IMG/VR virus record: IMGVR_UViG_2529292883_000007
Location: 1-10,506 of that record
Strand: one strand, 5' to 3'
Source of the DNA: a virus
Taxonomy: Duplodnaviria; Heunggongvirae; Uroviricota; Caudoviricetes
DNA length: 10,506 nucleotides
In this document: positions 1-10,506 of the stretch, piece after piece
Layout of the letters: each line of letters starts with the position of its first letter
How positions within the stretch are numbered: the stretch's first letter is position 1
Notes under the pieces: model-generated
The model's database searches: none
Seen by the model: the letters and a program-made list of their open reading frames with translations, nothing else
Told to the model about the DNA's origin: nothing
Program-made: the position numbers and the translations under genes

Positions 1-411
1 TCAAAAAAAGTTTCCCTGATAAAACCCCAGTACACGCTGCACAACTTCGCTCTTCCGGCACTCGCTACAAATTATGTTCAATCTCCTGTCGTAGCGACGT
101 ATTTCTCCGTCAGGTAATGACCAGATAAGGTCCGGATCAACCACAGATGGTTTCTTCACCTTTGCCCTCGAGAGTTTTTTGCGGGCATTTTGCCAGTCCT
201 TACGAGCCTGTTCTGACGGGAATAACCCGTAGCCAGAGTTGTATACATCGCCACTGGCAACCAGCTCTCTGGCCAGAACGCTCATCAGATATCTTGTTGC
301 CCCGGTTTTAGCTTCCTGTTGTCGTAACGTCTCGCGCCCACTCTGGCATACGAGTTCAACAACCTGCCCTTTAATTTTTTCTCGCTCTTCTTGTGTAAAT
401 ACTTTTGCCAT
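1..411 (-). CDS. Hypothetical phage protein, 136 aa, last gene of the leftward early operon
   Basis: Complete ORF on the minus strand (ATG at 411-409, stop TGA at 3-1), 40 nt downstream of the replication gene and co-oriented. No family recognised from the sequence. Confidence 0.45.
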   Translation of the reverse strand: MAKVFTQEEREKIKGQVVELVCQSGRETLRQQEAKTGATRYLMSVLARELVASGDVYNSGYGLFPSEQARKDWQNARKKLSRAKVKKPSVVDPDLIWSLPDGEIRRYDRRLNIICSECRKSEVVQRVLGFYQGNFF

Positions 412-451
412 AAGTCCTCCTGAAAATTACCTCATGACCTGAAATAAACAC

Positions 452-1417
452 TCACCCCCTGAATCCCGGTGGAATTTCGGTATCCGGTTCAGAAACATGA
501 TTCACACAACGCTGCGTCGGACCACGTCCCAGACGAATCACCAGTTCATCCCATTTTTCGCGAAGCTTTGACGGACTCATGATGTTTTTTACCCAGAATG
601 GATCCCGCTGTACCCGACCAAACATTTCGCAAATTTGCCTGTGCGTTCTTCCATCCAGCATCCGCATTGTGCGCACGTCATTGGCCCACGCGGTCCAGTT
701 GGGTTCTTTCGGTCGCGCGATCTCGCCATCATCGCTGGCAGCCTGTTCGTAAAGGCTCACGATTCGTCCCCAGATCCACTGCGCACACACCAAATCTTCC
801 TGGCTGCCCCACTGGCGTTTTTTTGCACTGAACACAACCGCGTCAGGATGTCGGGTTAAAAAATCCTGTTCAGCCGTCTGCGGGTCCGGTTGCGAAGCTT
901 CCGGACGAGAAGTGTTTTTATTCTCTGTAGTAATCTCTGTTGTATTCTCTGTAAGATCATCGGGCCATTTTGACCCGATGACATTGGGTCGTCTTGAACC
1001 AATGGAGCGTGTCATTTTGGCCTCTTCCATCGTGTCATTTTGACCTGATGGAGCGGCGCATTTTGACCTGATGGATTCGCTCAATTTGCCACCATCTAAA
1101 AGCTCGCTCTCGTAATTAATCGTGTAAAAATTAGTCATGTCACGCTTTGATTTATTGAGTTTTTCGCAACGCAAAAGCCCCAGCGTTTTCAGACTTGCAA
1201 ATGCGCGTTTTAACGTTGATTCAGACCAGAACGGAAACTGTTCCAGCCATTGTTCCGTTGTGTTATAAATCCAGCGAACCCCGTCACATTCCATACCGGA
1301 ACCGGTATCTCTCAACCAGTAATGCAGCTGCTGCAACACGATGGCTTCGTTCAGACCAATTTTCATCGCCAGCTGCGTGTTTATAACCAGCGGGCGTTCA
1401 GCAAAAAGGAGCTTCAT
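452..1417 (-). CDS. Putative replication initiation protein (lambda O-like organisation)
   Basis: 321-aa ORF whose ATG (1417-1415) is preceded by a GGGGGAGGGG Shine-Dalgarno. The N-terminal part has a winged-helix-like pattern; the middle of the gene carries iteron-like direct repeats followed by an AT-rich stretch, as in lambda O/ori. It sits after Cro-like and YdaT-like genes as in lambdoid pR operons. Family assignment is from memory only. Confidence 0.6.
   Translation of the reverse strand: MKLLFAERPLVINTQLAMKIGLNEAIVLQQLHYWLRDTGSGMECDGVRWIYNTTEQWLEQFPFWSESTLKRAFASLKTLGLLRCEKLNKSKRDMTNFYTINYESELLDGGKLSESIRSKCAAPSGQNDTMEEAKMTRSIGSRRPNVIGSKWPDDLTENTTEITTENKNTSRPEASQPDPQTAEQDFLTRHPDAVVFSAKKRQWGSQEDLVCAQWIWGRIVSLYEQAASDDGEIARPKEPNWTAWANDVRTMRMLDGRTHRQICEMFGRVQRDPFWVKNIMSPSKLREKWDELVIRLGRGPTQRCVNHVSEPDTEIPPGFRG
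966..1075. repeat. Iteron-like direct repeats (putative origin of replication inside the O-like gene)
   Basis: Two perfect copies of CATTTTGACCTGATGGA at 1036-1052 and 1059-1075, near-copies at 966-982 and 1013-1029, and a degenerate copy around 982-1007, all with about 23-bp spacing. An AT-rich tract lies at 905-958 on the downstream side in the coding orientation; it also holds three 12-13-bp repeats (ATTCTCTGTA-type). Confidence 0.5.
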
Positions 1418-1438
1418 CCCCTCCCCCAGAACACGTTA

Positions 1439-1864
1439 TCAATGCACCACCACGGCATTTCCCGCCGGACCACCACGATTCATCTGATTGAAACCAGCAA
1501 TCACCACCGCGACAAGTTCATCAGCGTCTCGCACCAGTCGTTCATGCGCCTCCACCAGTTCCCGAAAATAAGCGGAACTGTGGCTGCGCATCCTGGCCAC
1601 CAGCGGAGGTGGCATTGCCTTTTCGATCGCTGGTAACAACGCCTGAATTTTTTTCACCGCATCAGGAGTATCTTTCTCCACCCAGCGGAAAATTTTCTGA
1701 GTATTGCGAGCTAGGGCTTCTGGGTGTGAATCGTCGTACAGTTCCGGAAACGTCATACCCAGCTCAAAATAAGCCTGGGTTATTTCAGCCGCCGGAACTT
1801 TTTCACCGTCCGGATACGCCCAGGCATTCATCGCCATGCGGATGTGTTCATGCTTGATTTTCAT
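1439..1864 (-). CDS. ydaT: YdaT-family protein (Rac prophage YdaT-like, CII-like position)
   Basis: 141-aa ORF starting MKIKHEHI..., which I recall as the YdaT N-terminus. Its ATG (1864-1862) overlaps the stop of the upstream Cro-like gene in an ATGA arrangement, implying translational coupling. Confidence 0.6.
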   Translation of the reverse strand: MKIKHEHIRMAMNAWAYPDGEKVPAAEITQAYFELGMTFPELYDDSHPEALARNTQKIFRWVEKDTPDAVKKIQALLPAIEKAMPPPLVARMRSHSSAYFRELVEAHERLVRDADELVAVVIAGFNQMNRGGPAGNAVVVH

Positions 1865-2121
1865 GAATCAACTCCCGCCACTTGCTGTGTGTTAGCCTGA
1901 AACTCAGCAGGCAAGCCGTCGGTTGGGTTGGGATAAATATCAGGGCGAATTTCATGCGGGGTAACTTCCCAGCTCATTAGCTGACATAACGGAATTACCT
2001 GCTTTGGGGGAACGCCAAAGCTAAACCATTGCCAAACAGTCTGTTGAGCGACCCCCATATAACGACCTATTTCAGCTTGAGAGAATTTCTGCCTAATTTT
2101 TTCGCGAGTGCTATCTATCAT
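1861..2121 (-). CDS. Cro/YdaS-like helix-turn-helix regulator
   Basis: 86-aa ORF with an HTH-like segment (SQAEIGRYMGVAQQTVWQW) and a GGAGG Shine-Dalgarno upstream of the ATG at 2121-2119. It is divergent from the repressor gene and first in the leftward operon. Confidence 0.65.
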   Translation of the reverse strand: MIDSTREKIRQKFSQAEIGRYMGVAQQTVWQWFSFGVPPKQVIPLCQLMSWEVTPHEIRPDIYPNPTDGLPAEFQANTQQVAGVDS

Positions 2122-2155
2122 TTTGCCCTCCTCTAAAAACTATAGGCAAAAGACT

Positions 2156-2194
2156 ACAATAAAAAACTGTGCACGATCAACAGTTTTTTATTGT
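2156..2194. promoter_or_regulatory. Operator O1: perfect inverted repeat with 15-bp arms and a 9-bp spacer, in the divergent promoter region
   Basis: ACAATAAAAAACTGT (2156-2170), spacer gcacgatca, ACAGTTTTTTATTGT (2180-2194); the arms are exact reverse complements. On the minus strand a TTGATC -35-like hexamer overlaps the palindrome and faces the Cro-like gene. Confidence 0.55.
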
Positions 2195-2230
2195 GATGCT
2201 TTTAACAGTATTTCCCTGTAAAATTGAACG

Positions 2231-2632
2231 ATGATGAACGCCTTAGAAGTATCTATGTACAGAATCAGCAAGCTTCTCCAAGAAACAGGATGGAGCCAGG
2301 CTGAGCTTGCTCGTAGAATTGGTGTGACACAACAAACTGTTCAACAATGGGTCAGCGGTAAAGCTACACCTAAAGCCTCAAGTTTGGATAAACTGGTTGA
2401 GGTTACAGGGCATCCATTGCATTGGTTTTTATTGCCTCCTGAAGAGGGTGAGCAAATCTTCACCCCTGATACGATGAAAATTGGTCCTCGCCAACGCGAA
2501 CTGCTCCAGGCTTTTAGTGCGTTTCCAGAAGAAGACCAAGAAAAAATGCTTCAGGAAATCAAAGACAAGAAAAAATCAATGGAAGAAACCATTGCTCGAT
2601 GGTTGGCGGCGCAAAAAATCCGCCGAGCGTGA
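2231..2632 (+). CDS. XRE-family HTH repressor (PaaR-like / DicA-analogous prophage repressor)
   Basis: 133-aa ORF with an N-terminal XRE HTH (SQAELARRIGVTQQTVQQWVSG). It is divergent from the Cro-like gene and lies directly upstream of the antitoxin and ParE genes, matching the paaR-paaA-parE three-gene layout as I remember it. Confidence 0.7.
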   Translation: MMNALEVSMYRISKLLQETGWSQAELARRIGVTQQTVQQWVSGKATPKASSLDKLVEVTGHPLHWFLLPPEEGEQIFTPDTMKIGPRQRELLQAFSAFPEEDQEKMLQEIKDKKKSMEETIARWLAAQKIRRA

Positions 2633-2657
2633 CCAGTGAACAAAGAGGAGTCATGTC

Positions 2658-2849
2658 ATGAGTACAGCCCTTTCTCCGATAGTTTCAGAATTCGAAACTA
2701 CCGAACAAGAAAACAGTTACAACGAATGGTTGCGCGCTAAAGTCGCGTCAAGCTTTGCAGATCATCGCCCCGCAATACCGCATGACGAGGTGATGGCTGA
2801 AATGGAAAATCTTATTGCTCAAATTGCTGCGACTAGCGGGAGTGTGTAA
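2658..2849 (+). CDS. PaaA-type small antitoxin (ParE-associated)
   Basis: 63-aa ORF with a GAGGAG Shine-Dalgarno 7 nt upstream. Its stop codon overlaps the start of the ParE reading frame (TAATG at 2847-2851). The sequence (SPIVSEFETTEQENSYNEWLRAKVA...) resembles PaaA-type antitoxins from memory. Confidence 0.6.
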   Translation: MSTALSPIVSEFETTEQENSYNEWLRAKVASSFADHRPAIPHDEVMAEMENLIAQIAATSGSV

Positions 2850-3138
2850 TGCTACCCATTTTATGGCTACCATCTGCTCGCGATGATTTGCGTCAGATCG
2901 TAGCCTATATTGCCAAGGAAAATGTTCCACAGCAGCTCGTAGACTAAAAATACGTATTGAAACGTCTGTTTTAGCCCTCTCAGAGCATCCATATCTATAT
3001 CCGCCAAGTGATAGAGTATCCGGTTTGCGGGAAATTGTAGCTCACCCTAATTATATCGTTTTGTACCGAGTAGCAGCTTCAAGCATTGAAATTGTAAATA
3101 TTGTGCATACCCGCAGACAGTTTCCCTTCCCTGCCTGA
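2849..3138 (+). pseudogene. parE: ParE-family toxin gene disrupted by a frameshift
   Basis: The frame from ATG 2849 encodes a ParE-like N-terminus (MLPILWLPSARDDLRQIVAYIAKENVP...) and stops at TAA 2945-2947. A different frame, open from 2887 to the TGA at 3136-3138, encodes a ParE-like C-terminus (...AARRLKIRIETSVLALSEHPYLYPPSDRVSGLREIVAHPNYIVLYRVAASSIEIVNIVHTRRQFP). The switch point is near 2927-2935. Confidence 0.6.
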
Positions 3139-3156
3139 ACCGAACGATTTTCACAC

Positions 3157-3180
3157 TCCCTCATACGAGGGATTTTTTTT
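3157..3180 (+). terminator. Intrinsic terminator after the repressor-TA operon
   Basis: Stem TCCCTC (3157-3162) / GAGGGA (3167-3172) with loop ATAC, followed by 8 T (3173-3180). Confidence 0.6.
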
Positions 3181-3191
3181 GCCAAAAAACA

Positions 3192-3235
3192 ACAATTAAA
3201 AACTGTTGACACCAAACAGTTTTTAATTGTAGATT
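3192..3235 (+). promoter_or_regulatory. Operator O2 overlapping a rightward early promoter (pL analogue)
   Basis: ACAATTAAAAACTGT (3192-3206), spacer tgacaccaa, ACAGTTTTTAATTGT (3216-3230); perfect 15-bp arms, one base different from O1. A consensus -35 TTGACA (3204-3209) straddles the left arm and spacer; a -10 candidate TAGATT lies at 3230-3235 but the spacing is long, so the exact -10 is uncertain. Confidence 0.55.
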
Positions 3236-3414
3236 GTTTTCACCAGCCCACCCCGTCCCACAGAATGCAGGGCAAAACTTCGAGTTACCAGGCAGTGGTC
3301 AGGGGTTAAGTAGCCAGCCCGAGGCGTATGAACATGACGGCAGGGATCAAATTTAATAACTATGCAGCAGGTTTTTGTTCCGCTACCCCGGCGTTAAGGG
3401 GAAATGAGGTCAAC

Positions 3415-3570
3415 ATGGAAACTATCGATCTTGGCAACAACGAATCTCTGGTGTGCGGTGTGTTTCCCAACCAGGACGGAACGTTCACCGCGATGACGTA
3501 TACAAAAAGCAAAACGTTTAAAACCGAATCTGGCGCGCGTCGTTGGTTGGTAAGACATTCAGGTGAATAA
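3415..3570 (+). CDS. ydfA: YdfA-like small protein (first gene of a dicB-operon-like transcript)
   Basis: 51-aa ORF (METIDLGNNESLV...) with a GAGGT Shine-Dalgarno 5 nt upstream. Its position downstream of the repressor-controlled promoter and upstream of DicF matches the Qin ydfA-ydfB-...-dicF order. An in-frame upstream start at 3328 or 3334 would give a 78-80-aa product and cannot be excluded. Confidence 0.5.
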   Translation: METIDLGNNESLVCGVFPNQDGTFTAMTYTKSKTFKTESGARRWLVRHSGE

Positions 3571-3571
3571 A

Positions 3572-3718
3572 ATGAACGAAACAGAATTAAAACACGTTAT
3601 CGCTCTGCTTCTGGAGGATGCAAAACGCCTCCAGCAACTGGAACCAAATGCAGGCACTGAAGCCCGCATCTGGCTGGCATTGTACGCTATTGAGTCAGGT
3701 CGTGATGATGAAGGTTAA
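3572..3718 (+). CDS. ydfB: YdfB-like small protein
   Basis: 48-aa ORF (MNETELKHVIALLLEDAKRLQQLEPNAGTEARIWLALYAIESGRDDEG), absent from the ORF track because it is under 60 aa. AGGTGA Shine-Dalgarno 5 nt upstream; the ATG is 1 nt after the ydfA-like stop. Confidence 0.45.
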   Translation: MNETELKHVIALLLEDAKRLQQLEPNAGTEARIWLALYAIESGRDDEG

Positions 3719-3999
3719 GCATCATCTAAGTTTTTTACATAGCGCCCATTAGATTCGGTAACAAGAACTCCGGGATTTTTCTTAACTTTTGAGGCCACTG
3801 ATTCAGCAAGGTTAGCAACAGATTCTTTGTCTTCATTCTTGCTTGAATATGTATATTCGGCATTAGGAAGTCGGTAGGTGTTCCCTGAAGAGGTTGTAAT
3901 CGTTCTGGAGAATCCCTTTGCTTCCATTCGTTCATGAAGCTTATCGTAATCAGCGGAACTGGAATCGCGAAGTTCGATCCTGACTGTAAATTTTGCCAT
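3715..3999 (-). CDS. Hypothetical 94-aa protein, convergent to the early operon
   Basis: ATG at 3999-3997 preceded by a strong GGAGGATAAA Shine-Dalgarno (the longer track ORF starts inside this SD, so the 94-aa form is preferred). Its stop overlaps the ydfB-like stop by 4 bp (TTAA at 3715-3718). Non-repetitive, protein-like composition; family not recognised. Confidence 0.6.
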   Translation of the reverse strand: MAKFTVRIELRDSSSADYDKLHERMEAKGFSRTITTSSGNTYRLPNAEYTYSSKNEDKESVANLAESVASKVKKNPGVLVTESNGRYVKNLDDA

Positions 4000-4335
4000 T
4001 TTATCCTCCATTAAGGGCTGAATTAAAAATGGAGACCAACACGCTGCTACGTGTGGTCGTGCGCCGGACACGGATAAGAATCCGGCACTGACAGTTTACT
4101 GAAAGGATATTTCCCTGAAAAGTCAGGGCATAACACGAAAGCGTACGGCGAAGGCCTTCACCTATGAGGTTTGTCGTTAAATTTCTTCGACCGTGCGCTT
4201 CCGGTTGTGGCACTCCGCGAAATGGCGCGGTGGTAAGTATGGCGGGGTTATTCCTTCCCCCGTTGAGGACACCGGGTTGTCAGGTTGACCATACACTTAA
4301 GTGACAACCCCGCTGCAACGCCCTCTGTTATCAAT

Positions 4336-4393
4336 TTTCTGGTGACGTTTGGCGGTATCAGTTTTACTCCGTGACTGCTCTGCCGCCCTTTTT
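4336..4393 (+). ncRNA. dicF: DicF small RNA (ftsZ-targeting prophage sRNA) with its 3' terminator hairpin
   Basis: TTTCTGGTGACGTTTGGCGGTATCAGTTTTACTCCGTGACTGCTCTGCCGCCC followed by TTTTT matches my recollection of the DicF sequence. It ends in a GGCGG...CCGCC hairpin plus a U-run, and lies downstream of ydfA/ydfB-like genes as in Qin. Confidence 0.7.
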
Positions 4394-4801
4394 AAAGTGA
4401 ATTTTGTGATGTGGTGAATGCGGCTAAGCGCACGCGGAACAGTTAAAAAAAATATTGTTATGGGTGGATTCTCTGTATCCGGCGTTAATTGTTAACTGGT
4501 TAACGTCACCTGGAGGCACCAGGCACCACATCAACAAAGTTTATTTAATTATGCGCGAATTAACCGTTATTCGTGCAGGGGATTTCTACACCTGAAATCC
4601 ACAGTTCTTTAATAATATGGATCGGGCTGTCACGTAAACCACAATTCGGGGTGCCGCCGAATGCCCTGATATATCCGCGGAACCGGAACACAGGGTCGGG
4701 ATGTGATTTTTTGAGCAAACCAAACTGGTGGCTTCCGACACTTGCGAGAAGTCCAAATTTAGACTAAATTATGACTAAATTTAACGACAAGGCCGTACTT
4801 C

Positions 4802-5035
4802 ATGAAAATAGAAACTATCAGCTACATCAAGAAAAACGCAGCCTCACTGGACCTGGCTGAACCAATTCTTGTCACGCAGAATGGTGTTCCTGCATACGTA
4901 ATTGAATCCTATGAGCAGCAACAGGAACGCGAGAATGCTATTGCGTTACTGAAACTTCTCACTATTTCAGAAAGTGACAGGTCTGAAGGCCGCGTGTTTT
5001 CAAAAGAACAGTTGCTGGATAGCTTTAACAAGTAA
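4802..5035 (+). CDS. Phd/YefM-family antitoxin
   Basis: 77-aa ORF (MKIETISYIKKNAASLDLAEPILVTQNGVPAYVIESYEQQQERENAIALLKLL...) with the Phd/YefM pattern. The toxin ORF follows 8 nt after its stop. Confidence 0.7.
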   Translation: MKIETISYIKKNAASLDLAEPILVTQNGVPAYVIESYEQQQERENAIALLKLLTISESDRSEGRVFSKEQLLDSFNK

Positions 5036-5043
5036 GGTTGACG

Positions 5044-5364
5044 ATGCAGATTGAATACACGCTTACCGCCAGAACAAGCCTTGAGCAAATTGCCGACCAT
5101 CTCCGGAGTAACGACATTGACCCACTCCCTGTAATAGAAGAAATTCTTGAACGATTTGAAACAAGAGTTACGGCATTCCCGTCCGGATGCCAGTTATGCC
5201 CGGAGTTGCTCAAACTTGGCGTGGCGAAATATAGAGAATGCAACACACCAGAAGGTTACAGAGTGCTGTACTCTGTAGAAGGGGATGTTATCACTGCACA
5301 CGCGGTTCTTTCCCAACGTCAGGATATTAAACAGTTACTGTTCAGGCGACTGATTAGAGCTTAG
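5044..5364 (+). CDS. RelE/ParE-superfamily toxin (putative)
   Basis: 106-aa ORF from ATG 5044 (the track begins at an in-frame TTG at 5038), with AAGG 6 nt upstream. ParE/RelE-like pattern (conserved N-terminal helix, and YRVLYSVEGDVITAHAVL near the C-terminus). Lies directly downstream of the Phd/YefM antitoxin. Confidence 0.55.
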   Translation: MQIEYTLTARTSLEQIADHLRSNDIDPLPVIEEILERFETRVTAFPSGCQLCPELLKLGVAKYRECNTPEGYRVLYSVEGDVITAHAVLSQRQDIKQLLFRRLIRA

Positions 5365-5382
5365 CAATCACAAATTCAGTAC

Positions 5383-5411
5383 CCCCTGTTCCCCCAAGTT
5401 CAGGGGTTTTT
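5383..5411 (+). terminator. Intrinsic terminator after the TA pair
   Basis: Stem CCCCTG (5383-5388) / CAGGGG (5401-5406) with a 12-nt loop, followed by TTTTTGCTTTT. Confidence 0.5.
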
Positions 5412-5426
5412 GCTTTTCTGAGGGTG

Positions 5427-5455
5427 TTGACGCTGGGAACTGTCAGGGGTATATT
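5427..5455 (+). promoter_or_regulatory. Near-consensus sigma70-type promoter upstream of rha
   Basis: -35 TTGACG (5427-5432), 17-nt spacer, -10 TATATT (5450-5455); predicted transcription start around 5462. Confidence 0.5.
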
Positions 5456-5510
5456 TTGTCCGCACCTCATAAAACGGGTGCCGGGCGTGGAAACCCGATG
5501 TTCACTAACG

Positions 5511-5543
5511 CGCATAACCGCGCTCAGGCGGTTTTTTTATGCG
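5511..5543 (+). terminator. Terminator/attenuator hairpin within the rha leader
   Basis: Inner stem CCGC (5518-5521) / GCGG (5528-5531) with loop GCTCAG, followed by 7 T (5532-5538). An outer stem CGCATAA (5511-5517) / TTATGCG (5537-5543) could alternatively sequester part of the U-run. It sits about 55-80 nt downstream of the predicted start. Confidence 0.45.
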
Positions 5544-5707
5544 TAATGCACAGCCACATTCAGATTATGGTGGGACGTGCAGGGCAGCCGCAAGGCTGGC
5601 CGGGTTCGTTAGTGACCGGTATTTCCACCCCTGTACGTCTCACCACCCTTATGGTCGTGGAAAACCTTGGTGGTGAGTTAATCAAATTCACTAACGAGGC
5701 TGCTATC

Positions 5708-6262
5708 ATGGCTACTATCCCTACCCTTTCTCACCCTGACGTAACCATCAAAAATGGTCGCGCTGTCACTACGTCTGTTGCGGTTGCAGAGTTCTTCCGC
5801 AAAATGCACAAGGACGTTTTGCGCAAAATTGAAACGCTAGAATGCTCTGAAGATTTTAACGAGCGCAATTTTACGCCCGTTACCTACACCGACGCCAAAG
5901 GCGAAAAACGACCAATGTACCAAATCACCAAAAACGGCTTCGTTTTCCTGGTGATGGGGTTCACCGGCAAAAAAGCCGCAGCTTTCAAGGAAGCCTACAT
6001 CGCTGAATTCGATCGCATGGAGGCAGAGTTGTACCAGCTTAATACCACTACCACAGACAAAATAATTCCTGGTGATGGTCGCACTCTCGTTGTTCACTTC
6101 GACGAACGCGGCAATATCAAATTCACCGAAACCGTTCCTGACGGCGCTCTCGTCTGTACTCTGGATACTTTCCGCTTTTATCTGGAGAAGCAGGGGTGGA
6201 CTCTTGTAAACAGGAGCGCAATTAAAAATATGACCGTCGAGCAGTTGCTGAGTATTAAATAG
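5708..6262 (+). CDS. rha: Rha-family phage regulatory protein
   Basis: 184-aa ORF from ATG 5708 with a GAGG Shine-Dalgarno 8 nt upstream. The N-terminus (KNGRAVTTSVAVAEFFRKMHKDVLRKIETL...YQITKNGFVFLVMGFTGKKAAAFKEAYIAEFDRME) matches the Rha domain pattern. The track's longer 268-aa ORF starts at a TTG inside the promoter -10 and is not preferred. Confidence 0.7.
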   Translation: MATIPTLSHPDVTIKNGRAVTTSVAVAEFFRKMHKDVLRKIETLECSEDFNERNFTPVTYTDAKGEKRPMYQITKNGFVFLVMGFTGKKAAAFKEAYIAEFDRMEAELYQLNTTTTDKIIPGDGRTLVVHFDERGNIKFTETVPDGALVCTLDTFRFYLEKQGWTLVNRSAIKNMTVEQLLSIK

Positions 6263-6308
6263 TTTTCTGGAATTTTCTTAATGCGACAAATTTATTAAGG
6301 AGATAATT

Positions 6309-6530
6309 ATGATTGCTCATCACTTCGGAACTGATGATATTCCTCGTCAGTGCGTGACTCCCGGTGATTATGTTATTCATAAAGGAAGAACATATATTGC
6401 TTCGGTAAACAATATTAAAAAACACCGGCTCTATATTCGTGATTTTTCCACACAACACTGTATTAATGAAACCATGATTAAAGTCTTCCTTGATCGTGAT
6501 GGTTTACCTGTAAAGGCGGAGTCGTGGTGA
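6309..6530 (+). CDS. Small protein, possibly KilR-like (Rac cell-division inhibitor family)
   Basis: 73-aa ORF with a strong AAGGAG Shine-Dalgarno 6 nt upstream, in a locally AT-rich segment. The KilR assignment rests on its length, its position next to the recE-like gene and a tentative recollection of the KilR sequence. Confidence 0.5.
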
Positions 6531-6647
6531 GCTGTAATAAAATAACTACCCCAATACGACATTCAGTTTAATAAATACATCAGATTCGATTCTTATATGC
6601 CAGCAATGGCAGTGATTTGTTCACCCCTAAATCTGTAATGAGGTTTA

Positions 6648-9086
6648 TTGATGAGCACGAATAAAGAACTGTTTGCGCTATATTGCGAAGCTAAAAATGA
6701 CAAGGTCAGAAAGCGTCTCGGTATTAAAGGTGGCTTTTTCTGGATCGAAGCCAAAAAACTTTCCGTTGCAGTTTCCCGCTGTATTGCCGCTATGGACGAT
6801 GCTGGCTACGACGAAGATGATTTCAAAAAAACAGTTCGCGTCCATTTGCCTGTTGTAAATGACCTGCCACCTGAAGGCGTATTTGATACTGATTTCTGTA
6901 ACCGTTACGAAAAAGGTGGAGAAGATGGCATCACAATGATGCCGGTACCGTCCAGCAACAGCGATGAAAACAGTAACGCCGCTAATACTAACGTCAACGG
7001 CGAAGACATGACTGAGATTGAGGAGAATATGCTTCTGCCGGTTTCAGGTCAGCTTCTGCCTGTTAGATGGCTGGCACAGCACGGCAGCGAAAAACCTGTC
7101 ACGCATGTTTCACGGGATGAACTGCGGGCATTACATAACGCACAGGAAGAAAAACTTCCCGCCGTTACCGCTCTGGCCATCTCAAATAAAGCAGTGCAAC
7201 TCGAACCGCTGGAGATTCGGGATTTGTACAAACTGGTGCGGGACACTGACAAAGTTTTTCCCGCCCCCGTAAATTCAGACCTGGGACTGATGACTTCCTT
7301 CATCGAAGCATACCTGGACGCTGACTACACCAATCGCGGTCTGCTTACAAAAGAGTGGATGAAAGGAAATCATGTTTCGCGAATCAGCCGCACACCATCC
7401 GGCGCTAACGCTGGCGGCGGTATTCTTACCGATCGCGGCGAAGGTTTTGTACACGATGATGCATCACTGGCGCGCGACGTAGCCACTGGCGTGCTGGCCC
7501 GTTCAATGGACGTGGACATTTATAACCTTCATCCGGCACACGCTAAACGCGTCGAGGAAATTATCGCTGAAAATAAACCGCCCTTTTCTGTTTTCTTCAG
7601 CAAATTCATCACCATGCCGGGCCACAAGGATTTCTCCCGTGCCATCGTGGTTGCCTCCGTGAAAGAAGCACCAGTTGGTATAGAGGCTATGCCCCACCGT
7701 GTCACCGAATACCTGAATAAGGTGCTGACTGAAACCGATCATGCCAACCCTGATCCGGAAATCGTGGATATTGCCTGCGGTCGCTCCTCTGCCCCGATGC
7801 CGCAGCGTGTAACGGAAAAAGAAAAACATGATGAAGAAAAACCGCAACCATCTGGCGCAATGGCAGATGAACAGGCAACGGCTGAAACAGTGGAACCGGA
7901 TGCAACTGAACATCATCCGGACACGCAGCCGGTGGATGCTCAGCCACAGGTGAATTCTGTTGATGCGAAATATCAGAAACTGCGGGCAGAACTCCATGAA
8001 GCCAGGAAAAACATTTCGCCTAAAAATCCTGTCGACGCAAACAAATTACTGGCCGCCTCTCGCGGAGAATTTGTTGAAGGGATTAGTGACCCGAATGATC
8101 CGAAATGGGTTAAGGGGCACCAGACTCGCGAGTCTTCGAACCAGAATCAACCAGAAGTGGAACAAACCAGGTCAGAATCGGGACAAAATAGCCAGGATGC
8201 ACACCAAAATGAACCAAAAACGATACATCCGGAGCCAGCAGCGCAACATGCACAGAAAAATCCCTGTAATGTTTGTGGGGAAACTGGCGGGGGCACATGC
8301 CCTGACTGTGCCTCAGTAATGGGTGACGCAACTTACCATGAGACATTCTGCGAGGAAGATTCAGATGAATCTCAGGAAAAAGCTCCGGAGGAGATGGAAA
8401 ACCCTGAACATCCGCATCCGGAAAATACTGACAGCAATCAGCATAACAATAGCGGTGATAAAACTGACAGGACGACAAATTCCTTAATTAATATGTACGG
8501 TTATAAGAAAAGAACATCCACCAGCAGAATGTGTCACCATCTGATGATCGACCTTGAAACAATGGGAAAAAATCCTGATTCCCCGATTATCTCAATAGGT
8601 GCAATATTTTTCGATCCGCAAACCGGAGAGATGGGACCAGAATTTAATAAAACCATCGATCTGGAAACTGCTGGCGGAGTCATTGATCGGGACGCGATCA
8701 AGTGGTGGCTGAAGCAATCACGCGAAGCGCAATCTGCCATTCTGACCGATGAAATCCCGTTAGATGATGCACTGCTGCAATTGCGGGAATTTATCGCCGA
8801 AAACTCCGGTGAATTGTTTGTTCAGGTCTGGGGAAATGGAGCCAACTTCGACAACGTGATTTTGCGCCGTTCATATGAACGGCAGGGTATCCCCTGCCCG
8901 TGGCGCTACTACAACGATCGCGATGTACGCACAATCATTGAACTGGGAAAATCCATAGACTTCGATGCCAGGACGCCTATTCAATTCGAAGGCATACGCC
9001 ACAATGCGCTGGATGATGCCCGTCACCAGGCGAAATACGTTTCAGCAATCTGGCAAAAACTGATCCCGAATCAGTCTGATTTTTAA
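6648..9086 (+). CDS. Large prophage exonuclease: RecE-like N-terminal/central region fused to a C-terminal DEDDh (DnaQ/RNase T-like) 3'-5' exonuclease domain
   Basis: 812-aa ORF with GAGG 8 nt upstream. The C-terminal domain has the three DEDDh motifs: Exo I MIDLETMG, Exo [14 protein letters not shown], Exo [15 protein letters not shown] CxxC-x7-CxxC motif ([15 protein letters not shown]) and an acidic, Pro/Gln/Glu-rich low-complexity segment lie between the N-terminal region and the nuclease domain. It occupies the exo/recE position upstream of xis-int. Confidence 0.75.
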
Positions 9087-9149
9087 TGTTCAACCCCAGT
9101 CGTCGCCCCCAGCTATAGTGGCGGCGACCATGATTAGCGAACGATACTC

Positions 9150-9398
9150 ATGGCAAGACTTATTCTGCTCACTGAGTGGGCAAAAGAGGAATTCAGCGAT
9201 CCGGTCCCTACTCCGGGCACGTTAAGTAAATACGCTAAAGCCGGAATGATATTTCCTCTCCCCAAAAAAGTTGGAAGACACTGGCGAGTGGATCCGCGAG
9301 CTCGCTTTGTCGGAATGGTAAACAAGCCGGAGGTGATCGCCACAGATCATCCTGCTTTAAAGAGGATACTGGAAGATGGCACGCCCGCGAAAATATAA
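9150..9398 (+). CDS. xis: Excisionase (Xis-like)
   Basis: 82-aa ORF immediately upstream of int, with its 3' end overlapping the int start by 23 nt as in lambda xis/int. The sequence (LTEWAKEEF...MIFPLPKKVGRHWRVDP) resembles excisionase-family proteins. Confidence 0.65.
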   Translation: MARLILLTEWAKEEFSDPVPTPGTLSKYAKAGMIFPLPKKVGRHWRVDPRARFVGMVNKPEVIATDHPALKRILEDGTPAKI

Positions 9399-10506
9399 AA
9401 CCGCTGTTCCGGGATTATCTCCGTATTTTGACAAAAGAAATAACAAAGTTTACTGGCGTTACAGGCATCCCATCACAGGTAAAAATCATGGACTCGGCAG
9501 TATTGACCAGAAACTGGCGGAAACCATTGCAGCAGAAGCGAACAGCCGTCTTGCCAGACAACAAATGGAGCAAATGCTCAGTCTGCAGGAGAAAATTATT
9601 AGTGATACCGGCGGCGCATCAACCGTTTCCATTTTTCTGAATAATTACAGAAAAATTCAACAGGAAAGATATGAGAACGGAGAGATCAAACTCAGCACGC
9701 TGAAGCAAAAAGCGGCTCCTCTCAGGGTGTTTGATGAACGTTTTGGAGCCAGGCCGCTAGATGCCATAACCGTAAAAGATGTGGTATCAGTGCTGGAAGA
9801 ATACAAGGCAAAGGGACATAACAGAATGGGACAAATTTTCAGGAAGGTCTTGATCGATGTTTTCCGGGAGGCTCAACAAACGGGTGATGTCCCGCCAGGC
9901 TTTAACCCGGCTGAATCGGCAAAAAAACCGCAAGTGCGGATATCAAGACAGCGACTGACTTTTGATGAGTGGATGATGATTTATAACGCAGCGGAAAAGG
10001 ATGGTTACTTTTTACAGCGCGGCATGCTGCTGGCTCTGATGACGGGCCAGCGTCTTTCGGATATTTGCAAAATGCAGTTTTCGGATATCCGGGATGGTTA
10101 CCTTCATGTCGAACAGCAAAAAACAGGAGCCCGGATAGCCATTCCTCTGGCTCTGCGTTGCGACAAATTAAATCGTACCCTGGGTGACGTGGTGTCATCC
10201 TGTCGTGATTACATCCTTAGTCCGTGGTTATTGCACCATCATCACGCTAAGGGGATGGGTAAGCGCGGCGGGATGGTTAAACCAGCAACGTTAACAGTCG
10301 CATTTAAAAAAGCCCGGGATTCTGTGGATTACAACTGGCGTGCTAATGGCACGCCACCCTCTTTCCATGAGCAAAGATCTTTATCAGAACGATTGTTCAG
10401 AGAACAGGGAATTGATACCAAAATTTTGCTGGGTCATTCGAATCAAAAAATGACCGATATTTACAACGATGCACGCGGTAAGGAGTGGAAAAAACTGGTC
10501 ATTTGA
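9376..10506 (+). CDS. int: Lambda-family tyrosine integrase
   Basis: 376-aa ORF with clear similarity to lambda Int as I recall it: RLTFDEWMMIYNAAEKDGYF / MTGQRLSDICKMQFSDIRDGYLHVEQQKTGARIAIPLAL and the C-terminal PPSFHEQRSLSERLF...LLGHSNQKMTDIYNDARGKEWKKL, including the catalytic R...HxxR...Y arrangement. The stop is at the window edge, so the att site should lie just downstream of the window. Confidence 0.9.
   Translation: MARPRKYKTAVPGLSPYFDKRNNKVYWRYRHPITGKNHGLGSIDQKLAETIAAEANSRLARQQMEQMLSLQEKIISDTGGASTVSIFLNNYRKIQQERYENGEIKLSTLKQKAAPLRVFDERFGARPLDAITVKDVVSVLEEYKAKGHNRMGQIFRKVLIDVFREAQQTGDVPPGFNPAESAKKPQVRISRQRLTFDEWMMIYNAAEKDGYFLQRGMLLALMTGQRLSDICKMQFSDIRDGYLHVEQQKTGARIAIPLALRCDKLNRTLGDVVSSCRDYILSPWLLHHHHAKGMGKRGGMVKPATLTVAFKKARDSVDYNWRANGTPPSFHEQRSLSERLFREQGIDTKILLGHSNQKMTDIYNDARGKEWKKLVI

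Follow-up and report, generated by a model that had tools for sequence, protein, structure and literature searches.

Does a cluster of direct repeats lying inside a phage replication gene constitute a replication origin, and could the prophage that carries it still replicate from there? The initial annotation of the window (the whole stretch of DNA analysed here, 10,506 nucleotides) had likened this cluster to ori-lambda. We consider, with a probability of roughly 0.85, that positions 884-1096 are the replication origin of an mEp460/Rac-like lambdoid prophage, lodged in the linker-coding part of an O-like initiator gene. An origin embedded in the initiator gene is in itself a known kind of arrangement: lambdoid phages have theirs, made of iterons and an AT-rich tract, in the middle of gene O, whose product also binds AT-rich single-stranded DNA (PMC7466680). 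This reading would define the replicon of a very common prophage group of E. coli and Enterobacterales.

An O-like initiator in a lambdoid gene order

The gene, its upstream neighbours in a leftward operon and the segments of its product are as follows:

1861-2121, minus strand: Cro/YdaS-like gene
1439-1864, minus strand: CII/YdaT-like gene
452-1417, minus strand: O-like replication initiator gene, 321 aa (open reading frame, phrog_391, BLASTP with lambda O)
aa about 8-105: predicted N-terminal winged-helix-like domain (AlphaFold pLDDT 75-88 for aa 10-105)
aa about 110-177: predicted disordered linker (pLDDT about 28)
aa about 180-296: lambda-O-like C-terminal domain (pLDDT 60-84)
aa 298-321: DnaT-like tail at the end of the initiator
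455-526, minus strand: coding region of this C-terminal tail, RGPTQRCVNHVSEPDTEIPPGFRG, matching the extreme C-terminus of host DnaT

The repeats had been placed in a replication initiator gene, and this proved correct. The reading frame, 966 nt long as in 82/82 close homologues, matches phrog_391 ('replication initiation O-like') over its full length (E 8e-96; aa 18-321 on profile positions 13-298 of 298). Alignment to lambda O, which the initial annotation had recommended, bears out the relationship for the C-terminal domain, which in lambda O is the P-interacting one (aa 147-294 on 135-270, 34% identity, E 1e-27, BLASTP), and not for the N-terminal one. Homology between the two N-domains was rejected: that of the initiator belongs to no Pfam family (E <= 0.01), and its profile gave a probability of 0.04% against lambda O aa 1-164 (hhalign), with no similarity seen. 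Foldseek against the PDB returned generic winged-helix matches only (E 0.13 or worse, none at E <= 0.001), so no family was assigned from the fold; PHROG cross-hits tie the N-domain to phrog_6493, 428 and 270. The AlphaFold model has modest overall confidence (mean pLDDT 62). A protein search with the N-domain alone gave just fragments below 200 aa, and the full-length search fed the structure alignment. Judged from these alignments, the protein is an O-like replication initiator with a C-domain homologous to that of lambda O. As its N-domain lacks lambda O homology and no P-like gene lies downstream, we read it as sharing its architecture and C-domain alone with lambda, and not as a lambda O orthologue.

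Transcription from the divergent control region 2122-2230, as gene order suggests, would run through the proposed origin. In a consensus scan of 400-2300, no sigma-70-like promoter was found and the sole terminator-like site lies at 1596-1613; a promoter or terminator within the repeat tract was rejected on this basis. DnaA boxes were also discarded, none with at most one mismatch being present in or near the gene and their total count equalling chance, as was a structured RNA (no Rfam match in 452-1417 at gathering thresholds). In RefSeq the initiator of these prophages is named only 'hypothetical protein', and nothing on this initiator family was found in the literature on oriJ/Rac and phage replication modules.

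Iterons, 12-mers and an inverted repeat

In gene direction, iterons (1096-958) are followed by 12-mers (954-919), a short A-run and an inverted repeat (906-884):

1074-1096, minus strand: degenerate sixth iteron, ..GGCAAATTGAGC.., at the promoter-proximal end (aligned to mEp460_4F5 and to a Klebsiella phage)
1051-1073, minus strand: iteron 1, CATCAGGTCAAAATGCGCCGCTC (gene orientation), reading frame 0
1028-1050, minus strand: iteron 2, CATCAGGTCAAAATGACACGATG, reading frame 2
1005-1027, minus strand: iteron 3, GAAGAGGCCAAAATGACACGCTC, reading frame 1; repeat family D3
982-1004, minus strand: iteron 4, CATTGGTTCAAGACGACCCAATG, reading frame 0; most diverged core
958-980, minus strand: iteron 5, CATCGGGTCAAAATGGCCCGATG, reading frame 0; best palindrome (inverted repeat I1, 11-nt arms, 91% complementary) and D1 reference copy
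919-954, minus strand: three tandem 12-mers ACAGAGAnTACw, TATTCTCTGTAG / TAATCTCTGTTG / TATTCTCTGTAA, read as TENT/TEIT/TENK
910-918, minus strand: A-run TAAAAACAC, directly after the 12-mers, as it is after the 12-mers of the Stx-phage O gene
884-906: inverted repeat GTCCGG-N11-CCGGAC, counterpart of the palindrome that flanks the lambda AT-rich tract on its right

The direct repeats of about 17 bp, described earlier as spaced by roughly 23 bp, are present as five clear copies and a degenerate one with a spacing of 23-24 bp (24, 23, 23 and 23 along the array). The two copies reported as identical are so: CATTTTGACCTGATGGA is present at 1036-1052 and at 1059-1075 and nowhere else, and 0/200 shuffles gave a match. 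TRF detected a period of 23 at 1035-1088 and no other repeat cluster in the window. The core GTCATTTTGACC, allowing up to 2 mismatches, has 8 matches vs 1.31 expected, a number reached by 0/200 shuffles, and four of these matches cluster in the array. The iteron dyad core reads GGTCA-AAA-TGACC around an A-tract. In relatives the sixth iteron is closer to consensus, GAGGTCAAAGTGA(A/C)C, and the loci L093-L100 carry six-copy chains. With the degenerate copy included, the iterons (958-1096) occupy codons 108-153 of the gene, in the segment coding for the predicted disordered linker; the whole repeat tract 905-1075 corresponds to codons 115-171 of the minus-strand reading frame.

Repeats in such a place could be a by-product of a repetitive linker peptide, without function as DNA. 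Low-complexity peptides are common in linkers, this linker is predicted to be disordered and the three 12-mers are in frame, encoding TENT/TEIT/TENK. The iterons, however, fall in frames 0, 2, 1, 0 and 0 and encode unrelated peptides; being spread over three reading frames, they are repeats of DNA and not of peptide. Among 58 unique close homologues, third-codon-position diversity drops to 0.025 inside 905-1075 vs 0.155 outside (Mann-Whitney p 3e-8), with low values reaching as far as position 887 of the window, while diversity at first and second positions is not reduced (ratio of third to first-plus-second 0.8 inside vs 5.9 outside). This collapse restricted to third positions means that selection in the tract acts on DNA. 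Even in the TE.T repeats, defined from the peptide, Thr is ACA in 103/105 cases vs 339/1382 elsewhere and Glu is GAG in 103/105 vs 794/1734 elsewhere, and the two variable positions of the 12-mers (codon 3 position 2 and codon 4 position 3) do not form a synonymous pattern. The peptide explanation appears extremely improbable to us. A strain-specific artefact of the encoded peptide, in a protein unrelated to initiators, had been envisaged in the initial annotation; the repeats are neither strain-specific nor peptide-encoded, and the protein is related to initiators.

The claim of an AT-rich tract with three repeats stood in part. The three repeats are the 12-mers at 919-954, and of all 40-bp duplexes in the gene the least stable lies there (915-954; dG -44.3 vs a mean of -55.6, sd 3.8), but the tract is only moderately AT-rich (70% in 918-957 vs 50% for the gene). 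ACAGAGAnTAC, with at most one mismatch, has 4 matches vs 0.29 expected, and in 58 homologues the 12-mers are invariant except at two positions. They were also found in 59/79 distant relatives, and initiators of other families have them too. From Escherichia to Staphylococcus and Bacillus phages the 12-mer stays constant in DNA across subfamilies that differ in iterons, N-domains and C-domains, and there it always follows an array of iterons spaced by 23 bp, at a distance of 13-35 nt. Stx-phage O genes, otherwise unrelated, have 919-958 in common at 97.5% identity. A scan for (CAGAGA)3 also caught (GAGACA)n runs in DUF1376/Phage_rep_org_N initiators and a few non-initiator low-complexity reading frames, which were not counted as the ordered 12-mer. 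This fixation of the 12-mer as DNA, in many families of phage initiators, was unexpected. No prior description of an ACAGAGAnTACw element was found in the literature, and text searches with the iteron and 12-mer sequences returned unrelated primer matches only. The cassette of 23-bp iterons and ACAGAGAnTAC 12-mers could serve as an origin signature in uncharacterised phage genomes.

We propose the 12-mer tract as the DNA-unwinding element of the origin, or as its side of helicase entry. It might instead serve mainly as a homologous-recombination 'linker' for swaps of N- and C-terminal modules, as mosaic joints lie at or just after the 12-mers (Klebsiella phages match 919-1360, E. coli strain 105 matches 441-918) and the Stx-phage O genes share this very segment. 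This seems unlikely: second-order selection would hardly fix a motif at 10 of 12 nt from Staphylococcus/Bacillus to Escherichia phages, and the tract is the thermodynamic minimum of the gene, placed like the lambda unwinding tract. The two roles are not exclusive. The conservation of the 12-mer raises the question of its reader. It is possible, though we put it forward only tentatively, that the 12-mers are a sequence-specific origin element, and not a generic AT-rich tract, read by a factor common to all these systems, with the PPGFRG tail of the initiator as the matching helicase-loading dock. Candidate readers would be a conserved surface of the initiator in contact with one of the unwound strands, a replication factor present in all hosts, or the purine-rich transcript in an R-loop. 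If so, the shared DnaT-like PPGFRG tail, also present in the unrelated YdaU, would explain a replicon without its own loader gene.

The inverted repeat that follows is maintained in relatives as GTCCGGTTGC-N3-GCAACCnGAC, with a compensatory variant GGTTTC/GAAACC, and a perfect 6-bp inverted repeat is found at the site in 33/57 of them vs 14% by chance (control 60-nt windows).

Covariation and co-inheritance with the N-domain

To look beyond close homologues, we used 79 relatives that had been retrieved through homology to the N-domain and nothing else (48-97% identity) and that range from Escherichia to Bacillus, Staphylococcus, Campylobacterales and Bacteroidota; in the counts and in the residue association below, these sequences are related by descent and are not independent events. 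Three or more repeats spaced by 21-25 bp are present in 54/79, with differing half-sites, and the arrays all start at gene nt 312-438; only 2/237 codon-shuffled controls reached 3 repeats. With the detector used, no 21-25-bp chain was detected in 25/79. The palindrome arms change in a compensatory manner between clades (GGTCA/TGACC, GGGCA/TGCCC, GGACA/TGTCC, GTGCA/TGCAC, GTTCA/TGAAC), and the CA-WWW-TG core that they enclose stays constant. Residue 67 opens the predicted helix 66-79 (the predicted recognition helix) and varies with the base 5' of CA: Ser is paired with T in 17/20, Lys/Arg with A in 7/7 and Asp with G in 15/16, and the pairing recurs in distant lineages. This offers a testable cis/trans pair, aa 1-110 and the GGTCA-AAA-TGACC iterons, with residue 67 as candidate specificity residue.

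Mosaic genes are consistent with the same link. Klebsiella phages match the window at 919-1360 only, having the N-domain, iterons and 12-mers in common, and E. coli strain 105 matches at 441-918 only (C-domain), and has another N-domain, with another repeat array in the corresponding position. The co-inheritance of N-domain and iterons in these mosaics indirectly supports their link.

The iterons could nevertheless be regulatory sites of the initiator or of another regulator, involved in autorepression, copy-number handcuffing or a transcription roadblock, the true origin being elsewhere. Control functions of iterons do exist in plasmids, and the 25 relatives without a detectable array at this place would fit. 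Against this, the array is always paired with the least stable tract and, among enterobacterial relatives, also with an inverted repeat, in the order of the proven ori-lambda; its codon position equals that of lambda, the window offers TRF no other repeat cluster, and the arrangement persists across phyla. We give the regulatory alternative little probability.

Comparison with known origins and helicase loading

The lambda-like origin arrangement claimed by the initial annotation is supported by codon position, dyad iterons and a least stable tract followed by an inverted repeat. The ori-lambda iterons lie at codons 117-145, inside gene O, and those described here at codons 115-153, in both cases in the linker-coding middle and with a spacing of about 20-24 bp. 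Both dyads, TCCCTC-AAAAC-GAGGGA in lambda and GGTCA-AAA-TGACC here, are built around an A-tract. The least stable tract comes after the iterons at the same relative place (dG -43.0 vs a mean of -54.7 in lambda, -44.3 vs -55.6 here) and an inverted repeat follows it in both. In both, too, the initiator gene comes after cro- and cII-like genes in one operon. On the other hand, ori-lambda consists of four iterons, an AT-rich tract and a palindrome, whereas five to six iterons of different sequence are found here; the unwinding side is a plain A/T-rich run in lambda and three ordered 12-mers here. Lambda O has no DnaT-like tail and its N-terminal domain is not detectably homologous to the present one. 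Finally, lambda O is followed by P, which is followed in function by host DnaB, while here P is absent and the next gene is DUF977/Ren-like.

Stx phages provide two further comparisons. In P27 and 933W (PMC7466680), the mid-O origin has six iterons, the distal ones weaker, and then an AT-rich tract, much as the sixth, promoter-proximal copy is degenerate here; yet their O proteins are near-identical to lambda O and the present initiator is not. A closer analogue is the second kind of Stx-phage 'O' (L002/L216, beginning MRPSDLL), with 23-bp iterons of another sequence followed by ACAGAGAnTAC 12-mers. Among replisome organizer and DnaD-like initiators (Phage_rep_org_N; PHROGs 6493, 10469 and 428), the members found by the 12-mer pattern also have, in the region of the linker, a CAGAGA-type tract preceded by repeats. 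Examples from PF09681 and DUF1376, unlike the ordered 12-mer here, mostly show a (GAGACA)n hexamer run with upstream repeats of 11-bp period.

In the RepA_N family the origin iterons also lie inside the rep gene. Its members, which initiate the replication of plasmids in Gram-positive bacteria (pSK41/pTZ2162 RepA; 4pql, 4pt7, 5kbj), have a winged-helix N-domain too, but without sequence similarity to the initiator, and their fold matches to its N-domain are weak (E 0.37-0.88, TM about 0.5 on target) and no better than those of many transcription factors.

Rac of K-12, where oriJ lies, has the same layout in ydaS-ydaT-ydaU-ydaV-ydaW: Cro/YdaS-like, YdaT-like, initiator and DUF977/YdaW-like genes. 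YdaU, a DUF1376 protein, resembles the initiator in its last 19 residues alone, where both end in ...IPPGFRG; it has other, weaker internal repeats and is followed by the DnaC-like YdaV, absent here.

In the mechanism that we envisage from comparative data, dimers of the N-terminal winged-helix domain would bind the five to six dyad-symmetric iterons to form an O-some-like nucleoprotein complex. By analogy, strain in this complex, probably helped by operon transcription through the site, would open the 12-mer tract. More speculatively, the lambda-O-like C-domain and the DnaT-like tail might then recruit the host helicase-loading machinery.

Is the replicon still functional? The gene and the origin elements are intact in the window and hardly differ from their counterparts in viable phages, so it probably is. 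The same gene, at 90% nucleotide identity and with a near-identical origin, is found in mEp460_ev081, HannyBb and PhiR42_1, all of them viable, and a relative is present on circular records, about 43 kb long, that are classed as plasmids. Decay of the module within a cryptic prophage, with replication lost, would be in keeping with the frequency of Rac/mEp460-type early regions in E. coli chromosomes (the window has matches in 3,432/5,426 complete genomes), many such prophages being defective, and with the lack of a helicase-loader gene in the module. But the reading frame is full length as in the 82 homologues, purifying selection on the DNA is evident and no more than a few positions distinguish the origin from that of mEp460_ev081, likewise without loader. 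On the 10.5 kb of the window, decay has a small though not negligible chance. The functional reading suggests that the prophage can still fire its origin, which would matter for induction, local amplification of neighbouring genes and incompatibility of co-resident lambdoid prophages.

No P, DnaC or DnaB gene (helicase loader) was found downstream of the initiator in the module; the next gene, at 1-411, is DUF977/Ren-like, as in mEp460_ev081 and E. coli 2013C-4465. The DnaT-like PPGFRG end is unexpected on an initiator without a helicase-loader gene after it, as the sequence comparisons place it. A PPGFRG-type tail is common to K-12 YdaU and other initiators. Sequence search for solved-structure relatives of the initiator returned DnaT matches to this tail only (6aep, 2ru8, 9zbt; phmmer E 0.003-0.011). 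The C-terminal domain of DnaT docks on PriA and forms a filament on single-stranded DNA, with no role given there to its last residues (PMC13377028).

Identification of the initiator itself as DnaT (primosomal protein I) was rejected, as full-length similarity is lacking: the NCBIfam profile NF002770 matches the last 22-24 residues only (positions 158-179), at 17.4 bits vs a cut-off of 201 bits. The mEp460 gene is publicly annotated 'Primosomal protein I', a name that, we suppose, probably rests on the DnaT-like tail.

The repeat tract as conserved DNA

The repeat tract lies in an ORF that PHROGs assigns over its full length to phrog_391 ('replication initiation O-like', E 8e-96); a Pfam search of the protein gave no match and its RefSeq name is hypothetical. 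The elements are as follows (iterons are the repeats of about 23 bp).

452-1417, minus strand: initiator gene, ORF of 321 aa containing the repeat tract
958-980, 982-1004, 1028-1050 and 1051-1073: iteron units of 23 nt, from repeat detection
1005-1027: additional iteron unit, from repeat detection
1074-1096: sixth iteron, degenerate, from alignment with relatives
919-954, minus strand: three 12-mers, TATTCTCTGTAG, TAATCTCTGTTG and TATTCTCTGTAA, read as ACAGAGAnTAC
884-906: inverted repeat GTCCGG-N11-CCGGAC, covered by the constrained zone

The initial annotation had described direct repeats at about 23-bp spacing, two of them identical, beside three repeats of 12-13 bp, and both descriptions hold. 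The 17-mer CATTTTGACCTGATGGA is present in exactly two copies (1036-1052 and 1059-1075; a match in 0 of 200 shuffles), the 23-nt units are spaced by 24, 23, 23 and 23, and three 12-mers occupy 919-954. Tandem Repeats Finder reports a period of 23 at 1035-1088 and of 12 at 922-953. With up to two mismatches, the core GTCATTTTGACC is matched eight times in the window against 1.31 expected, a number never reached in shuffles, and four of these matches fall within the array; ACAGAGAnTAC is matched four times against 0.29 expected. The iterons have the form GGTCA-AAA-TGACC, with longer outer arms CATCnGG...CCnGATG. At the place of the degenerate sixth, mEp460_4F5 and a Klebsiella phage carry a good copy.

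An origin of the iterons as peptide repeats is ruled out. In gene orientation they start at codons 115, 122, 130, 138 and 146, in frames 0, 2, 1, 0 and 0, they encode peptides unrelated to one another, and third-position diversity collapses across them. Among 82 close homologues from IMG/VR and from phage and E. coli collections (58 unique sequences), third-codon-position diversity is 0.025 inside 905-1075 versus 0.155 outside (Mann-Whitney p 3e-8). Diversity at the first and second positions is not reduced there and, if anything, is raised, and the ratio of third- to first-plus-second-position diversity goes from 5.9 outside to 0.8 inside. The constrained zone runs from about 1100 to 887 in the window and spans iterons, 12-mers and inverted repeat. 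The Enterobacterales form of the inverted repeat that follows the 12-mers is GTCCGGTTGC-N3-GCAACCnGAC (loci L093-L128), with a compensatory variant GGTTTC/GAAACC; the window copy at 884-906 displays two inner-arm mismatches, AAGC instead of TTGC.

Likeness to ori-lambda

These data support the repeat tract as a lambda-type origin embedded in the O-like initiator gene. Published work places lambdoid origins midway in O, with iterons and an AT-rich tract, a layout as found here, and reports binding of O to AT-rich single strands (PMC7466680). The iterons occupy codons 115-153 here and 117-145 of lambda O (GenBank-annotated, 39034-39118), and their sequences are TCCCTC-AAAAC-GAGGGA in lambda and GGTCA-AAA-TGACC here. 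In both genes, the 40-bp duplex with the lowest stability anywhere in the gene comes immediately past the last iteron, read in gene direction: at 39122 in lambda (dG -43.0 versus a gene mean of -54.7) and at 915-954 in the window (dG -44.3 versus -55.6; 99th percentile of the 10.5-kb window). An inverted repeat is next in both, GTCAGAG...CTCTGAC in lambda and 884-906 here. Together with C-terminal homology, these shared features support the lambda-like arrangement that had been claimed.

By BLASTP, initiator aa 147-294 align with lambda O (J02459) 135-270 at 34% identity (E 1e-27), which, with the phrog_391 match, bears out the assignment as an O-like initiator. The N-terminal 115 residues have no similarity to lambda O, including by profile-against-sequence comparison. 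In an AlphaFold model built on 25 sequences, aa 10-105 are predicted as a confident helix/strand domain with winged-helix-like element order (pLDDT 75-88), aa 110-177 as disordered (pLDDT about 28) and aa 183-296 as a helical C-terminal domain. Foldseek against PDB returned only generic winged-helix DNA-binding proteins with weak E-values, including the plasmid RepA N-terminal domains 4pql, 4pt7 and 5kbj. Because this N-domain and the iteron sequence belong to a family not annotated as such, we count the origin as new among lambda-type origins. The N-domain would bind the iterons, opening would occur at the 12-mers, and the host helicase would be recruited via the C-domain and the C-terminal tail; we infer these steps with a confidence that falls from the first to the last.

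Conservation across relatives and module exchange

Scanning one genome per species with the N-domain alignment yielded 79 full-length relatives (N-domain identity 48-97%), 54 of which carry three or more approximate repeats spaced by 21-25 bp; codon-shuffled controls gave three repeats in 2 of 237 trials. The hosts or sources of these 54 are Escherichia, Citrobacter, Pantoea, Yersinia, Pseudomonas, Acinetobacter, Campylobacterales, Thiothrix, a Bacteroidota MAG, Staphylococcus, Bacillus and relatives, and Limosilactobacillus, and in all of them the array starts at gene nt 312-438. The array is conserved by place and spacing, not by sequence. The consensus iteron centre CA-WWW-TG is kept, and the arms change in pairs on both sides (GGTCA/TGACC, GGGCA/TGCCC, GGACA/TGTCC, GTGCA/TGCAC, GTTCA/TGAAC, GATCA/TGATC). 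Among all N-domain alignment columns, half-site class is best predicted by residue 67, at the start of predicted helix 66-79: Ser accompanies T before CA, in GT and TT classes alike, Lys or Arg with A, and Asp with G, in GG and TG classes alike. This pattern is as expected of a recognition-helix contact, and is suggestive rather than proof because the sequences are related by descent. In one relative (L217 590-1936, minus strand), an HNH endonuclease domain (aa 175-225) is inserted in frame between N-domain and iteron/12-mer region.

Unexpectedly, the 12-mers are conserved in sequence. With loci chosen from N-domain homology alone, tandem ACAGAGA at 12-nt spacing occurs at least twice in 59 of 79 genes and at least three times in 38, always read as ACA GAG and 20-35 nt after the last iteron. 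When the repeats are defined by their peptide, TE.T, which leaves codon choice unbiased, Thr is ACA in 103 of 105 versus 339 of 1382 elsewhere (p 1.5e-55) and Glu is GAG in 103 of 105 versus 794 of 1734 (p 5e-31); it is the second position of codon 3 and the third of codon 4 that vary. What is conserved is therefore a DNA string, ACAGAGA-n-TAC-w, rather than the peptide. At least 120 loci in IMG/VR match the pattern CAGAGA-N6-CAGAGA-N6-CAGAGA; among the matches listed, 100 of the 120 fall in frame within ORFs of 150 aa or longer, most of them at residues 100-190, and PHROG assigns ten of ten representatives to phage replication initiators (O-like, DnaD-like, replisome organizer PF09681, DUF1376 and DUF6291). 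In a large winged-helix cluster (71 of the 100 among the matches listed), three to six iterons at exactly 23-bp spacing precede the 12-mers, their sequences being wholly different between subfamilies. We do not equate the DUF1376 and PF09681 tracts with the ordered 12-mer, since they are mostly (GAGACA)n runs. In phage initiator genes of both Gram-negative and Gram-positive hosts (L089-L168 and L169-L288), ACAGAGAnTACw always comes just after family-specific iterons with a spacing of exactly 23 bp. No paper with the iteron or 12-mer sequences was found in the open-access literature, which is weak evidence of novelty.

In Klebsiella phages, the match to the window is confined to 919-1360 (N-domain, iterons, 12-mers) and followed by a different C-terminal domain. 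Conversely, many genomes, E. coli strain 105 among them, match the window only over 441-918, the C-domain; strain 105 has another N-domain with another array at the same place (15-bp period, TCAACnGTTGA / TCAAAnTTTGA). These mosaics imply that exchange involves whole units, namely a specificity module (N-domain and iterons) and a C-terminal module. An 'O' gene of a second kind found in Stx phages (Stx2a phage, L002 1501-1540) is 97.5% identical to the 40-bp stretch 919-958, its protein otherwise aligning with the initiator over the linker only, and this stretch is a candidate module-exchange point. The 12-mers could serve as a recombination linker, which agrees with mosaic joints lying at or just after them and is compatible with an origin role too, but would leave their conservation across phyla unexplained. 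Both the conserved 12-mer and the PPGFRG tail shared between initiators merit more work.

Helicase loading and state of the replicon

The initiator is not followed by a P, DnaC-like or DnaB-like gene in the window, in E. coli 2013C-4465 or in the viable mEp460_ev081; in strain 105, a protein sharing the C-domain has a DnaC-like ATPase after it (loci L001 3571-3972 and L088 1759-2499 compared). The last 24 initiator residues (...VSEPDTEIPPGFRG; aa 298-321, window 455-526) match the very C-terminal end of host DnaT (PDB 6aep, 2ru8, 9zbt; NCBIfam positions 158-179), with no match to the rest of DnaT. The IPPGFRG tail also ends K-12 YdaU, a DUF1376 protein (L087 3421-3477), and the strain-105 protein, and it occurs as VPAGFRS in a Klebsiella-phage protein whose C-domain is different; YdaU and the Klebsiella-phage protein are otherwise unrelated initiators. 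According to a recent structure, DnaT docks on PriA through its C-terminal domain, which also forms a filament on single-stranded DNA; recruitment of DnaB/DnaC by DnaT is proposed, and no role is given for its last residues (PMC13377028). The tail may act as a short motif by which a replication protein of the host is docked, and we propose it as a candidate for docking the host helicase-loading machinery.

The initiator lies in the early-right operon of a lambdoid prophage, with Cro/YdaS-like and CII/YdaT-like genes upstream in the same orientation, a divergent CI-like repressor gene, and a DUF977/Ren-like gene directly downstream (window 1-411). No DnaA boxes were found in or near the initiator gene, no Rfam family within it, and no promoter-like sites in 400-2300, where 1596-1613 is the sole terminator-like site. 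Within the window, nothing argues for decay. The initiator ORF is full length, as in 82 of 82 homologues, the gene has 90% nt identity to the viable phages mEp460_ev081, HannyBb and PhiR42_1, and few positions of the origin differ from that of mEp460_ev081. A relative of the initiator is also carried, with no typed plasmid replicon, by circular entries of about 43 kb that are filed as plasmids. Plasmid-filed entries of this kind (about 42-44 kb) probably represent phage genomes in circular form, captured during assembly. They include L289 (NZ_CP081704.1, 43,680 bp circular), NZ_CP081794.1 and NZ_CP095244.1; in L289, the one examined, the relative lies among phage genes and no replicon type is listed. 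Of 5,426 complete E. coli genomes, the closest is only 95% identical over the gene; at the protein level, identity is 97-98% in Escherichia albertii and in IMG/VR loci. The source of the window may therefore be an Escherichia other than E. coli, or a near relative.

Elsewhere in the window, Rfam detects DicF RNA (4337-4388, 76.7 bits), isrK (5462-5538, 65.9 bits) and C4 antisense RNA (5563-5650, 80.3 bits), the latter two at the start of an Ash/Rha-family ORF (5456-6262). A 118-aa ORF (3715-4071, minus strand) has a weak Pfam match to GhoS, an endoribonuclease antitoxin (E 3e-4, 21.1 bits versus a cut-off of 21). An 812-aa ORF (6648-9086) has an Exonuc_VIII (RecE-like) region in its N-terminal part and an Rv2179c-like 3'-5' exoribonuclease domain (E 4e-66) in its C-terminal part.

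Follow-up and report, generated by a model that had tools for sequence, protein, structure and literature searches.

The genetic switch of CP-933P, composed of PaaR2, YdaS and YdaT and equipped with both OR and OL, was described by Jurenas et al. 2021 (PMC8630535). PaaR2 and YdaS both bind the intergenic region, as seen by EMSA and in DNase I footprints, and each of them represses PR933P, PRM933P and PL933P, with an approximately 100-fold effect at PL (PMC8630535). The paaR2 mRNA of CP-933P was found to be leaderless by 5' RACE (PMC8630535). The operators of phage 434 are 14 bp in length, with the reference form ACAAT-N4-ATTGT and a preference for an A-rich centre (PMC1636474), and a class of short repressors without an autocleavage domain, known as the DicA/GfoR/GtgR type, has also been described (PMC3121763, PMC10448788).

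Here we describe an immunity region in a window of 10,506 nucleotides, which is the whole stretch of DNA that was analysed and which covers the left arm of a lambdoid prophage of the Rac/Qin/CP-933P type together with its immunity region. Two palindromes of 39 bp are found in this region, and it is very probable, on the analogy of the known systems, that they represent OR and OL of a cryptic lambdoid prophage switch of the Rac/Qin/CP-933P type, built of 15-bp units. The switch itself is most likely of the ordinary kind, whereas the sequence and specificity of its operators are most likely previously undescribed. We present the anatomy of these sequences, their conservation, their covariation with the recognition helix, and their positional homology to the validated promoters of CP-933P.

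Gene context and the two regulators

The gene layout is that of CP-933P and of Qin dicA/dicC/dicBp. On the minus strand lie a YdaT-like (CII-like) protein of 141 aa (1439..1864; Pfam YdaT_toxin, PF06254, E = 3.5e-10), which is 81% identical to CP-933P YdaT, and a Cro-like regulator of the YdaS family of 86 aa (1861..2121; Pfam YdaS_toxin, PF15943, E = 2.5e-10) with the recognition helix AQQTVWQW. The divergent repressor of 133 aa (2231..2632, plus strand) consists of an N-terminal HTH_3 domain with the recognition helix TQQTVQQW and a PaaR2/DicA-like C-terminal part. It is followed on the same strand by a PaaA-type antitoxin gene of 63 aa (2658..2849; Pfam PaaA2, E = 1.8e-19; 71% identical to PaaA2) that is cotranscribed with the repressor, and by a parE-type toxin gene (2849..3137) inactivated by a 2-bp insertion near 2928, a frameshift that shows when the gene is aligned to the intact copy in E. 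coli A8 and translated in three frames. The repressor operon ends at an intrinsic terminator (3157..3180, plus strand; stem TCCCTC/GAGGGA, then T8) that immediately precedes the second palindrome, and terminator-like stems occupy the same column in the alignment of relatives. Past the terminator come a PL-like promoter, ydfA and DicF, and farther along recE, xis and int. The PL-like operon opens with a ydfA homologue (DUF1391; 3415..3570, plus strand; Pfam E = 2e-28) that is 90% identical to K-12 YdfA.

The repressor matches only HTH families in Pfam (HTH_3, E = 1.7e-13), and no S24 peptidase domain was found in the 133-aa protein by the same search. Its best solved relative in phmmer is the 434 repressor (E = 2e-5), with TQQTVQQ aligned to TQQSIEQ. 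The similarity to PaaR2 amounts to 42% identity and is limited to the C-terminal 98 aa (E = 9e-20), while DicA is matched over the full length (28% identity over 111 aa, E = 4e-12). With its N-terminal HTH, lack of a cleavage domain and similarity to DicA, the 133-aa repressor fits the DicA/GfoR class. Over the HTH, recognition helix included, the Cro-like protein and the repressor are 44% identical (E = 1e-8).

Palindromes, putative operator units and promoters

Palindrome 1 (2156-2194) is formed by the arms ACAATAAAAAACTGT (2156-2170) and ACAGTTTTTTATTGT (2180-2194) around the spacer GCACGATCA, and palindrome 2 (3192-3230) by the arms ACAATTAAAAACTGT (3192-3206) and ACAGTTTTTAATTGT (3216-3230) around the spacer TGACACCAA; the distance from OR to OL is 1036 bp. 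Direct reading and a repeat search bear out the original prediction that each site is a perfect inverted repeat in which 15-bp arms enclose a 9-bp spacer, and direct reading confirms that the arms of the two palindromes differ at a single position, which is mirrored in both arms. One -35 hexamer lies inside each spacer, as had been claimed: TTGATC on the minus strand at site 1 and TTGACA on the plus strand at site 2. The half-site with W at the variable position has four exact matches in the window and one more at no more than three mismatches, whereas shuffled sequences gave a mean of 0.96 and a count of five was reached in 0/200 shuffles.

When folded as single-stranded hairpins the palindromes reach -12.8 and -14.0 kcal/mol (z = -5.6 and -6.0), and folding as good as this was seen in 0/200 shuffles. 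The palindromes could accordingly be imagined to act as nucleic-acid structures, either RNA hairpins and terminators or DNA cruciforms, as both single strands fold far better than shuffled sequence (z about -6), a scan lists 3192-3230 as terminator-like on both strands, and site 2 follows the repressor operon. However, a canonical GC-rich terminator with T8 is already present at 3157-3180, the stems of the palindromes are almost pure A/T (3 GC pairs among 16), and the palindromes would precede the transcription starts provided that the -35 hexamers are genuine. Relatives with a repressor 82-92% identical do not keep the long hairpin (z = +1.4 for OL of locus L042, while in locus L043 each unit folds separately), compensatory changes between arms are absent, and no Rfam family matched at the palindromes. 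We consider this explanation extremely improbable, and a terminator-like RNA, which the original prediction had itself raised as the alternative, is rejected on the grounds that close relatives do not preserve the pairing and that a canonical terminator stands just upstream.

A comparison of about 55 related loci from nine lineages places the operators at a smaller scale. The conserved unit among these loci is a 15-bp pseudo-dyad, ACA(A/G)(T/G)-N5-(A/C/T)(C/T)TGT, which takes the form ACAAT-A5-ACTGT in this window, and every palindrome arm is one such pseudo-dyad. The original prediction had regarded each site as one operator with 15-bp arms and a 9-bp spacer, and this part is not supported, as the arms are themselves pseudo-dyads, like the 14-bp 434 operators. 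The search of related prophages that it had suggested for conservation of the palindrome finds that the 15-bp unit is kept and the 39-bp palindrome is not: the units of a pair in relatives frequently depart from inverted symmetry, and the spacer between them measures 8, 9 or 10 bp. From the pseudo-dyad arms, the non-inverted pairs and the variable spacer, the 39-bp palindrome is read as two adjacent operators placed 24 bp centre to centre. Some single units are perfect 7+1+7 palindromes (ACAGTAAATTACTGT and ACAAGATGATCTTGT), and dyad matches of at least 6/7 occur in random 15-mers with P = 0.002. In total there are three units at OR and two at OL.

The OR units (2156-2219) lie between the start of the cro-like gene (2121) and that of the repressor (2231) and overlap the candidate -35 and -10 elements. 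O_R1 (2156..2170) fills the spacer between the PR-like -35 and -10, and at one end it shares a base with the -10, namely the first of that hexamer; it is invariant in 20 distinct E. coli-type OR sequences, and nine lineages have it at -75 relative to the repressor ATG. O_R2 (2180..2194) is directly upstream of the PR -35, with which it has one base in common, and it borders on the region where the -35 of the repressor promoter is expected. The PR-like -35 (TTGATC, 2175..2180, minus strand) sits inside the 9-bp spacer of palindrome 1 and reads TTGATC, TTGATT or TTGACC in relatives, while the remainder of the spacer varies freely. For the PR-like -10 we propose TAGTCT (2151..2156, minus strand), 18 bp from the -35, from a geometry that is the same as at site 2; relatives carry TAGTCT, TAGGCT or TAATCT. 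TAGTCT is a weak -10, which matches the consensus at 3/6 positions and falls under the threshold of the promoter scan, so that the promoter at site 1 rests on geometry and comparison and not on the scan.

A third, weaker unit, O_R3 (2205..2219, ACAGTATTTCCCTGT), fits the unit pattern and overlaps the spacer and the first -10 base of the repressor (PRM-like) promoter. The original prediction was right in placing two sites at the early promoters, but it overlooked this unit at the repressor's own promoter. The E. coli type, L043, L044, Pluralibacter, P0083 and Serratia all have O_R3 at -26 relative to the ATG; in Arsenophonus it occupies the equivalent place, and the Morganella copy is degenerate. 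The left half-site of O_R3 has changed to ACAAG in L044 jointly with the other units, and 1/15 of its columns is variable among E. coli relatives. The repressor -10 (TAAAAT, 2219..2224, plus strand) is followed by 6 nt and the ATG at 2231, and this arrangement without a Shine-Dalgarno sequence is kept in all lineages, as in CP-933P (GATAAT-TACCAC-ATG); the lack of a Shine-Dalgarno sequence at the repressor start would imply a leaderless mRNA.

At OL, O_L2 (3192..3206) is located upstream of the PL-like -35 with one base in common, and O_L1 (3216..3230) lies between the -35 and the -10. The PL-like promoter (3206..3235, plus strand) consists of TTGACA (3206-3211), a spacing of 18 bp and TAGATT (3230-3235); with a match of 10/12 it is the sole promoter-like site from a scan of 1800-3700, and it is directed rightward, toward ydfA-like, DicF, recE, xis and int. 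Site 2 can be aligned with PL933P, a promoter validated by experiment. In the alignment of four immunity types TTGAC never varies, and the sequences become near-identical again about 10 bp past the PL -10. Within the E. coli lineage the paired operators are exact mirror images around the -35 hexamer.

One may still ask whether the 39-bp palindrome is a single composite operator for one symmetric repressor tetramer or octamer that reads the two 15-bp arms as its halves, with the -35 at the dyad centre. The perfect arms at both sites in this lineage and the inter-site difference mirrored in both arms would be consistent with this, as would the OR units being inverted in E. coli, L043, L044 and Morganella and the octameric state in solution reported for PaaR2 (PMC8630535). 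On the other hand, the OL units are direct and non-complementary in L042, L043 and L044, OL of L042 gives no hairpin or palindrome signal (z = +1.4), and the spacer length varies among 8, 9 and 10 bp in relatives. Single units are dyad-symmetric, some of them perfectly, and a lone third unit is present at PRM. We therefore regard a single composite operator as quite unlikely and retain the reading of adjacent 15-bp operators; nevertheless the OR units are inverted in most lineages, which means that pair-level symmetry beyond two independent dimers may matter.

Conservation, covariation and a proposed mechanism

Among 20 distinct E. coli-type OR sequences, only 1/45 columns is variable in the operators versus 30/65 elsewhere in the intergenic region (Fisher p = 7e-8), and spacer positions 1-5 of palindrome 1 are highly variable. 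For this last patch (2171-2175) we considered a hypermutable hairpin loop, as it shows 10 haplotypes in 39 sequences with mostly transitions. Its variability exceeds the 95th percentile, yet it is not the most variable 5-bp window, and no sequence pairs were found with at least two differences in 2171-2175 but at most two in the ±300 bp flanks; judged from these sequences, the patch is treated as probably unconstrained DNA.

Across lineages the units follow the recognition helix. The helix [T/A/S]QQT[V/I]QQW occurs together with three-plus-two units at -75, -51 and -26 from the ATG in nine lineages (E. coli, L043, L044-46, Arsenophonus, Morganella, Pluralibacter, Serratia, P0083 and L042), so that the same unit type goes with the same helix, while other helices and other sites are found in the L047 type and in CP-933P. 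The L047 type has the helix AQQSVQKW and the operator CACTTTTAAAGTT at equivalent positions. In Serratia the inner half-sites deviate (GCAGT, ACTGT) despite a nearly identical helix, which indicates that the half-site rules are looser than stated. The reading of the sites as repressor operators, made in the original prediction, thus gains from their promoter positions, their invariance, their co-occurrence with the helix and their replacement in heteroimmune relatives, but it does not extend to a single long-armed operator at each site.

This covariation also bears on whether the units are bound by another protein, such as the YdaT/CII-like protein, a PaaA-ParE complex or a host nucleoid protein. 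The A5-A6 tracts in the units are typical targets of bending proteins, and classical toxin-antitoxin operons are autoregulated by the antitoxin. However, changes in the units track the helices of repressor and Cro and not the host genus, and operator pairs persist without paaA-parE in L032 and L035. PaaA matches only the PaaA2 stability-determinant family and no DNA-binding family in Pfam. The recognition site of YdaT is TTGATT-N6-AATCAA (PMC9986795), and a perfect YdaT site is located elsewhere in the window (1854-1871). Binding by such a protein in place of the repressor appears very improbable.

The 1.6-kb immunity segment (1800-3400) is at least 80% covered in 509/5,426 complete E. coli genomes. 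Salmonella, Klebsiella/Raoultella, Serratia, Morganella, Pluralibacter and Arsenophonus carry related forms; a scan of species-representative genomes returned one distant locus only, from Arsenophonus. No named phage with this immunity region was found by blastn, in which only cro-like gene fragments matched, or by tblastn, which gave no match of at least 60% identity and placed Gifsy-1 and Gifsy-2 at 33%. Phage phi467, with an HTH 53% identical, was tried as a comparator and is uninformative because its recognition helix is different (SAQSVQYW) and it is without ACA-N9-TGT sites. A full-text literature search for the four arm sequences retrieved an unrelated primer match only. Two further unit-like matches in the window, at 7946 (by pattern) and 6658 (3 mismatches), fall within recE or at its beginning and are regarded as chance occurrences, about 0.5 being expected by chance.

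For the units described here, binding, stoichiometry, cooperativity, activation and looping are inferred by analogy, and the following scenario should be read in this manner. Dimers of the 133-aa PaaR/DicA-type repressor would occupy each unit via the 434-like helix TQQTVQQW, and neighbouring dimers would cooperate across the 24 bp from centre to centre. PR and PL would then be shut off by occlusion of RNA polymerase. The weak repressor promoter may be stimulated by repressor at O_R2 and would be shut off through O_R3 at high occupancy. The YdaS-type Cro-like protein, with its helix AQQTVWQW, would bind the same units with a different preference and a bistable switch would result. There is a small chance that a PaaR-type higher oligomer instead clamps both 15-bp sites as one composite element on the -35 in a distinct binding mode, which the mirror-image pairs of the E. 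coli lineage would then reflect; such a dyad-symmetric oligomer might in addition link OR with OL over the intervening 1 kb. A composite clamp, if true, would mean that a non-cleavable repressor has arrived at a new structural answer to 434-type recognition, reading half-sites one base pair further apart than those of 434.

Comparison with known switches

The finding leaves the understanding of such switches unchanged. It does assign concrete, testable operator sequences and a promoter geometry to this immunity type, whose switch would control a toxin-antitoxin module and, via the PL-like promoter, genes that affect the host, DicF among them. The locus also provides a clean natural case of modular specificity swapping on one PaaR/DicA-type repressor scaffold, which carries a 434-like helix and operators here and unrelated helices and operators in CP-933P and the L047 type.

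With CP-933P the locus shares the order of ydaT, ydaS, divergent repressor, paaA-parE and PL-like promoter, the presence of operators at both PR/PRM and PL, the position of PL, and the geometry from -10 to ATG at the repressor promoter. It differs in that the repressor HTH (residues 1-36) does not align, nor does the Cro-like protein, YdaS giving no BLASTP match, and in that parE is frameshifted in this window. The operators of CP-933P are four 18-bp inverted repeats with the half-site GTTTAGTAA, as opposed to the 15-bp ACAAT-N5-ACTGT units. This prophage and CP-933P would therefore be expected to be heteroimmune.

The repressor here has the Q-Q-x-x-x-Q recognition helix of 434, with its base-contacting Gln residues. 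The outer half-site ACAAT is identical and one half-site of each unit is ACAG; the centre of the unit is A-rich and non-conserved, and repressor and Cro share a recognition helix in both systems. The units here are 15 bp and not the 14-bp ACAA-N6-TTGT, as can be seen in 434 OR3 (ACAAGAAAAACTGT), which is one base shorter, and the contact geometry of 434 is therefore not exactly transferable. Moreover, the repressor here lacks the RecA-cleavable S24 domain and has a PaaR/DicA-like C-terminal domain instead, and the Cro-like protein is a member of the YdaS family, not a homologue of 434 Cro.

The Qin DicA/DicC/dicBp system resembles the locus in having DicF downstream and two dyad sites flanking the -35 of dicBp, but the DicA sites (TGTTAG-N6-CTAACA) are unlike the present units; in the DicA/GfoR systems a small antirepressor is known (Rem, GfoA). 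As in lambda, OR consists of three dyad operators about 24-25 bp centre to centre over divergent PR and PRM, a second operator set is placed at PL past the repressor operon, and the repressor mRNA is leaderless, as is predicted here. The lambda operators are 17 bp long and of unrelated sequence, its repressor has a different architecture, and its OL holds three units where the OL described here holds two.

Gene order around the repressor

The window is the immunity region and left arm of a cryptic lambdoid prophage. On the minus strand lie an O-like replication gene containing iterons, a YdaT-family gene (1439-1864) and a YdaS-family Cro-like gene (1861-2121), while the plus strand encodes a 133-aa HTH repressor (2231-2632), a PaaA-type antitoxin (2658-2849) and a ParE-type toxin whose gene (2849-3137) is disrupted by a 2-bp insertion. 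A canonical terminator (3157-3180, plus strand) precedes the second of two palindromes (site 2), beyond which the same strand carries a ydfA homologue (90% identical to K-12 YdfA), DicF, a second Phd/ParE pair, isrK and C4 RNAs and a Rha/Ash gene, and further along recE, xis and int. Of 5,426 complete E. coli genomes, 509 cover at least 80% of the 1.6-kb segment from ydaS to site 2, the best match being 98.3% identical.

Several side features accompany this gene order. Compared with E. coli A8, where this gene is intact, the first toxin gene has a CA insertion near 2928-2929 that cuts ParE short after about 31 residues; neither the antitoxin gene nor the repressor gene is disrupted, and in strain A8 it is the ydaS-like gene, not parE, that is annotated as frameshifted. 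The second toxin-antitoxin pair (4802-5364), within the PL-like operon, consists of a Phd/YefM-type antitoxin (77 aa) and a ParE-type toxin (108 aa). DicF sRNA, isrK and C4 antisense RNA match Rfam above the gathering score (4337-4388, 5462-5538 and 5563-5650, respectively); DicF is downstream of the PL-like promoter, and isrK and C4 are directly upstream of or overlap the start of the Rha/Ash-domain gene (5456-6262), an arrangement reminiscent of both the isrK-anrP module of Gifsy-1 and the c4-ant module of P1. Within the O-like gene a 23-bp repeat (CATCGGGCCATTTTGACCCGATG and variants) occurs four times (958-1073); every copy is internally palindromic, and the four are probably origin iterons like those of lambda ori. 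A 118-aa ORF (3715-4071, minus strand), antisense to the PL-like operon, matches the GhoS family of endoribonuclease antitoxins weakly and just at threshold (E = 3e-4).

Palindromes, probable operator units and promoters

Site 1 at the rightward operator region OR (ACAATAAAAAACTGT, GCACGATCA, ACAGTTTTTTATTGT; 2156-2194) and site 2 at the leftward region OL (ACAATTAAAAACTGT, TGACACCAA, ACAGTTTTTAATTGT; 3192-3230), both read from the sequence, are perfect inverted repeats with 15-bp arms; coordinates and the single arm difference between the sites were re-read and are exactly as the original prediction described them, and the difference is mirrored in both arms. Both are far beyond chance expectation; the arm half-site has four exact copies and one more at up to 3 mismatches, none of 200 shuffles attains these five matches, and hairpin folding gives z of about -6 against shuffles. 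The predicted -35-like hexamers were also located, each 18 bp from a candidate -10. A promoter scan of 1800-3700 returned the PL-like promoter (TTGACA-18 bp-TAGATT, plus strand, -35 at 3206-3211) as its sole promoter-like site; the PR-like promoter (TTGATC-18 bp-TAGTCT, minus strand, -35 from 2180 to 2175, -10 from 2156 to 2151) was placed by geometry and comparison, and has identical spacing but a -10 that is sub-threshold in the scan.

Each palindrome had been taken as a single operator with 15-bp arms and a 9-bp spacer, and here the related loci (49 from IMG/VR, one from Arsenophonus, and four further ones from Morganella, Pluralibacter, Serratia and an unassigned metagenomic read-set assembly, Logan protein P0083) call for a correction. 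Repressors with the helix [T/A/S]QQT[V/I]QQW always have three upstream 15-bp units of the form ACA(A/G)(T/G)-N5-(A/C/T)(C/T)TGT, which begin at -75, -51 and -26 relative to the repressor ATG and are separated by 9 bp (8 in one case) and 10 bp; past the repressor operon the same lineages have a unit pair flanking a TTGAC hexamer. The third unit of the window, ACAGTATTTCCCTGT at 2205-2219, had been missed. Pair members often lack inverted symmetry with one another; the OL pair of locus L042 (ACAGTTATTTATTGT / ACAGTTTTTACTTGT) and those of L043 and L044 are in direct orientation, with an 8-bp spacer in L044, and the long hairpin is lost (z = +1.4 at L042 OL, while the L043 units fold separately). 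What relatives conserve is thus the 15-bp unit and not the 39-bp palindrome. Individual units have dyad symmetry of their own, ACAGTAAATTACTGT (L043) and ACAAGATGATCTTGT (Arsenophonus) being perfect 7+1+7 palindromes; at least 6 of 7 dyad matches arise in random 15-mers of local composition with P = 0.002. Because the units are themselves dyads and the pairs often not inverted copies, the 39-bp palindrome is best read as a lineage-specific arrangement of two adjacent operators with centres 24 bp apart, which removes the oddity of long arms and a 9-bp spacer.

It is quite improbable that each palindrome is instead one composite operator read by a single symmetric oligomer: OL pairs occur in direct orientation, the spacer length is variable and a solitary third unit exists, even though the inverted orientation at OR is kept in most lineages and PaaR2 of the prophage CP-933P octamerises (PMC8630535). 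Action as RNA or DNA structure is unlikely as well, since relatives do not preserve the pairing, the stems consist largely of A/T, the operon already has a terminator elsewhere and no Rfam family matches at the sites. Retention of the operators in loci without paaA-parE argues against binding by the toxin-antitoxin complex, which is likewise unlikely. Two such loci from IMG/VR (L032 and L035, repressor 98% identical) have the OL pair directly after the repressor gene, at +608 from its ATG, so that paaA-parE behaves as an optional insert between repressor and PL.

Over 20 distinct E. coli-type OR sequences, variation affects 1 of 45 operator columns and 30 of the 65 remaining intergenic ones (Fisher p = 7e-8). 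Within the 9-bp spacer, positions 1-5 rank among the most variable, whereas the final bases, belonging to the -35, are kept. At OL a few variants break the perfect pair symmetry but retain the outer ACA/TGT triplets of each unit. The OR spacer patch 2171-2175 shows 10 haplotypes in 39 close relatives; almost all the differences are transitions, and they fit decay from GCGCG. Its variability is above the 95th percentile of 5-bp windows without being the maximum, and it is probably just unconstrained promoter-spacer DNA. In the Serratia locus L057 (about 1925-1965) O_R1 and O_R2 have symmetrically altered inner half-sites (GCAGT ... ACTGT) and the spacer-crossing region is a perfect 8+1+8 palindrome, CAGTTGATAATCAACTG, with a nearly unchanged repressor helix.

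At PR and PL the last T of the upstream unit is the first base of the -35 and the last T of the downstream unit the first base of the -10, so O_R1 (2156-2170) and O_L1 (3216-3230) would fill the promoter spacer and O_R2 (2180-2194) and O_L2 (3192-3206) would abut the -35. The last base of O_R3 (2205-2219) is the first T of TAAAAT (2219-2224), and exactly 6 nt separate this hexamer from the repressor ATG; this spacing is kept in every lineage and in CP-933P, and no Shine-Dalgarno sequence precedes the repressor ATG, which together fit a leaderless repressor mRNA. The putative repressor promoter has a poor -35 region adjoining O_R2, an arrangement in which lambda CI activates PRM. In CP-933P, paaR2 is leaderless, PRM933P is reportedly activated at low PaaR2 levels, and the -35 and -10 of PL933P are identical to those of PR933P (PMC8630535). 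The PR -10 (TAGTCT, TAGGCT or TAATCT in relatives) resembles TAAACT, the hexamer read in both CP-933P promoters.

Recognition helices and operator type

The best solved-structure match of the repressor is the phage 434 repressor (E = 2e-5), with TQQTVQQ aligned to TQQSIEQ; in 434 co-crystal structures the base-contacting residues are Gln28, Gln29 and Gln33. Window units share the ACAAT half-site of 434 operators, have an A5-A6 centre and are one base pair longer. The 14-bp 434 operators conserve the outer 4+4 bases around a non-contacted centre for which A-rich sequence is preferred, the standard synthetic reference being ACAAT-N4-ATTGT (PMC1636474). The Cro-like protein (helix AQQTVWQW) is 44% identical to the repressor over the HTH. 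This parallels the 434 repressor and Cro, which share their helix and thereby read the same sites. The window repressor thus appears to read DNA as the 434 repressor does, while not belonging to the 434 system, from which it differs in operator length, C-terminal domain and Cro-like family.

Helices and operator type covary in the sequences compared, so this control works. The L047-type repressor (67% identical overall) has the helix AQQSVQKW and its Cro-like protein PQQVVSRW, with CACTTTTAAAGTT-type sites at the same OR and OL positions, and CP-933P has yet another operator set (PMC8630535). Since a domain-family search of the protein found no S24 cleavage domain and DicA of Qin is 28% identical over the whole length (E = 4e-12), the repressor falls into the short non-cleavable prophage class (GfoR, GtgR, DicA, RacR), several members of which are controlled by antirepressors (PMC3121763; PMC10448788). 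Two dyad sites (TGTTAG-N6-CTAACA) likewise flank the -35 of Qin dicBp.

Comparison with CP-933P

Organisation is the same in CP-933P of E. coli O157:H7, where PaaR2 and YdaS bind a 97-bp intergenic region and each represses PR933P as well as PRM933P; either protein also represses, about 100-fold, a third promoter, PL933P, which carries similar operators and lies immediately past parE2 (Jurenas et al., PMC8630535). CP-933P YdaT and PaaA are 81% and 71% identical to those of the window, whereas the repressors align only over the C-terminal 98 residues (42% identical) with the HTH not alignable, YdaS has no detectable similarity to the window's Cro-like protein, and the operators (half-site GTTTAGTAA) are unrelated to the window units. 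YdaT of CP-933P acts in a CII-like manner (PMC8630535), and binding of the units by YdaT is unlikely, since its published site TTGATT-N6-AATCAA occurs perfectly elsewhere. This match (TTGATTTTCATGAATCAA, 1854-1871) straddles the ydaS stop and ydaT start and may be a PRE-like site for establishing repressor synthesis.

When the post-parE region was aligned for four immunity types, the -35 TTGAC was invariant at one column, with terminator-like stems upstream, and near-identical sequence (CCCACCCCG.CCCACAGAA...) resumed about 10 bp past the -10, which puts site 2 at the position taken by PL933P, an experimentally validated operator-promoter. Only the operator patch diverges, the pattern expected of heteroimmune lambdoid phages. 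This position, together with selection on the units and helix covariation, leaves the functional part of the original prediction, repressor operators at both early promoters, largely right, whereas its structural part is corrected; binding and regulatory steps at OR and OL of the window we infer by analogy. No named phage in the searched collection has this immunity region, and a full-text literature search found these operator sequences in no paper. The switch itself is of a known kind, experimentally characterised in a close relative; what is new is the immunity specificity, which adds operators absent from the searched literature to this well-known type.

What the first reader, a model, noticed from the sequence alone, without database searches (positions are those of the whole stretch)
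2231..3138. Immunity repressor fused to a PaaA-ParE cassette in which only the toxin is frameshifted
The prophage repressor gene is directly followed by a PaaA-type antitoxin and a ParE-type toxin, with overlapping stop/start (TAATG), as in the three-component paaR-paaA-parE systems described in E. coli O157 prophages. Here the ParE reading frame breaks near 2927-2947: the N-terminal 32 codons end at TAA while the ParE-like C-terminus continues in another frame to 3138. One missing base in the CCA codon at 2927-2929 (a -1 shift) would join the two frames as ...YIAKENVPTAARRLKIRIE.... The regulator and antitoxin are intact. This is consistent with selection having removed toxicity while keeping the repressor, which doubles as the lysogeny regulator.
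Basis: partly seen in the sequence, partly recalled or inferred. Interest (0 to 1): 0.6.

Follow-up and report, generated by a model that had tools for sequence, protein, structure and literature searches.

The report
Frameshifted ParE toxin beside prophage repressor
This is the already described three-gene paaR-paaA-parE toxin-antitoxin operon in the immunity region of a lambda-like E. coli prophage, with the toxin gene knocked out by a genuine 2-base duplication; it is an ordinary case of a toxin gene decaying first.

Summary
An HTH repressor gene (2231-2632) is followed by a PaaA2-family antitoxin (2658-2849). A ParE gene comes next, with a TAATG stop/start overlap, and is split between two frames (2849-2947, then the -1 frame to 3138).

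The lesion is misdescribed. Intact relatives show a 2-bp CA duplication (TTCCAGCAG to TTCCACAGCAG, 2928-2931), not one missing base. The ancestral junction reads ...KENVPAARRLK... in a 95-aa protein.

An assembly artefact is very unlikely. The same insertion occurs in three NCBI assemblies and in a Logan re-assembly of run SRR077223. Two of these E. coli hosts differ clearly in their flanking DNA.

The cassette is closest (89% nt; PaaR 129/133 aa) to the O157:H7 EDL933 copy that is not paaR2-paaA2-parE2. It has the published architecture: divergent ydaS/ydaT, OR- and OL-like palindromes, a PL-like promoter and a terminator after parE.

The toxin is intact in all 91 other enteric loci examined. 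It is disrupted next to a recognisable paaA in 10 of 36 species-representative genomes, so decay of the toxin is recurrent in this family.

The antitoxin reading frame is intact but carries two lineage-private replacements, one at a conserved Leu. paaR has none. Selection against toxicity is possible but not shown. This is a known system and of low interest.

The parts
1861..2121 (-). ydaS-like (Cro analogue) gene, transcribed divergently from paaR
   Evidence: PF15943 YdaS_toxin E=2.5e-10. It occupies the same position as ydaS in CP-933P (PMC8630535).
1439..1864 (-). ydaT-like (CII analogue) gene
   Evidence: PF06254 YdaT_toxin E=3.5e-10; PMC8630535 and PMC9986795.
2156..2194 (.). OR-like operator palindrome ACAATAAAAAACTGT-N9-ACAGTTTTTTATTGT in the ydaS-paaR intergenic region
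   Evidence: Perfect 15-nt inverted repeat I3, and 48-nt direct-repeat family D1 shared with 3183-3230. Binding by the repressor is inferred by analogy with PaaR2.
2231..2632 (+). paaR-type CI-like repressor gene, 133 aa, intact
   Evidence: HTH_3 E=1.7e-13 and Phage_CI_repr E=9.8e-6, with no peptidase S24 hit. 129/133 aa identical to the EDL933 copy. 42% identical to the PaaR2-type regulator over residues 37-133. The protein is identical in relatives with intact parE.
2658..2849 (+). paaA antitoxin gene, 63 aa, reading frame intact, with private L33F (2754) and P36H (2764)
   Evidence: PF21217 PaaA2 E=1.8e-19; PaaA2 3zbe E=3.7e-21; substitutions.
2849..2947 (+). parE pseudogene, 5' part: 32 codons, of which the first 27 are ParE and 5 are out of frame, then TAA
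   Evidence: ParE_toxin profile positions 1-25; tblastn 1-27 at 100%.
2928..2931 (+). CACA: site of the 2-bp CA tandem duplication that shifts the parE frame
   Evidence: Alignment to A8 and ETEC1703 and to L005-L012. The identical insertion is in L003, L004, L009, L131 and L132.
2932..3138 (+). parE pseudogene, 3' part in the -1 frame (residues 28-95 plus TGA). There is no start codon in this frame before 3025.
   Evidence: ParE_toxin profile positions 25-89, E=1.5e-8; tblastn 28-95; ORF list.
3157..3182 (+). Intrinsic-terminator-like hairpin plus T-run, ending the paaR-paaA-parE operon
   Evidence: 6-bp stem with 4 GC pairs, then TTTTTTTT.
3184..3238 (.). OL-like operator palindrome, a copy of the OR element, overlapping a PL-like promoter TTGACA-18-TAGATT (3206-3235, + strand)
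   Evidence: Repeats D1, I1 and I2. It holds the only promoter-like hit in the region. Analogous to PL933P/OL in PMC8630535.

Best explanation
The window is the early/immunity region of a Rac/lambda-like prophage integrated next to ompW in E. coli.

Genes and sites:
- paaR (2231-2632) encodes a CI-like, non-SOS-cleavable HTH repressor.
- It probably binds the near-identical palindromes at 2156-2194 (OR) and 3184-3238 (OL). From there it would repress the divergent ydaS/ydaT (Cro/CII-like) operon and the leftward PL operon, which carries a DUF1391 gene, DicF, kilR and exo. This step is inferred by analogy with PaaR2.
- paaA and parE sit behind paaR in the same operon, like rexAB behind cI in lambda, and would normally act as an addiction module.

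The lesion:
- In this lineage a CA dinucleotide duplication at 2928-2931 shifts the parE frame after codon 27. Translation ends at 2945-2947.
- The 68 C-terminal residues have no start codon of their own and there is no slippery site, so no active toxin is made. The sequence shows this directly. Loss of toxicity itself is inferred.
- The mutation is genuine and heritable. It is found in several assemblies and in two different E. coli backgrounds.

Why the toxin goes first:
- Inactivating the toxin is the only harmless way to lose a TA pair, so toxin-first decay is the expected route.
- The antitoxin then becomes dispensable. Its two private amino-acid changes hint at this.
- paaR stays under constraint because it keeps harmful prophage genes silent.
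For: - Domain assignments and the split ParE match.
- Repaired ParE against ParE2 (5cw7) E=4e-38, and PaaA against PaaA2 (3zbe) E=4e-21.
- The +2 CA insertion relative to all intact alleles.
- The same insertion in GCA_910664855.1 (100% identical over all 10,506 bp), GCA_000241995.1, GCA_902840095.1 (6 SNPs) and a Logan re-assembly of SRR077223.
- The prophage differs by 11 positions in 13.2 kb between two carriers, whereas their host flank differs by about 113 positions in 2.3 kb.
- The host flank is 99.4% identical to E. coli.
- Operators, promoter and terminator.
- Published functional model for the homologous locus: PMC8630535.
- PaaR C-terminal homology to the PaaR2-type regulator.
- No X XXY YYZ heptamer in the zone where both frames are open.
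- Private changes: paaR 0, paaA 2 nonsynonymous, parE the indel plus 1 nonsynonymous.
- L33 is conserved in 91 of 91 other enteric loci.
- Toxin disrupted beside a recognisable paaA in 10 of 36 species-representative loci.
- Essentiality of the analogous RacR repressor: PMC5700377 and PMC5700373, abstracts.
Against: - No raw reads were inspected, so a shared systematic error cannot be formally excluded. It is implausible for a non-homopolymer 2-bp insertion seen in independent projects.
- Repressor binding to the palindromes, operon structure, leaderless paaR translation and loss of toxicity are all inferred from homology, not measured.
- The substitution counts (3 against 0) are too small to establish relaxed selection statistically.
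- In 91 other enteric loci parE is intact, so toxin loss is not the common state in E. coli. The possibility that it was selected for here cannot be dismissed.
Confidence: 0.85

Rival explanations
1. Adaptive detoxification. The frameshift was positively selected because ParE activity was costly in this host, for example through SOS induction or gyrase poisoning. The repressor, and possibly the antitoxin, were kept by selection.
For: - Only parE carries a disabling lesion, while paaR has no private change at all.
- The allele persists in at least two E. coli backgrounds.
- An orphan PaaA could act as an anti-addiction factor against incoming related ParE toxins (general knowledge, not tested here).
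Against: - Jurenas et al. detected no ParE2 activity or SOS cost under steady-state expression, so a strong fitness cost is not evident.
- parE is intact in 91 of 91 other enteric loci, which argues against a general cost.
- PaaA itself has two private nonsynonymous changes, one at a conserved Leu. That looks like relaxed constraint rather than maintained constraint.
- Toxin-first loss is what neutral decay of any TA pair predicts.
Confidence: 0.2
2. Sequencing or assembly artefact. The true genome has an intact 288-bp parE.
For: No read pile-up was examined. Two of the assemblies are 100% identical over the window and could be the same strain.
Against: - The insertion is a non-homopolymer CA dinucleotide.
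- It is present in three NCBI assemblies from different projects, including a complete 5.19-Mb chromosome, and in an independent Logan re-assembly of raw run SRR077223.
- One carrier differs from the window by 6 SNPs and has a host flank that diverges clearly, so it is a different strain.
- The insertion co-segregates perfectly with other private SNPs at 2652, 2754, 2764 and 3109.
Confidence: 0.03
3. Recoding. Full-length ParE is still made at a low level by -1 ribosomal frameshifting or transcriptional slippage in the 2887-2944 overlap of the two open frames. The TA pair would then be attenuated rather than dead.
For: The downstream frame is -1 relative to the upstream frame. Both frames are open over about 58 nt, so a single -1 slip would yield a protein one residue longer than wild type.
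Against: - There is no canonical X XXY YYZ heptamer in the overlap. Only G GAA AAT is present, which allows A-site re-pairing only.
- There is no long A or T run for transcriptional slippage.
- All intact relatives lack the insertion, so this is a recent lesion rather than a conserved recoding signal.
Confidence: 0.02

Closest known systems
paaR1-paaA1-parE1 of E. coli O157:H7 (Hallez et al. 2010, as summarised in PMC4803016). Identified here by exclusion as the EDL933 cassette that is not paaR2-paaA2-parE2 (locus L013).
   Same: - Same gene order, the same TAATG-type overlap and the same flanking genes: ydaT and ydaS on one side, DUF1391/ydfA and an exonuclease on the other.
- 89% nucleotide identity over 867 bp.
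- PaaR 129/133, PaaA 54/63 and repaired ParE 82/95 identical.
   Different: - parE carries the CA duplication and is a pseudogene.
- PaaA has F33 and H36, where EDL933 has L33 and T36.
- The intergenic spacer is 25 nt rather than 27 nt.
- The assignment to system '1' is by exclusion.
paaR2-paaA2-parE2 of cryptic prophage CP-933P / Sp12 (Jurenas et al. 2021, PMC8630535; structures 3zbe, 5cw7, 5cze, 5czf)
   Same: - A three-component operon in a lambdoid immunity region, divergent from ydaS-ydaT.
- Operator copies both upstream (OR) and downstream (OL/PL) of the operon.
- The repressor lacks an S24 peptidase domain.
- PaaA has no DNA-binding domain.
- ParE 62/93 and PaaA 39/53 identical.
- The PaaR C-terminal region is conserved.
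   Different: - The HTH part of the repressor differs, with no alignment before residue 37 and 42% identity after it.
- The operator sequence differs: an ACAATAAAAAACTGT palindrome here against GTTTAGTAA-type repeats. This makes it a heteroimmune variant.
- The toxin is frameshifted here.
Lambda cI-rexA-rexB operon between OL and OR
   Same: A repressor gene followed by accessory 'moron' genes in one operon. The operon is flanked by operator sets that control divergent early promoters.
   Different: - The proteins are unrelated apart from the HTH class.
- PaaR has no RecA-cleavable domain.
- The accessory genes are a TA pair, not an exclusion system.
RacR-YdaS-YdaT (Rac) and DicA-DicB/DicF (Qin) cryptic-prophage switches of E. 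coli K-12
   Same: The repressor of a defective prophage must be retained because derepression of ydaS/ydaT or of kil/dicB/DicF is harmful (PMC5700377, PMC5700373). The window contains ydaS, ydaT, DicF and a kilR homologue (annotations).
   Different: Those loci have no TA pair behind the repressor.

Membership tests
PaaR-PaaA-ParE three-component type II TA system | Gene order regulator-antitoxin-toxin on one strand with tight spacing or overlap, forming an operon | tested here: met
   Genes at 2231-2632, 2658-2849 and 2849-. A 25-nt spacer, a TAATG overlap and a single terminator-like hairpin after parE. Co-transcription itself was not measured.
PaaR-PaaA-ParE three-component type II TA system | The antitoxin is a small PaaA2-family protein without a DNA-binding domain | tested here: met
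   63 aa. The only Pfam hit is PF21217 PaaA2, E=1.8e-19. Match to the PaaA2 structure 3zbe at E=3.7e-21.
PaaR-PaaA-ParE three-component type II TA system | A ParE-family toxin homologous to ParE1/ParE2, encoded as an intact ORF | tested here: not met
The ORF, however, is broken by a +2 CA insertion after codon 27. It is a pseudogene of a family member, not a functional toxin.
PaaR-PaaA-ParE three-component type II TA system | A separate HTH regulator homologous to PaaR | tested here: met
   HTH_3 E=1.7e-13. 97% identical to the EDL933 cassette regulator. 42% identical to the PaaR2-type regulator of phage Evi over residues 37-133, E=5e-21.
PaaR-PaaA-ParE three-component type II TA system | Toxicity of ParE, neutralisation by the cognate PaaA, and plasmid stabilisation (addiction) | not testable with these tools
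   Needs expression and stability assays. From the sequence, loss of toxicity and of addiction is predicted.
Lambdoid prophage immunity region with a CI / Cro / CII-analogue switch (CP-933P type) | The repressor gene is divergent from a ydaS (Cro-like) and ydaT (CII-like) operon, followed by replication genes | tested here: met
   YdaS_toxin and YdaT_toxin hits on the minus strand at 1861-2121 and 1439-1864. A 321-aa ORF follows at 452-1417; its relatives are annotated 'phage replisome organizer'. DUF977 lies at 1-411.
Lambdoid prophage immunity region with a CI / Cro / CII-analogue switch (CP-933P type) | Related operator sets on both sides of the repressor operon (OR and OL), with the OL set overlapping a PL promoter | tested here: met
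   A 48-nt repeat at 2147-2194 and 3183-3230 (79% identical), each copy containing a 15-24-nt palindrome. TTGACA-18-TAGATT lies inside the OL copy. Protein binding was not tested.
Lambdoid prophage immunity region with a CI / Cro / CII-analogue switch (CP-933P type) | Prophage context: integrase/excisionase and an early left operon | tested here: met
   Integrase at 9376-10506, Exc at 9150-9398, Exonuc_VIII at 6648-9086, Rha/Ash at 5456-6262, and DicF at 4337-4388. The host flank ompW-yciC-yciB is 99.4% identical to E. coli.

The most novel reading that the evidence does not exclude
The dead-toxin allele may be a natural test of the proposal by Jurenas et al. that PaaA-ParE addiction stabilises the immunity region.

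In the chromosome identical to the window (OU349842.1), the prophage's right arm abuts an IS fragment and the distant host genes ldr and bcsEFG. A second carrier still has the RusA/Q region. In this reading, loss of ParE would have permitted rearrangement.

The orphan PaaA, with L33F and P36H, might then be retained or retuned as an anti-addiction factor against ParE toxins of incoming heteroimmune prophages.
Probability: 0.08. Interest if true: 0.45.

Novelty: already known. Interest (0 to 1): 0.15.

Why it matters
It matters little beyond annotation.
- It shows that the paaR1-type cassette can lose its toxin through a simple dinucleotide duplication while the prophage repressor and the antitoxin reading frame persist and spread between E. 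coli lineages.
- It corrects the annotation of this locus. The correct label is a parE pseudogene with a +2 insertion. Calling a 32-aa ORF, or the spurious 41-aa antisense ORF that some gene callers report here, is wrong.
- The allele could serve as a natural null control for anyone testing whether PaaA-ParE addiction stabilises prophage immunity regions.

Tried and rejected
1. Deleting a single base never joins the frames. Alignment shows a +2 insertion.
2. Exact 30-mer across the lesion in genome contigs, viral contigs and metagenome contigs. There were 0 hits, so those collections could not identify the source. Exact-protein look-ups did identify it.
3. Megablast of the cassette against the phage collection. 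No match.
4. Programmed -1 frameshifting. No slippery heptamer in the overlap zone.
5. Independent translation of the ParE C-terminus. There is no ATG, GTG or TTG in that frame before 3025, which would give only 37 aa.
6. Cross-protection as a reason to keep PaaA. The second ParE-family toxin in the window (5038-5364) has no detectable pairwise similarity to the frameshifted ParE and has its own Phd/YefM partner.
7. Structured RNA in 2231-3138. No Rfam family reaches its gathering score there.
8. A non-E. coli host, suggested by at most 63% coverage of the window in complete E. coli genomes. This was rejected because the host flank is 99.4% identical to E. coli; the low coverage reflects prophage mosaicism.
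9. Identity with the paaR2 system. Rejected: ParE is only 62/93 identical, and the regulator's HTH region and the operators differ.

Full report
**Observation.** The window carries three co-oriented genes between 2231 and 3138.
- The first is a 133-aa HTH protein at 2231-2632. Its Pfam hits are HTH_3 (E=1.7e-13) and Phage_CI_repr (E=9.8e-6), with no peptidase S24 hit.
- The second is a 63-aa protein at 2658-2849. Its only Pfam match is PF21217 PaaA2, E=1.8e-19.
- The third starts at the TAATG overlap (2847-2851). It is a 32-codon ORF ending at the TAA at 2945-2947, and it matches ParE_toxin profile positions 1-25.
- The -1 frame continues to the TGA at 3136-3138 and matches ParE_toxin positions 25-89, E=1.5e-8.

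The described anatomy is therefore real, and the two halves are parts of one ParE gene.

**Nature of the lesion.** Deleting one base cannot join the frames.
- Alignment with the closest intact alleles shows TTCCAGCAG in both relatives and TTCCACAGCAG in the window. These alleles are E. coli A8 (99% identity) and ETEC1703 (93.6%).
- The lesion is thus a 2-bp CA tandem duplication within 2928-2931.
- Intact parE is 288 bp (95 aa); the window's copy is 290 bp. Removing CA restores ...YIAKENVPAARRLKIRIE....
- The restored protein is identical to A8 ParE except for A86T.
- It matches the solved ParE2 (5cw7_B) at E=4e-38 and 62/93 identity.

**Artefact or real?** An exact 30-mer across the lesion was absent from three public collections. 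Exact-protein look-ups with the window's PaaA and PaaR did find the source.
- The window is 100% identical over all 10,506 bp to OU349842.1, a 5.19-Mb chromosome (GCA_910664855.1).
- It is 100% identical over the overlap to JH590550.1 (GCA_000241995.1) and to a Logan re-assembly of run SRR077223.
- It differs by 6 SNPs from CADGER010000004.1 (GCA_902840095.1).
- All of these carry the CA insertion.
- Between OU349842.1 and CADGER01 the prophage differs at 11 positions in 13.2 kb. The adjacent host DNA (ompW-yciC-yciB) differs at about 113 positions in 2.3 kb.
- The same frameshifted prophage therefore sits in two different E. coli backgrounds. The host flank is 99.4% identical to E. coli.

A non-homopolymer 2-bp insertion that recurs across projects, and that co-segregates with private SNPs at 2652, 2754, 2764 and 3109, is very unlikely to be an assembly error. 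Read pile-ups were not available to me.

**What the locus is.** On the minus strand, upstream of paaR, lie three or four early-right genes.
- A YdaS-family gene lies at 1861-2121 and a YdaT-family gene at 1439-1864.
- A 321-aa ORF follows; its relatives are annotated 'phage replisome organizer'. DUF977 comes next.

Downstream, on the plus strand, the window carries:
- a DUF1391 gene and DicF sRNA;
- a Phd/YefM-ParE pair;
- isrK and C4-like RNAs in front of an Ash/Rha gene;
- a kilR homologue and an Exonuc_VIII-family exonuclease;
- an excisionase and an integrase.

This is the layout of the CP-933P immunity region studied by Jurenas et al. (PMC8630535). In that work PaaR2 is a CI analogue and YdaS and YdaT are Cro and CII analogues. 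Operators lie in the paaR2-ydaS intergenic region, and again at a PL promoter on the far side of the TA operon.

The window has the equivalent features.
- A perfect palindrome ACAATAAAAAACTGT-N9-ACAGTTTTTTATTGT lies at 2156-2194.
- A 79%-identical copy of the surrounding 48 nt lies at 3183-3230 and is itself palindromic.
- The only sigma-70-like match in the region, TTGACA-18-TAGATT at 3206-3235, sits inside that downstream copy and points into the left operon.
- A terminator-like hairpin with a T8 run at 3157-3182 closes the paaR-paaA-parE operon.
- paaR has no Shine-Dalgarno sequence. A -10-like TAAAAT ends 6 nt before its ATG. This fits the leaderless translation reported for paaR2 and cI, which is my inference.

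- An EDL933 record holds a cassette 89% identical in DNA to the window. PaaR is 129/133, PaaA 54/63 and ParE 82/95 identical.
- That copy is not system 2, because its ParE is only 62/93 identical to ParE2. By exclusion I take it to be paaR1-paaA1-parE1.
- A cassette whose ParE is 100% identical to ParE2 occurs in phage Evi. Its 123-aa regulator aligns with the window's PaaR only from residue 37, at 42% identity, with a well conserved C-terminus (SAFPE..ARW.AAQK.RRA).
- Its intergenic region holds the GTTTAGTG-type repeats described in the paper.

The window's repressor is therefore a heteroimmune homologue of PaaR2, with a different HTH region and different operators.

**How unusual is the dead toxin?**
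- The cassette occurs in 549 of 5,426 complete E. coli genomes, and none of them carries this allele.
- In the 60-row spread sample, the 55 rows covering at least 95% of the query have match spans that fit a 288-bp parE.
- In 80 of 80 IMG/VR loci, and in all other enteric loci fetched (91 in total), a full-length single-frame ParE is present.
- Among 36 species-representative genomes with a PaaA homologue, 10 have a parE broken by frameshifts, stops or a 1.4-kb insertion next to a recognisable paaA. Nine are Bartonella and one is Gluconacetobacter.

Toxin disruption beside a retained antitoxin gene is thus a recurrent fate in this family, as addiction logic predicts. This does not show the order of loss in every case.

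**Selection.** I compared the frameshift lineage with its nearest intact relatives, L005-L012, which encode an identical PaaR protein.
- The lineage has no private change in paaR (402 bp).
- It has two in paaA, both nonsynonymous: L33F at 2754 and P36H at 2764.
- In parE it has the indel plus A86T at 3109.
- L33 is L in 91 of 91 other enteric loci and in 29 of 34 distant ones. P36 is variable.

This pattern suggests that the whole TA pair is now under relaxed constraint while paaR is not. Three substitutions cannot prove that. Jurenas et al. saw no ParE2 activity or SOS cost at steady state, and parE is otherwise conserved in E. coli. Retention of paaR needs no special explanation, because repressors of defective Rac-type prophages are essential: they silence ydaS/ydaT (PMC5700377, PMC5700373). 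This prophage also carries kilR and DicF under the presumed PL.

**Alternatives rejected.**
- Programmed -1 frameshifting: there is no X XXY YYZ heptamer in the 2887-2944 overlap.
- Independent translation of the C-terminal part: there is no start codon in that frame before 3025.
- PaaA kept in order to neutralise the window's second ParE-family toxin: that toxin shows no pairwise similarity to the frameshifted ParE and has its own Phd/YefM partner.
- A known structured RNA inside the cassette: no Rfam family matches there.

**Verdict.** The system is known and well characterised. The window holds a naturally inactivated allele of it. The indel mechanism is wrong, the word 'fused' is loose, and the selective story is untested. 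Interest is low. The most novel reading is that toxin loss allowed the IS-associated rearrangement seen at the prophage's right arm in OU349842.1 but not in the second carrier, with an orphan PaaA acting as an anti-addiction factor. This is speculative.

Noticed in passing
window 4802-5035 and 5038-5364 (+): A second, apparently intact type II TA pair in the PL operon. It comprises a Phd/YefM antitoxin (E=4.4e-8) and a ParE_toxin-family toxin (E=5.4e-8). The toxin has no pairwise similarity to the frameshifted ParE.
   Followed up: partly
window 4337-4388 (+): DicF antisense sRNA at full model length, 76.7 bits, in an ORF-poor stretch of the left operon.
   Followed up: no
window 5462-5538 and 5563-5650 (+): isrK (65.9 bits) and C4 antisense RNA (80.3 bits) lie in tandem. 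They overlap the 5' part of the long mechanical ORF 5456-6262, which has Ash and Rha domains. This resembles the P1 c4/ant or Gifsy isrK-anrP type of antirepressor control. The real Rha start is probably downstream of the RNAs.
   Followed up: no
window 3715-4071 (-): A convergent ORF with a borderline GhoS (type V antitoxin) Pfam hit, E=3.1e-4 and 21.1 bits against a cutoff of 21. No GhoT-like partner is obvious.
   Followed up: no
window 2754 and 2764 (paaA): Two nonsynonymous changes, L33F and P36H, are private to the frameshift lineage. L33 is otherwise conserved in 91 of 91 enteric homologues. This may be early decay of the orphan antitoxin.
   Followed up: yes
window 2171, 2175 (OR spacer) and 2652 (upstream of the paaA start): Further lineage-private substitutions. 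Two lie in the 9-nt spacer of the OR palindrome, which is the -35 region of the presumed PR on the minus strand. One lies 6 nt upstream of the paaA ATG.
   Followed up: no
L132 1-4600 versus L131 1-4600: In the chromosome identical to the window (OU349842.1), the prophage beyond a hok/gef gene abuts a transposase fragment, an Ldr toxin gene and bcsEFG. In GCA_902840095.1 it continues into M78 peptidase/HTH, DUF968, RusA and antiterminator Q genes. This points to an IS-associated rearrangement or truncation in one carrier.
   Followed up: partly
L131 versus L132, 17850-20192 (ompW-yciC-yciB): The host flank next to attachment differs at about 113 positions in 2.3 kb, 72 of them in a 500-bp bin around ompW. 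The prophage differs by 0.08%. The frameshifted prophage, or the whole ompW region, has moved between E. coli lineages.
   Followed up: partly
L017, L027, L029-L031, L034, L037, L039, L049, L050: Bartonella species and Gluconacetobacter sacchari carry paaA homologues next to parE genes disrupted by frameshifts, stops or roughly 1.4-kb insertions.
   Followed up: partly
L001 2618-2891 (E. coli A8): In the closest complete-genome relative the parE is intact, but the ydaS-like (Cro analogue) gene is annotated as frameshifted. A different component of the same switch has decayed there.
   Followed up: no
window 2867-2992 (-); L003 3210-3335: Gene callers place a 41-aa antisense ORF over the broken parE in the public assemblies. 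It is most likely a spurious call that fills the gap left by the pseudogene.
   Followed up: no

Follow-up and report, generated by a model that had tools for sequence, protein, structure and literature searches.

A tail-to-tail cassette of a YmfJ-type gene and a GhoS-fold gene in the early-left operon of a Qin-like phage genome

Two small convergent genes were found between ydfA and the leader of the small RNA DicF in the window (the whole stretch of 10,506 nucleotides that was analysed, positions 1 to 10,506 of the IMG/VR record IMGVR_UViG_2529292883_000007). The first encodes a protein of 48 aa and is co-directional with the early-left operon, while the second encodes a protein of 94 aa and is the only credible minus-strand gene from position 2231 onward in the list of open reading frames (Table 1). 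The gene upstream of the pair, ydfA, lies outside the cassette described below, and a single nucleotide separates its stop codon from the ATG of the 48-aa gene. Upstream of ydfA there is a promoter-like site of the dicB-operon type located within a palindrome that contains its -35 box (AAAAACTGTT..AACAGTTTTT), and this site is conserved in an O157-type prophage.

Table 1. Genes, signals and other features around the convergent gene pair (positions in the window).
Feature	Position	Strand	Details
Early-left (dicB-operon type) promoter-like site	3206..3235	+	TTGACA-18-TAGATT, 10/12 consensus matches
ydfA (DUF1391)	3415..3570	+	Pfam PF07151, E 6e-29; conserved with K-12
48-aa helical-hairpin gene, YmfJ N-terminal family	3572..3718	+	ATG 3572, TAA 3716-3718
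Inverted repeat GATGATG / CATCATC, 7 bp, around TTAA	3704..3726		Folding
TTAA, shared stop bases of the convergent genes	3715..3718		4-bp overlap; ORF coordinates; recurs in diverged relatives
94-aa DUF2622 / GhoS-fold gene	3715..3999	-	ATG 3999, stop 3717-3715
Cassette-specific segment upstream of the 94-aa gene	4000..4057	-	Alignments; right cassette edge ~4057
Shine-Dalgarno GGAGG of the 94-aa gene	4005..4009	-	5 nt 5' of ATG 3999
Position equivalent to the extended -10 of relatives	4033..4041	-	Reads TGtTGGTCT
DicF-precursor leader, conserved	4058..4336	+	Common to K-12 Qin, which lacks the cassette
DicF sRNA	4337..4388	+	Rfam RF00039, 76.7 bits

An earlier note on this DNA, made from the letters alone, had described a 4-bp overlap between the two stop codons, a strong Shine-Dalgarno sequence in front of the 94-aa gene and the lack of a terminator between the genes. 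The overlap is borne out by the ORF coordinates and the ribosome-binding site by the GGAGG motif. A sequence scan found no canonical intrinsic terminator in positions 3200 to 4600, in agreement with the third point. The inverted repeat at the junction would form a hairpin of -13.1 kcal/mol on the plus strand (z -1.3) and of -12.0 kcal/mol on the minus strand (z -3.3), with a run of six T residues 4 nt after the repeat on the plus strand; we rejected this junction as an intrinsic terminator, since the hairpin is weak, AT-rich and just 7 bp long. With the promoter-like site upstream and DicF downstream, any transcript that links them must cross the 94-aa gene in antisense, as had been claimed, and the mapped positions confirm it.

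The alignment with K-12 shows that both genes form a unit of ca. 490 bp (approximately positions 3572 to 4057), with the 48-aa gene as its left half, that stands in place of the ydfB-ydfC genes of Qin. The note had placed the 94-aa gene where ydfC would be expected. We rejected the identity of the 48-aa gene as ydfB, because in the DNA alignment with Qin the similarity stops at the ydfB start codon and resumes only at ca. 4058, in the conserved DicF leader. The gene that had been called ydfB-like thus shares with ydfB its position only, and its sequence belongs to the family of the N-terminal part of YmfJ. This family contains at least 135 clusters from Enterobacterales, with about 42 highly conserved N-terminal residues followed by variable C-terminal tails (36 to 84 aa in total), and the same type of domain is present in K-12 YmfJ, phiES15 gp10 and pAEv1818 gp20. 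The 48-aa protein matched no family in Pfam or NCBIfam. Its AlphaFold2 model is a two-helix hairpin (pLDDT 90.7), and a fold search with this model gave no matches in the PDB.

In comparisons with diverged homologues, dN/dS ranged from 0.04 to 0.25 for the 48-aa gene and from 0.07 to 0.30 for the 94-aa gene, with synonymous sites near saturation in both. Judged by these substitution patterns, both are genuine genes under purifying selection, and the 94-aa gene is no chance ORF. We rejected the alternative that the 48-aa region is conserved for the sake of an RNA or DNA element, because its synonymous sites are nearly saturated while its dN/dS is low.

The 94-aa protein had been described as having no recognisable family, a statement that does not hold. 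It matches the Pfam model PF11080 (GhoS/DUF2622) marginally, with 21.2 bits against a gathering cut-off of 21.0 (E 2.8e-4), and PHROG 8894 with an E value of 5.6e-23 (residues 1 to 87 on profile positions 1 to 86 of 94). The NCBIfam equivalog model YmfI_phage (NF051477) gives 48.9 bits, under its cut-off of 140 bits, compared with 161.5 bits for K-12 YmfI. A profile of the 94-aa protein aligned to YmfI of the e14 prophage by hhalign with a probability of 88% (E 3e-6), and at the level of profiles the two proteins are distantly homologous. An exhaustive profile search recovered 2263 clusters (E<=1e-3, counted at 50% identity clustering), spread over many phyla and many viral contigs. The structure prediction that the note had proposed as a check also places the protein: the AlphaFold2 model is a confident ferredoxin-like alpha/beta fold (pLDDT 95.6), and its best structural match is GhoS (PDB 2LLZ). 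The 94-aa protein is a small alpha/beta protein of the DUF2622 / GhoS-like superfamily (PHROG 8894), an uncharacterised family. In the literature we found nothing on DUF2622, a single irrelevant mention for PF11080 / GhoS-like, and for ymfI and ymfJ only expression lists.

The resemblance to GhoS raises the question of whether the protein could be a bona fide type V antitoxin that cleaves the mRNA of a GhoT-type membrane toxin. Points in favour are the Pfam match at gathering score, the structural match and the PGAP annotation, in which homologues from E. coli are named either type V antitoxin GhoS or "DUF2622 domain-containing protein". Against this, the DNA downstream of the gene is taken up by the convergent 48-aa gene and ydfA, the ORF list shows no small hydrophobic ORF of the ghoT kind there or nearby, and the gene is solitary and convergent rather than part of a ghoST-type operon. 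At the sequence level, the profile of the 94-aa protein aligned to GhoS with a probability of just 7% in hhalign, and a search of the PDB sequences with the protein and its profile returned chance-level matches only, GhoS (2LLZ) not among them. In the hhalign register, which is a low-confidence alignment, the invariant His22 lies opposite R28 of GhoS, reported as the most important residue for GhoS activity (PMC4010927). The breadth of the family, with over 2000 clusters in numerous phyla and in phages, also speaks against this role. We consider it very improbable that the gene is a GhoS antitoxin, and a type V GhoS/GhoT system at this locus was rejected given the missing toxin gene downstream on the minus strand and the weak sequence support. 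A role in defence or host benefit, also proposed in the note, has nothing that indicates it: the 94-aa protein, the 48-aa protein and YdfA had no match at E<=1 to the defence models of PADLOC-DB 2.0, and the viral structure library BFVD gave nothing at E<=1e-3.

The gene pair is also found elsewhere. In prophages of Enterobacter asburiae, E. coli and Klebsiella, it is located between the lysis genes and cos or the small terminase subunit, with the identical 4-bp overlap, and in both locations the YmfJ-type gene is read in the direction of the phage operon, with the GhoS-fold gene opposed to it. A layout in which the repressor is followed by a YmfJ-type gene and a convergent, overlapping GhoS-fold gene was found in Cronobacter phiES15, Aeromonas pAEv1818 and K-12 e14. 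By tblastn, a YmfJ-type gene adjoins nearly every homologue of the 94-aa gene with at least 54% identity; the exceptions are two Yersinia copies, one of them (locus L022) an intact GhoS-fold gene beside a decayed remnant of its neighbor. It is simplest to assume that the two genes have sometimes been transferred together.

This constancy could mean that the two proteins form a functional pair, either toxin/antitoxin-like or an effector with its self-immunity, in which the lysogen would produce the GhoS-fold protein and, on induction, the YmfJ-type protein made from the operon would neutralise it or take its place. Purifying selection on both genes agrees with such a pair, and so does their joint inheritance, with the same junction at two phage positions, while the GhoS-fold protein diverges from 100% to ca. 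54% identity. The association even persists in e14, phiES15 and pAEv1818, where the GhoS-fold protein is 37 to 45% identical or undetectable by BLAST. However, when viral loci were anchored on the YmfJ-type gene, a convergent GhoS-fold gene was present in 35 of 78 and absent in 43; in most of the latter, the 3' end of the YmfJ-type gene is abutted or overlapped by a different convergent small gene of unrelated sequence (among others, those for a helical protein of 92 to 105 aa and a zinc-ribbon protein of 62 aa). Conversely, GhoS-fold genes 41 to 58% identical to the 94-aa gene are arranged tail to tail with an unrelated small family (MKFxEL...AFIAxE), frequently with a 4-bp overlap here too; homology between this family and the 48-aa protein was rejected (hhalign probability 0.1%), and neither type of partner protein gave any match in Pfam or NCBIfam. 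Considering also that relatives of the 94-aa gene have no such neighbor in many phyla, and that the Yersinia locus has kept one gene while the other decayed, a functional pair seems rather unlikely. The simplest reading of these loci is that the 3' end of YmfJ-type genes is a hotspot for convergent cargo, in which the GhoS-fold gene is the commonest.

What characterizes the GhoS-fold family in phages is its antisense habit. Sixty distinct viral loci could be evaluated. In 38 of them the nearest ORFs of at least 100 aa on both sides were on the opposite strand, and in just three were both flanking ORFs on the same strand. In bacterial genome contigs of other phyla the orientation is mixed and the neighbors are heterogeneous, with no common partner found. 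The homologues with at least 54% identity outside the allele group of the window also share an extended -10 motif (TGnTAnnnT) 37 to 40 nt before the ATG. Every one of the 22 distinct upstream regions has it, where shuffling predicts a chance of 1.2% per sequence; the count is inflated by the relatedness of the sequences. The antisense habit, a promoter motif of their own and the low G+C content (40.7% in the 94-aa gene, 47% in the window) are features of morons, and on these sequence features the family is moron-like, a lone gene with its own promoter motif that faces against the phage operon and whose end adjoins or overlaps the stop codon of a small gene running with that operon.

The allele in the window departs from this pattern. 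None of the five upstream sequences of the window type has the extended -10 motif, which here has lost the A at -11, and, since the cassette-specific sequence ends at ca. 4057, the would-be -35 region falls in the DicF leader that is also present in K-12. A consensus scan of the interval between the 94-aa gene and DicF found no convincing minus-strand sigma-70 promoter; two weak candidates come nearest, one ca. 99 nt upstream (TTTTCA-17-TAAACT) and one beyond DicF (4495-4468 on the minus strand). The native promoter of this copy appears to be truncated and mutated, and the gene may therefore be weakly expressed or decaying. The allele is also rare. Among 5426 complete E. coli genomes it was found in only five, and in two of these (C8 and PapM-36-2) a 17-bp frameshifting deletion cuts the protein to 67 aa, and the gene is truncated in two viral contigs (L049 and L050).

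It is thus possible, though on balance doubtful, that the 94-aa gene of the window is a silent, functionless passenger in decay, which recombined in within or next to the conserved 48-aa gene and lost its promoter. The loss of the native -10, the DicF leader at the position of the -35, the rarity of the allele and its broken copies are what such a passenger would leave behind. Its reading frame is nevertheless intact in the window, in E. coli E24377A (where the allele is 97% identical and has the same context), in DS26-1 and in "numer 3", behind a strong Shine-Dalgarno sequence, five viral contigs carry intact identical or near-identical copies, and the two weak candidates mentioned above could still provide a promoter. 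The neighboring cargo gene parE2 is frameshifted too, which would also suit a decaying segment. For the proposal that this is a cargo gene expressed in the lysogen, the cargo part stands (the replacement of ydfB-ydfC, the presence in 5 of 5426 genomes and the low G+C content), but expression of this allele in the lysogen is doubtful, since the promoter motif is absent and the DicF leader occupies the -35.

The reading that we prefer, with a probability of around 0.6, is that the 94-aa gene is a genuine GhoS-like moron gene, carried in a cassette with the YmfJ-type gene, whose expression would exclude that of the operon and whose product would act on RNA. In this family, the gene would be transcribed from its own extended -10 promoter against the phage operon. 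Because the two units are convergent and no terminator separates them, they would be mutually exclusive, the GhoS-fold gene being expressible only while the operon is repressed; on induction, transcription of the operon would silence it through collision or antisense RNA, in the manner of an excludon. If so, the Klebsiella relative of the late region would have a minus-strand transcription start ca. 7 nt downstream of TGGTATGCT, with a signal that falls on induction. Judging by the predicted fold alone, the product would most likely be a small RNA-binding or RNA-cleaving protein, and any benefit would presumably go to the lysogen.

The K-12 counterpart provides transcript evidence. The ymfI-ymfJ pair appears in a list of convergent excludons derived from RNA-seq (PMC12288877), and ymfJ is strongly induced on e14 derepression; late in the SOS response its mRNA rises by log2 4 to 4.8 and the YmfJ protein is detected, with little change in ymfI (PMC11002266). 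The mutual interference suggested for the two genes in the window is plausible from their geometry and from this counterpart, but doubtful for the present allele, in which the promoter motif is absent.

The same excludon listing and the convergent geometry without terminator could also indicate that the unit is mainly cis-regulatory, with antisense transcription from the cassette damping leaky read-through into DicF and the genes downstream, and the protein being secondary. The production of DicF from the long transcript of the Qin dicB operon agrees with such a role. Against this, the protein is under strong purifying selection with saturated synonymous sites, the cassette also adjoins cos, with no sRNA or killing gene after it, and the promoter motif is missing in the allele of the window. 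We regard a mainly cis-regulatory unit as improbable.

A more far-reaching reading, which we consider unlikely, is a hitherto unrecognised two-gene switch between lysogeny and lysis, in which the operon would produce the YmfJ-type hairpin and the GhoS-fold protein would come from its own promoter, to bind or cleave specific RNAs in the lysogen and be turned off on induction. The targets might then be leaky transcripts of prophage killing genes (kil, dicB, holin), which would amount to a safeguard resembling a type V system, or alternatively the transcripts of superinfecting phages. Induction would shut off the GhoS-fold protein by antisense transcription, perhaps also by the YmfJ-type protein.

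By itself the locus in the window matters little, as it holds a rare allele, perhaps without a promoter, of a cargo gene from an uncharacterised family. The comparison with its relatives has modest value. It corrects the annotations "GhoS antitoxin" and "ydfB-like / truncated hypothetical", connects ymfI and ymfJ, two unstudied genes of K-12, to a family of more than 2000 clusters, and brings out the traits of that family, namely a lone antisense gene, a conserved extended -10 and a stop-to-stop junction. Either K-12 e14 or the Klebsiella late-region allele would offer a testable entry to a common class of prophage accessory genes.

Among known systems, Cas2 has no sequence similarity to the 94-aa protein, which has no CRISPR context either, and scores at this level are common to many ferredoxin-like proteins. 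GhoS (YjdK, a type V antitoxin endoribonuclease, 2LLZ) is closer, with a similar size, a Pfam model that matches at threshold and a ferredoxin-like fold (predicted in the case of the 94-aa protein), but the identity is 12%, and the gene described here is phage-borne, antisense to its neighbors and without a GhoT partner or operon. Excludons share with the pair the convergent genes, the overlapping ends and the lack of a terminator; the transcript evidence comes from the K-12 counterpart, and the promoter of this allele is doubtful.

Phage morons such as bor of lambda are also independent small inserts in opposite orientation, with a lower G+C content and a patchy distribution, and the promoter motif of the relatives adds to the likeness. 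The bor gene is antisense to the late operon, by the lysis genes in the lysis-cos interval, and is expressed in lysogens; this interval is one of the two locations of the GhoS-fold gene. Unlike these morons, the 94-aa gene has no terminator of its own and overlaps the stop codon of its neighbor, and its product is not a lipoprotein. Another close counterpart is ymfJ/ymfI of e14. There, the two genes overlap by 63 bp rather than 4 bp, the YmfJ protein is extended at its C-terminus by 60 aa that the 48-aa protein lacks, and YmfI gives no BLASTP alignment with the 94-aa protein. Nevertheless, the 48-aa protein shares 79% identity with the 42 N-terminal residues of YmfJ, YmfI is a homologue of the 94-aa protein at the profile level, and the two genes are likewise convergent and overlapping, just downstream of the prophage repressor, with ymfI antisense to the early-left operon.

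The YmfJ-type small gene, which in the window ends tail-to-tail with the GhoS-fold gene, has a hotspot at its 3' end, where various convergent small genes can stand as alternatives. In the viral contigs L127-L206 (about 3100-3700 in each), the genes at this position code, among others, for a helical protein of 92-105 aa ("MDKKQIEALQ..."), a 62-aa zinc-ribbon protein and a 61-aa protein, and they usually overlap the stop codon or the C-terminal tail of the YmfJ-type gene. The more distant GhoS-fold genes are found tail-to-tail with a second family of small acidic-tailed proteins ("MKFxEL...AFIAxE..D"), often with a 4-bp overlap at the junction (viral contigs L062-L112, about 4280-4530). This second family shows no homology to the YmfJ-type family.

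Individual relatives illustrate other settings of the GhoS-fold gene. Cronobacter phage phiES15 (NC_018454; L124 3001-3285) codes for a homologue that is not annotated in its GenBank record, located between gp09 (kil) and gp10 and overlapping the 3' end of the latter. In a Yersinia massiliensis locus (L022), the small gene persists in decayed form just downstream of 4288, next to an intact GhoS-fold gene; its PNAGIESCIW motif is still present within a 43-aa ORF. A family member in an Akkermansia MAG (L036, 4001-4270) has both flanking genes in its own orientation. Judging by eye from the sequences, the product of one contains a DGQHR motif (DndB-like), the other codes for a 392-aa protein that may carry a DNA-binding domain, and the setting looks like a defense island.

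Homologues of the GhoS-fold gene (e.g., those at L015, L192, and L054) share a conserved box, CCAC(A/T)TCAGGC, which is located about 45-60 nt upstream of the ATG and shortly precedes the extended -10 motif (TGnTAnnnT). This box may be the binding site of a regulator. In the window, a palindrome (AAAAACTGTT...AACAGTTTTT) overlaps the -35 element of the early promoter upstream of ydfA and is also kept in the O157-type prophage; it is probably the operator for a DicA/PaaR2-like repressor.

The window also carries toxin-antitoxin genes at two places (see the table below). Compared with the O157-type prophage, the ParE2-type toxin gene adjoining the intact PaaA2-type antitoxin gene carries a 2-nt insertion that shifts its reading frame. 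A Phd/YefM-ParE pair is inserted downstream of DicF.

Features of the window and their coordinates
Feature	Position	Remarks
PaaA2-type antitoxin gene, intact	2658-2849	Pfam PaaA2, E 1.8e-19
PaaA2-ParE2-type pair	2658-3138	
Palindrome at early promoter	3196-3226	
Phd/YefM antitoxin gene	4802-5035	
ParE toxin gene	5038-5364	follows Phd/YefM gene
isrK	5462-5538	5' end of ORF with Ash and Rha domains
C4 antisense RNA	5563-5650	5' end of ORF with Ash and Rha domains
Immunity-like region	5462-6262	

No DicB-like ORF is present in the ORF list of the window. Between DicF and the exonuclease gene, the region that contains isrK and the C4 antisense RNA resembles an immunity module of the P1/P7-like c4-ant or isrK-anrP type.

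Follow-up and report, generated by a model that had tools for sequence, protein, structure and literature searches.

In K-12, the small RNA DicF is cut out of a transcript that starts at dicBp, and the 5′ end of its 190-nt form is produced by RNase III, that of its 53-nt form by RNase E (Ragunathan et al., bioRxiv 10.1101/2023.04.14.536235). No extra promoter was detected inside the K-12 dicBF operon, confirming Faubladier 1990 (bioRxiv 10.1101/2023.04.14.536235). STnc100 is a prophage small RNA related to PasD (bioRxiv 10.64898/2026.05.13.724894). The leaders of rrn operons carry the order boxB-boxA-boxC, with the boxA sequence UGCUCUUUA followed by the spacer ACAAUUUA, and the complexes formed at BoxA elements of the rrn type suppress Rho-dependent termination only (PMC2724277). 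The gamma-proteobacterial BoxA consensus is GYTCTTTAANA, in which the C at position 4 is critical (Baniulyte et al., bioRxiv 10.1101/091223). Outside rrn operons, BoxA has precedents at CRISPR arrays, at suhB, and at a ParE-like toxin.

The stretch of prophage DNA analyzed here (10,506 nt, referred to below as the window) matches contig JH590550.1 of GCA_000241995.1 at 100% identity and encodes a DicF whose sequence is identical to that of K-12 dicF. The RNA is matched on the plus strand, at 4337–4388, by the covariance model of Rfam RF00039 over model positions 1–52 of 52 (76.7 bits, gathering score 48), with a bit score equal to that of K-12 dicF. The RF00039 structure is fully matched, including the 3′ Rho-independent terminator hairpin and the U-run, and the T-run (TTTTT at 4389–4393) reaches 4393. 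The DicF-like sRNA with terminator that a preliminary description had placed at 4336–4393 is thus borne out. Because the sequence is that of the validated K-12 sRNA, the residues that pair with ftsZ are the same. The 190-nt precursor region (4190–4395) has a minimum-free-energy fold of −74.4 kcal/mol (z = −2.6), in which 4229–4248 pairs with the 3′ half of DicF (4367–4387). This fold also contains the 9-bp stem that the same description had pointed out, GGGTTGTCA (4274–4282) paired with TGACAACCC (4302–4310), exactly as claimed; to call it a processing structure is reasonable and sensible, and says nothing new. The stem is invariant across K-12, VL40, A34, and E24377A, so covariation speaks neither for nor against it. 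Given that the precursor fold is conserved and that processing has been demonstrated in K-12, we infer that DicF is probably processed in the window's strain as it is in K-12.

The surroundings of DicF are partly those of Qin. Upstream, and on the strand of DicF, are genes of the DicA-like repressor and ydfA-like types, whereas dicB and ydfD are absent, a minus-strand GhoS/YmfI-like gene stands in place of ydfB and ydfC, and the downstream DNA consists of a toxin–antitoxin cassette, a Rha/Ash module, and kilR. The Qin arrangement, with dicB ~175 nt 3′ of dicF, is not found in the window. Neither protein turned up when the 10.5-kb window was searched by tblastn with YdfD and two DicB variants, that of K-12 and a divergent one (best E = 0.2), in agreement with the earlier claim that dicB is missing. 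Blastn and alignment show that homology to K-12 Qin covers 4058–4545 of the window at 91.5% identity, a stretch that includes the DicF precursor and a 157-nt spacer behind the sRNA. Since the homology continues to 4545, the 157 nt that directly follow DicF are the normal DicF–dicB spacer, and since it stops 16–17 nt short of the position of the dicB ATG, the breakpoint is at 4545/4546 and not at the end of the sRNA. The recombination junction between Qin-type DNA and other cargo that had been proposed is therefore real, but the alignment against Qin suggested as a check locates it at 4545/4546 rather than at the sRNA. The ~400 bp that had been taken for anonymous junction DNA turn out instead to be an STnc100-like structured spacer and a BoxA-containing cassette leader (table 1). 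Both of the palindromes noted there exist, although the second lies at 4580–4600, one base off the position given (4581–4601). The first, CGTTAA (4483–4488) with TTAACG (4500–4505), extends to an 8-bp RNA stem (4481–4488/4500–4507) and forms a hairpin inside the spacer domain; because it is unchanged in K-12 Qin, it is no marker of the junction.

Table 1. Features of the arm from the DicF precursor to kilR (positions in the window)
Feature	Position	Strand	Basis or remark
DicF precursor, upstream part, including 9-bp stem	4195..4336	+	Fold; 91.5% identity to K-12 Qin
DicF sRNA with terminator hairpin and T-run	4337..4393	+	Rfam RF00039; identity to K-12 dicF
Conserved DicF-distal spacer, STnc100-like closed RNA domain	4394..4545	+	Rfam near-match; fold; helix covariation
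Module junction, end of Qin-type homology and start of toxin–antitoxin cassette	4545..4546		Blastn against K-12; alignment
7-bp hairpin GGATTTC-N7-GAAATCC (second palindrome), 3 nt upstream of BoxA	4580..4600	+	Sequence; fold
Conserved leader element, BoxA plus ~90-nt structured core	4602..4709	+	Covariance model R1; RNAalifold
BoxA GTTCTTTAATA	4604..4614	+	Perfect consensus match including C at position 4
Putative toxin–antitoxin promoter/operator	4742..4792	+	Read from sequence; inferred
Phd/YefM antitoxin	4802..5035	+	Pfam PF02604, 33.2 bits, cut-off 29.8
ParE/RelE-family toxin	5038..5364	+	Pfam PF05016, 33.7 bits, cut-off 23
Intrinsic-terminator-like hairpin CCCCTG...CAGGGG with T-run, end of cassette	5383..5419	+	Read from sequence
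Promoter-like site; isrK; C4 antisense RNA	5427–5455; 5462–5538; 5563–5650	+	Head of Rha/Ash module
kilR, Rac-type protein inhibitor of FtsZ	6309..6530	+	NCBIfam PRK11354; Pfam KilR

The best explanation, and one that we hold with considerable confidence, is that the interval behind DicF belongs to the early-left operon of a mosaic lambdoid prophage of the Qin/Rac type, integrated next to ompW, in which the proposed BoxA-leader mechanism would operate. The finding itself is real but ordinary prophage mosaicism, with an intact DicF and with dicB exchanged at a recurrent module boundary. We surveyed this boundary in 105 IMG/VR prophage loci, picked by the conserved 5′ part of the spacer. Where DicF lies upstream, what follows is dicB in 75 loci, kil in 4, and rha/ash in 2; where the upstream slot lacks DicF, the corresponding counts are 8, 6, and 6, with 4 loci carrying other genes. 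The dicB, kil, rha/ash, and toxin–antitoxin classes share a common point of divergence, directly after ...CATC(A)ACAAAGTTCATT, and the first three of these classes have their own ribosome-binding site directly past it. The DicF slot is exchangeable as well, being occupied by a DUF1883 gene in E24377A and by a tRNA-like sequence in strain A34, for which ARAGORN makes no tRNA call. Among complete E. coli genomes (n = 5426), DicF plus spacer occurs in 4032 and a contiguous dicF–dicB stretch in 3838; the toxin–antitoxin leader is present over at least 80% of its length in only 7. DicF and its protein partner are separable modules: ~7% of the sampled DicF-bearing prophage copies (n = 81) have kil or rha/ash in place of dicB, the toxin–antitoxin version is even rarer, and one fixed joining point serves all of them. 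The presence of DicF is consequently no proof of DicB, which bears on how the division-inhibiting functions of prophages are assembled.

Behind the junction the cassettes are stacked, Phd/ParE with its leader and terminator-like hairpin being followed by isrK–C4–Rha/Ash and then by kilR and recombination genes. Antitoxin and toxin both score above their Pfam thresholds and are separated by a gap of 2–8 nt (the toxin start is called at 5044 on related contigs), as is characteristic of a type II toxin–antitoxin system. The hairpin at the end of this cassette has a 12-nt loop, which exceeds the limit of the scan tool. The Rha/Ash antirepressor ORF ends at 6262. KilR is full length (PRK11354, 138.5 bits, cut-off 92, residues 1–73 of 73), and downstream of its gene are a RecE-like exonuclease (Exonuc_VIII plus Rv2179c-like), an excisionase-like gene, and an integrase, with ompW adjoining. 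This end of the window resembles the kilR region of the Rac prophage, which likewise encodes a full-length KilR followed by a RecE-like exonuclease, and in Rac-type loci, where kil is present without DicF, the same spacer stands directly before kil. In contrast to Rac, the window has two cassettes inserted between spacer and kilR, and the slot before the spacer is filled by DicF. The proposal that the protein division inhibitor had been swapped out therefore holds in that dicB was replaced, but not in that such an inhibitor was lost, since the full-length KilR leaves the prophage with a protein inhibitor of FtsZ, of the Rac type. With kilR present and dicB absent, DicF is thus paired with KilR, and not with DicB, as the protein FtsZ inhibitor.

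The spacer that separates DicF from the junction is predicted to fold into a closed domain. Its closing helix of ~21 bp pairs 4395–4416 with 4524–4546, and its hairpins are at 4481–4488/4500–4507 and 4509–4513/4519–4523. The fold of 4389–4600 reaches −76.7 kcal/mol, compared with −49.5 ± 4.0 for shuffled sequences (z = −6.8). Across 30 distinct pairs of helix arms, the closing helix has 93.7% of its cells paired and compensatory change at four pairs, compared with 31–54% pairing in a control in which the 3′ partners were slid by 1–3 columns. The domain is found in K-12 Qin and in all cargo classes. Rfam STnc100 (RF02076) matches 4379–4576 with 46.0 bits, just below the gathering score of 47 (E = 1.2e-8), and other copies of the spacer score 34–39 bits. 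The spacer has the consensus closing helix and internal hairpins of STnc100/PasD, including a compensatory change from CCGGG/CCCGG to CCTGG/CCAGG; it differs in that the 3′ terminator hairpin of the STnc100 model (positions ~176–198) does not align to it and in that most spacer copies run straight into the ribosome-binding site of a gene. Such a long duplex, by which a portable domain between cistrons is closed, hints at a site for RNase III. The DicF-distal spacer may even be a portable module for processing by RNase III, one that parts DicF from whichever cassette follows.

Positions 4546–4801 make up the 256-nt leader of the Phd/ParE cassette and hold the second palindrome, BoxA, and a structured core. 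The BoxA sequence is the only match to the consensus on either strand of the window, against a chance expectation of 0.07 per window; taken alone this match is modestly significant, as 12 of 200 shuffles reach one match. The leader element starts (T/C)G(C/T)TCTTTAA(N)A, and a perfect consensus BoxA is present 31–33 nt upstream of the core in all 87 unique variants (149 copies), although BoxA was absent from both search patterns with which the variants were collected; 12 variants contain the exact rrnG 14-mer TGCTCTTTAACAAT. By analogy with rrn leaders, the hairpin preceding BoxA would be in a boxB-like position. The covariance model built on the element (R1) gives 104 bits at the window leader and 125 bits in an element of the E. 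coli yersiniabactin island, and RNAalifold predicts 27 pairs for the family, with 99.7% of cells paired. Compensatory changes are found in helices 4 and 5. Helix 4 reads AUUCAG/CUGAAU in integrative elements, AUUCGG/CCGAAU in the window, and AUCCGG/CCGGAU in a metagenome locus (L207), whereas at pair 99–129 of helix 5, 29 sequences have UA, 13 have CG, and 9 have UG. The G-U intermediates of the core are compatible with the plus strand only. The remaining helices are invariant or weakly supported; covariation outside helices 4 and 5 is thin, and some variants break the outermost pairs of helix 2. Taken by itself, the core has a fold of unexceptional stability (z = +0.7 on the plus strand and −1.0 on the minus strand), and its structural support consists of covariation only. 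Rfam has no match to the element at E ≤ 5, a full-text literature search with the core sequence found no paper, and one for BoxA in conjugative elements found nothing. With model R1, no further copy came up in the rest of the window, nor in 17 other loci.

A scan for sigma-70 promoters on the plus strand of 3900–5426 returned none, and a minus-strand match at 4495–4468 was dismissed as being at chance level. The last 60 nt before phd contain a weak promoter-like sequence, TTGCGA-N17-TAAATT, which scores 8/12 and hence falls below the threshold of the scan. Direct repeats GACTAAATT are located at 4762–4770 and 4773–4781, with a spacing of 11 nt, and an AAGG ribosome-binding site at 4789–4792 precedes phd. 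Homology to a toxin–antitoxin locus on a Yersinia ruckeri plasmid begins at ~4738.

The leader element is not confined to prophages. Positions ~4606–4707 are 77% identical to an unannotated intergenic block of ~190 E. coli chromosomes, a block that forms part of the integrative conjugative element of the yersiniabactin island. There it is 43 nt upstream of a 77-aa ORF, behind which come virB1, virB2, virB3/4, and further genes of a type IV secretion operon that extends for ~15 kb, all on one strand. An exact-pattern scan with one genome per species yielded 56 loci across Enterobacterales, in genera including Pectobacterium, Brenneria, Rahnella, Serratia, Klebsiella, and Yersinia, and nearly all of these place the element in the same position, at the head of a type IV secretion operon. 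A looser pattern applied to metagenomes yielded 87 loci and added 44 variants. In locus L207 the element directly follows a gene for a CI-type repressor (HTH_3 plus Peptidase_S24), and the Cro and CII genes diverge from it, which corresponds to the PL/nutL position. Among the integrative-element copies, the search for a shared sigma-70 promoter upstream of the element came out negative, which counts against the mechanism proposed below. We also considered whether the leader is an origin of transfer and rejected this, because oriT of this family of integrative elements lies elsewhere, upstream of mobB (PMC2262945).

Several known RNA elements invite comparison with this leader. It shares with rrn leaders a perfect BoxA with C4 and an upstream hairpin, that is, the boxB-boxA order, and like rrn leaders and other BoxA systems it heads long operons. 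The order of hairpin and BoxA is thus that of rrn and not that of lambda-type nut sites, and neither rrn leaders nor nut sites have a counterpart of the ~90-nt structured core. Neither the window nor L207 showed an N-like (arginine-rich) ORF. The put RNAs of phage HK022 are similar in function only, being cis-acting structured leader RNAs of early operons that require no phage protein. Model R1 has no match in the HK022 genome at E ≤ 10, so that the leader and put RNA are not homologous. The combination of BoxA with a structured core in a leader shared with type IV secretion operons may be the sole new feature of the locus.

How these parts could work together can be proposed as follows. Transcripts that read through the DicF terminator would cross the closed spacer domain, whose ~21-bp closing helix would be a likely substrate for RNase III, and would then meet the hairpin and BoxA (4580–4614). 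BoxA would be expected to recruit NusB/NusE and other Nus factors, most likely rendering RNA polymerase resistant to Rho over ~465 nt of untranslated RNA and at least 6 kb of co-directional genes. Our preferred reading is that the leader would serve the Nus-factor-dependent protection of long mobile-element operon transcripts from Rho. Two intrinsic-terminator-like hairpins located downstream, one after parE and one after isrK, argue against this, as does the fact that BoxA comprises just 11 nt whereas the conserved core behind it comprises ~90 nt. We tentatively advance the joint reading that the 108 nt at 4602–4709 belong to an undescribed leader family of mobile elements, made up of an rrn-type BoxA and a ~90-nt core and mediating Nus-dependent protection from Rho; that it would act in the type IV secretion operons of Enterobacterales integrative elements, including the yersiniabactin islands of E. 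coli and Klebsiella; and that it would also act in a prophage early-left operon and in the toxin–antitoxin/antirepressor/kil arm described here. Should the BoxA leader indeed act in this way, widespread integrative elements, the carriers of yersiniabactin among them, would depend on host Nus factors for a licence to express their conjugation machinery, and control by BoxA would reach beyond rRNA operons, CRISPR arrays, and suhB.

Other accounts of the locus differ greatly in how well they fit. An unannotated small protein might be hidden in the interval as a replacement for DicB: 13 ORFs of 20–64 aa overlap 4300–4850, the interval itself has ORFs of 25–64 aa, and one of them, of 25 aa (4418–4495), the only ORF that looked conserved, keeps its frame in the five diverged copies that we looked at first. 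However, about half of 61 spacer variants, the window's nearest relative (L065) among them, have a frame change or early stop in it, and conservation runs on beyond its stop codon, so we rejected it as a small protein. Pfam returned no match for the four ORFs of 46–64 aa within 4455–4767 on either strand, nor did NCBIfam for the ORF of 64 aa, and nothing in the interval resembles DicB; a hidden replacement is in our view highly improbable. It is scarcely credible that deletion or decay removed dicB from a degenerating cryptic prophage and left the 400 bp as mere debris. Decay is indeed seen in one gene of the window, for a ParE2-like toxin, which is frameshifted (2849–3138), but tblastn detects no remnant of dicB, the junction falls on the same clean point that intact kil and rha/ash cassettes use, the ORFs of the inserted cassette are intact, its leader is conserved and has kept compensatory base-pair changes, and the arrangement is 98–100% conserved in at least 10 contigs. 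We are more hesitant about the suggestion that the spacer is an independent sRNA gene of the STnc100/PasD family, beyond being a 5′ untranslated or processing domain, and regard it as somewhat doubtful. STnc100 and PasD are expressed prophage sRNAs, and the near-threshold match (46.0 against 47, E = 1e-8), the agreement with the family consensus in closing helix and hairpins, and the very stable fold (z = −6.8) all fit such a gene. Conversely, the terminator hairpin of the STnc100 model is unmatched, the dicB, kil, and rha/ash classes put a ribosome-binding site right behind the domain, and the scan shows no promoter-like site between the DicF terminator and the domain.

With regard to the leader, the main alternative is that Nus factors bound at BoxA repress phd–parE, as at suhB and at CKO_00699 of Citrobacter koseri. 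The latter is a published BoxA case and concerns a ParE-type toxin–antitoxin system like the cassette in the window, so that a ParE-like toxin is on record as being repressed in a manner that depends on BoxA and NusB. Furthermore, the BoxA leader accompanies the toxin–antitoxin cassette in every examined locus that has the cassette, and E24377A-type prophages without the cassette also lack the leader. Nevertheless, we consider repression unlikely. BoxA precedes the phd ATG by 188 nt, as against distances within 50 nt in the published cases, and a plausible toxin–antitoxin promoter (4742–4770) is located downstream of BoxA. The leader also heads type IV secretion operons that have no toxin–antitoxin genes, and at these operons a block of the ribosome-binding site would be less natural. 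Protection from Rho remains the reading that we prefer.

Lastly, the arrangement recurs outside the window. Nine further independent contigs that encode an identical Phd protein are 98–99% identical to the window over 4058–10506, where they reach that far, and all nine have DicF ~413 nt upstream of Phd. Counting the window, at least 10 independent contigs share the DicF-to-toxin–antitoxin arrangement, which is a circulating configuration and no local accident. To the left of this arm, the nine contigs carry three different types of immunity region.

The leader that precedes the Phd/ParE toxin-antitoxin cassette in the window, a BoxA followed by a structured RNA core, is also found ahead of VirB-type secretion operons, both in L005, L006 and L068 (see the table) and in 56 species-representative loci (L008-L063). 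There a conserved ORF of 73-77 aa, with the pattern MRKPxYHVFVTQESQPD...GKLVLLEPR, begins 41-46 nt 3' of the leader; it is the first gene of the VirB-type operon that integrative conjugative elements carry across Enterobacterales, and a Pfam search with it returned no match. The elements of E. coli and Klebsiella that carry this leader and operon are yersiniabactin-island elements. The leader is without an Rfam family, and we found no published description of it. Its most divergent copy, in the prophage of metagenome locus L207, lies directly 3' of a CI-type repressor gene, that is, in the PL/nutL position; helix 4 of this copy has two more compensatory pairs, and the ORF that follows encodes 86 aa and is not arginine-rich.

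Coordinates of features in the window and in comparison loci
Feature	Locus	Position	Strand	Remark
Second toxin-antitoxin locus	window	2658-3138
GhoS/YmfI-like gene	window	3715-3999	-	strong ribosome-binding site; between ydfA and DicF
Hypervariable spacer middle	window	4440-4470		equivalent stretch in L001, L079, L092, L094
isrK (5462-5538) and C4 (5563-5650)	window	5456-5740		within 5' part of 268-aa Rha/Ash ORF
tRNA-like sequence in DicF slot	L001 (E. coli A34)	3903-3977
DUF1883 gene in DicF slot	L002 (E. coli E24377A)	3615-4139	-
DicF-like, diverged or internally deleted	L003 (VL40)	about 3210-3260
DicF-like, diverged or internally deleted	L007 (ETEC1746)	4787-4842
sRNA-Xcc1 (RF02221)	L003 (VL40)	4421-4510
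sRNA-Xcc1 (RF02221)	L007 (ETEC1746)	6006-6095
BoxA-plus-core leader	L005	2997-3104
BoxA-plus-core leader	L006	2999-3106
BoxA-plus-core leader	L068	21484-21591	-
BoxA leader, most divergent copy	L207	about 7908-8015	+

DicF itself is variable among the prophages with the toxin-antitoxin cassette, given that the DicF-like sequences of ETEC1746 and VL40 are diverged or have internal deletions; with 37 bits, that of ETEC1746 falls below the gathering score. The DicF slot, upstream of the DicF-distal spacer, can also hold other sequences. The tRNA-like sequence of A34 (Rfam tRNA, 44 bits; "tRNA-OTHER" in the genome annotation; no tRNA called by ARAGORN) fits the slot exactly; of the DicF terminator, the 3' half is retained. 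In E24377A a truncated dicB, a Rha gene and a full dicB follow the spacer in that order. The middle of the spacer forms a hairpin with covarying arms in several variants, for example CCGTAAAG/CTTTTACGG and AGTAAAG/CTTTTTACT, and is a short version without the hairpin in the window and K-12.

Upstream, transcription from the dicBp-equivalent promoter can reach DicF only by crossing the GhoS/YmfI-like gene in antisense; this gene has no evident GhoT-like partner. The second toxin-antitoxin locus comprises an intact PaaA2/RelB-like antitoxin (2658-2849) and a ParE2-like toxin (2849-3138) with a frameshift near 2925, and in the related contig L071 the toxin is intact.

Beyond the Phd/ParE cassette, the Pfam Phage_ASH match (residues 3-94 of the Rha/Ash ORF) overlaps the DNA of isrK and C4, and we therefore regard both the start assigned to the 268-aa protein and the significance of its "Ash" domain as uncertain here. 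VL40 and ETEC1746 have the same cassette, followed by sRNA-Xcc1 and a truncated Rha gene in place of isrK plus C4.

Follow-up and report, generated by a model that had tools for sequence, protein, structure and literature searches.

Two small adjacent genes in the window, by which we mean the whole analysed stretch of 10,506 nucleotides from a tailed-phage record (IMGVR_UViG_2529292883_000007), raise the question of whether they form an intact toxin-antitoxin (TA) operon under its own control, to which family such an operon belongs, and what it may do for the prophage that carries it. On the whole, the locus is very probably an intact type II TA operon of the PfiA/PfiT family, carried as self-contained cargo (a moron) by a lambdoid prophage of Rac/Qin-like type, in its early-left region; the prophage is integrated beside ompW in E. 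coli. The integrity of the genes, their family and fold, the conserved architecture of promoter and operator, the borders of the cassette and the purifying selection are established here. The pair itself is an ordinary module of a previously described and annotated kind and makes no new family; identical proteins have already been named by PGAP as a Phd/YefM antitoxin and a RelE/ParE toxin. The features are collected in Table 1.

Table 1. Features of the TA cassette, with positions counted from the first letter of the window
Feature	Position	Strand	Support or remark
Whole inserted cassette (leader, promoter/operator, antitoxin, toxin, terminator)	~4548..5426	+	~880 bp
Cassette-specific non-coding leader, ~190 bp	4553..4741	+	accompanies the TA pair
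Conserved, apparently structured element in the leader, ~105 nt	4604..4708	+	followed by a T-run at 4708-4713
-35 hexamer TTGCGA	4742..4747	+	TTG in 70/72 distinct family upstream regions, in register
Candidate operator, three 11-bp repeats AGTCCAAATTT / AGACTAAATTA / TGACTAAATTT	4750..4782	+	family conservation, match to the Pf operator
-10 hexamer TAAATT, within repeat 2	4765..4770	+	family consensus TAWATT
Antitoxin, PfiA-like (Phd/YefM fold), 77 aa, ATG start	4802..5035	+	Pfam, phmmer, BLASTP
Toxin, PfiT-like ParE-fold, 106 aa, ATG start	5044..5364	+	Pfam, AF2, Foldseek
Terminator-like hairpin CCCCUG-N12-CAGGGG + U5GCU4	5383..5417	+	conserved in the E. coli cassette copies

Identity and integrity of the two genes

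Both open reading frames lie exactly where the earlier note on this DNA had placed them, separated by 8 bp, and each is preceded by a Shine-Dalgarno sequence AAGG (at 4789-4792 for the antitoxin and 5034-5037 for the toxin). The first product is a Phd/YefM-type antitoxin, as had been proposed: it scores 33.2 bits against PF02604 (PhdYeFM_antitox; cutoff 29.8), belongs to phrog_2268, and over residues 1-71 matches PfiA in the PDB (9w3a_E, phmmer, E=5.8e-22). BLASTP, which the note had recommended for both proteins, gives 56% identity to PfiA over 71 aa for the antitoxin and 32% identity to PfiT for the toxin, and PfiA and PfiT are the sole sequence matches of the two proteins among solved structures. 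The closest characterised relative is thus the pair PfiA/PfiT (Rorf0727/PA0729) of the filamentous prophage Pf4 of Pseudomonas aeruginosa (PDB 9w3a; PMC7264888, PMC13048266). DNA binding and higher-order assembly of PfiA need T5, S7, K10, R11, T25, G28 and P30 (PMC13048266); all of them are found in the antitoxin of the window except R11, which is conservatively replaced by K. Among 69 distinct antitoxin homologues, T5, S7 and K10 are invariant, and K/R11, T25, G28, P30, Y32 and E35 are invariant or nearly so.

[quoted passage not shown] Its AF2 model is confident and complete (pLDDT 89.4, merely 66-73 in helix 95-105), and the fold similarity, checked by Foldseek, is found: the model superposes on PfiT of 9w3a with a TM-score of 0.86 and an rmsd of 1.8 over 107-108 columns, the extra C-terminal helix 95-105 included. 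The neighbours next after PfiT are other ParE toxins (TM 0.67-0.72), while RelE, YafQ, HigB and YoeB reach only TM 0.45-0.58 with an rmsd of 3.3-6.4, so by its modelled fold the toxin groups with ParE within the superfamily and not with RelE. The alternative that it is a ribosome-dependent mRNA endonuclease of RelE type and not a gyrase poison of ParE type is therefore quite unlikely in our judgement, even though the superfamily is common to both, Phd/YefM antitoxins are frequently paired with RelE/YoeB-type RNases, and the target of PfiT itself is not established. The weak match to TIGR02385 (RelE_StbE), which would favour such an interferase, stays with 23.4 bits below the cutoff of 27.9, the RNase structures rank below all ParE toxins, and overexpression of PfiT leads to filamentation and lysis, a phenotype like that of DNA damage.

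It had also been stated that the toxin looks intact, and this agrees with its full length in every close copy and its dN/dS of 0.08-0.16; the range for the two genes is 0.08-0.21, which shows purifying selection on both. A decaying remnant comparable to the neighbouring PaaA2/parE2 pair, with an inactive toxin and an antitoxin that survives as a regulator or anti-addiction factor, would fit the frameshift in the adjacent parE2-like gene and the family-wide conservation, which is higher for the antitoxin (63-88%) than for the toxin (46-70%). Such a state is nevertheless most improbable, given that both reading frames are full length in every close copy, that the toxin is under the selection just described and gives a confident, complete model, and that 17 toxin positions are invariant across 31 homologues.

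Promoter, operator and terminator

The promoter that had been proposed, TTGCGA-17-TAAATT, stands in its hexamers and its 17-nt spacer, and only its coordinates (given as 4743-4771) are one base off. It is a weak one, since the hexamers match the consensus at 8/12 only; a sigma-70 scan of the window with a threshold of 9/12 does not call it, the isrK promoter being the only one called, and judged on this window by itself it does not exceed chance. We accept it all the same for its conservation in register in about 70 of 72 distinct upstream regions of family members, which come from unrelated contexts (plasmids, chromosomes and prophages). In these regions TAWATT stands exactly 17 nt 3' of the -35 hexamer, single positions are kept in 67-72 of the 72, and the promoter/operator block holds 1.18 bit per position against about 0.1 in the flanks; the distance from the block to the ATG varies from 19 to 101 nt, as do the flanks.

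As for the operator, the note had described a direct repeat overlapping the -10 region, with copies at 4758-4766 and 4770-4778. The two copies and the overlap are confirmed, the positions are not: the 10.5-kb window contains two exact copies of GACTAAATT and no more, one at 4762-4770 and one at 4773-4781, with a period of 11 bp. A third, degenerate copy, GTCCAAATT, is present at 4751-4759, and an operator of the cassette's own is supported in the form of three sites spaced by 11 bp rather than two direct repeats. The GWC cores of the three sites are at 4751-53, 4762-64 and 4773-75, overlapping inverted repeats are present as well, and the AT-rich part of the third repeat (4777-4782) is not conserved family-wide. 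The Pf operator, mapped in Pf4 by footprinting and EMSA (PMC7264888, PMC13048266), has the same architecture of 11-bp period, GGTTCAAATTC GGTCTGAATTC GGATT. With the Pf operator 27-mer as query, the best match in the window, on both strands, is 4750-4776 with 18/27, a level reached somewhere in 15% of shuffled windows, so that only its position is informative; the search for further operator copies across the window gave none that is convincing, the next best match (17/27) lying inside int. Judged by sequence, the candidate operator thus consists of three adjacent sites, AT-rich and with GGTCT-like cores, which overlap the promoter as those of PfiAT do.

These data also bear on the possibility that the cassette has no dedicated promoter or operator, being transcribed by read-through of the early-left operon only, with AT-rich repeats that arose by chance. 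The promoter score of 8/12, the missing call and the location of the cassette inside the early operon, on the same strand as DicF and 3' of it, could be read in this way. We consider it very unlikely, because TTG and TAWATT are conserved at fixed spacing in 72 distinct loci of unrelated contexts, the DicF terminator hairpin and its T-run lie immediately 5' of the cassette, and the exact 9-mer is found nowhere else in the window.

Downstream of the toxin, the intrinsic terminator that had been reported is present, with CCCCTG at 5383-5388 and CAGGGG at 5401-5406 followed by TTTTTGCTTTT. The terminator scan of the window does not call this hairpin, whose 12-nt loop is outside its rule, and does call that of isrK; the folding z-score is merely -1.6 and the folding energy unremarkable. 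The hairpin is the last element common to the E. coli copies before homology stops and marks the right end of the cassette; it is not found in the Salmonella copy.

Cassette borders and distribution

The cassette is inserted between DicF and the isrK promoter, and its borders are clean in comparison with prophages that have no TA pair. On the left, the prophage of E. coli E24377A, which has no TA pair, is homologous up to about 4547 and then again from the isrK promoter and isrK (5462) onwards; on the right, the homology of ETEC1746 stops at 5416. A Salmonella prophage carries a relative in the same slot, where the common stretch runs from about 4553 to the toxin stop.

Overall, the cassette is rare, being found in only 7 of 5426 complete E. 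coli genomes. The search of a plasmid collection returned no cassette DNA, only matches to the flanks. Among deposited phage genomes, an antitoxin homologue appears in six Pseudomonas inoviruses only, and the records of PPompW type are without the cassette. In about 80 of the 86 loci fetched, the antitoxin gene lies directly upstream of the toxin gene. The commonest relative is located at the end of the tra regions of conjugative plasmids, the classic position of addiction modules, which is consistent with an addiction role.

Comparison with known TA systems

With PfiAT of Pf4 the pair shares the order of antitoxin then toxin (with a gap of 9 bp in Pf4), the toxin fold with its extra C-terminal helix, the three 11-bp-spaced sites over the promoter, in which AT-rich pentamers flank GGTCT-like cores, and the standing of prophage cargo. 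The two differ in that the present member belongs to a tailed lambdoid prophage in an Enterobacterales host while Pf4 is an inovirus, in protein lengths (77 versus 83 aa for the antitoxin and 106 versus 115 aa for the toxin), and in the operator, which is over the -10 here and over the -35 in Pf4. The toxin of the window lacks Cys109, through which PfiT is disulfide-bonded in the decamer, so the 6:4 stoichiometry is not assured here. Moreover, the window has no kinase of PfkA/PfkB type.

The classical ParD/ParE systems (RK2, Caulobacter, P. aeruginosa 6xrw, M. tuberculosis 8c24, Mesorhizobium 6x0a) have in common with it the toxin fold, the Pfam ParE_toxin domain with a C-terminal strand motif of H-x5-R-x-D type, and gyrase as presumed target. 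They differ in their antitoxin, as ParD is a ribbon-helix-helix protein and the present one is of Phd/YefM type; the toxin here has an added C-terminal helix, and the sequences are no more than 16-23% identical. PaaR2-PaaA2-ParE2 of E. coli O157:H7 prophages (5cw7/5czf) likewise places a ParE-fold toxin in lambdoid prophages, but it has three components, a separate HTH regulator among them, its antitoxin PaaA2 is intrinsically disordered and without a DNA-binding domain, unlike that of the window, and ParE2 is 18-20% identical to the toxin of the window. A decayed copy of this system is situated 2 kb upstream in the window (2231-3138). The note had regarded its ParE as decayed, and rightly so, for the parE2-like gene (2849-3138) has gained 2 bp near 2927 and its reading frame ends after 32 codons. 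Finally, Phd/Doc of P1 and YefM/YoeB resemble the pair in the N-terminal fold of the antitoxin and probably in its DNA-binding mode and in conditional cooperativity with the toxin as corepressor, and Phd/Doc also in being phage-borne addiction cargo. Their toxins are either unrelated (the Doc kinase) or of RelE type (the YoeB RNase), and their operators are paired palindromes in place of three 11-bp-spaced sites.

A conserved leader upstream of the promoter

A non-coding leader, which the earlier note had overlooked, accompanies the two genes in every copy from E. coli and Salmonella prophages, at 84-100% identity. It was rejected as coding sequence, since the copies in E. coli and in Salmonella differ by indels that disrupt every open reading frame, and as a known RNA, the STnc100-like match (4390-4576) being mostly upstream of the cassette and below the gathering score. 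The element inside it has no match in Rfam at E<=1. In 21 distinct copies 99.1% of the cells pair, and four pairs show compensatory changes; thermodynamic support for the fold was not obtained, with z=+0.47 on the plus strand and -0.09 on the minus strand. Copies of the element with about 77% identity precede T4SS operons of VirB type on ICEs and plasmids. Besides the cassette, the fold is found solely before such operons of ICEs and conjugative plasmids, and a pattern scan of metagenomes gave 120 matches, most of them due to chance, with 19 loci having the full element. Promoter scans upstream of the element in an ICE and a plasmid yielded only sites at chance level.

Two readings could be taken together here, namely that the element is a new cis-regulatory RNA or DNA element and that a phospho-switch of the Pf4 type also operates in enteric prophages and plasmids; jointly we hold them to be rather unlikely. 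The second is suggested by the invariance of T5 and S7 in the antitoxin across Enterobacterales, and in Pf4 the switch is thrown by a kinase that comes from a different mobile element and takes the repressor complex apart. If the first is true, the TA cassette may have been captured from a conjugative element, or may respond to the same signal as the T4SS operons.

Proposed mechanism and role

What follows is inferred by homology with the characterised relatives, from the formation of the complex and its stoichiometry to operator binding, toxicity, target and role. The sigma-70 promoter would give a bicistronic mRNA for antitoxin and then toxin. The antitoxin would dimerise through its N-terminal Phd/YefM-type (PAD) domain, and its C-terminal helices would wrap and neutralise the ParE-fold toxin in a complex that is probably of higher order, joined by the extra C-terminal helix of the toxin, as in PfiA6PfiT4. 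This complex is expected to occupy the three sites 11 bp apart, from just past the -35 through the -10, and in doing so to shut off transcription of the cassette itself. Once the antitoxin is gone, through proteolysis or because the prophage has been lost or excised, free toxin would arrest growth, most likely by poisoning DNA gyrase, an analogy that draws on the wider ParE family and not on PfiT itself. The most likely role is stabilisation of the prophage and/or restrained induction, as shown for Pf4, with exclusion of other phages as a possible by-product.

The note had raised abortive infection or anti-phage cargo, a suggestion that the data here neither support nor refute. A different role has accordingly been considered, that the pair is selected mainly for anti-phage defence through abortive infection or superinfection exclusion: an infecting phage would deplete the labile antitoxin or stop host transcription, and the toxin would halt the cell before the invader matures. 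This is compatible with the TA mechanism and is a rival as to role only. It is favoured by the slot of the cassette, the variable early-left cargo region in which lambdoid prophages have sieB, dicB and kil-type genes, by the Kiwa gene KwaA in the Salmonella prophage bearing the relative, by the effect of pfiT of Pf4 on immunity to superinfecting Pf4, and by studies based on DefenseFinder, which includes a PfiAT model, that count PfiAT as a defence system. That listing, however, stems only from the Pf4 superinfection data; in a scan of PADLOC-DB v2 neither protein matched any model at E<=1, we found no published plaque assay for any enterobacterial member, and the commonest relative occupies the addiction position on conjugative plasmids. 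Defence as the main role is thus somewhat unlikely, and stabilisation or restrained induction of the prophage remains our preferred reading.

As a TA pair, the cassette matters little, being one more intact prophage addiction or cargo module that was already annotated automatically. It also shows that Rac/Qin-like prophages have a clean cargo slot between DicF and isrK, and the leader element common to T4SS operons may have independent interest. For the family, it connects PfiAT, whose structure is solved, with an uncharacterised enterobacterial clade that occurs in lambdoid prophages, on conjugative plasmids and in chromosomes, and the three-site operator of 11-bp period predicted from the PfiA6PfiT4 structure appears, by sequence conservation, to be family-wide and to overlap the promoter, which would make it a ready target for EMSA or footprinting in E. 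coli.

A toxin-antitoxin pair of the PfiAT family

The antitoxin and toxin genes, with a gap of 8 bp between them, lie exactly where the earlier note placed them, and its assignment to a Phd/YefM-type antitoxin with a RelE/ParE-superfamily toxin holds, each protein being above its curated Pfam cutoff (PhdYeFM_antitox, 33.2 against 29.8; ParE_toxin, 33.8 against 23). The NCBIfam subfamily models score below cutoff for the pair, and a PADLOC search of antitoxin and toxin gives zero matches. In PHROGs, the antitoxin belongs to phrog_2268, an antitoxin family of the moron category, and the toxin to phrog_12577, whose function is listed there as unknown. Among all PDB sequences, genuine matches are limited to the two chains of 9w3a, namely the antitoxin PfiA (E=5.8e-22) and the toxin PfiT (E=1.6e-7) of the Pseudomonas aeruginosa filamentous prophage Pf4; by BLASTP, the antitoxin shares 56% identity, and the toxin 32%, with a Pf phage copy. 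Both genes have dN/dS of 0.08-0.21, and purifying selection acts on them.

The AlphaFold2 model of the toxin, built from 31 homologues with a mean pLDDT of 89.4, combines in its topology beta-alpha-alpha, a sheet of three strands and a C-terminal helix (residues 95-105). Its best Foldseek match in the PDB is PfiT (TM 0.86, rmsd 1.8, 108 columns), followed by ParE toxins only (6x0a, 7r5a, 5cw7/5czf, 6xrw, 8c24; TM 0.67-0.72), and RelE, YafQ, HigB and YoeB reach TM 0.45-0.58. This ranking points to a toxin that is ParE-like, and PfiT-like in particular, and the RelE/ParE fold similarity claimed for the protein is borne out by the model. A RelE-type reading, with the lower of these two TM ranges against the higher one for ParE, is disfavoured.

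Features of the pair and its surroundings (window positions, except for loci L107-L110)
Feature	Position	Strand	Remark
PaaR2-like HTH gene	2231-2632
PaaA2 antitoxin gene	2658-2849		PF21217, 69.8 bits
parE2-like toxin gene	2849-3138		2-bp insertion near 2927, frameshifted
DicF	4337-4388		Rfam, 76.7 bits; immediately upstream of cassette
Cassette leader	4553-4741	+
Conserved non-coding element	4604-4708	+	~105 nt, within leader
-35 hexamer	4742-4747	+	TTGCGA
-10 hexamer	4765-4770	+	TAAATT; 17-nt spacer from -35
Antitoxin gene	4802-5035	+	77 aa, AAGG ahead
Toxin gene	5044-5364	+	106 aa, AAGG ahead
Terminator-like hairpin	5383-5388 / 5401-5406	+	CCCCTG / CAGGGG, then TTTTTGCTTTT; 12-nt loop
isrK promoter	5427-5455		TTGACG-17-TATATT; consensus scan
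isrK	5462-5538		Rfam
C4-type antisense RNA	5563-5650		Rfam
Element copies	L107 and L108, 2499-2602; L109 and L110, 1499-1602		comparison loci

Conservation of the pair and its operator

The exact toxin sequence is already present in NCBI, and 85 homologues are found across Enterobacterales, with both genes annotated by PGAP in related genomes. In nearly all fetched loci (74 genome and 10 viral), the antitoxin gene is directly upstream of the toxin gene. Identity to the window proteins is 63-88% for the antitoxin and 46-70% for the toxin (comparison loci L003-L086 against 4802-5364). This is the reverse of the usual pattern in type II pairs, and fits a domain for DNA binding and assembly that is strongly constrained. 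All 69 distinct antitoxins have T5, S7 and K10, and K/R11, A13, A14, T25, Q26, G28, P30, A31, Y32, V33 and E35 are nearly invariant.

Neither the promoter of the pair (8/12) nor its terminator is called by the consensus scan of the window, and therefore both are not above chance on the window alone. The proposed promoter is nevertheless real, as shown by conservation in the family, only its coordinates having been slightly off. The upstream regions are otherwise unrelated but have one in-register block in common: TTGyyG, 2-3 variable bases, GGTCTAAATAT GGTCTATATTA AAACC. For 72 distinct sequences, information content is 1.18 bits per position inside the block and 0.09-0.12 in the 20-nt flanks, a contrast somewhat inflated by locating the block through consensus matching; the block's score is above the mean of its own shuffles in all loci but one, and above their maximum in most. 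The TTG of the -35 is present in 70 of the 72. The -10 lies exactly 17 nt downstream of the -35 hexamer, with a position-by-position count of T(67) A(72) W A(71) T(70) T(72). Since the distance from block to ATG ranges from 19 to 101 nt among loci, this conservation is not mere gene proximity. As for the terminator proposed at 5383-5411, hairpin and T-run are present, with a long loop and a folding z-score of -1.6.

The direct repeat suggested as an autoregulation site also exists, though at other positions and as part of a larger array. The only exact copies of GACTAAATT in the window are at 4762-4770 and 4773-4781, with a period of 11 bp, and a third, degenerate copy, GTCCAAATT, is at 4751-4759, in a segment rich in inverted repeats. 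GWC cores recur every 11 bp across the family (4751-53, 4762-64 and 4773-75 in the window). The Pf phage operator, GGTTCAAATTC GGTCTGAATTC GGATT, has the same period and the same core; its best match in the window, either strand considered, is at 4750-4776 (18/27, a score that by itself is reached in 15% of shuffles). Judged by sequence, the repeat pair is part of a predicted three-site operator homologous to that of PfiAT, covering the -10 and spacer here whereas it covers the -35 in Pf4. In one viral-contig variant (loci L079/L080, ~3700-3760, corresponding to window 4771-4801), the third repeat and the 5' UTR give way, exactly after repeat 2, to unrelated sequence, a recombination junction inside the operator.

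Cassette borders and distribution

The window matches GCA_000241995.1 JH590550.1 at 100% identity, and its prophage is integrated beside ompW. Homology to the prophage of E. coli E24377A, which is missing the pair, ends at ~4547 and resumes at the isrK promoter and isrK, two points separated there by just 71 bp. Homology to ETEC1746 stops at 5416, right after the terminator T-run. A Salmonella prophage has the pair in the same slot (toxin 86% identical), with common sequence from ~4553 to the toxin stop, terminator not included. These borders therefore define a cassette of ~880 bp with leader, promoter/operator, two genes and terminator, a classic moron. It is rare, being present in 7 of 5426 complete E. 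coli genomes, with the flanks alone in >4000, and in none of the deposited enterobacterial phage genomes. The commonest relative (toxin 63% identical) has entries in >2000 blocks of the collection; it lies on conjugative plasmids, where traI and a dsbA-like gene directly precede it (loci L099-L104, gene at 5001-5336) and a tyrosine recombinase gene adjoins it.

Within the leader, the conserved element is followed by a T-run (4708-4713) in the prophage lineage. Copies ~77% identical precede, by ~40 nt, a small ORF and then virB1 and virB2 of VirB-type T4SS operons, in E. coli ICEs (~190 genomes) and conjugative plasmids of Pantoea and Plautia, with more from metagenomes (L112, L115, L118, L124, L130, L154 and others); in viral contigs it is found solely together with the cassette. 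A four-helix fold pairs 99.1% of cells in 21 distinct copies (slid controls, 29-45%), with compensatory changes in four pairs and G-U pairs favouring the + strand. Thermodynamic z-scores are unremarkable, and Rfam has no match to the element. Possible readings are a regulator in the 5' UTR that was captured along with the cassette, a terminator that insulates it (the T-run comes after the element), or a DNA site.

As to the surroundings, the upstream ParE was rightly described as decayed: the parE2-like gene, of which E. coli A8 and P13-6 have an intact version (95 aa), is inactivated by the insertion, leaving an orphan antitoxin and regulator. A 118-aa ORF (3715-4071, - strand) is a borderline match to Pfam GhoS, a type V antitoxin (21.1 bits against a cutoff of 21), and its E24377A counterpart is annotated GhoS. 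The dicF-dicB spacer and dicB remnant are spanned by a sub-threshold match to the Salmonella sRNA STnc100 (4390-4576; 45.3 bits against a gathering score of 47). Downstream, the segment with the isrK promoter, isrK and the C4-type antisense RNA (5427-5650) overlaps the 5' part of ORF 5456-6262, whose product matches Phage_ASH (residues 3-94) and Phage_pRha (105-189); this is an antirepressor-type immunity region with RNA genes overlapping predicted coding sequence.

Comparison with Pf4 and possible role

In Pf4, PfiT is toxic and neutralised by PfiA. On its own PfiA shows no DNA binding; within a PfiA6PfiT4 decamer, dependent on the C-terminal helix of PfiT, three PfiA dimers occupy three adjoining sites of the system's own promoter, around the palindrome AATTC-GGTCT-GAATT (PMC7264888, PMC13048266). 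PfiA needs K10, R11, T5 and S7; once T5 is phosphorylated by a kinase of the co-resident prophage Pf6, the complex takes a 2:2 form with loss of DNA binding, and pfiT deletion increases Pf4 production (PMC7264888, PMC13048266).

The intact genes, their family and fold, the architecture of the operator and the borders of the cassette were observed here, and the best-supported reading is that the pair forms a type II operon of PfiAT type, autorepressed with conditional cooperativity. Its binding, stoichiometry, toxicity, target and role we infer from the Pf4 work and ParE biology. PfiAT is a named system, already reported in Enterobacterales by DefenseFinder-based papers, and PGAP annotates exactly this toxin protein; what is new is an uncharacterised member carried by a different type of prophage. 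By analogy, loss of the antitoxin would release the ParE-like toxin, and the operon would stabilise the prophage or restrain its induction; it may also act in phage exclusion.

Follow-up and report, generated by a model that had tools for sequence, protein, structure and literature searches.

A probable IsrK–C4 RNA switch upstream of rha in a Rac-like prophage

The gene rha lies in a 10,506-nt window (the whole stretch of DNA analysed, positions 1 to 10,506 of IMG/VR record IMGVR_UViG_2529292883_000007) and is preceded by a promoter, a terminator hairpin and a structured leader, which raises the question of what RNA is made from positions 5427–5707 and how it bears on the expression of rha. 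The original prediction regarded this segment as a candidate small RNA or attenuator and knew of no described regulatory RNA at this position. The latter statement did not hold: two Rfam families match the segment above their gathering scores, and the IsrK–C4 arrangement that lies upstream of rha is already known, having been published for the satellite phage P4 and the Salmonella prophage Gifsy-1. IsrK and C4 are the seqA and CI RNA of the P4 literature, and IsrK–C4 systems occur in some lambdoid prophages (PMC3632133). We consider it highly probable that the region is a complete IsrK–C4 RNA switch controlling rha in a Rac-like prophage.

RNA families in the leader of rha

Rfam searches of the window identified IsrK (65.9 bits against a gathering score of 50, E = 1.2e-12), matched over the full model (1–77), and, 24 nt downstream, the C4 antisense RNA (80.3 bits against a gathering score of 45, E = 6.4e-15, model positions 1–87). 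A third model, c4-a1b1, matched weakly at 5449–5501, with 23.9 bits and below its gathering score. The IsrK, c4-a1b1 and C4 models occur in identical order in the window, in the antQ–anrP interval of Gifsy-1 and in the P4 immunity region. The 3' end of C4 reads ...CACCACCC and is tRNA-like. ARAGORN detected no tRNA or tmRNA in the structured leader, and such an origin was rejected. In P1 and P4, the C4/CI RNA is freed from its precursor by RNase P.

A protein-guided search of GTDB returned only 9 loci, too few for comparison, and we therefore turned to IMG/VR, where loci were collected by a 19-mer of the C4 3' arm, matched exactly; the sample obtained in this way is biased toward close relatives. 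The resulting set comprises 84 distinct modules, taken as 370-nt sequences, with 42 different (b', a') combinations.

The near-consensus promoter TTGACG-17-TATATT is present, and its position is kept among the relatives in the 84-sequence alignment and also aligns with the Gifsy-1 promoter; taken alone it shows no excess over chance, since two promoter-like sites were found between 4800 and 6700 against 2.6 expected. By alignment it corresponds to PisrK of Gifsy-1 and, judging from the place upstream of the P4 IsrK match, it is presumably equivalent to the P4 immunity promoter PLE. The promoter looks constitutive. Transcription is predicted to begin near 5462 from position 1 of the IsrK model. 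The terminated RNA of about 75 nt anticipated from this point agrees with the 77 nt covered by the model, and the terminator hairpin with its U7 run was likewise borne out (Table 1).

The minimum free energy (MFE) fold of 5563–5650 equals the C4 model structure, a long closing stem around two hairpins, with an energy of −48.4 kcal/mol (z = −5.13; 0 of 200 shuffles equally stable). Over 5462–5725, the leader as a whole folded with z = −4.56 relative to shuffles. The GC-rich, stem-rich leader described in the original prediction is the C4 RNA. Some of its details required correction. The GNRA hairpin CAGCC-GCAA-GGCTG exists but lies four positions downstream of the 5581–5594 first given for it, and both arms of a second stem pair were found at revised positions, CTCACCACC at 5639–5647 and GGTGGTGAG at 5669–5677.

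RNAalifold analysis of 54 distinct sequences revealed compensatory changes at all six pairs of IsrK hairpin 1, and all five pairs of C4 hairpin 1 were likewise compensatory among distinct relatives. The stems of IsrK hairpin 2 and C4 hairpin 2 were invariant among distinct relatives. The closing stem of C4 was unable to vary in this sample, as the loci had been picked by an exact match to its 3' arm.

Downstream of C4, rha has a Shine–Dalgarno (SD) sequence, GAGG (5696–5699), and an ATG at 5708, both conserved in relatives. The fold places the SD in a local hairpin, in which GGUGAGU pairs with part of b2, and in 49 of 52 distinct relatives the pairing probability of the SD exceeds 0.5. In Rha-type modules, the rha AUG is also predicted to pair with the a2 region.

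Table 1. Coordinates of the features upstream of rha in the window.
Feature	Position	Strand	Basis
Sigma-70-type promoter TTGACG-17-TATATT	5427–5455	+	10/12 consensus positions
Stop-free extension of rha frame over IsrK and C4	5456–5707	+	ORF scan, Pfam Phage_ASH
IsrK-like small RNA (P4 seqA equivalent)	5462–5538	+	RF01394
IsrK hairpin 1	5462–5481	+	Compensatory pairs, fold
IsrK hairpin 2	5482–5497	+	Fold; followed by single-stranded tract, then terminator
a1 GTGGAAA, loop of IsrK hairpin 2	5487–5493	+	Complementary to a'
b1 TCACTAACG, first repeat copy, single-stranded IsrK tract	5502–5510	+	Complementary to b'
Intrinsic terminator with outer arms	5511–5543	+	Stem 5516–5533, U-run 5532–5538 (U7)
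C4/CI-type antisense RNA (Gifsy-1 STnc1160 equivalent)	5563–5650	+	RF01695
C4 outer stem, 17 bp	5568–5584 pairs 5629–5645	+	Fold
C4 GNRA hairpin (hairpin 1) CAGCC-GCAA-GGCTG	5585–5598	+	Sequence, fold
C4 hairpin 2, 12-nt loop	5599–5620	+	Fold
b' TCGTTAGTGA, loop of C4 hairpin 2	5606–5615	+	Sequence, fold
a' TTTCCAC, unpaired C4 junction strand	5622–5628	+	Sequence, fold
a2 GTGGAAA, downstream of C4	5657–5663	+	Complementary to a'
Local hairpin burying rha ribosome-binding site	5665–5699	+	Fold; anti-SD CCUUG 5665–5669 pairs CGAGG 5695–5699
b2 TCACTAACGA, second repeat copy	5688–5697	+	Complementary to b'
rha, 184 aa, Phage_pRha domain	5708–6262	+	PF09669, 108.8 bits

Recognition sites and the level of control

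C4 carries two exposed sequences, a' and b', that are complementary to a1 and b1 in IsrK and to a second pair of copies, a2 and b2, downstream. The a' site pairs over 7 nt with each of a1 and a2, and b' pairs over 9 nt with b1 and 10 nt with b2, the latter overlapping the first bases of the rha SD. Two copies of the 10-mer TTCACTAACG, and no more, are present in the window, at 5501–5510 and 5687–5696; they form the direct repeat of the original prediction, whose second copy had been placed one base off, at 5686–5695, and correspond to b1 and b2, the targets of the C4 loop b'. The a1/a'/a2 triplet had escaped the first reading of the sequence.

For the window alone, we used RNAduplex to compare duplex energies with those of shuffled sequences. 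Pairing of b' with the leader following C4 was equalled in 4 of 300 shuffles and that of a' with IsrK in 8 of 300, and the remaining two of the four site pairs were not clearly better than shuffles. We relied on covariation in their place. Covariation across prophages, which the original prediction had proposed as a check, was found for both triplets in the 84 modules. A complement of the a' heptamer was present both upstream and downstream in 41 of the 42 combinations, and in cognate pairs the longest exact complement of b' had a mean length of 7.0 nt on the upstream side and 8.3 nt on the downstream side, compared with about 4.7–4.8 nt in non-cognate ones. These data support the conclusion that the three copies of each site change together across relatives. 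The a and b sequences also reassort, the b' of the window being combined with a different a' in one relative (L119), and recognition sequences identical to those of the window are present in two IMG/VR contigs (L123 and L029).

By analogy with P4 and Gifsy-1, most transcripts would end at 5538, giving the 77-nt RNA, and a fraction would read through. The read-through RNA would be translationally silent, with the SD and AUG of rha held in the local hairpin, and within this silent molecule a1/b1 or a2/b2 may be bound in cis by the C4 loops. Excision of C4 as a stable RNA, known from P1 and P4, may also occur. The short IsrK, when free, would compete in trans for a' and b' and render the read-through RNA translatable; Rha would then be made and could act as an antirepressor-type regulator in the lysis–lysogeny control of the prophage. 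By homology, rha would be silent by default, and competition of IsrK for the C4 loops would be the ON switch. We infer the read-through fraction and the processing of C4 in the window from the same analogy, and the start site from the IsrK model.

The model systems P1, P4 and Gifsy-1 give no uniform direction of control by C4. In P1 the C4/CI RNA represses translation, and in P4 it represses transcription elongation. Constitutive STnc1160 in Gifsy-1 did not oppose IsrK and led to stronger growth arrest (PMC4825925). The original prediction offered a short terminated RNA and conditional read-through as alternatives. Both appear to apply, the first from the IsrK match and the second from Gifsy-1, where part of the transcripts pass the terminator into the downstream gene (PMC4825925), and the either/or framing was abandoned.

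It is possible, if on balance unlikely, that control of rha is exerted as in P4, with C4 acting mainly on transcription by pairing to a1/b1 and a2/b2 on the nascent RNA and ending transcription prematurely, ahead of rha, instead of affecting translation. P4 has the same three types of RNA element, and IsrK supplied in trans raised a transcriptional fusion in Gifsy-1 8-fold (PMC4825925). The corresponding effect on anrP translation was 139-fold, however (PMC4825925), and in the window b2 adjoins the SD, which together with the AUG lies in a conserved hairpin, pointing to translation; moreover, no second intrinsic terminator was found between 5650 and 5708. The translational and transcriptional modes could also operate together, since Rho-dependent polarity can follow when translation is blocked.

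Alternative readings of the leader

Translational control by an IsrK–C4 switch presupposes a leader made of RNA genes, and the open reading frame of rha invites a different interpretation. No stop interrupts this frame as far back as a TTG at 5456, which gives a 268-aa ORF (5456–6262), so that the leader might be protein-coding, with rha translated from TTG 5456 (268 aa) or ATG 5498, an N-terminal "Ash domain" and incidental RNA features. The ORF matched Phage_ASH (PF10554) over residues 3–94 with 61.9 bits against a cut-off of 26, the 84-aa translation of the leader alone (5456–5707) scored 54.9 bits, and Pfam gave no family other than Ash in the leader. NCBI PGAP annotates the homologue in E. 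coli A34 as an 807-nt Rha CDS starting at the equivalent TTG, and Rha/Ash is handled in the literature as a two-domain protein. Among the 84 distinct relatives, one frame is open over the whole leader in 66, against 16% expected from composition.

We nevertheless regard a coding leader as very improbable. In 14 collinear relatives extending over the full rha gene, variable columns were distributed by codon position as 21/19/22 in the leader and as 68/44/122 in the rha CDS, the latter as expected for coding sequence. Only 26 relatives have the open leader frame in phase with the gene that follows; 40 have it out of phase and 18 have no open frame, and different relatives read the most conserved 19-mer in three frames. 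The original prediction had called the stop-free frame unexpected for a non-coding leader; the frame itself was confirmed, but dinucleotide shuffles of the window left the in-phase frame open in 5% of cases and some frame open in 16%. The P4 ORF that matches Ash is the old "cI" ORF, which lies over the CI RNA, and the P4 immunity factor is the CI RNA. In addition, rha has its own conserved GAGG and ATG. We judge that the "Ash domain" here represents the conceptual translation of two RNA genes and not a protein domain, and we conclude from these sequence comparisons that Rha probably starts at 5708.

This reading extends beyond the window, as genome annotations of a 268-aa "Rha" and of "Rha/Ash", like the Pfam Ash family itself, appear to record two RNA genes in translated form. 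Studies that take PF10554 as a protein marker would be affected. In one survey of P4-like satellites, PF10554 served as the epsilon-protein profile, and work on Stx phages discusses the Ash domain as one of unknown function.

The leader frame might still be kept open by selection, with ribosome transit as the ON step. Control in Gifsy-1 requires translation of orf45 (PMC4825925), which starts at an equivalent AUG, and for this reason transit may have been retained as a component of the switch. All 84 relatives keep the AUG at 5567, which lies in the 5' arm of C4, and in 58 of them its ORF reaches or passes the start of the downstream gene. In Rha-type modules this ORF continues in frame into the cargo gene. 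Were transit the ON step, Rha would then be made in a 231-aa form, extended at its N-terminus by 47 residues that the antisense RNA gene itself encodes, and the leader would serve both as RNA and as coding segment. Shared ancestry explains much of the excess of open frames among the relatives. When the b cores were shuffled, the product over 20 cores came to about 10^-3, a value obtained for a class chosen for openness and against a null model free of positional constraints such as the SD, and stop avoidance in the variable cores is therefore suggestive only. We consider selection for ribosome transit improbable.

The promoter, terminator and structured leader all exist, as would also be expected of a previously undescribed small RNA or of a classical attenuator that gates rha through two mutually exclusive helices, a terminator and an antiterminator. 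The original prediction favoured structures of this kind because arms flanking the terminator, CGCATAA (5511–5517) and TTATGCG (5537–5543), can form a longer helix. The arms are present and conserved, and they co-vary in relatives as CGCATA/TATGCG, CGCACA/TGTGCG and CGACA/TGTCG. In the MFE fold and in the relatives, however, they stack onto the terminator helix and lengthen it in the read-through RNA, without competing with the terminator, and no competing antiterminator helix was found in either. Because the arms extend the terminator helix, they do not constitute a terminator/antiterminator pair. With both RNAs matching Rfam families above gathering scores and their arrangement already published, a new small RNA or attenuator is hardly credible.

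The IsrK–C4 module sits in the early-left region of a Rac-like prophage. Over 83% of 4800–6700, the best-matching complete E. coli genome was 88.6% identical, and a look-up of the exact Rha protein gave no match. The module is preceded, in order, by a YdaS/YdaT pair with an HTH repressor-like gene (2231–2632), a DicF RNA and a Phd/ParE toxin–antitoxin pair, and is followed by a kilR-like gene, a RecE-like exonuclease gene and an integrase gene. A lambdoid late promoter and terminator (pR'/tR' with a 6S-type RNA) read through by a Q antiterminator, as the promoter–terminator layout and the position of the Gifsy-1 module directly downstream of the Q-like antQ might suggest, is practically excluded by this gene context, since the neighbours are those of an early-left region, neither a Q gene nor lysis genes lie nearby, and the short RNA is a classified one by its match to IsrK.

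The gene controlled by the module varies. Rha (PF09669) in the window and AnrP (ORF6N, PF10543) in Gifsy-1 both contain domains of the domain-swapping "Bro network" typical of antirepressors, and the IMG/VR loci commonly carry a third cargo, whose sequence starts MANRKQ.... As Rha and AnrP are not homologous in sequence (BLASTP E = 0.065), the RNA module appears to be a portable switch attached to different cargo genes. A published switch that would decide the production of an antirepressor-type prophage protein was recovered from raw sequence. The 42 combinations in 84 modules show a large set of mutually distinct specificities on different cargo genes, and the co-varying recognition sequences may serve as a resource for orthogonal RNA switches and for the prediction of cross-immunity between prophages.

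Comparison with P1/P7, P4 and Gifsy-1

The antisense RNAs of the window and of the P1/P7 immI operon (c4 RNA–icd–ant) belong to a common Rfam family. In both systems, a' and b' are accompanied by a1/b1 upstream and by a2/b2 at the ribosome-binding site of the downstream gene, and the cargo is an antirepressor-type protein. Differing recognition sequences give P1 and P7 differing specificities. Neither an icd homologue nor a P1-type Ant was found in the window, with no ANT or KilAC match in Pfam; the downstream protein matches Phage_pRha only, which sets the locus apart from a P1-type immI operon. Unlike in P1, a terminator separates a1/b1 from C4 in the window; to our knowledge, P1 makes no separately terminated a1/b1 RNA.

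In the P4 immunity region (PLE–seqA–CI RNA–seqC), the IsrK, c4-a1b1 and C4 matches lie at 8692–8420 on the minus strand, in the same order as in the window. Both loci have a single antisense RNA with target copies on either side, and the historical "cI" ORF of P4, like the leader of the window, corresponds to a Pfam Ash translation. The two differ in the spacing between IsrK and C4, about 107 nt in P4 and 24 nt in the window, and in what lies downstream, the replication and derepression operon in P4 and rha in the window. The described output in P4 is premature transcription termination. P4 is a satellite, whereas the window derives from a lambdoid, Rac-like prophage.

The isrK–orf45/STnc1160–anrP segment of Gifsy-1 from Salmonella Typhimurium (Hershko-Shalev et al. 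2016, PMC4825925) is 77% identical to the window over 340 columns, with the promoter, the 77-nt IsrK and its terminator, the C4-type RNA, the SD and the gene for a Bro-network regulator all in register. The recognition sites differ, the a site being GTGGAAA in the window and TTGGCGT in Gifsy-1 and the b site TCACTAACG and TCACCG, respectively. The module of the window lies between the ParE toxin gene and kilR, that of Gifsy-1 after antQ, and Rfam gave no isrJ after the module in the window. The Gifsy-1 orf45 ends in an ATGA overlap with anrP. In the window, the equivalent AUG at 5567 is in frame with rha and no stop intervenes, so that the coupling step cannot be identical to that of Gifsy-1. 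The window has its own 45-codon ORF (5539–5676), which we rejected as an orf45 homologue, as orf45 starts at the AUG aligned with 5567 and is read in another frame.

In Gifsy-1, transcription of anrP needs PisrK (280 versus 3 Miller units) and basal translation of anrP is absent (4 Miller units). Processing of the read-through transcript yields the stable RNA STnc1160, and IsrK and STnc1160 have been likened to seqA and CI of P4 (PMC4825925). The a1:a' pairing of the window corresponds to helix b-I of Gifsy-1, which is experimentally proven there and on which the silent form of the Gifsy-1 RNA depends. The compensatory mutants G28A/C162U and G31A/C159U regained the wild-type RNA conformation on native gels, and their basal expression was below that of the single mutants C162U and C159U (PMC4825925). 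By our own numbering on the alignment, G28 and G31 would fall in a1 and C162 and C159 in a', so that one of the pairing types proposed for the window appears to have direct support in its homologue.

Conceptual translation of the leader and the Phage_ASH family

When the IsrK-C4 leader, the stretch preceding the rha coding sequence (window positions 5456-5707), is translated conceptually, the product matches the Pfam family Phage_ASH (PF10554), and PGAP annotates Rha as a 268-aa protein with the leader included (L001, 5656-6462). In satellite phage P4, PF10554 also matched the historical 'cI' ORF, which overlaps the CI RNA (L132, 8168-8584, minus strand). Published studies treat the family as marking a protein, namely epsilon in P4 and the 'Rha/Ash' proteins in Stx phages; to us, Phage_ASH looks like a translated RNA gene. 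Among 84 distinct related IMG/VR modules, the leader (equivalent to window 5462-5707) was open end to end in one reading frame in 66, and an ORF from an AUG in the C4 5' arm extended to the cargo start in 58. Open leader frames in these relatives exceed the expectation from composition (16%), yet are not universal.

Recognition sites and predicted structure at the rha start

Across the same 84 modules (L013-L131), the C4 loops and their flanking sites yielded 42 different combinations of the C4 recognition sequences a' and b'. The a and b sites reassort independently, one b' being seen with different a', which together with the number of combinations suggests that recombination between the two sites has built a large repertoire of distinct immunity specificities. 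For Rha-type modules, base pairing is predicted between the a2 target region (5652-5660) and the region of the rha start codon (5706-5714; both within window 5636-5725, plus strand), so that in this model a2 and b2 both lie within the structure that hides the rha ribosome-binding site.

Genes around the module

The Phd/YefM-ParE/RelE pair lies directly 5' of the IsrK-C4-rha module; farther upstream on the same strand, the sub-threshold STnc100 match directly follows DicF. Between the parE stop codon, just 5' of it, and the IsrK promoter, we observed a terminator-like hairpin, absent from the terminator scan output because its loop is long, which would shield the module from upstream transcription. 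Downstream, the kilR-like product had no Pfam match, and no recT was seen between the kilR-like, RecE-like and integrase genes (window 6309-10506).

Features flanking the module, and cargo genes joined to it
Feature	Position	Strand	Details
DicF RNA	4337-4388	+	full-length match, 76.7 bits (gathering score 48)
STnc100	4379-4576	+	slightly below threshold, 46 bits vs 47
Phd/YefM antitoxin	4802-5035	+	Pfam
ParE/RelE toxin	5038-5364	+	Pfam
Terminator-like hairpin	5383-5417	+	CCCCTG ... CAGGGG, 12-nt loop, then TTTTTGCTTTT
kilR-like gene	6309-6530	+	73 aa; name from E. coli annotations
RecE-like protein	6648-9086	+	812 aa; Exonuc_VIII and C-terminal Rv2179c-like 3'-5' exoribonuclease domain
Lambda-type integrase ORF	9376-10506	+	stops exactly at the window's final base
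Cargo Rha			PF09669; window
Cargo ORF6N	33513-34076 (L002)		PF10543; Gifsy-1
Cargo protein starting MANRKQ...			about 29/84 IMG/VR sequences

Cargo genes joined to the module

Unrelated cargo genes are attached to the same RNA module in the window, in Gifsy-1 and in many IMG/VR loci, the last of which add a few further types besides the three tabulated. Compared with the Salmonella prophage Gifsy-1, the RNA module is the same, whereas the cargo is ORF6N there and Rha here.

Follow-up and report, generated by a model that had tools for sequence, protein, structure and literature searches.

The exo slot is the place of the recombination exonuclease in lambda and Rac. RecE of Rac has a PD-(D/E)XK 5'-3' nuclease domain at residues 564-866, preceded by a 600-residue N-terminal part without assigned function (PMC11611040). 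Zheng et al. 2025 listed a 'Tritos' lambdoid type, which carries a nuclease, lacks SAP, SSB and anti-RecBCD genes and is rich in Chi, and they mention DnaQ-type nuclease genes near int (PMC12315714). EcD (HREX), an E. coli homologue of DexA, has been reported by Kang et al. (NAR 2025) to digest T4 DNA and to protect cells (PMC12153337). Here, we analyze a gene within a stretch of 10,506 nucleotides that we call the window. The host prophage is a defective remnant of roughly 13 kb at ompW from which the late genes are missing, and its attachment site adjoins ompW just outside the window. The original prediction held that the gene encodes a RecE-like N-terminal part and a DEDDh 3'-5' nuclease domain with no annealase gene beside it. 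The protein is best read as a three-part mosaic, in which a RecE-type N-terminal module is followed by a zinc-ribbon and acidic linker segment and then by a DexA-like DEDDh domain (Table 1).

The 811-codon frame is intact. It is given as ORF 6648-9086 (+), starting at TTG 6648, in the program-made ORF list, but ATG 6651 is the likelier start because a GAGG Shine-Dalgarno sequence lies at 6640-6643. An identical protein is encoded in E. coli GCA_910664855.1. Compared with the O103:H2 homologue, dN/dS is 0.22 in the DEDDh domain and 0.27 overall, with a range of 0.10-0.38 across all segments, and these ratios show the gene to be under purifying selection. We also considered whether the C-terminal domain might be made on its own from an internal start and rejected this, as no Shine-Dalgarno sequence is evident upstream of 8544. 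Some databases carry 180-aa versions that start at MIDLETMG, and most of these short entries are contig-end partials.

Table 1 Positions in the window of the mosaic exonuclease gene, its parts and its neighbors.
Feature	Position	Strand	Basis or remark
kilR homologue, directly upstream, same operon	6309..6530	+	PF27398 in source-contig annotation
Mosaic exonuclease gene, 811 codons and stop	6651..9086	+	ORF listing, translation
RecE-type N-terminal module, aa 1 to about 460	6651..8030	+	Pfam, NCBIfam, BLASTP
PF06630 match inside N-terminal module	about 6813-7211	+	Pfam
Central segment	8034..8466	+	Also present in canonical RecE and in DEDDh exonucleases of either N-terminal class
Conserved 24-letter protein motif in central segment	8046-8117	+	Sequence
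CxxC...CxxC zinc-ribbon-like motif in central segment	8265-8309	+	Sequence
Chi octamer GCTGGTGG	8518..8525	- (template strand)	Sequence match
DEDDh domain, PF16473, DexA-like	8535..9053	+	Pfam, AF2 model, Foldseek
Exo I, MIDLETMG, D634 and E636	8544-8567	+	Translation
Exo II, D734	8829-8864	+	Translation
Exo III, H784 and D789	9000-9032	+	Translation
Excisionase (xis), directly downstream	9150..9398	+	ORF listing, Pfam
Lambda-type integrase	9376..10506	+	Pfam; source-contig annotation

The three nuclease motifs quoted in the original prediction are all present, and the C-terminal domain (aa 630-802) matches PF16473 (Rv2179c-like, DEDDh) over profile positions 1-177 of 177 with an E value of 4.3e-66 and 222 bits against a cutoff of 27; the family carries the name of an exoribonuclease. 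The D-E-D-H-D pentad is complete, aligns to the DexA residues and is kept in 105/108 homologues that cover Exo I. One sister lineage, a cluster of 649 sequences, has E replaced by K in Exo I, and a second, represented by a 99%-identical protein, has D replaced by N in Exo II; catalysis is therefore not retained in every lineage. An AlphaFold2 (AF2) model of the domain has a pLDDT of 85.4 and a pTM of 0.83, and in Foldseek it places T4 DexA (8kel/8ken) on top (TM 0.72, E 2e-11), followed by RNase T, Cas2-DnaQ and Orn. T4 DexA is also the sole sequence match in the PDB. The C-terminal domain is a DEDDh domain with a predicted RNase H-like DnaQ fold, not a PD-(D/E)XK nuclease. The original prediction had named a PD-(D/E)XK fold as one result that would speak against it; the predicted fold is DnaQ-like with DexA as the best match, and neither PF12684 nor another PD-(D/E)XK nuclease domain was matched by Pfam in the exonuclease.

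The resemblance of the N-terminal part to RecE, which the original prediction had suggested, holds up in direct comparison. BLASTP aligns aa 59-614 with residues 50-591 of Rac RecE at 70% identity, and similarity to Rac RecE is absent past its residue 591. The Pfam scan of the protein gives PF06630 at an E value of 2.7e-29. The NCBIfam RecE equivalog NF007259 scores 974 bits, below its cutoff of 1269, and covers model positions 1-602 of 877 only. At aa 1-400 the protein is 98-100% identical to another canonical RecE allele, P0125, which has recT downstream. The central segment also has acidic low-complexity linkers. AlphaFold2 on aa 1-410 with an alignment of 24 homologues gave no confident fold (pLDDT 31, pTM 0.19), the alignment being too shallow (homologues 86-99% identical). 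The K-12 DLP12 pseudogene exoD was considered as a relative and rejected, its translation being a lambda-Exo-type C-terminus.

The surroundings of the gene bear out the predicted lack of a recT- or bet-like gene before xis: xis begins after a gap of 63 nt, which leaves no space for an annealase gene, and the Pfam scans are negative. In the main window ORFs from repressor to int, Pfam finds HTH, PaaA2, DUF1391, GhoS-like, Phd/ParE and Ash/Rha, together with Exc, integrase, YdaS, YdaT and DUF977, and none of the RecT, Erf, Rad52, Sak4, SSB and Gam families. A recT or bet gene elsewhere in the prophage, or just outside the interval, had been raised as a point to check; none is present in the 22-kb source locus, and annealase, SSB and anti-RecBCD genes are absent from it on either side and from the remnant prophage. 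Upstream, the kilR region is 82% identical in nucleotides to that of Rac; the KilR call is that of the source-contig annotation, the Pfam scan of window ORFs giving no match at 6309-6530. A crude consensus scan found no sigma-70-like promoter ahead of the exonuclease gene, although with so coarse a method the gene may still be expressed in the lysogen, and a scan for promoters and terminators around the gene gave nothing beyond shuffle expectation, a weak negative.

Over bases 6300-7950 the window is 99-100% identical to a prophage with canonical recE-recT (L047), in which recT directly follows recE; over bases 8800-10506 it shows 98-100% identity to a prophage at the ompW site that carries the DEDDh gene. 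Judged by these identities, this copy is a recent recombinant of two prophages, and the crossover zone of both parents is the central segment. Homologous recombination within this common segment joined the recE-recT parent to the ompW/Qin-type parent. The Chi octamer falls in the codons of a TSTSR linker, nine codons before the first Met of the DEDDh domain. It is found in the same place in 5/5 DEDDh-type genes examined and is missing from Rac recE. The window holds two Chi sites against 0.21 expected, a number reached in 3/200 shuffles; it belongs to a ~13-kb remnant without late genes and is not a genome-wide count. Phage Tritos has 11 against 1.6 expected, with 0/100 shuffles reaching 11.

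The original prediction implied that such a nuclease is unusual in the exo slot, for which there is no support. DEDDh-domain DNA is present in 4060/5426 complete E. coli genomes (75%), compared with 1736/5426 for DNA of the canonical RecE nuclease domain, and by these counts the DEDDh gene is the commonest exo-slot occupant in E. coli lambdoid prophages. A gene of this architecture is carried by 649 complete genomes, with a nucleotide identity of about 85%, the DEDDh gene is also found in complete phage genomes, and the fused form lies directly before xis-int in six loci, the window included. K-12 has a relative in ydfE (Qin), an IS2-truncated pseudogene. RefSeq names the protein 'exonuclease' or '3'-5' exonuclease', and the 'Tritos' type is published. 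The gene and its architecture, like the nuclease-only type of phage, have thus been catalogued before and are not novel. A literature search on the RecE-DEDDh fusion, on ydfE/Qin and on anti-phage roles of prophage DEDDh proteins found nothing on this protein.

We regard the gene as encoding, with somewhat better than even confidence, a DexA-like 3'-5' DNA exonuclease of the early-left (pL) operon that acts outside single-strand-annealing recombination. After T4 DexA, the enzyme would be a Mg2+-dependent 3'-5' exonuclease on DNA 3' ends, made on derepression of the early-left operon. Since an enzyme of 3'-5' polarity removes 3' tails and does not produce them, an annealase would serve no purpose for it. 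'Tritos'-type phages may leave strand exchange to host RecBCD-Chi/RecA, with the nuclease trimming or degrading linear DNA ends; host DNA, competitor DNA and phage intermediates are candidate targets. The gene is intact in a ~13-kb remnant, which is no less in keeping with a benefit to the host than with a role in the lytic cycle.

A rival reading is a prophage defense or superinfection-exclusion nuclease of the HREX/EcD kind, which would degrade incoming phage DNA, perhaps with 5hmC, from 3' ends and spare the host. We consider this possible though unlikely. The activity and protection reported for EcD speak for it, as does the membership of an EcD-like protein in PF16473 at about 37% identity to this domain; so does the persistence of an intact gene under purifying selection in cryptic prophages (this remnant and Qin-type ones) and in three-quarters of E. 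coli genomes. The EcD-like sequence is a 189-aa protein that we infer to be HAK9828821.1: it was recovered by the EcD forward cloning primer and the A78 position alone, whereas with the reverse cloning primer the sole match was an unrelated viral contig, and the C-terminus that this primer encodes differs from the viral-contig copies. This protein does not match EcD at the residues linked to its phenotype. At the position of D90, the Asp by which DexA forms tetramers, EcD has Ala and this protein has Asp (the second D of PLDDA), as in 84/120 homologues against 13/120 with Ala. Of the Trp and Asp of DexA proposed to read 5hmC, W152, which EcD keeps, is replaced by Tyr, and the alignment of this protein with the D169 region is too poor to call. 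Moreover, the gene lies deep within a repressed early-left operon with no promoter of its own recognizable in the crude consensus scan, and PADLOC returned just a weak generic match to Cas-associated DEDDh proteins (E 9.5e-5) without assigning a defense system. The EcD-like gene, for its part, belongs to a P2-like early operon within a prophage, and defense may therefore not be its native role.

An RNA-directed 3'-5' exoribonuclease of the Rv2179c, RNase T or Orn kind, which at induction would act on RNA of the host or the phage, or on small oligonucleotides, is improbable in our view. The Pfam family takes its name from the M. tuberculosis exoribonuclease Rv2179c, and significant structural matches include RNase T, oligoribonuclease and REXO2; the RNase T and Orn matches do not discriminate, however, because both enzymes also cut DNA. 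Rv2179c is missing among the best 50 structural matches, the DNA exonuclease T4 DexA is both the best structural match and the sole PDB sequence match, and the domain is fused to the N-terminal portion of an enzyme that works on DNA ends. Among the defense, anti-defense and RNA-directed functions that had been proposed, the last is the least likely because the nearest characterized relatives, T4 DexA and EcD, are DNA exonucleases.

We give even less credence to the view that the gene is a functionless hybrid, an open-frame pseudogene left by recombination of decaying prophages. The prophage is a short remnant, the gene is demonstrably a recent recombinant, close relatives carry catalytic-site substitutions and the K-12 relative ydfE is a truncated pseudogene. 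Nevertheless, the whole 811-codon frame is open behind a good Shine-Dalgarno sequence, every catalytic residue is present, dN/dS is low in each segment, and both the spread of the architecture over complete genomes and the DEDDh genes of complete phage genomes count against decay. A RecET-type recombination exonuclease with an annealase encoded elsewhere is highly improbable and is contradicted by domain and context: the N-terminal 600 aa are RecE-like and some databases label relatives 'exodeoxyribonuclease VIII', but the PD-(D/E)XK domain is absent, the DEDDh fold implies the opposite polarity, the NCBIfam RecE score is below cutoff, and an annealase is lacking in the window, the remnant prophage and the whole Tritos genome. 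The view that this is not classical Red/RecET recombination thus survives, since resection and annealing of that type cannot be the mode of a DEDDh protein without a RecT/Bet partner.

If the role of this gene were established, it would explain what the exo slot holds in the majority of lambdoid prophages of E. coli, those of the Qin type among them, and would show how DNA ends are handled in Chi-rich phages that have no annealase. It would also open a way into the N-terminal part of RecE, which pairs with two unrelated nucleases in nature. For annotation, the label 'exodeoxyribonuclease VIII' on many records points to the wrong pathway as well as to the wrong polarity. The finding is minor as a discovery. 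A wider reading, which we offer tentatively and consider rather unlikely, is that the RecE- and YdfE-type modules with the zinc-ribbon linker form a nuclease-agnostic adaptor. Such an adaptor would bring either nuclease, 5'-3' PD-(D/E)XK or 3'-5' DEDDh, to DNA ends or to a host factor, and the conserved Chi at the joint of linker and domain would promote natural shuffling of nuclease cassettes. The DEDDh version would then be a one-protein end-processing function that may work together with RecBCD-Chi of the host in lambdoid phages lacking an annealase or, alternatively, may disarm ssDNA-based host defenses.

Compared with Rac RecE, the gene has the same position, following kilR and upstream of xis-int in a Rac-like early-left operon, and both proteins have a zinc ribbon and an acidic linker. 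The C-terminal PF12684 domain of RecE is replaced here by the DEDDh domain, and recT, ralR and rcbA of Rac are missing. T4 DexA, a 3'-5' DNA exonuclease, shares the aligned DEDDh residues, although identity to the C-terminal domain is only 20-29%, and DexA, which belongs to a virulent phage, is a stand-alone protein of 227 aa with additional loops and an extended C-terminus. EcD is likewise stand-alone, and its gene, like ours, lies in a temperate-phage early operon; that of the EcD-like protein is between cox and gpA, beside a Dam methylase, and is not lambdoid. Related as well are the stand-alone PF16473 exonucleases of 180-190 aa from enterobacterial prophages, which are 55-86% identical to the C-terminal domain and have the same pentad but lack the N-terminal extension. 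In the two lambdoid contexts examined, a 189-aa Salmonella version and a 183-aa E. coli version are the last early-left gene before xis-int, the Salmonella example in an ST64B/LLS-like operon (yfdP-yfdQ-...-DndB-like).

A further counterpart is the exonuclease of phage Tritos, a complete and viable phage with no annotated annealase anywhere in its genome, in which SSB and anti-RecBCD genes are also lacking. In Tritos and Qin the N-terminal module is of the YdfE type, with 99% identity to the pseudogene ydfE of K-12, and not of the RecE type found here, and the BLASTP alignment with the Tritos protein, 54% overall, begins at aa 287. From about aa 465 to the C-terminus the two exonucleases are nevertheless alike, with near-identical DEDDh domains. 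Both genes occupy the same place before xis-int and carry the same linker Chi, and the window shares with the 'Tritos' type an early-left operon in which a nuclease stands without SAP, SSB or anti-RecBCD genes.

The likely start of the exonuclease gene is ATG 6651, with GAGG eight bases upstream, which gives a protein of 811 aa. Its C-terminal domain matches Pfam PF16473 (Rv2179c-like, DEDDh; aa 630–802, E 4e-66), the three motifs quoted in the original prediction are all found (residues D634, E636, D734, H784 and D789), and the sole PDB sequence match is T4 DexA. An AlphaFold2 model of aa 614–811 (pLDDT 85.4) retrieved DexA as the top structure (TM 0.72, E 2e-11), followed by RNase T, a Cas2 DnaQ domain and oligoribonucleases, and no PD-(D/E)XK fold was found in this search. 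The C-terminal fold is therefore DEDDh and not PD-(D/E)XK, as had been proposed. The RecE resemblance of the N-terminal part, suggested in the original prediction, is borne out by a PF06630 (Exonuc_VIII) match at aa 56–188 and by 70% identity of aa 59–614 to Rac RecE 50–591 (BLASTP). Past aa 614 (RecE 591) BLASTP finds no similarity to Rac RecE, and the NCBIfam RecE equivalog aligns only at model positions 1–602 of 877, with a score below its cutoff. According to a review, the RecE nuclease domain comprises residues 564–866, the remainder being ‘of unknown function’ (PMC11611040). A role as a 5'-3' resection enzyme of the RecE type is excluded for the window protein.

The window protein is also without an annealase partner. 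xis begins 63 nt past its stop codon, and the RecT, Erf, Rad52, Sak4, SSB, Gam and Abc2 families are absent from the main window ORFs (Pfam) and from the 10 kb to either side of it in the source genome (precomputed Pfam table), in agreement with the earlier reading that no recT/bet-like gene lies between the exonuclease gene and xis. At every lambdoid locus opened (O103:H2 12009, phages Tritos and 606R7, two further E. coli chromosomes, and prophages of Salmonella and E. coli in which the gene is a stand-alone 183–189-aa version) the DEDDh gene stands last among the early-left genes, ahead of xis–int, and an annealase is lacking. In a study of 325 lambdoid genomes, Zheng, Casjens, Davidson, Amundsen and Smith (Genome Res 2025, PMC12315714) reported that some Rec modules contain DnaQ-like 3'-5' nucleases, and that DnaQ-type nuclease genes, not counted by them as Rec-module genes, occur sporadically ‘very near int’. 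Their Table 1 includes a ‘Tritos’ functional type that is positive for nuclease, negative for SAP, SSB and anti-RecBCD, and has many Chi sites. We find that Tritos carries the DEDDh gene (PF16473, E 2e-67) and 11 Chi sites (1.6 expected), with no annealase annotated among its 56 genes or detected by Pfam in the hypothetical proteins scanned. We predict that the window protein is a DexA-like 3'-5' DNA exonuclease made on pL derepression, and strand exchange in phages of this nuclease-only type would be left to host RecBCD–Chi/RecA.

The main rival, which we consider improbable, is that the protein serves in defence as EcD (the ‘HREX’ defence exonuclease) does. Kang et al. (NAR 2025, PMC12153337) solved the DexA structure and reported that EcD, an E. 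coli homologue, digests T4 DNA, spares unmodified DNA and protects cells. A 189-aa PF16473 protein recovered from their EcD primers (matched through the forward primer and the A78 position) is 37% identical to the window DEDDh domain, but the residues that the paper ties to EcD behaviour are not matched in the window exonuclease (D90 equivalent, Asp versus Ala; W152 equivalent, Tyr). The EcD-like gene (L027 6404–6970, an IMG/VR contig; also L006, L011, L021, L022 and L024) lies in a P2-like prophage early operon, in the order cox-like, DUF4761, EcD-like exonuclease, Dam methylase, DUF4406, gpA, which suggests that the defence enzyme published as ‘bacterial’ is an early gene of a temperate phage. 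RefSeq names the window gene ‘exonuclease’, ‘3'-5' exonuclease’ or ‘3'-5' exoribonuclease domain-containing protein’; RNA-directed activity is the less probable alternative, given that its nearest relatives act on DNA.

Comparison with the O103:H2 homologue gives a dN/dS of 0.10–0.25 in the N-terminal part, 0.38 in the linker and 0.22 in the DEDDh domain, and the catalytic pentad is intact in 105 of 108 homologues covering Exo I. With the frame intact and under selection, the gene is unlikely to be a relic; the evidence shows an early-left gene that is modular, conserved and selected. Catalytic substitutions occur in some close relatives (proteins P0007 and P0001): Exo I E to K (MIDLKTMG) in the O103:H2 12009 copy (L001 7991–10408) and its 649-member cluster, and Exo II D to N (NGANFNNVIL) in a 180-aa protein 99% identical to the window DEDDh domain. 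These may be inactivated or repurposed variants.

Features of the window and closest parents of its segments.
Feature	Position	Strand	Remarks
ydaW (DUF977) homologue, ydaU-like replication gene, ydaT and ydaS homologues		-	
Early-left operon	~2230 to window end	+	DicA/RacR-like repressor, PaaA2-like antitoxin, DUF1391 gene, DicF sRNA, Phd/ParE pair, isrK and C4 RNAs with Ash/Rha gene, kilR, exonuclease ORF, xis, int
PaaA2-like antitoxin gene	2658-2849	+	follows DicA-like repressor, as in paaR2-paaA2-parE2 modules
118-aa ORF inside operon	3715-4071	-	Pfam GhoS, borderline (E 3e-4, 21.1 bits; cutoff 21)
DicF sRNA	4337-4388	+	Rfam, 76.7 bits
Phd/ParE pair, complete	4802-5364		separate from PaaA2-like gene
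isrK	5462-5538	+	Rfam, 65.9 bits
C4 antisense RNA	5563-5650	+	Rfam, 80.3 bits
Exonuclease ORF	6648-9086	+	ORF listing
DEDDh motifs	8544-8567, 8829-8864, 9000-9032		
Chi octamer GCTGGTGG	8518-8525	- (template strand)	in TSTSR linker codons
Segment, Rac-site parent	6300-7950		recE-recT prophage (L047), 99-100% nt identity
Segment, third source	8000-8800		neither parent, 46-94% nt identity
Segment, ompW-site parent	8800-10506		prophage with YdfE-type DEDDh exonuclease (L045), 98-100% nt identity

The window copy is a recent recombinant. Over aa 1–400 it is 98–100% identical to a canonical RecE (P0125, 874 aa, PF12684 domain), whose gene lies in the Rac-site prophage and is followed by recT, lar, a DUF1187 gene, xis and int. 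Homology to Rac recE ends at 8466, and this, together with the parent identity map, indicates that the two nuclease cassettes are exchanged in nature via recombination in a central segment common to RecE-type and YdfE-type exonucleases and true RecE, which contains a conserved 24-residue motif, a CxxC...CxxC motif and acidic linkers. P0156 (E. coli, 929 aa) joins the RecE N-terminal region (PF06630) directly to a RecT domain (PF03837), perhaps through loss of the nuclease domain and fusion of recE to recT, and is a further sign of modularity at the locus. The linker Chi stands exactly nine codons ahead of the first Met of the DEDDh domain and recurs at the same relative position in all five DEDDh-type genes examined (window, L001, L042, L045 and L046); Rac recE has none. 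In Tritos it is oriented like 9 of the 11 Chi sites of the genome. A recombination hotspot where the domains join is one possible reading of it, a simple consequence of the encoded peptide another.

The window corresponds to the early region of an E. coli lambdoid prophage that is Rac/Qin-like. E. coli assembly GCA_910664855.1 encodes the identical exonuclease protein in a short prophage remnant adjoining ompW, with a chromosomal flank 99.5% identical to other E. coli. In the source genome (L031 1–3350 and 13900–22436 inspected) the prophage spans only ~13 kb, with hok/gef and a few cargo genes at one end and int, at ompW, at the other, and late genes are absent from it; a second island a few kb past ompW–yciA carries a serine recombinase, IS fragments and a ParE/RelB pair. 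The isrK and C4 RNAs overlap the 5' part of mechanical ORF 5456–6262, the source of the Pfam ‘Ash’ match, so the real Rha-family gene probably starts further downstream (compare P1/P7-type immI regions). The PaaA2-like gene looks like an orphan antitoxin, because no ParE-like ORF of at least 60 aa comes after it (2850–3330, + strand). GhoS is an antitoxin endoribonuclease family; no obvious GhoT-like partner was seen for the 118-aa ORF.

Among 5,426 complete E. coli genomes, the full-length gene (≥80% covered, ~85% nt identity) occurs in 649, DNA of the DEDDh domain alone in 4,060 (8,043 places, up to 7 per genome) and Rac RecE nuclease-domain DNA in 1,736. The gene is ordinary and abundant and has been catalogued before, and the nuclease-only type without an annealase has been published; the remaining interest lies in the gene's function, the interchangeability of its N-terminal module and the Chi conserved where the domains join. 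By N-terminal region, the DEDDh exonucleases form at least two classes: the RecE type of the window gene, and a YdfE type in which residues 1–254 match the K-12 Qin pseudogene ydfE (L044 4079–4999), truncated by IS2, with 99% identity. The ydfE of K-12 MG1655 is the first 254 codons of a Tritos-type DEDDh exonuclease, and K-12 is therefore without an enzyme present in ~75% of complete E. coli genomes.
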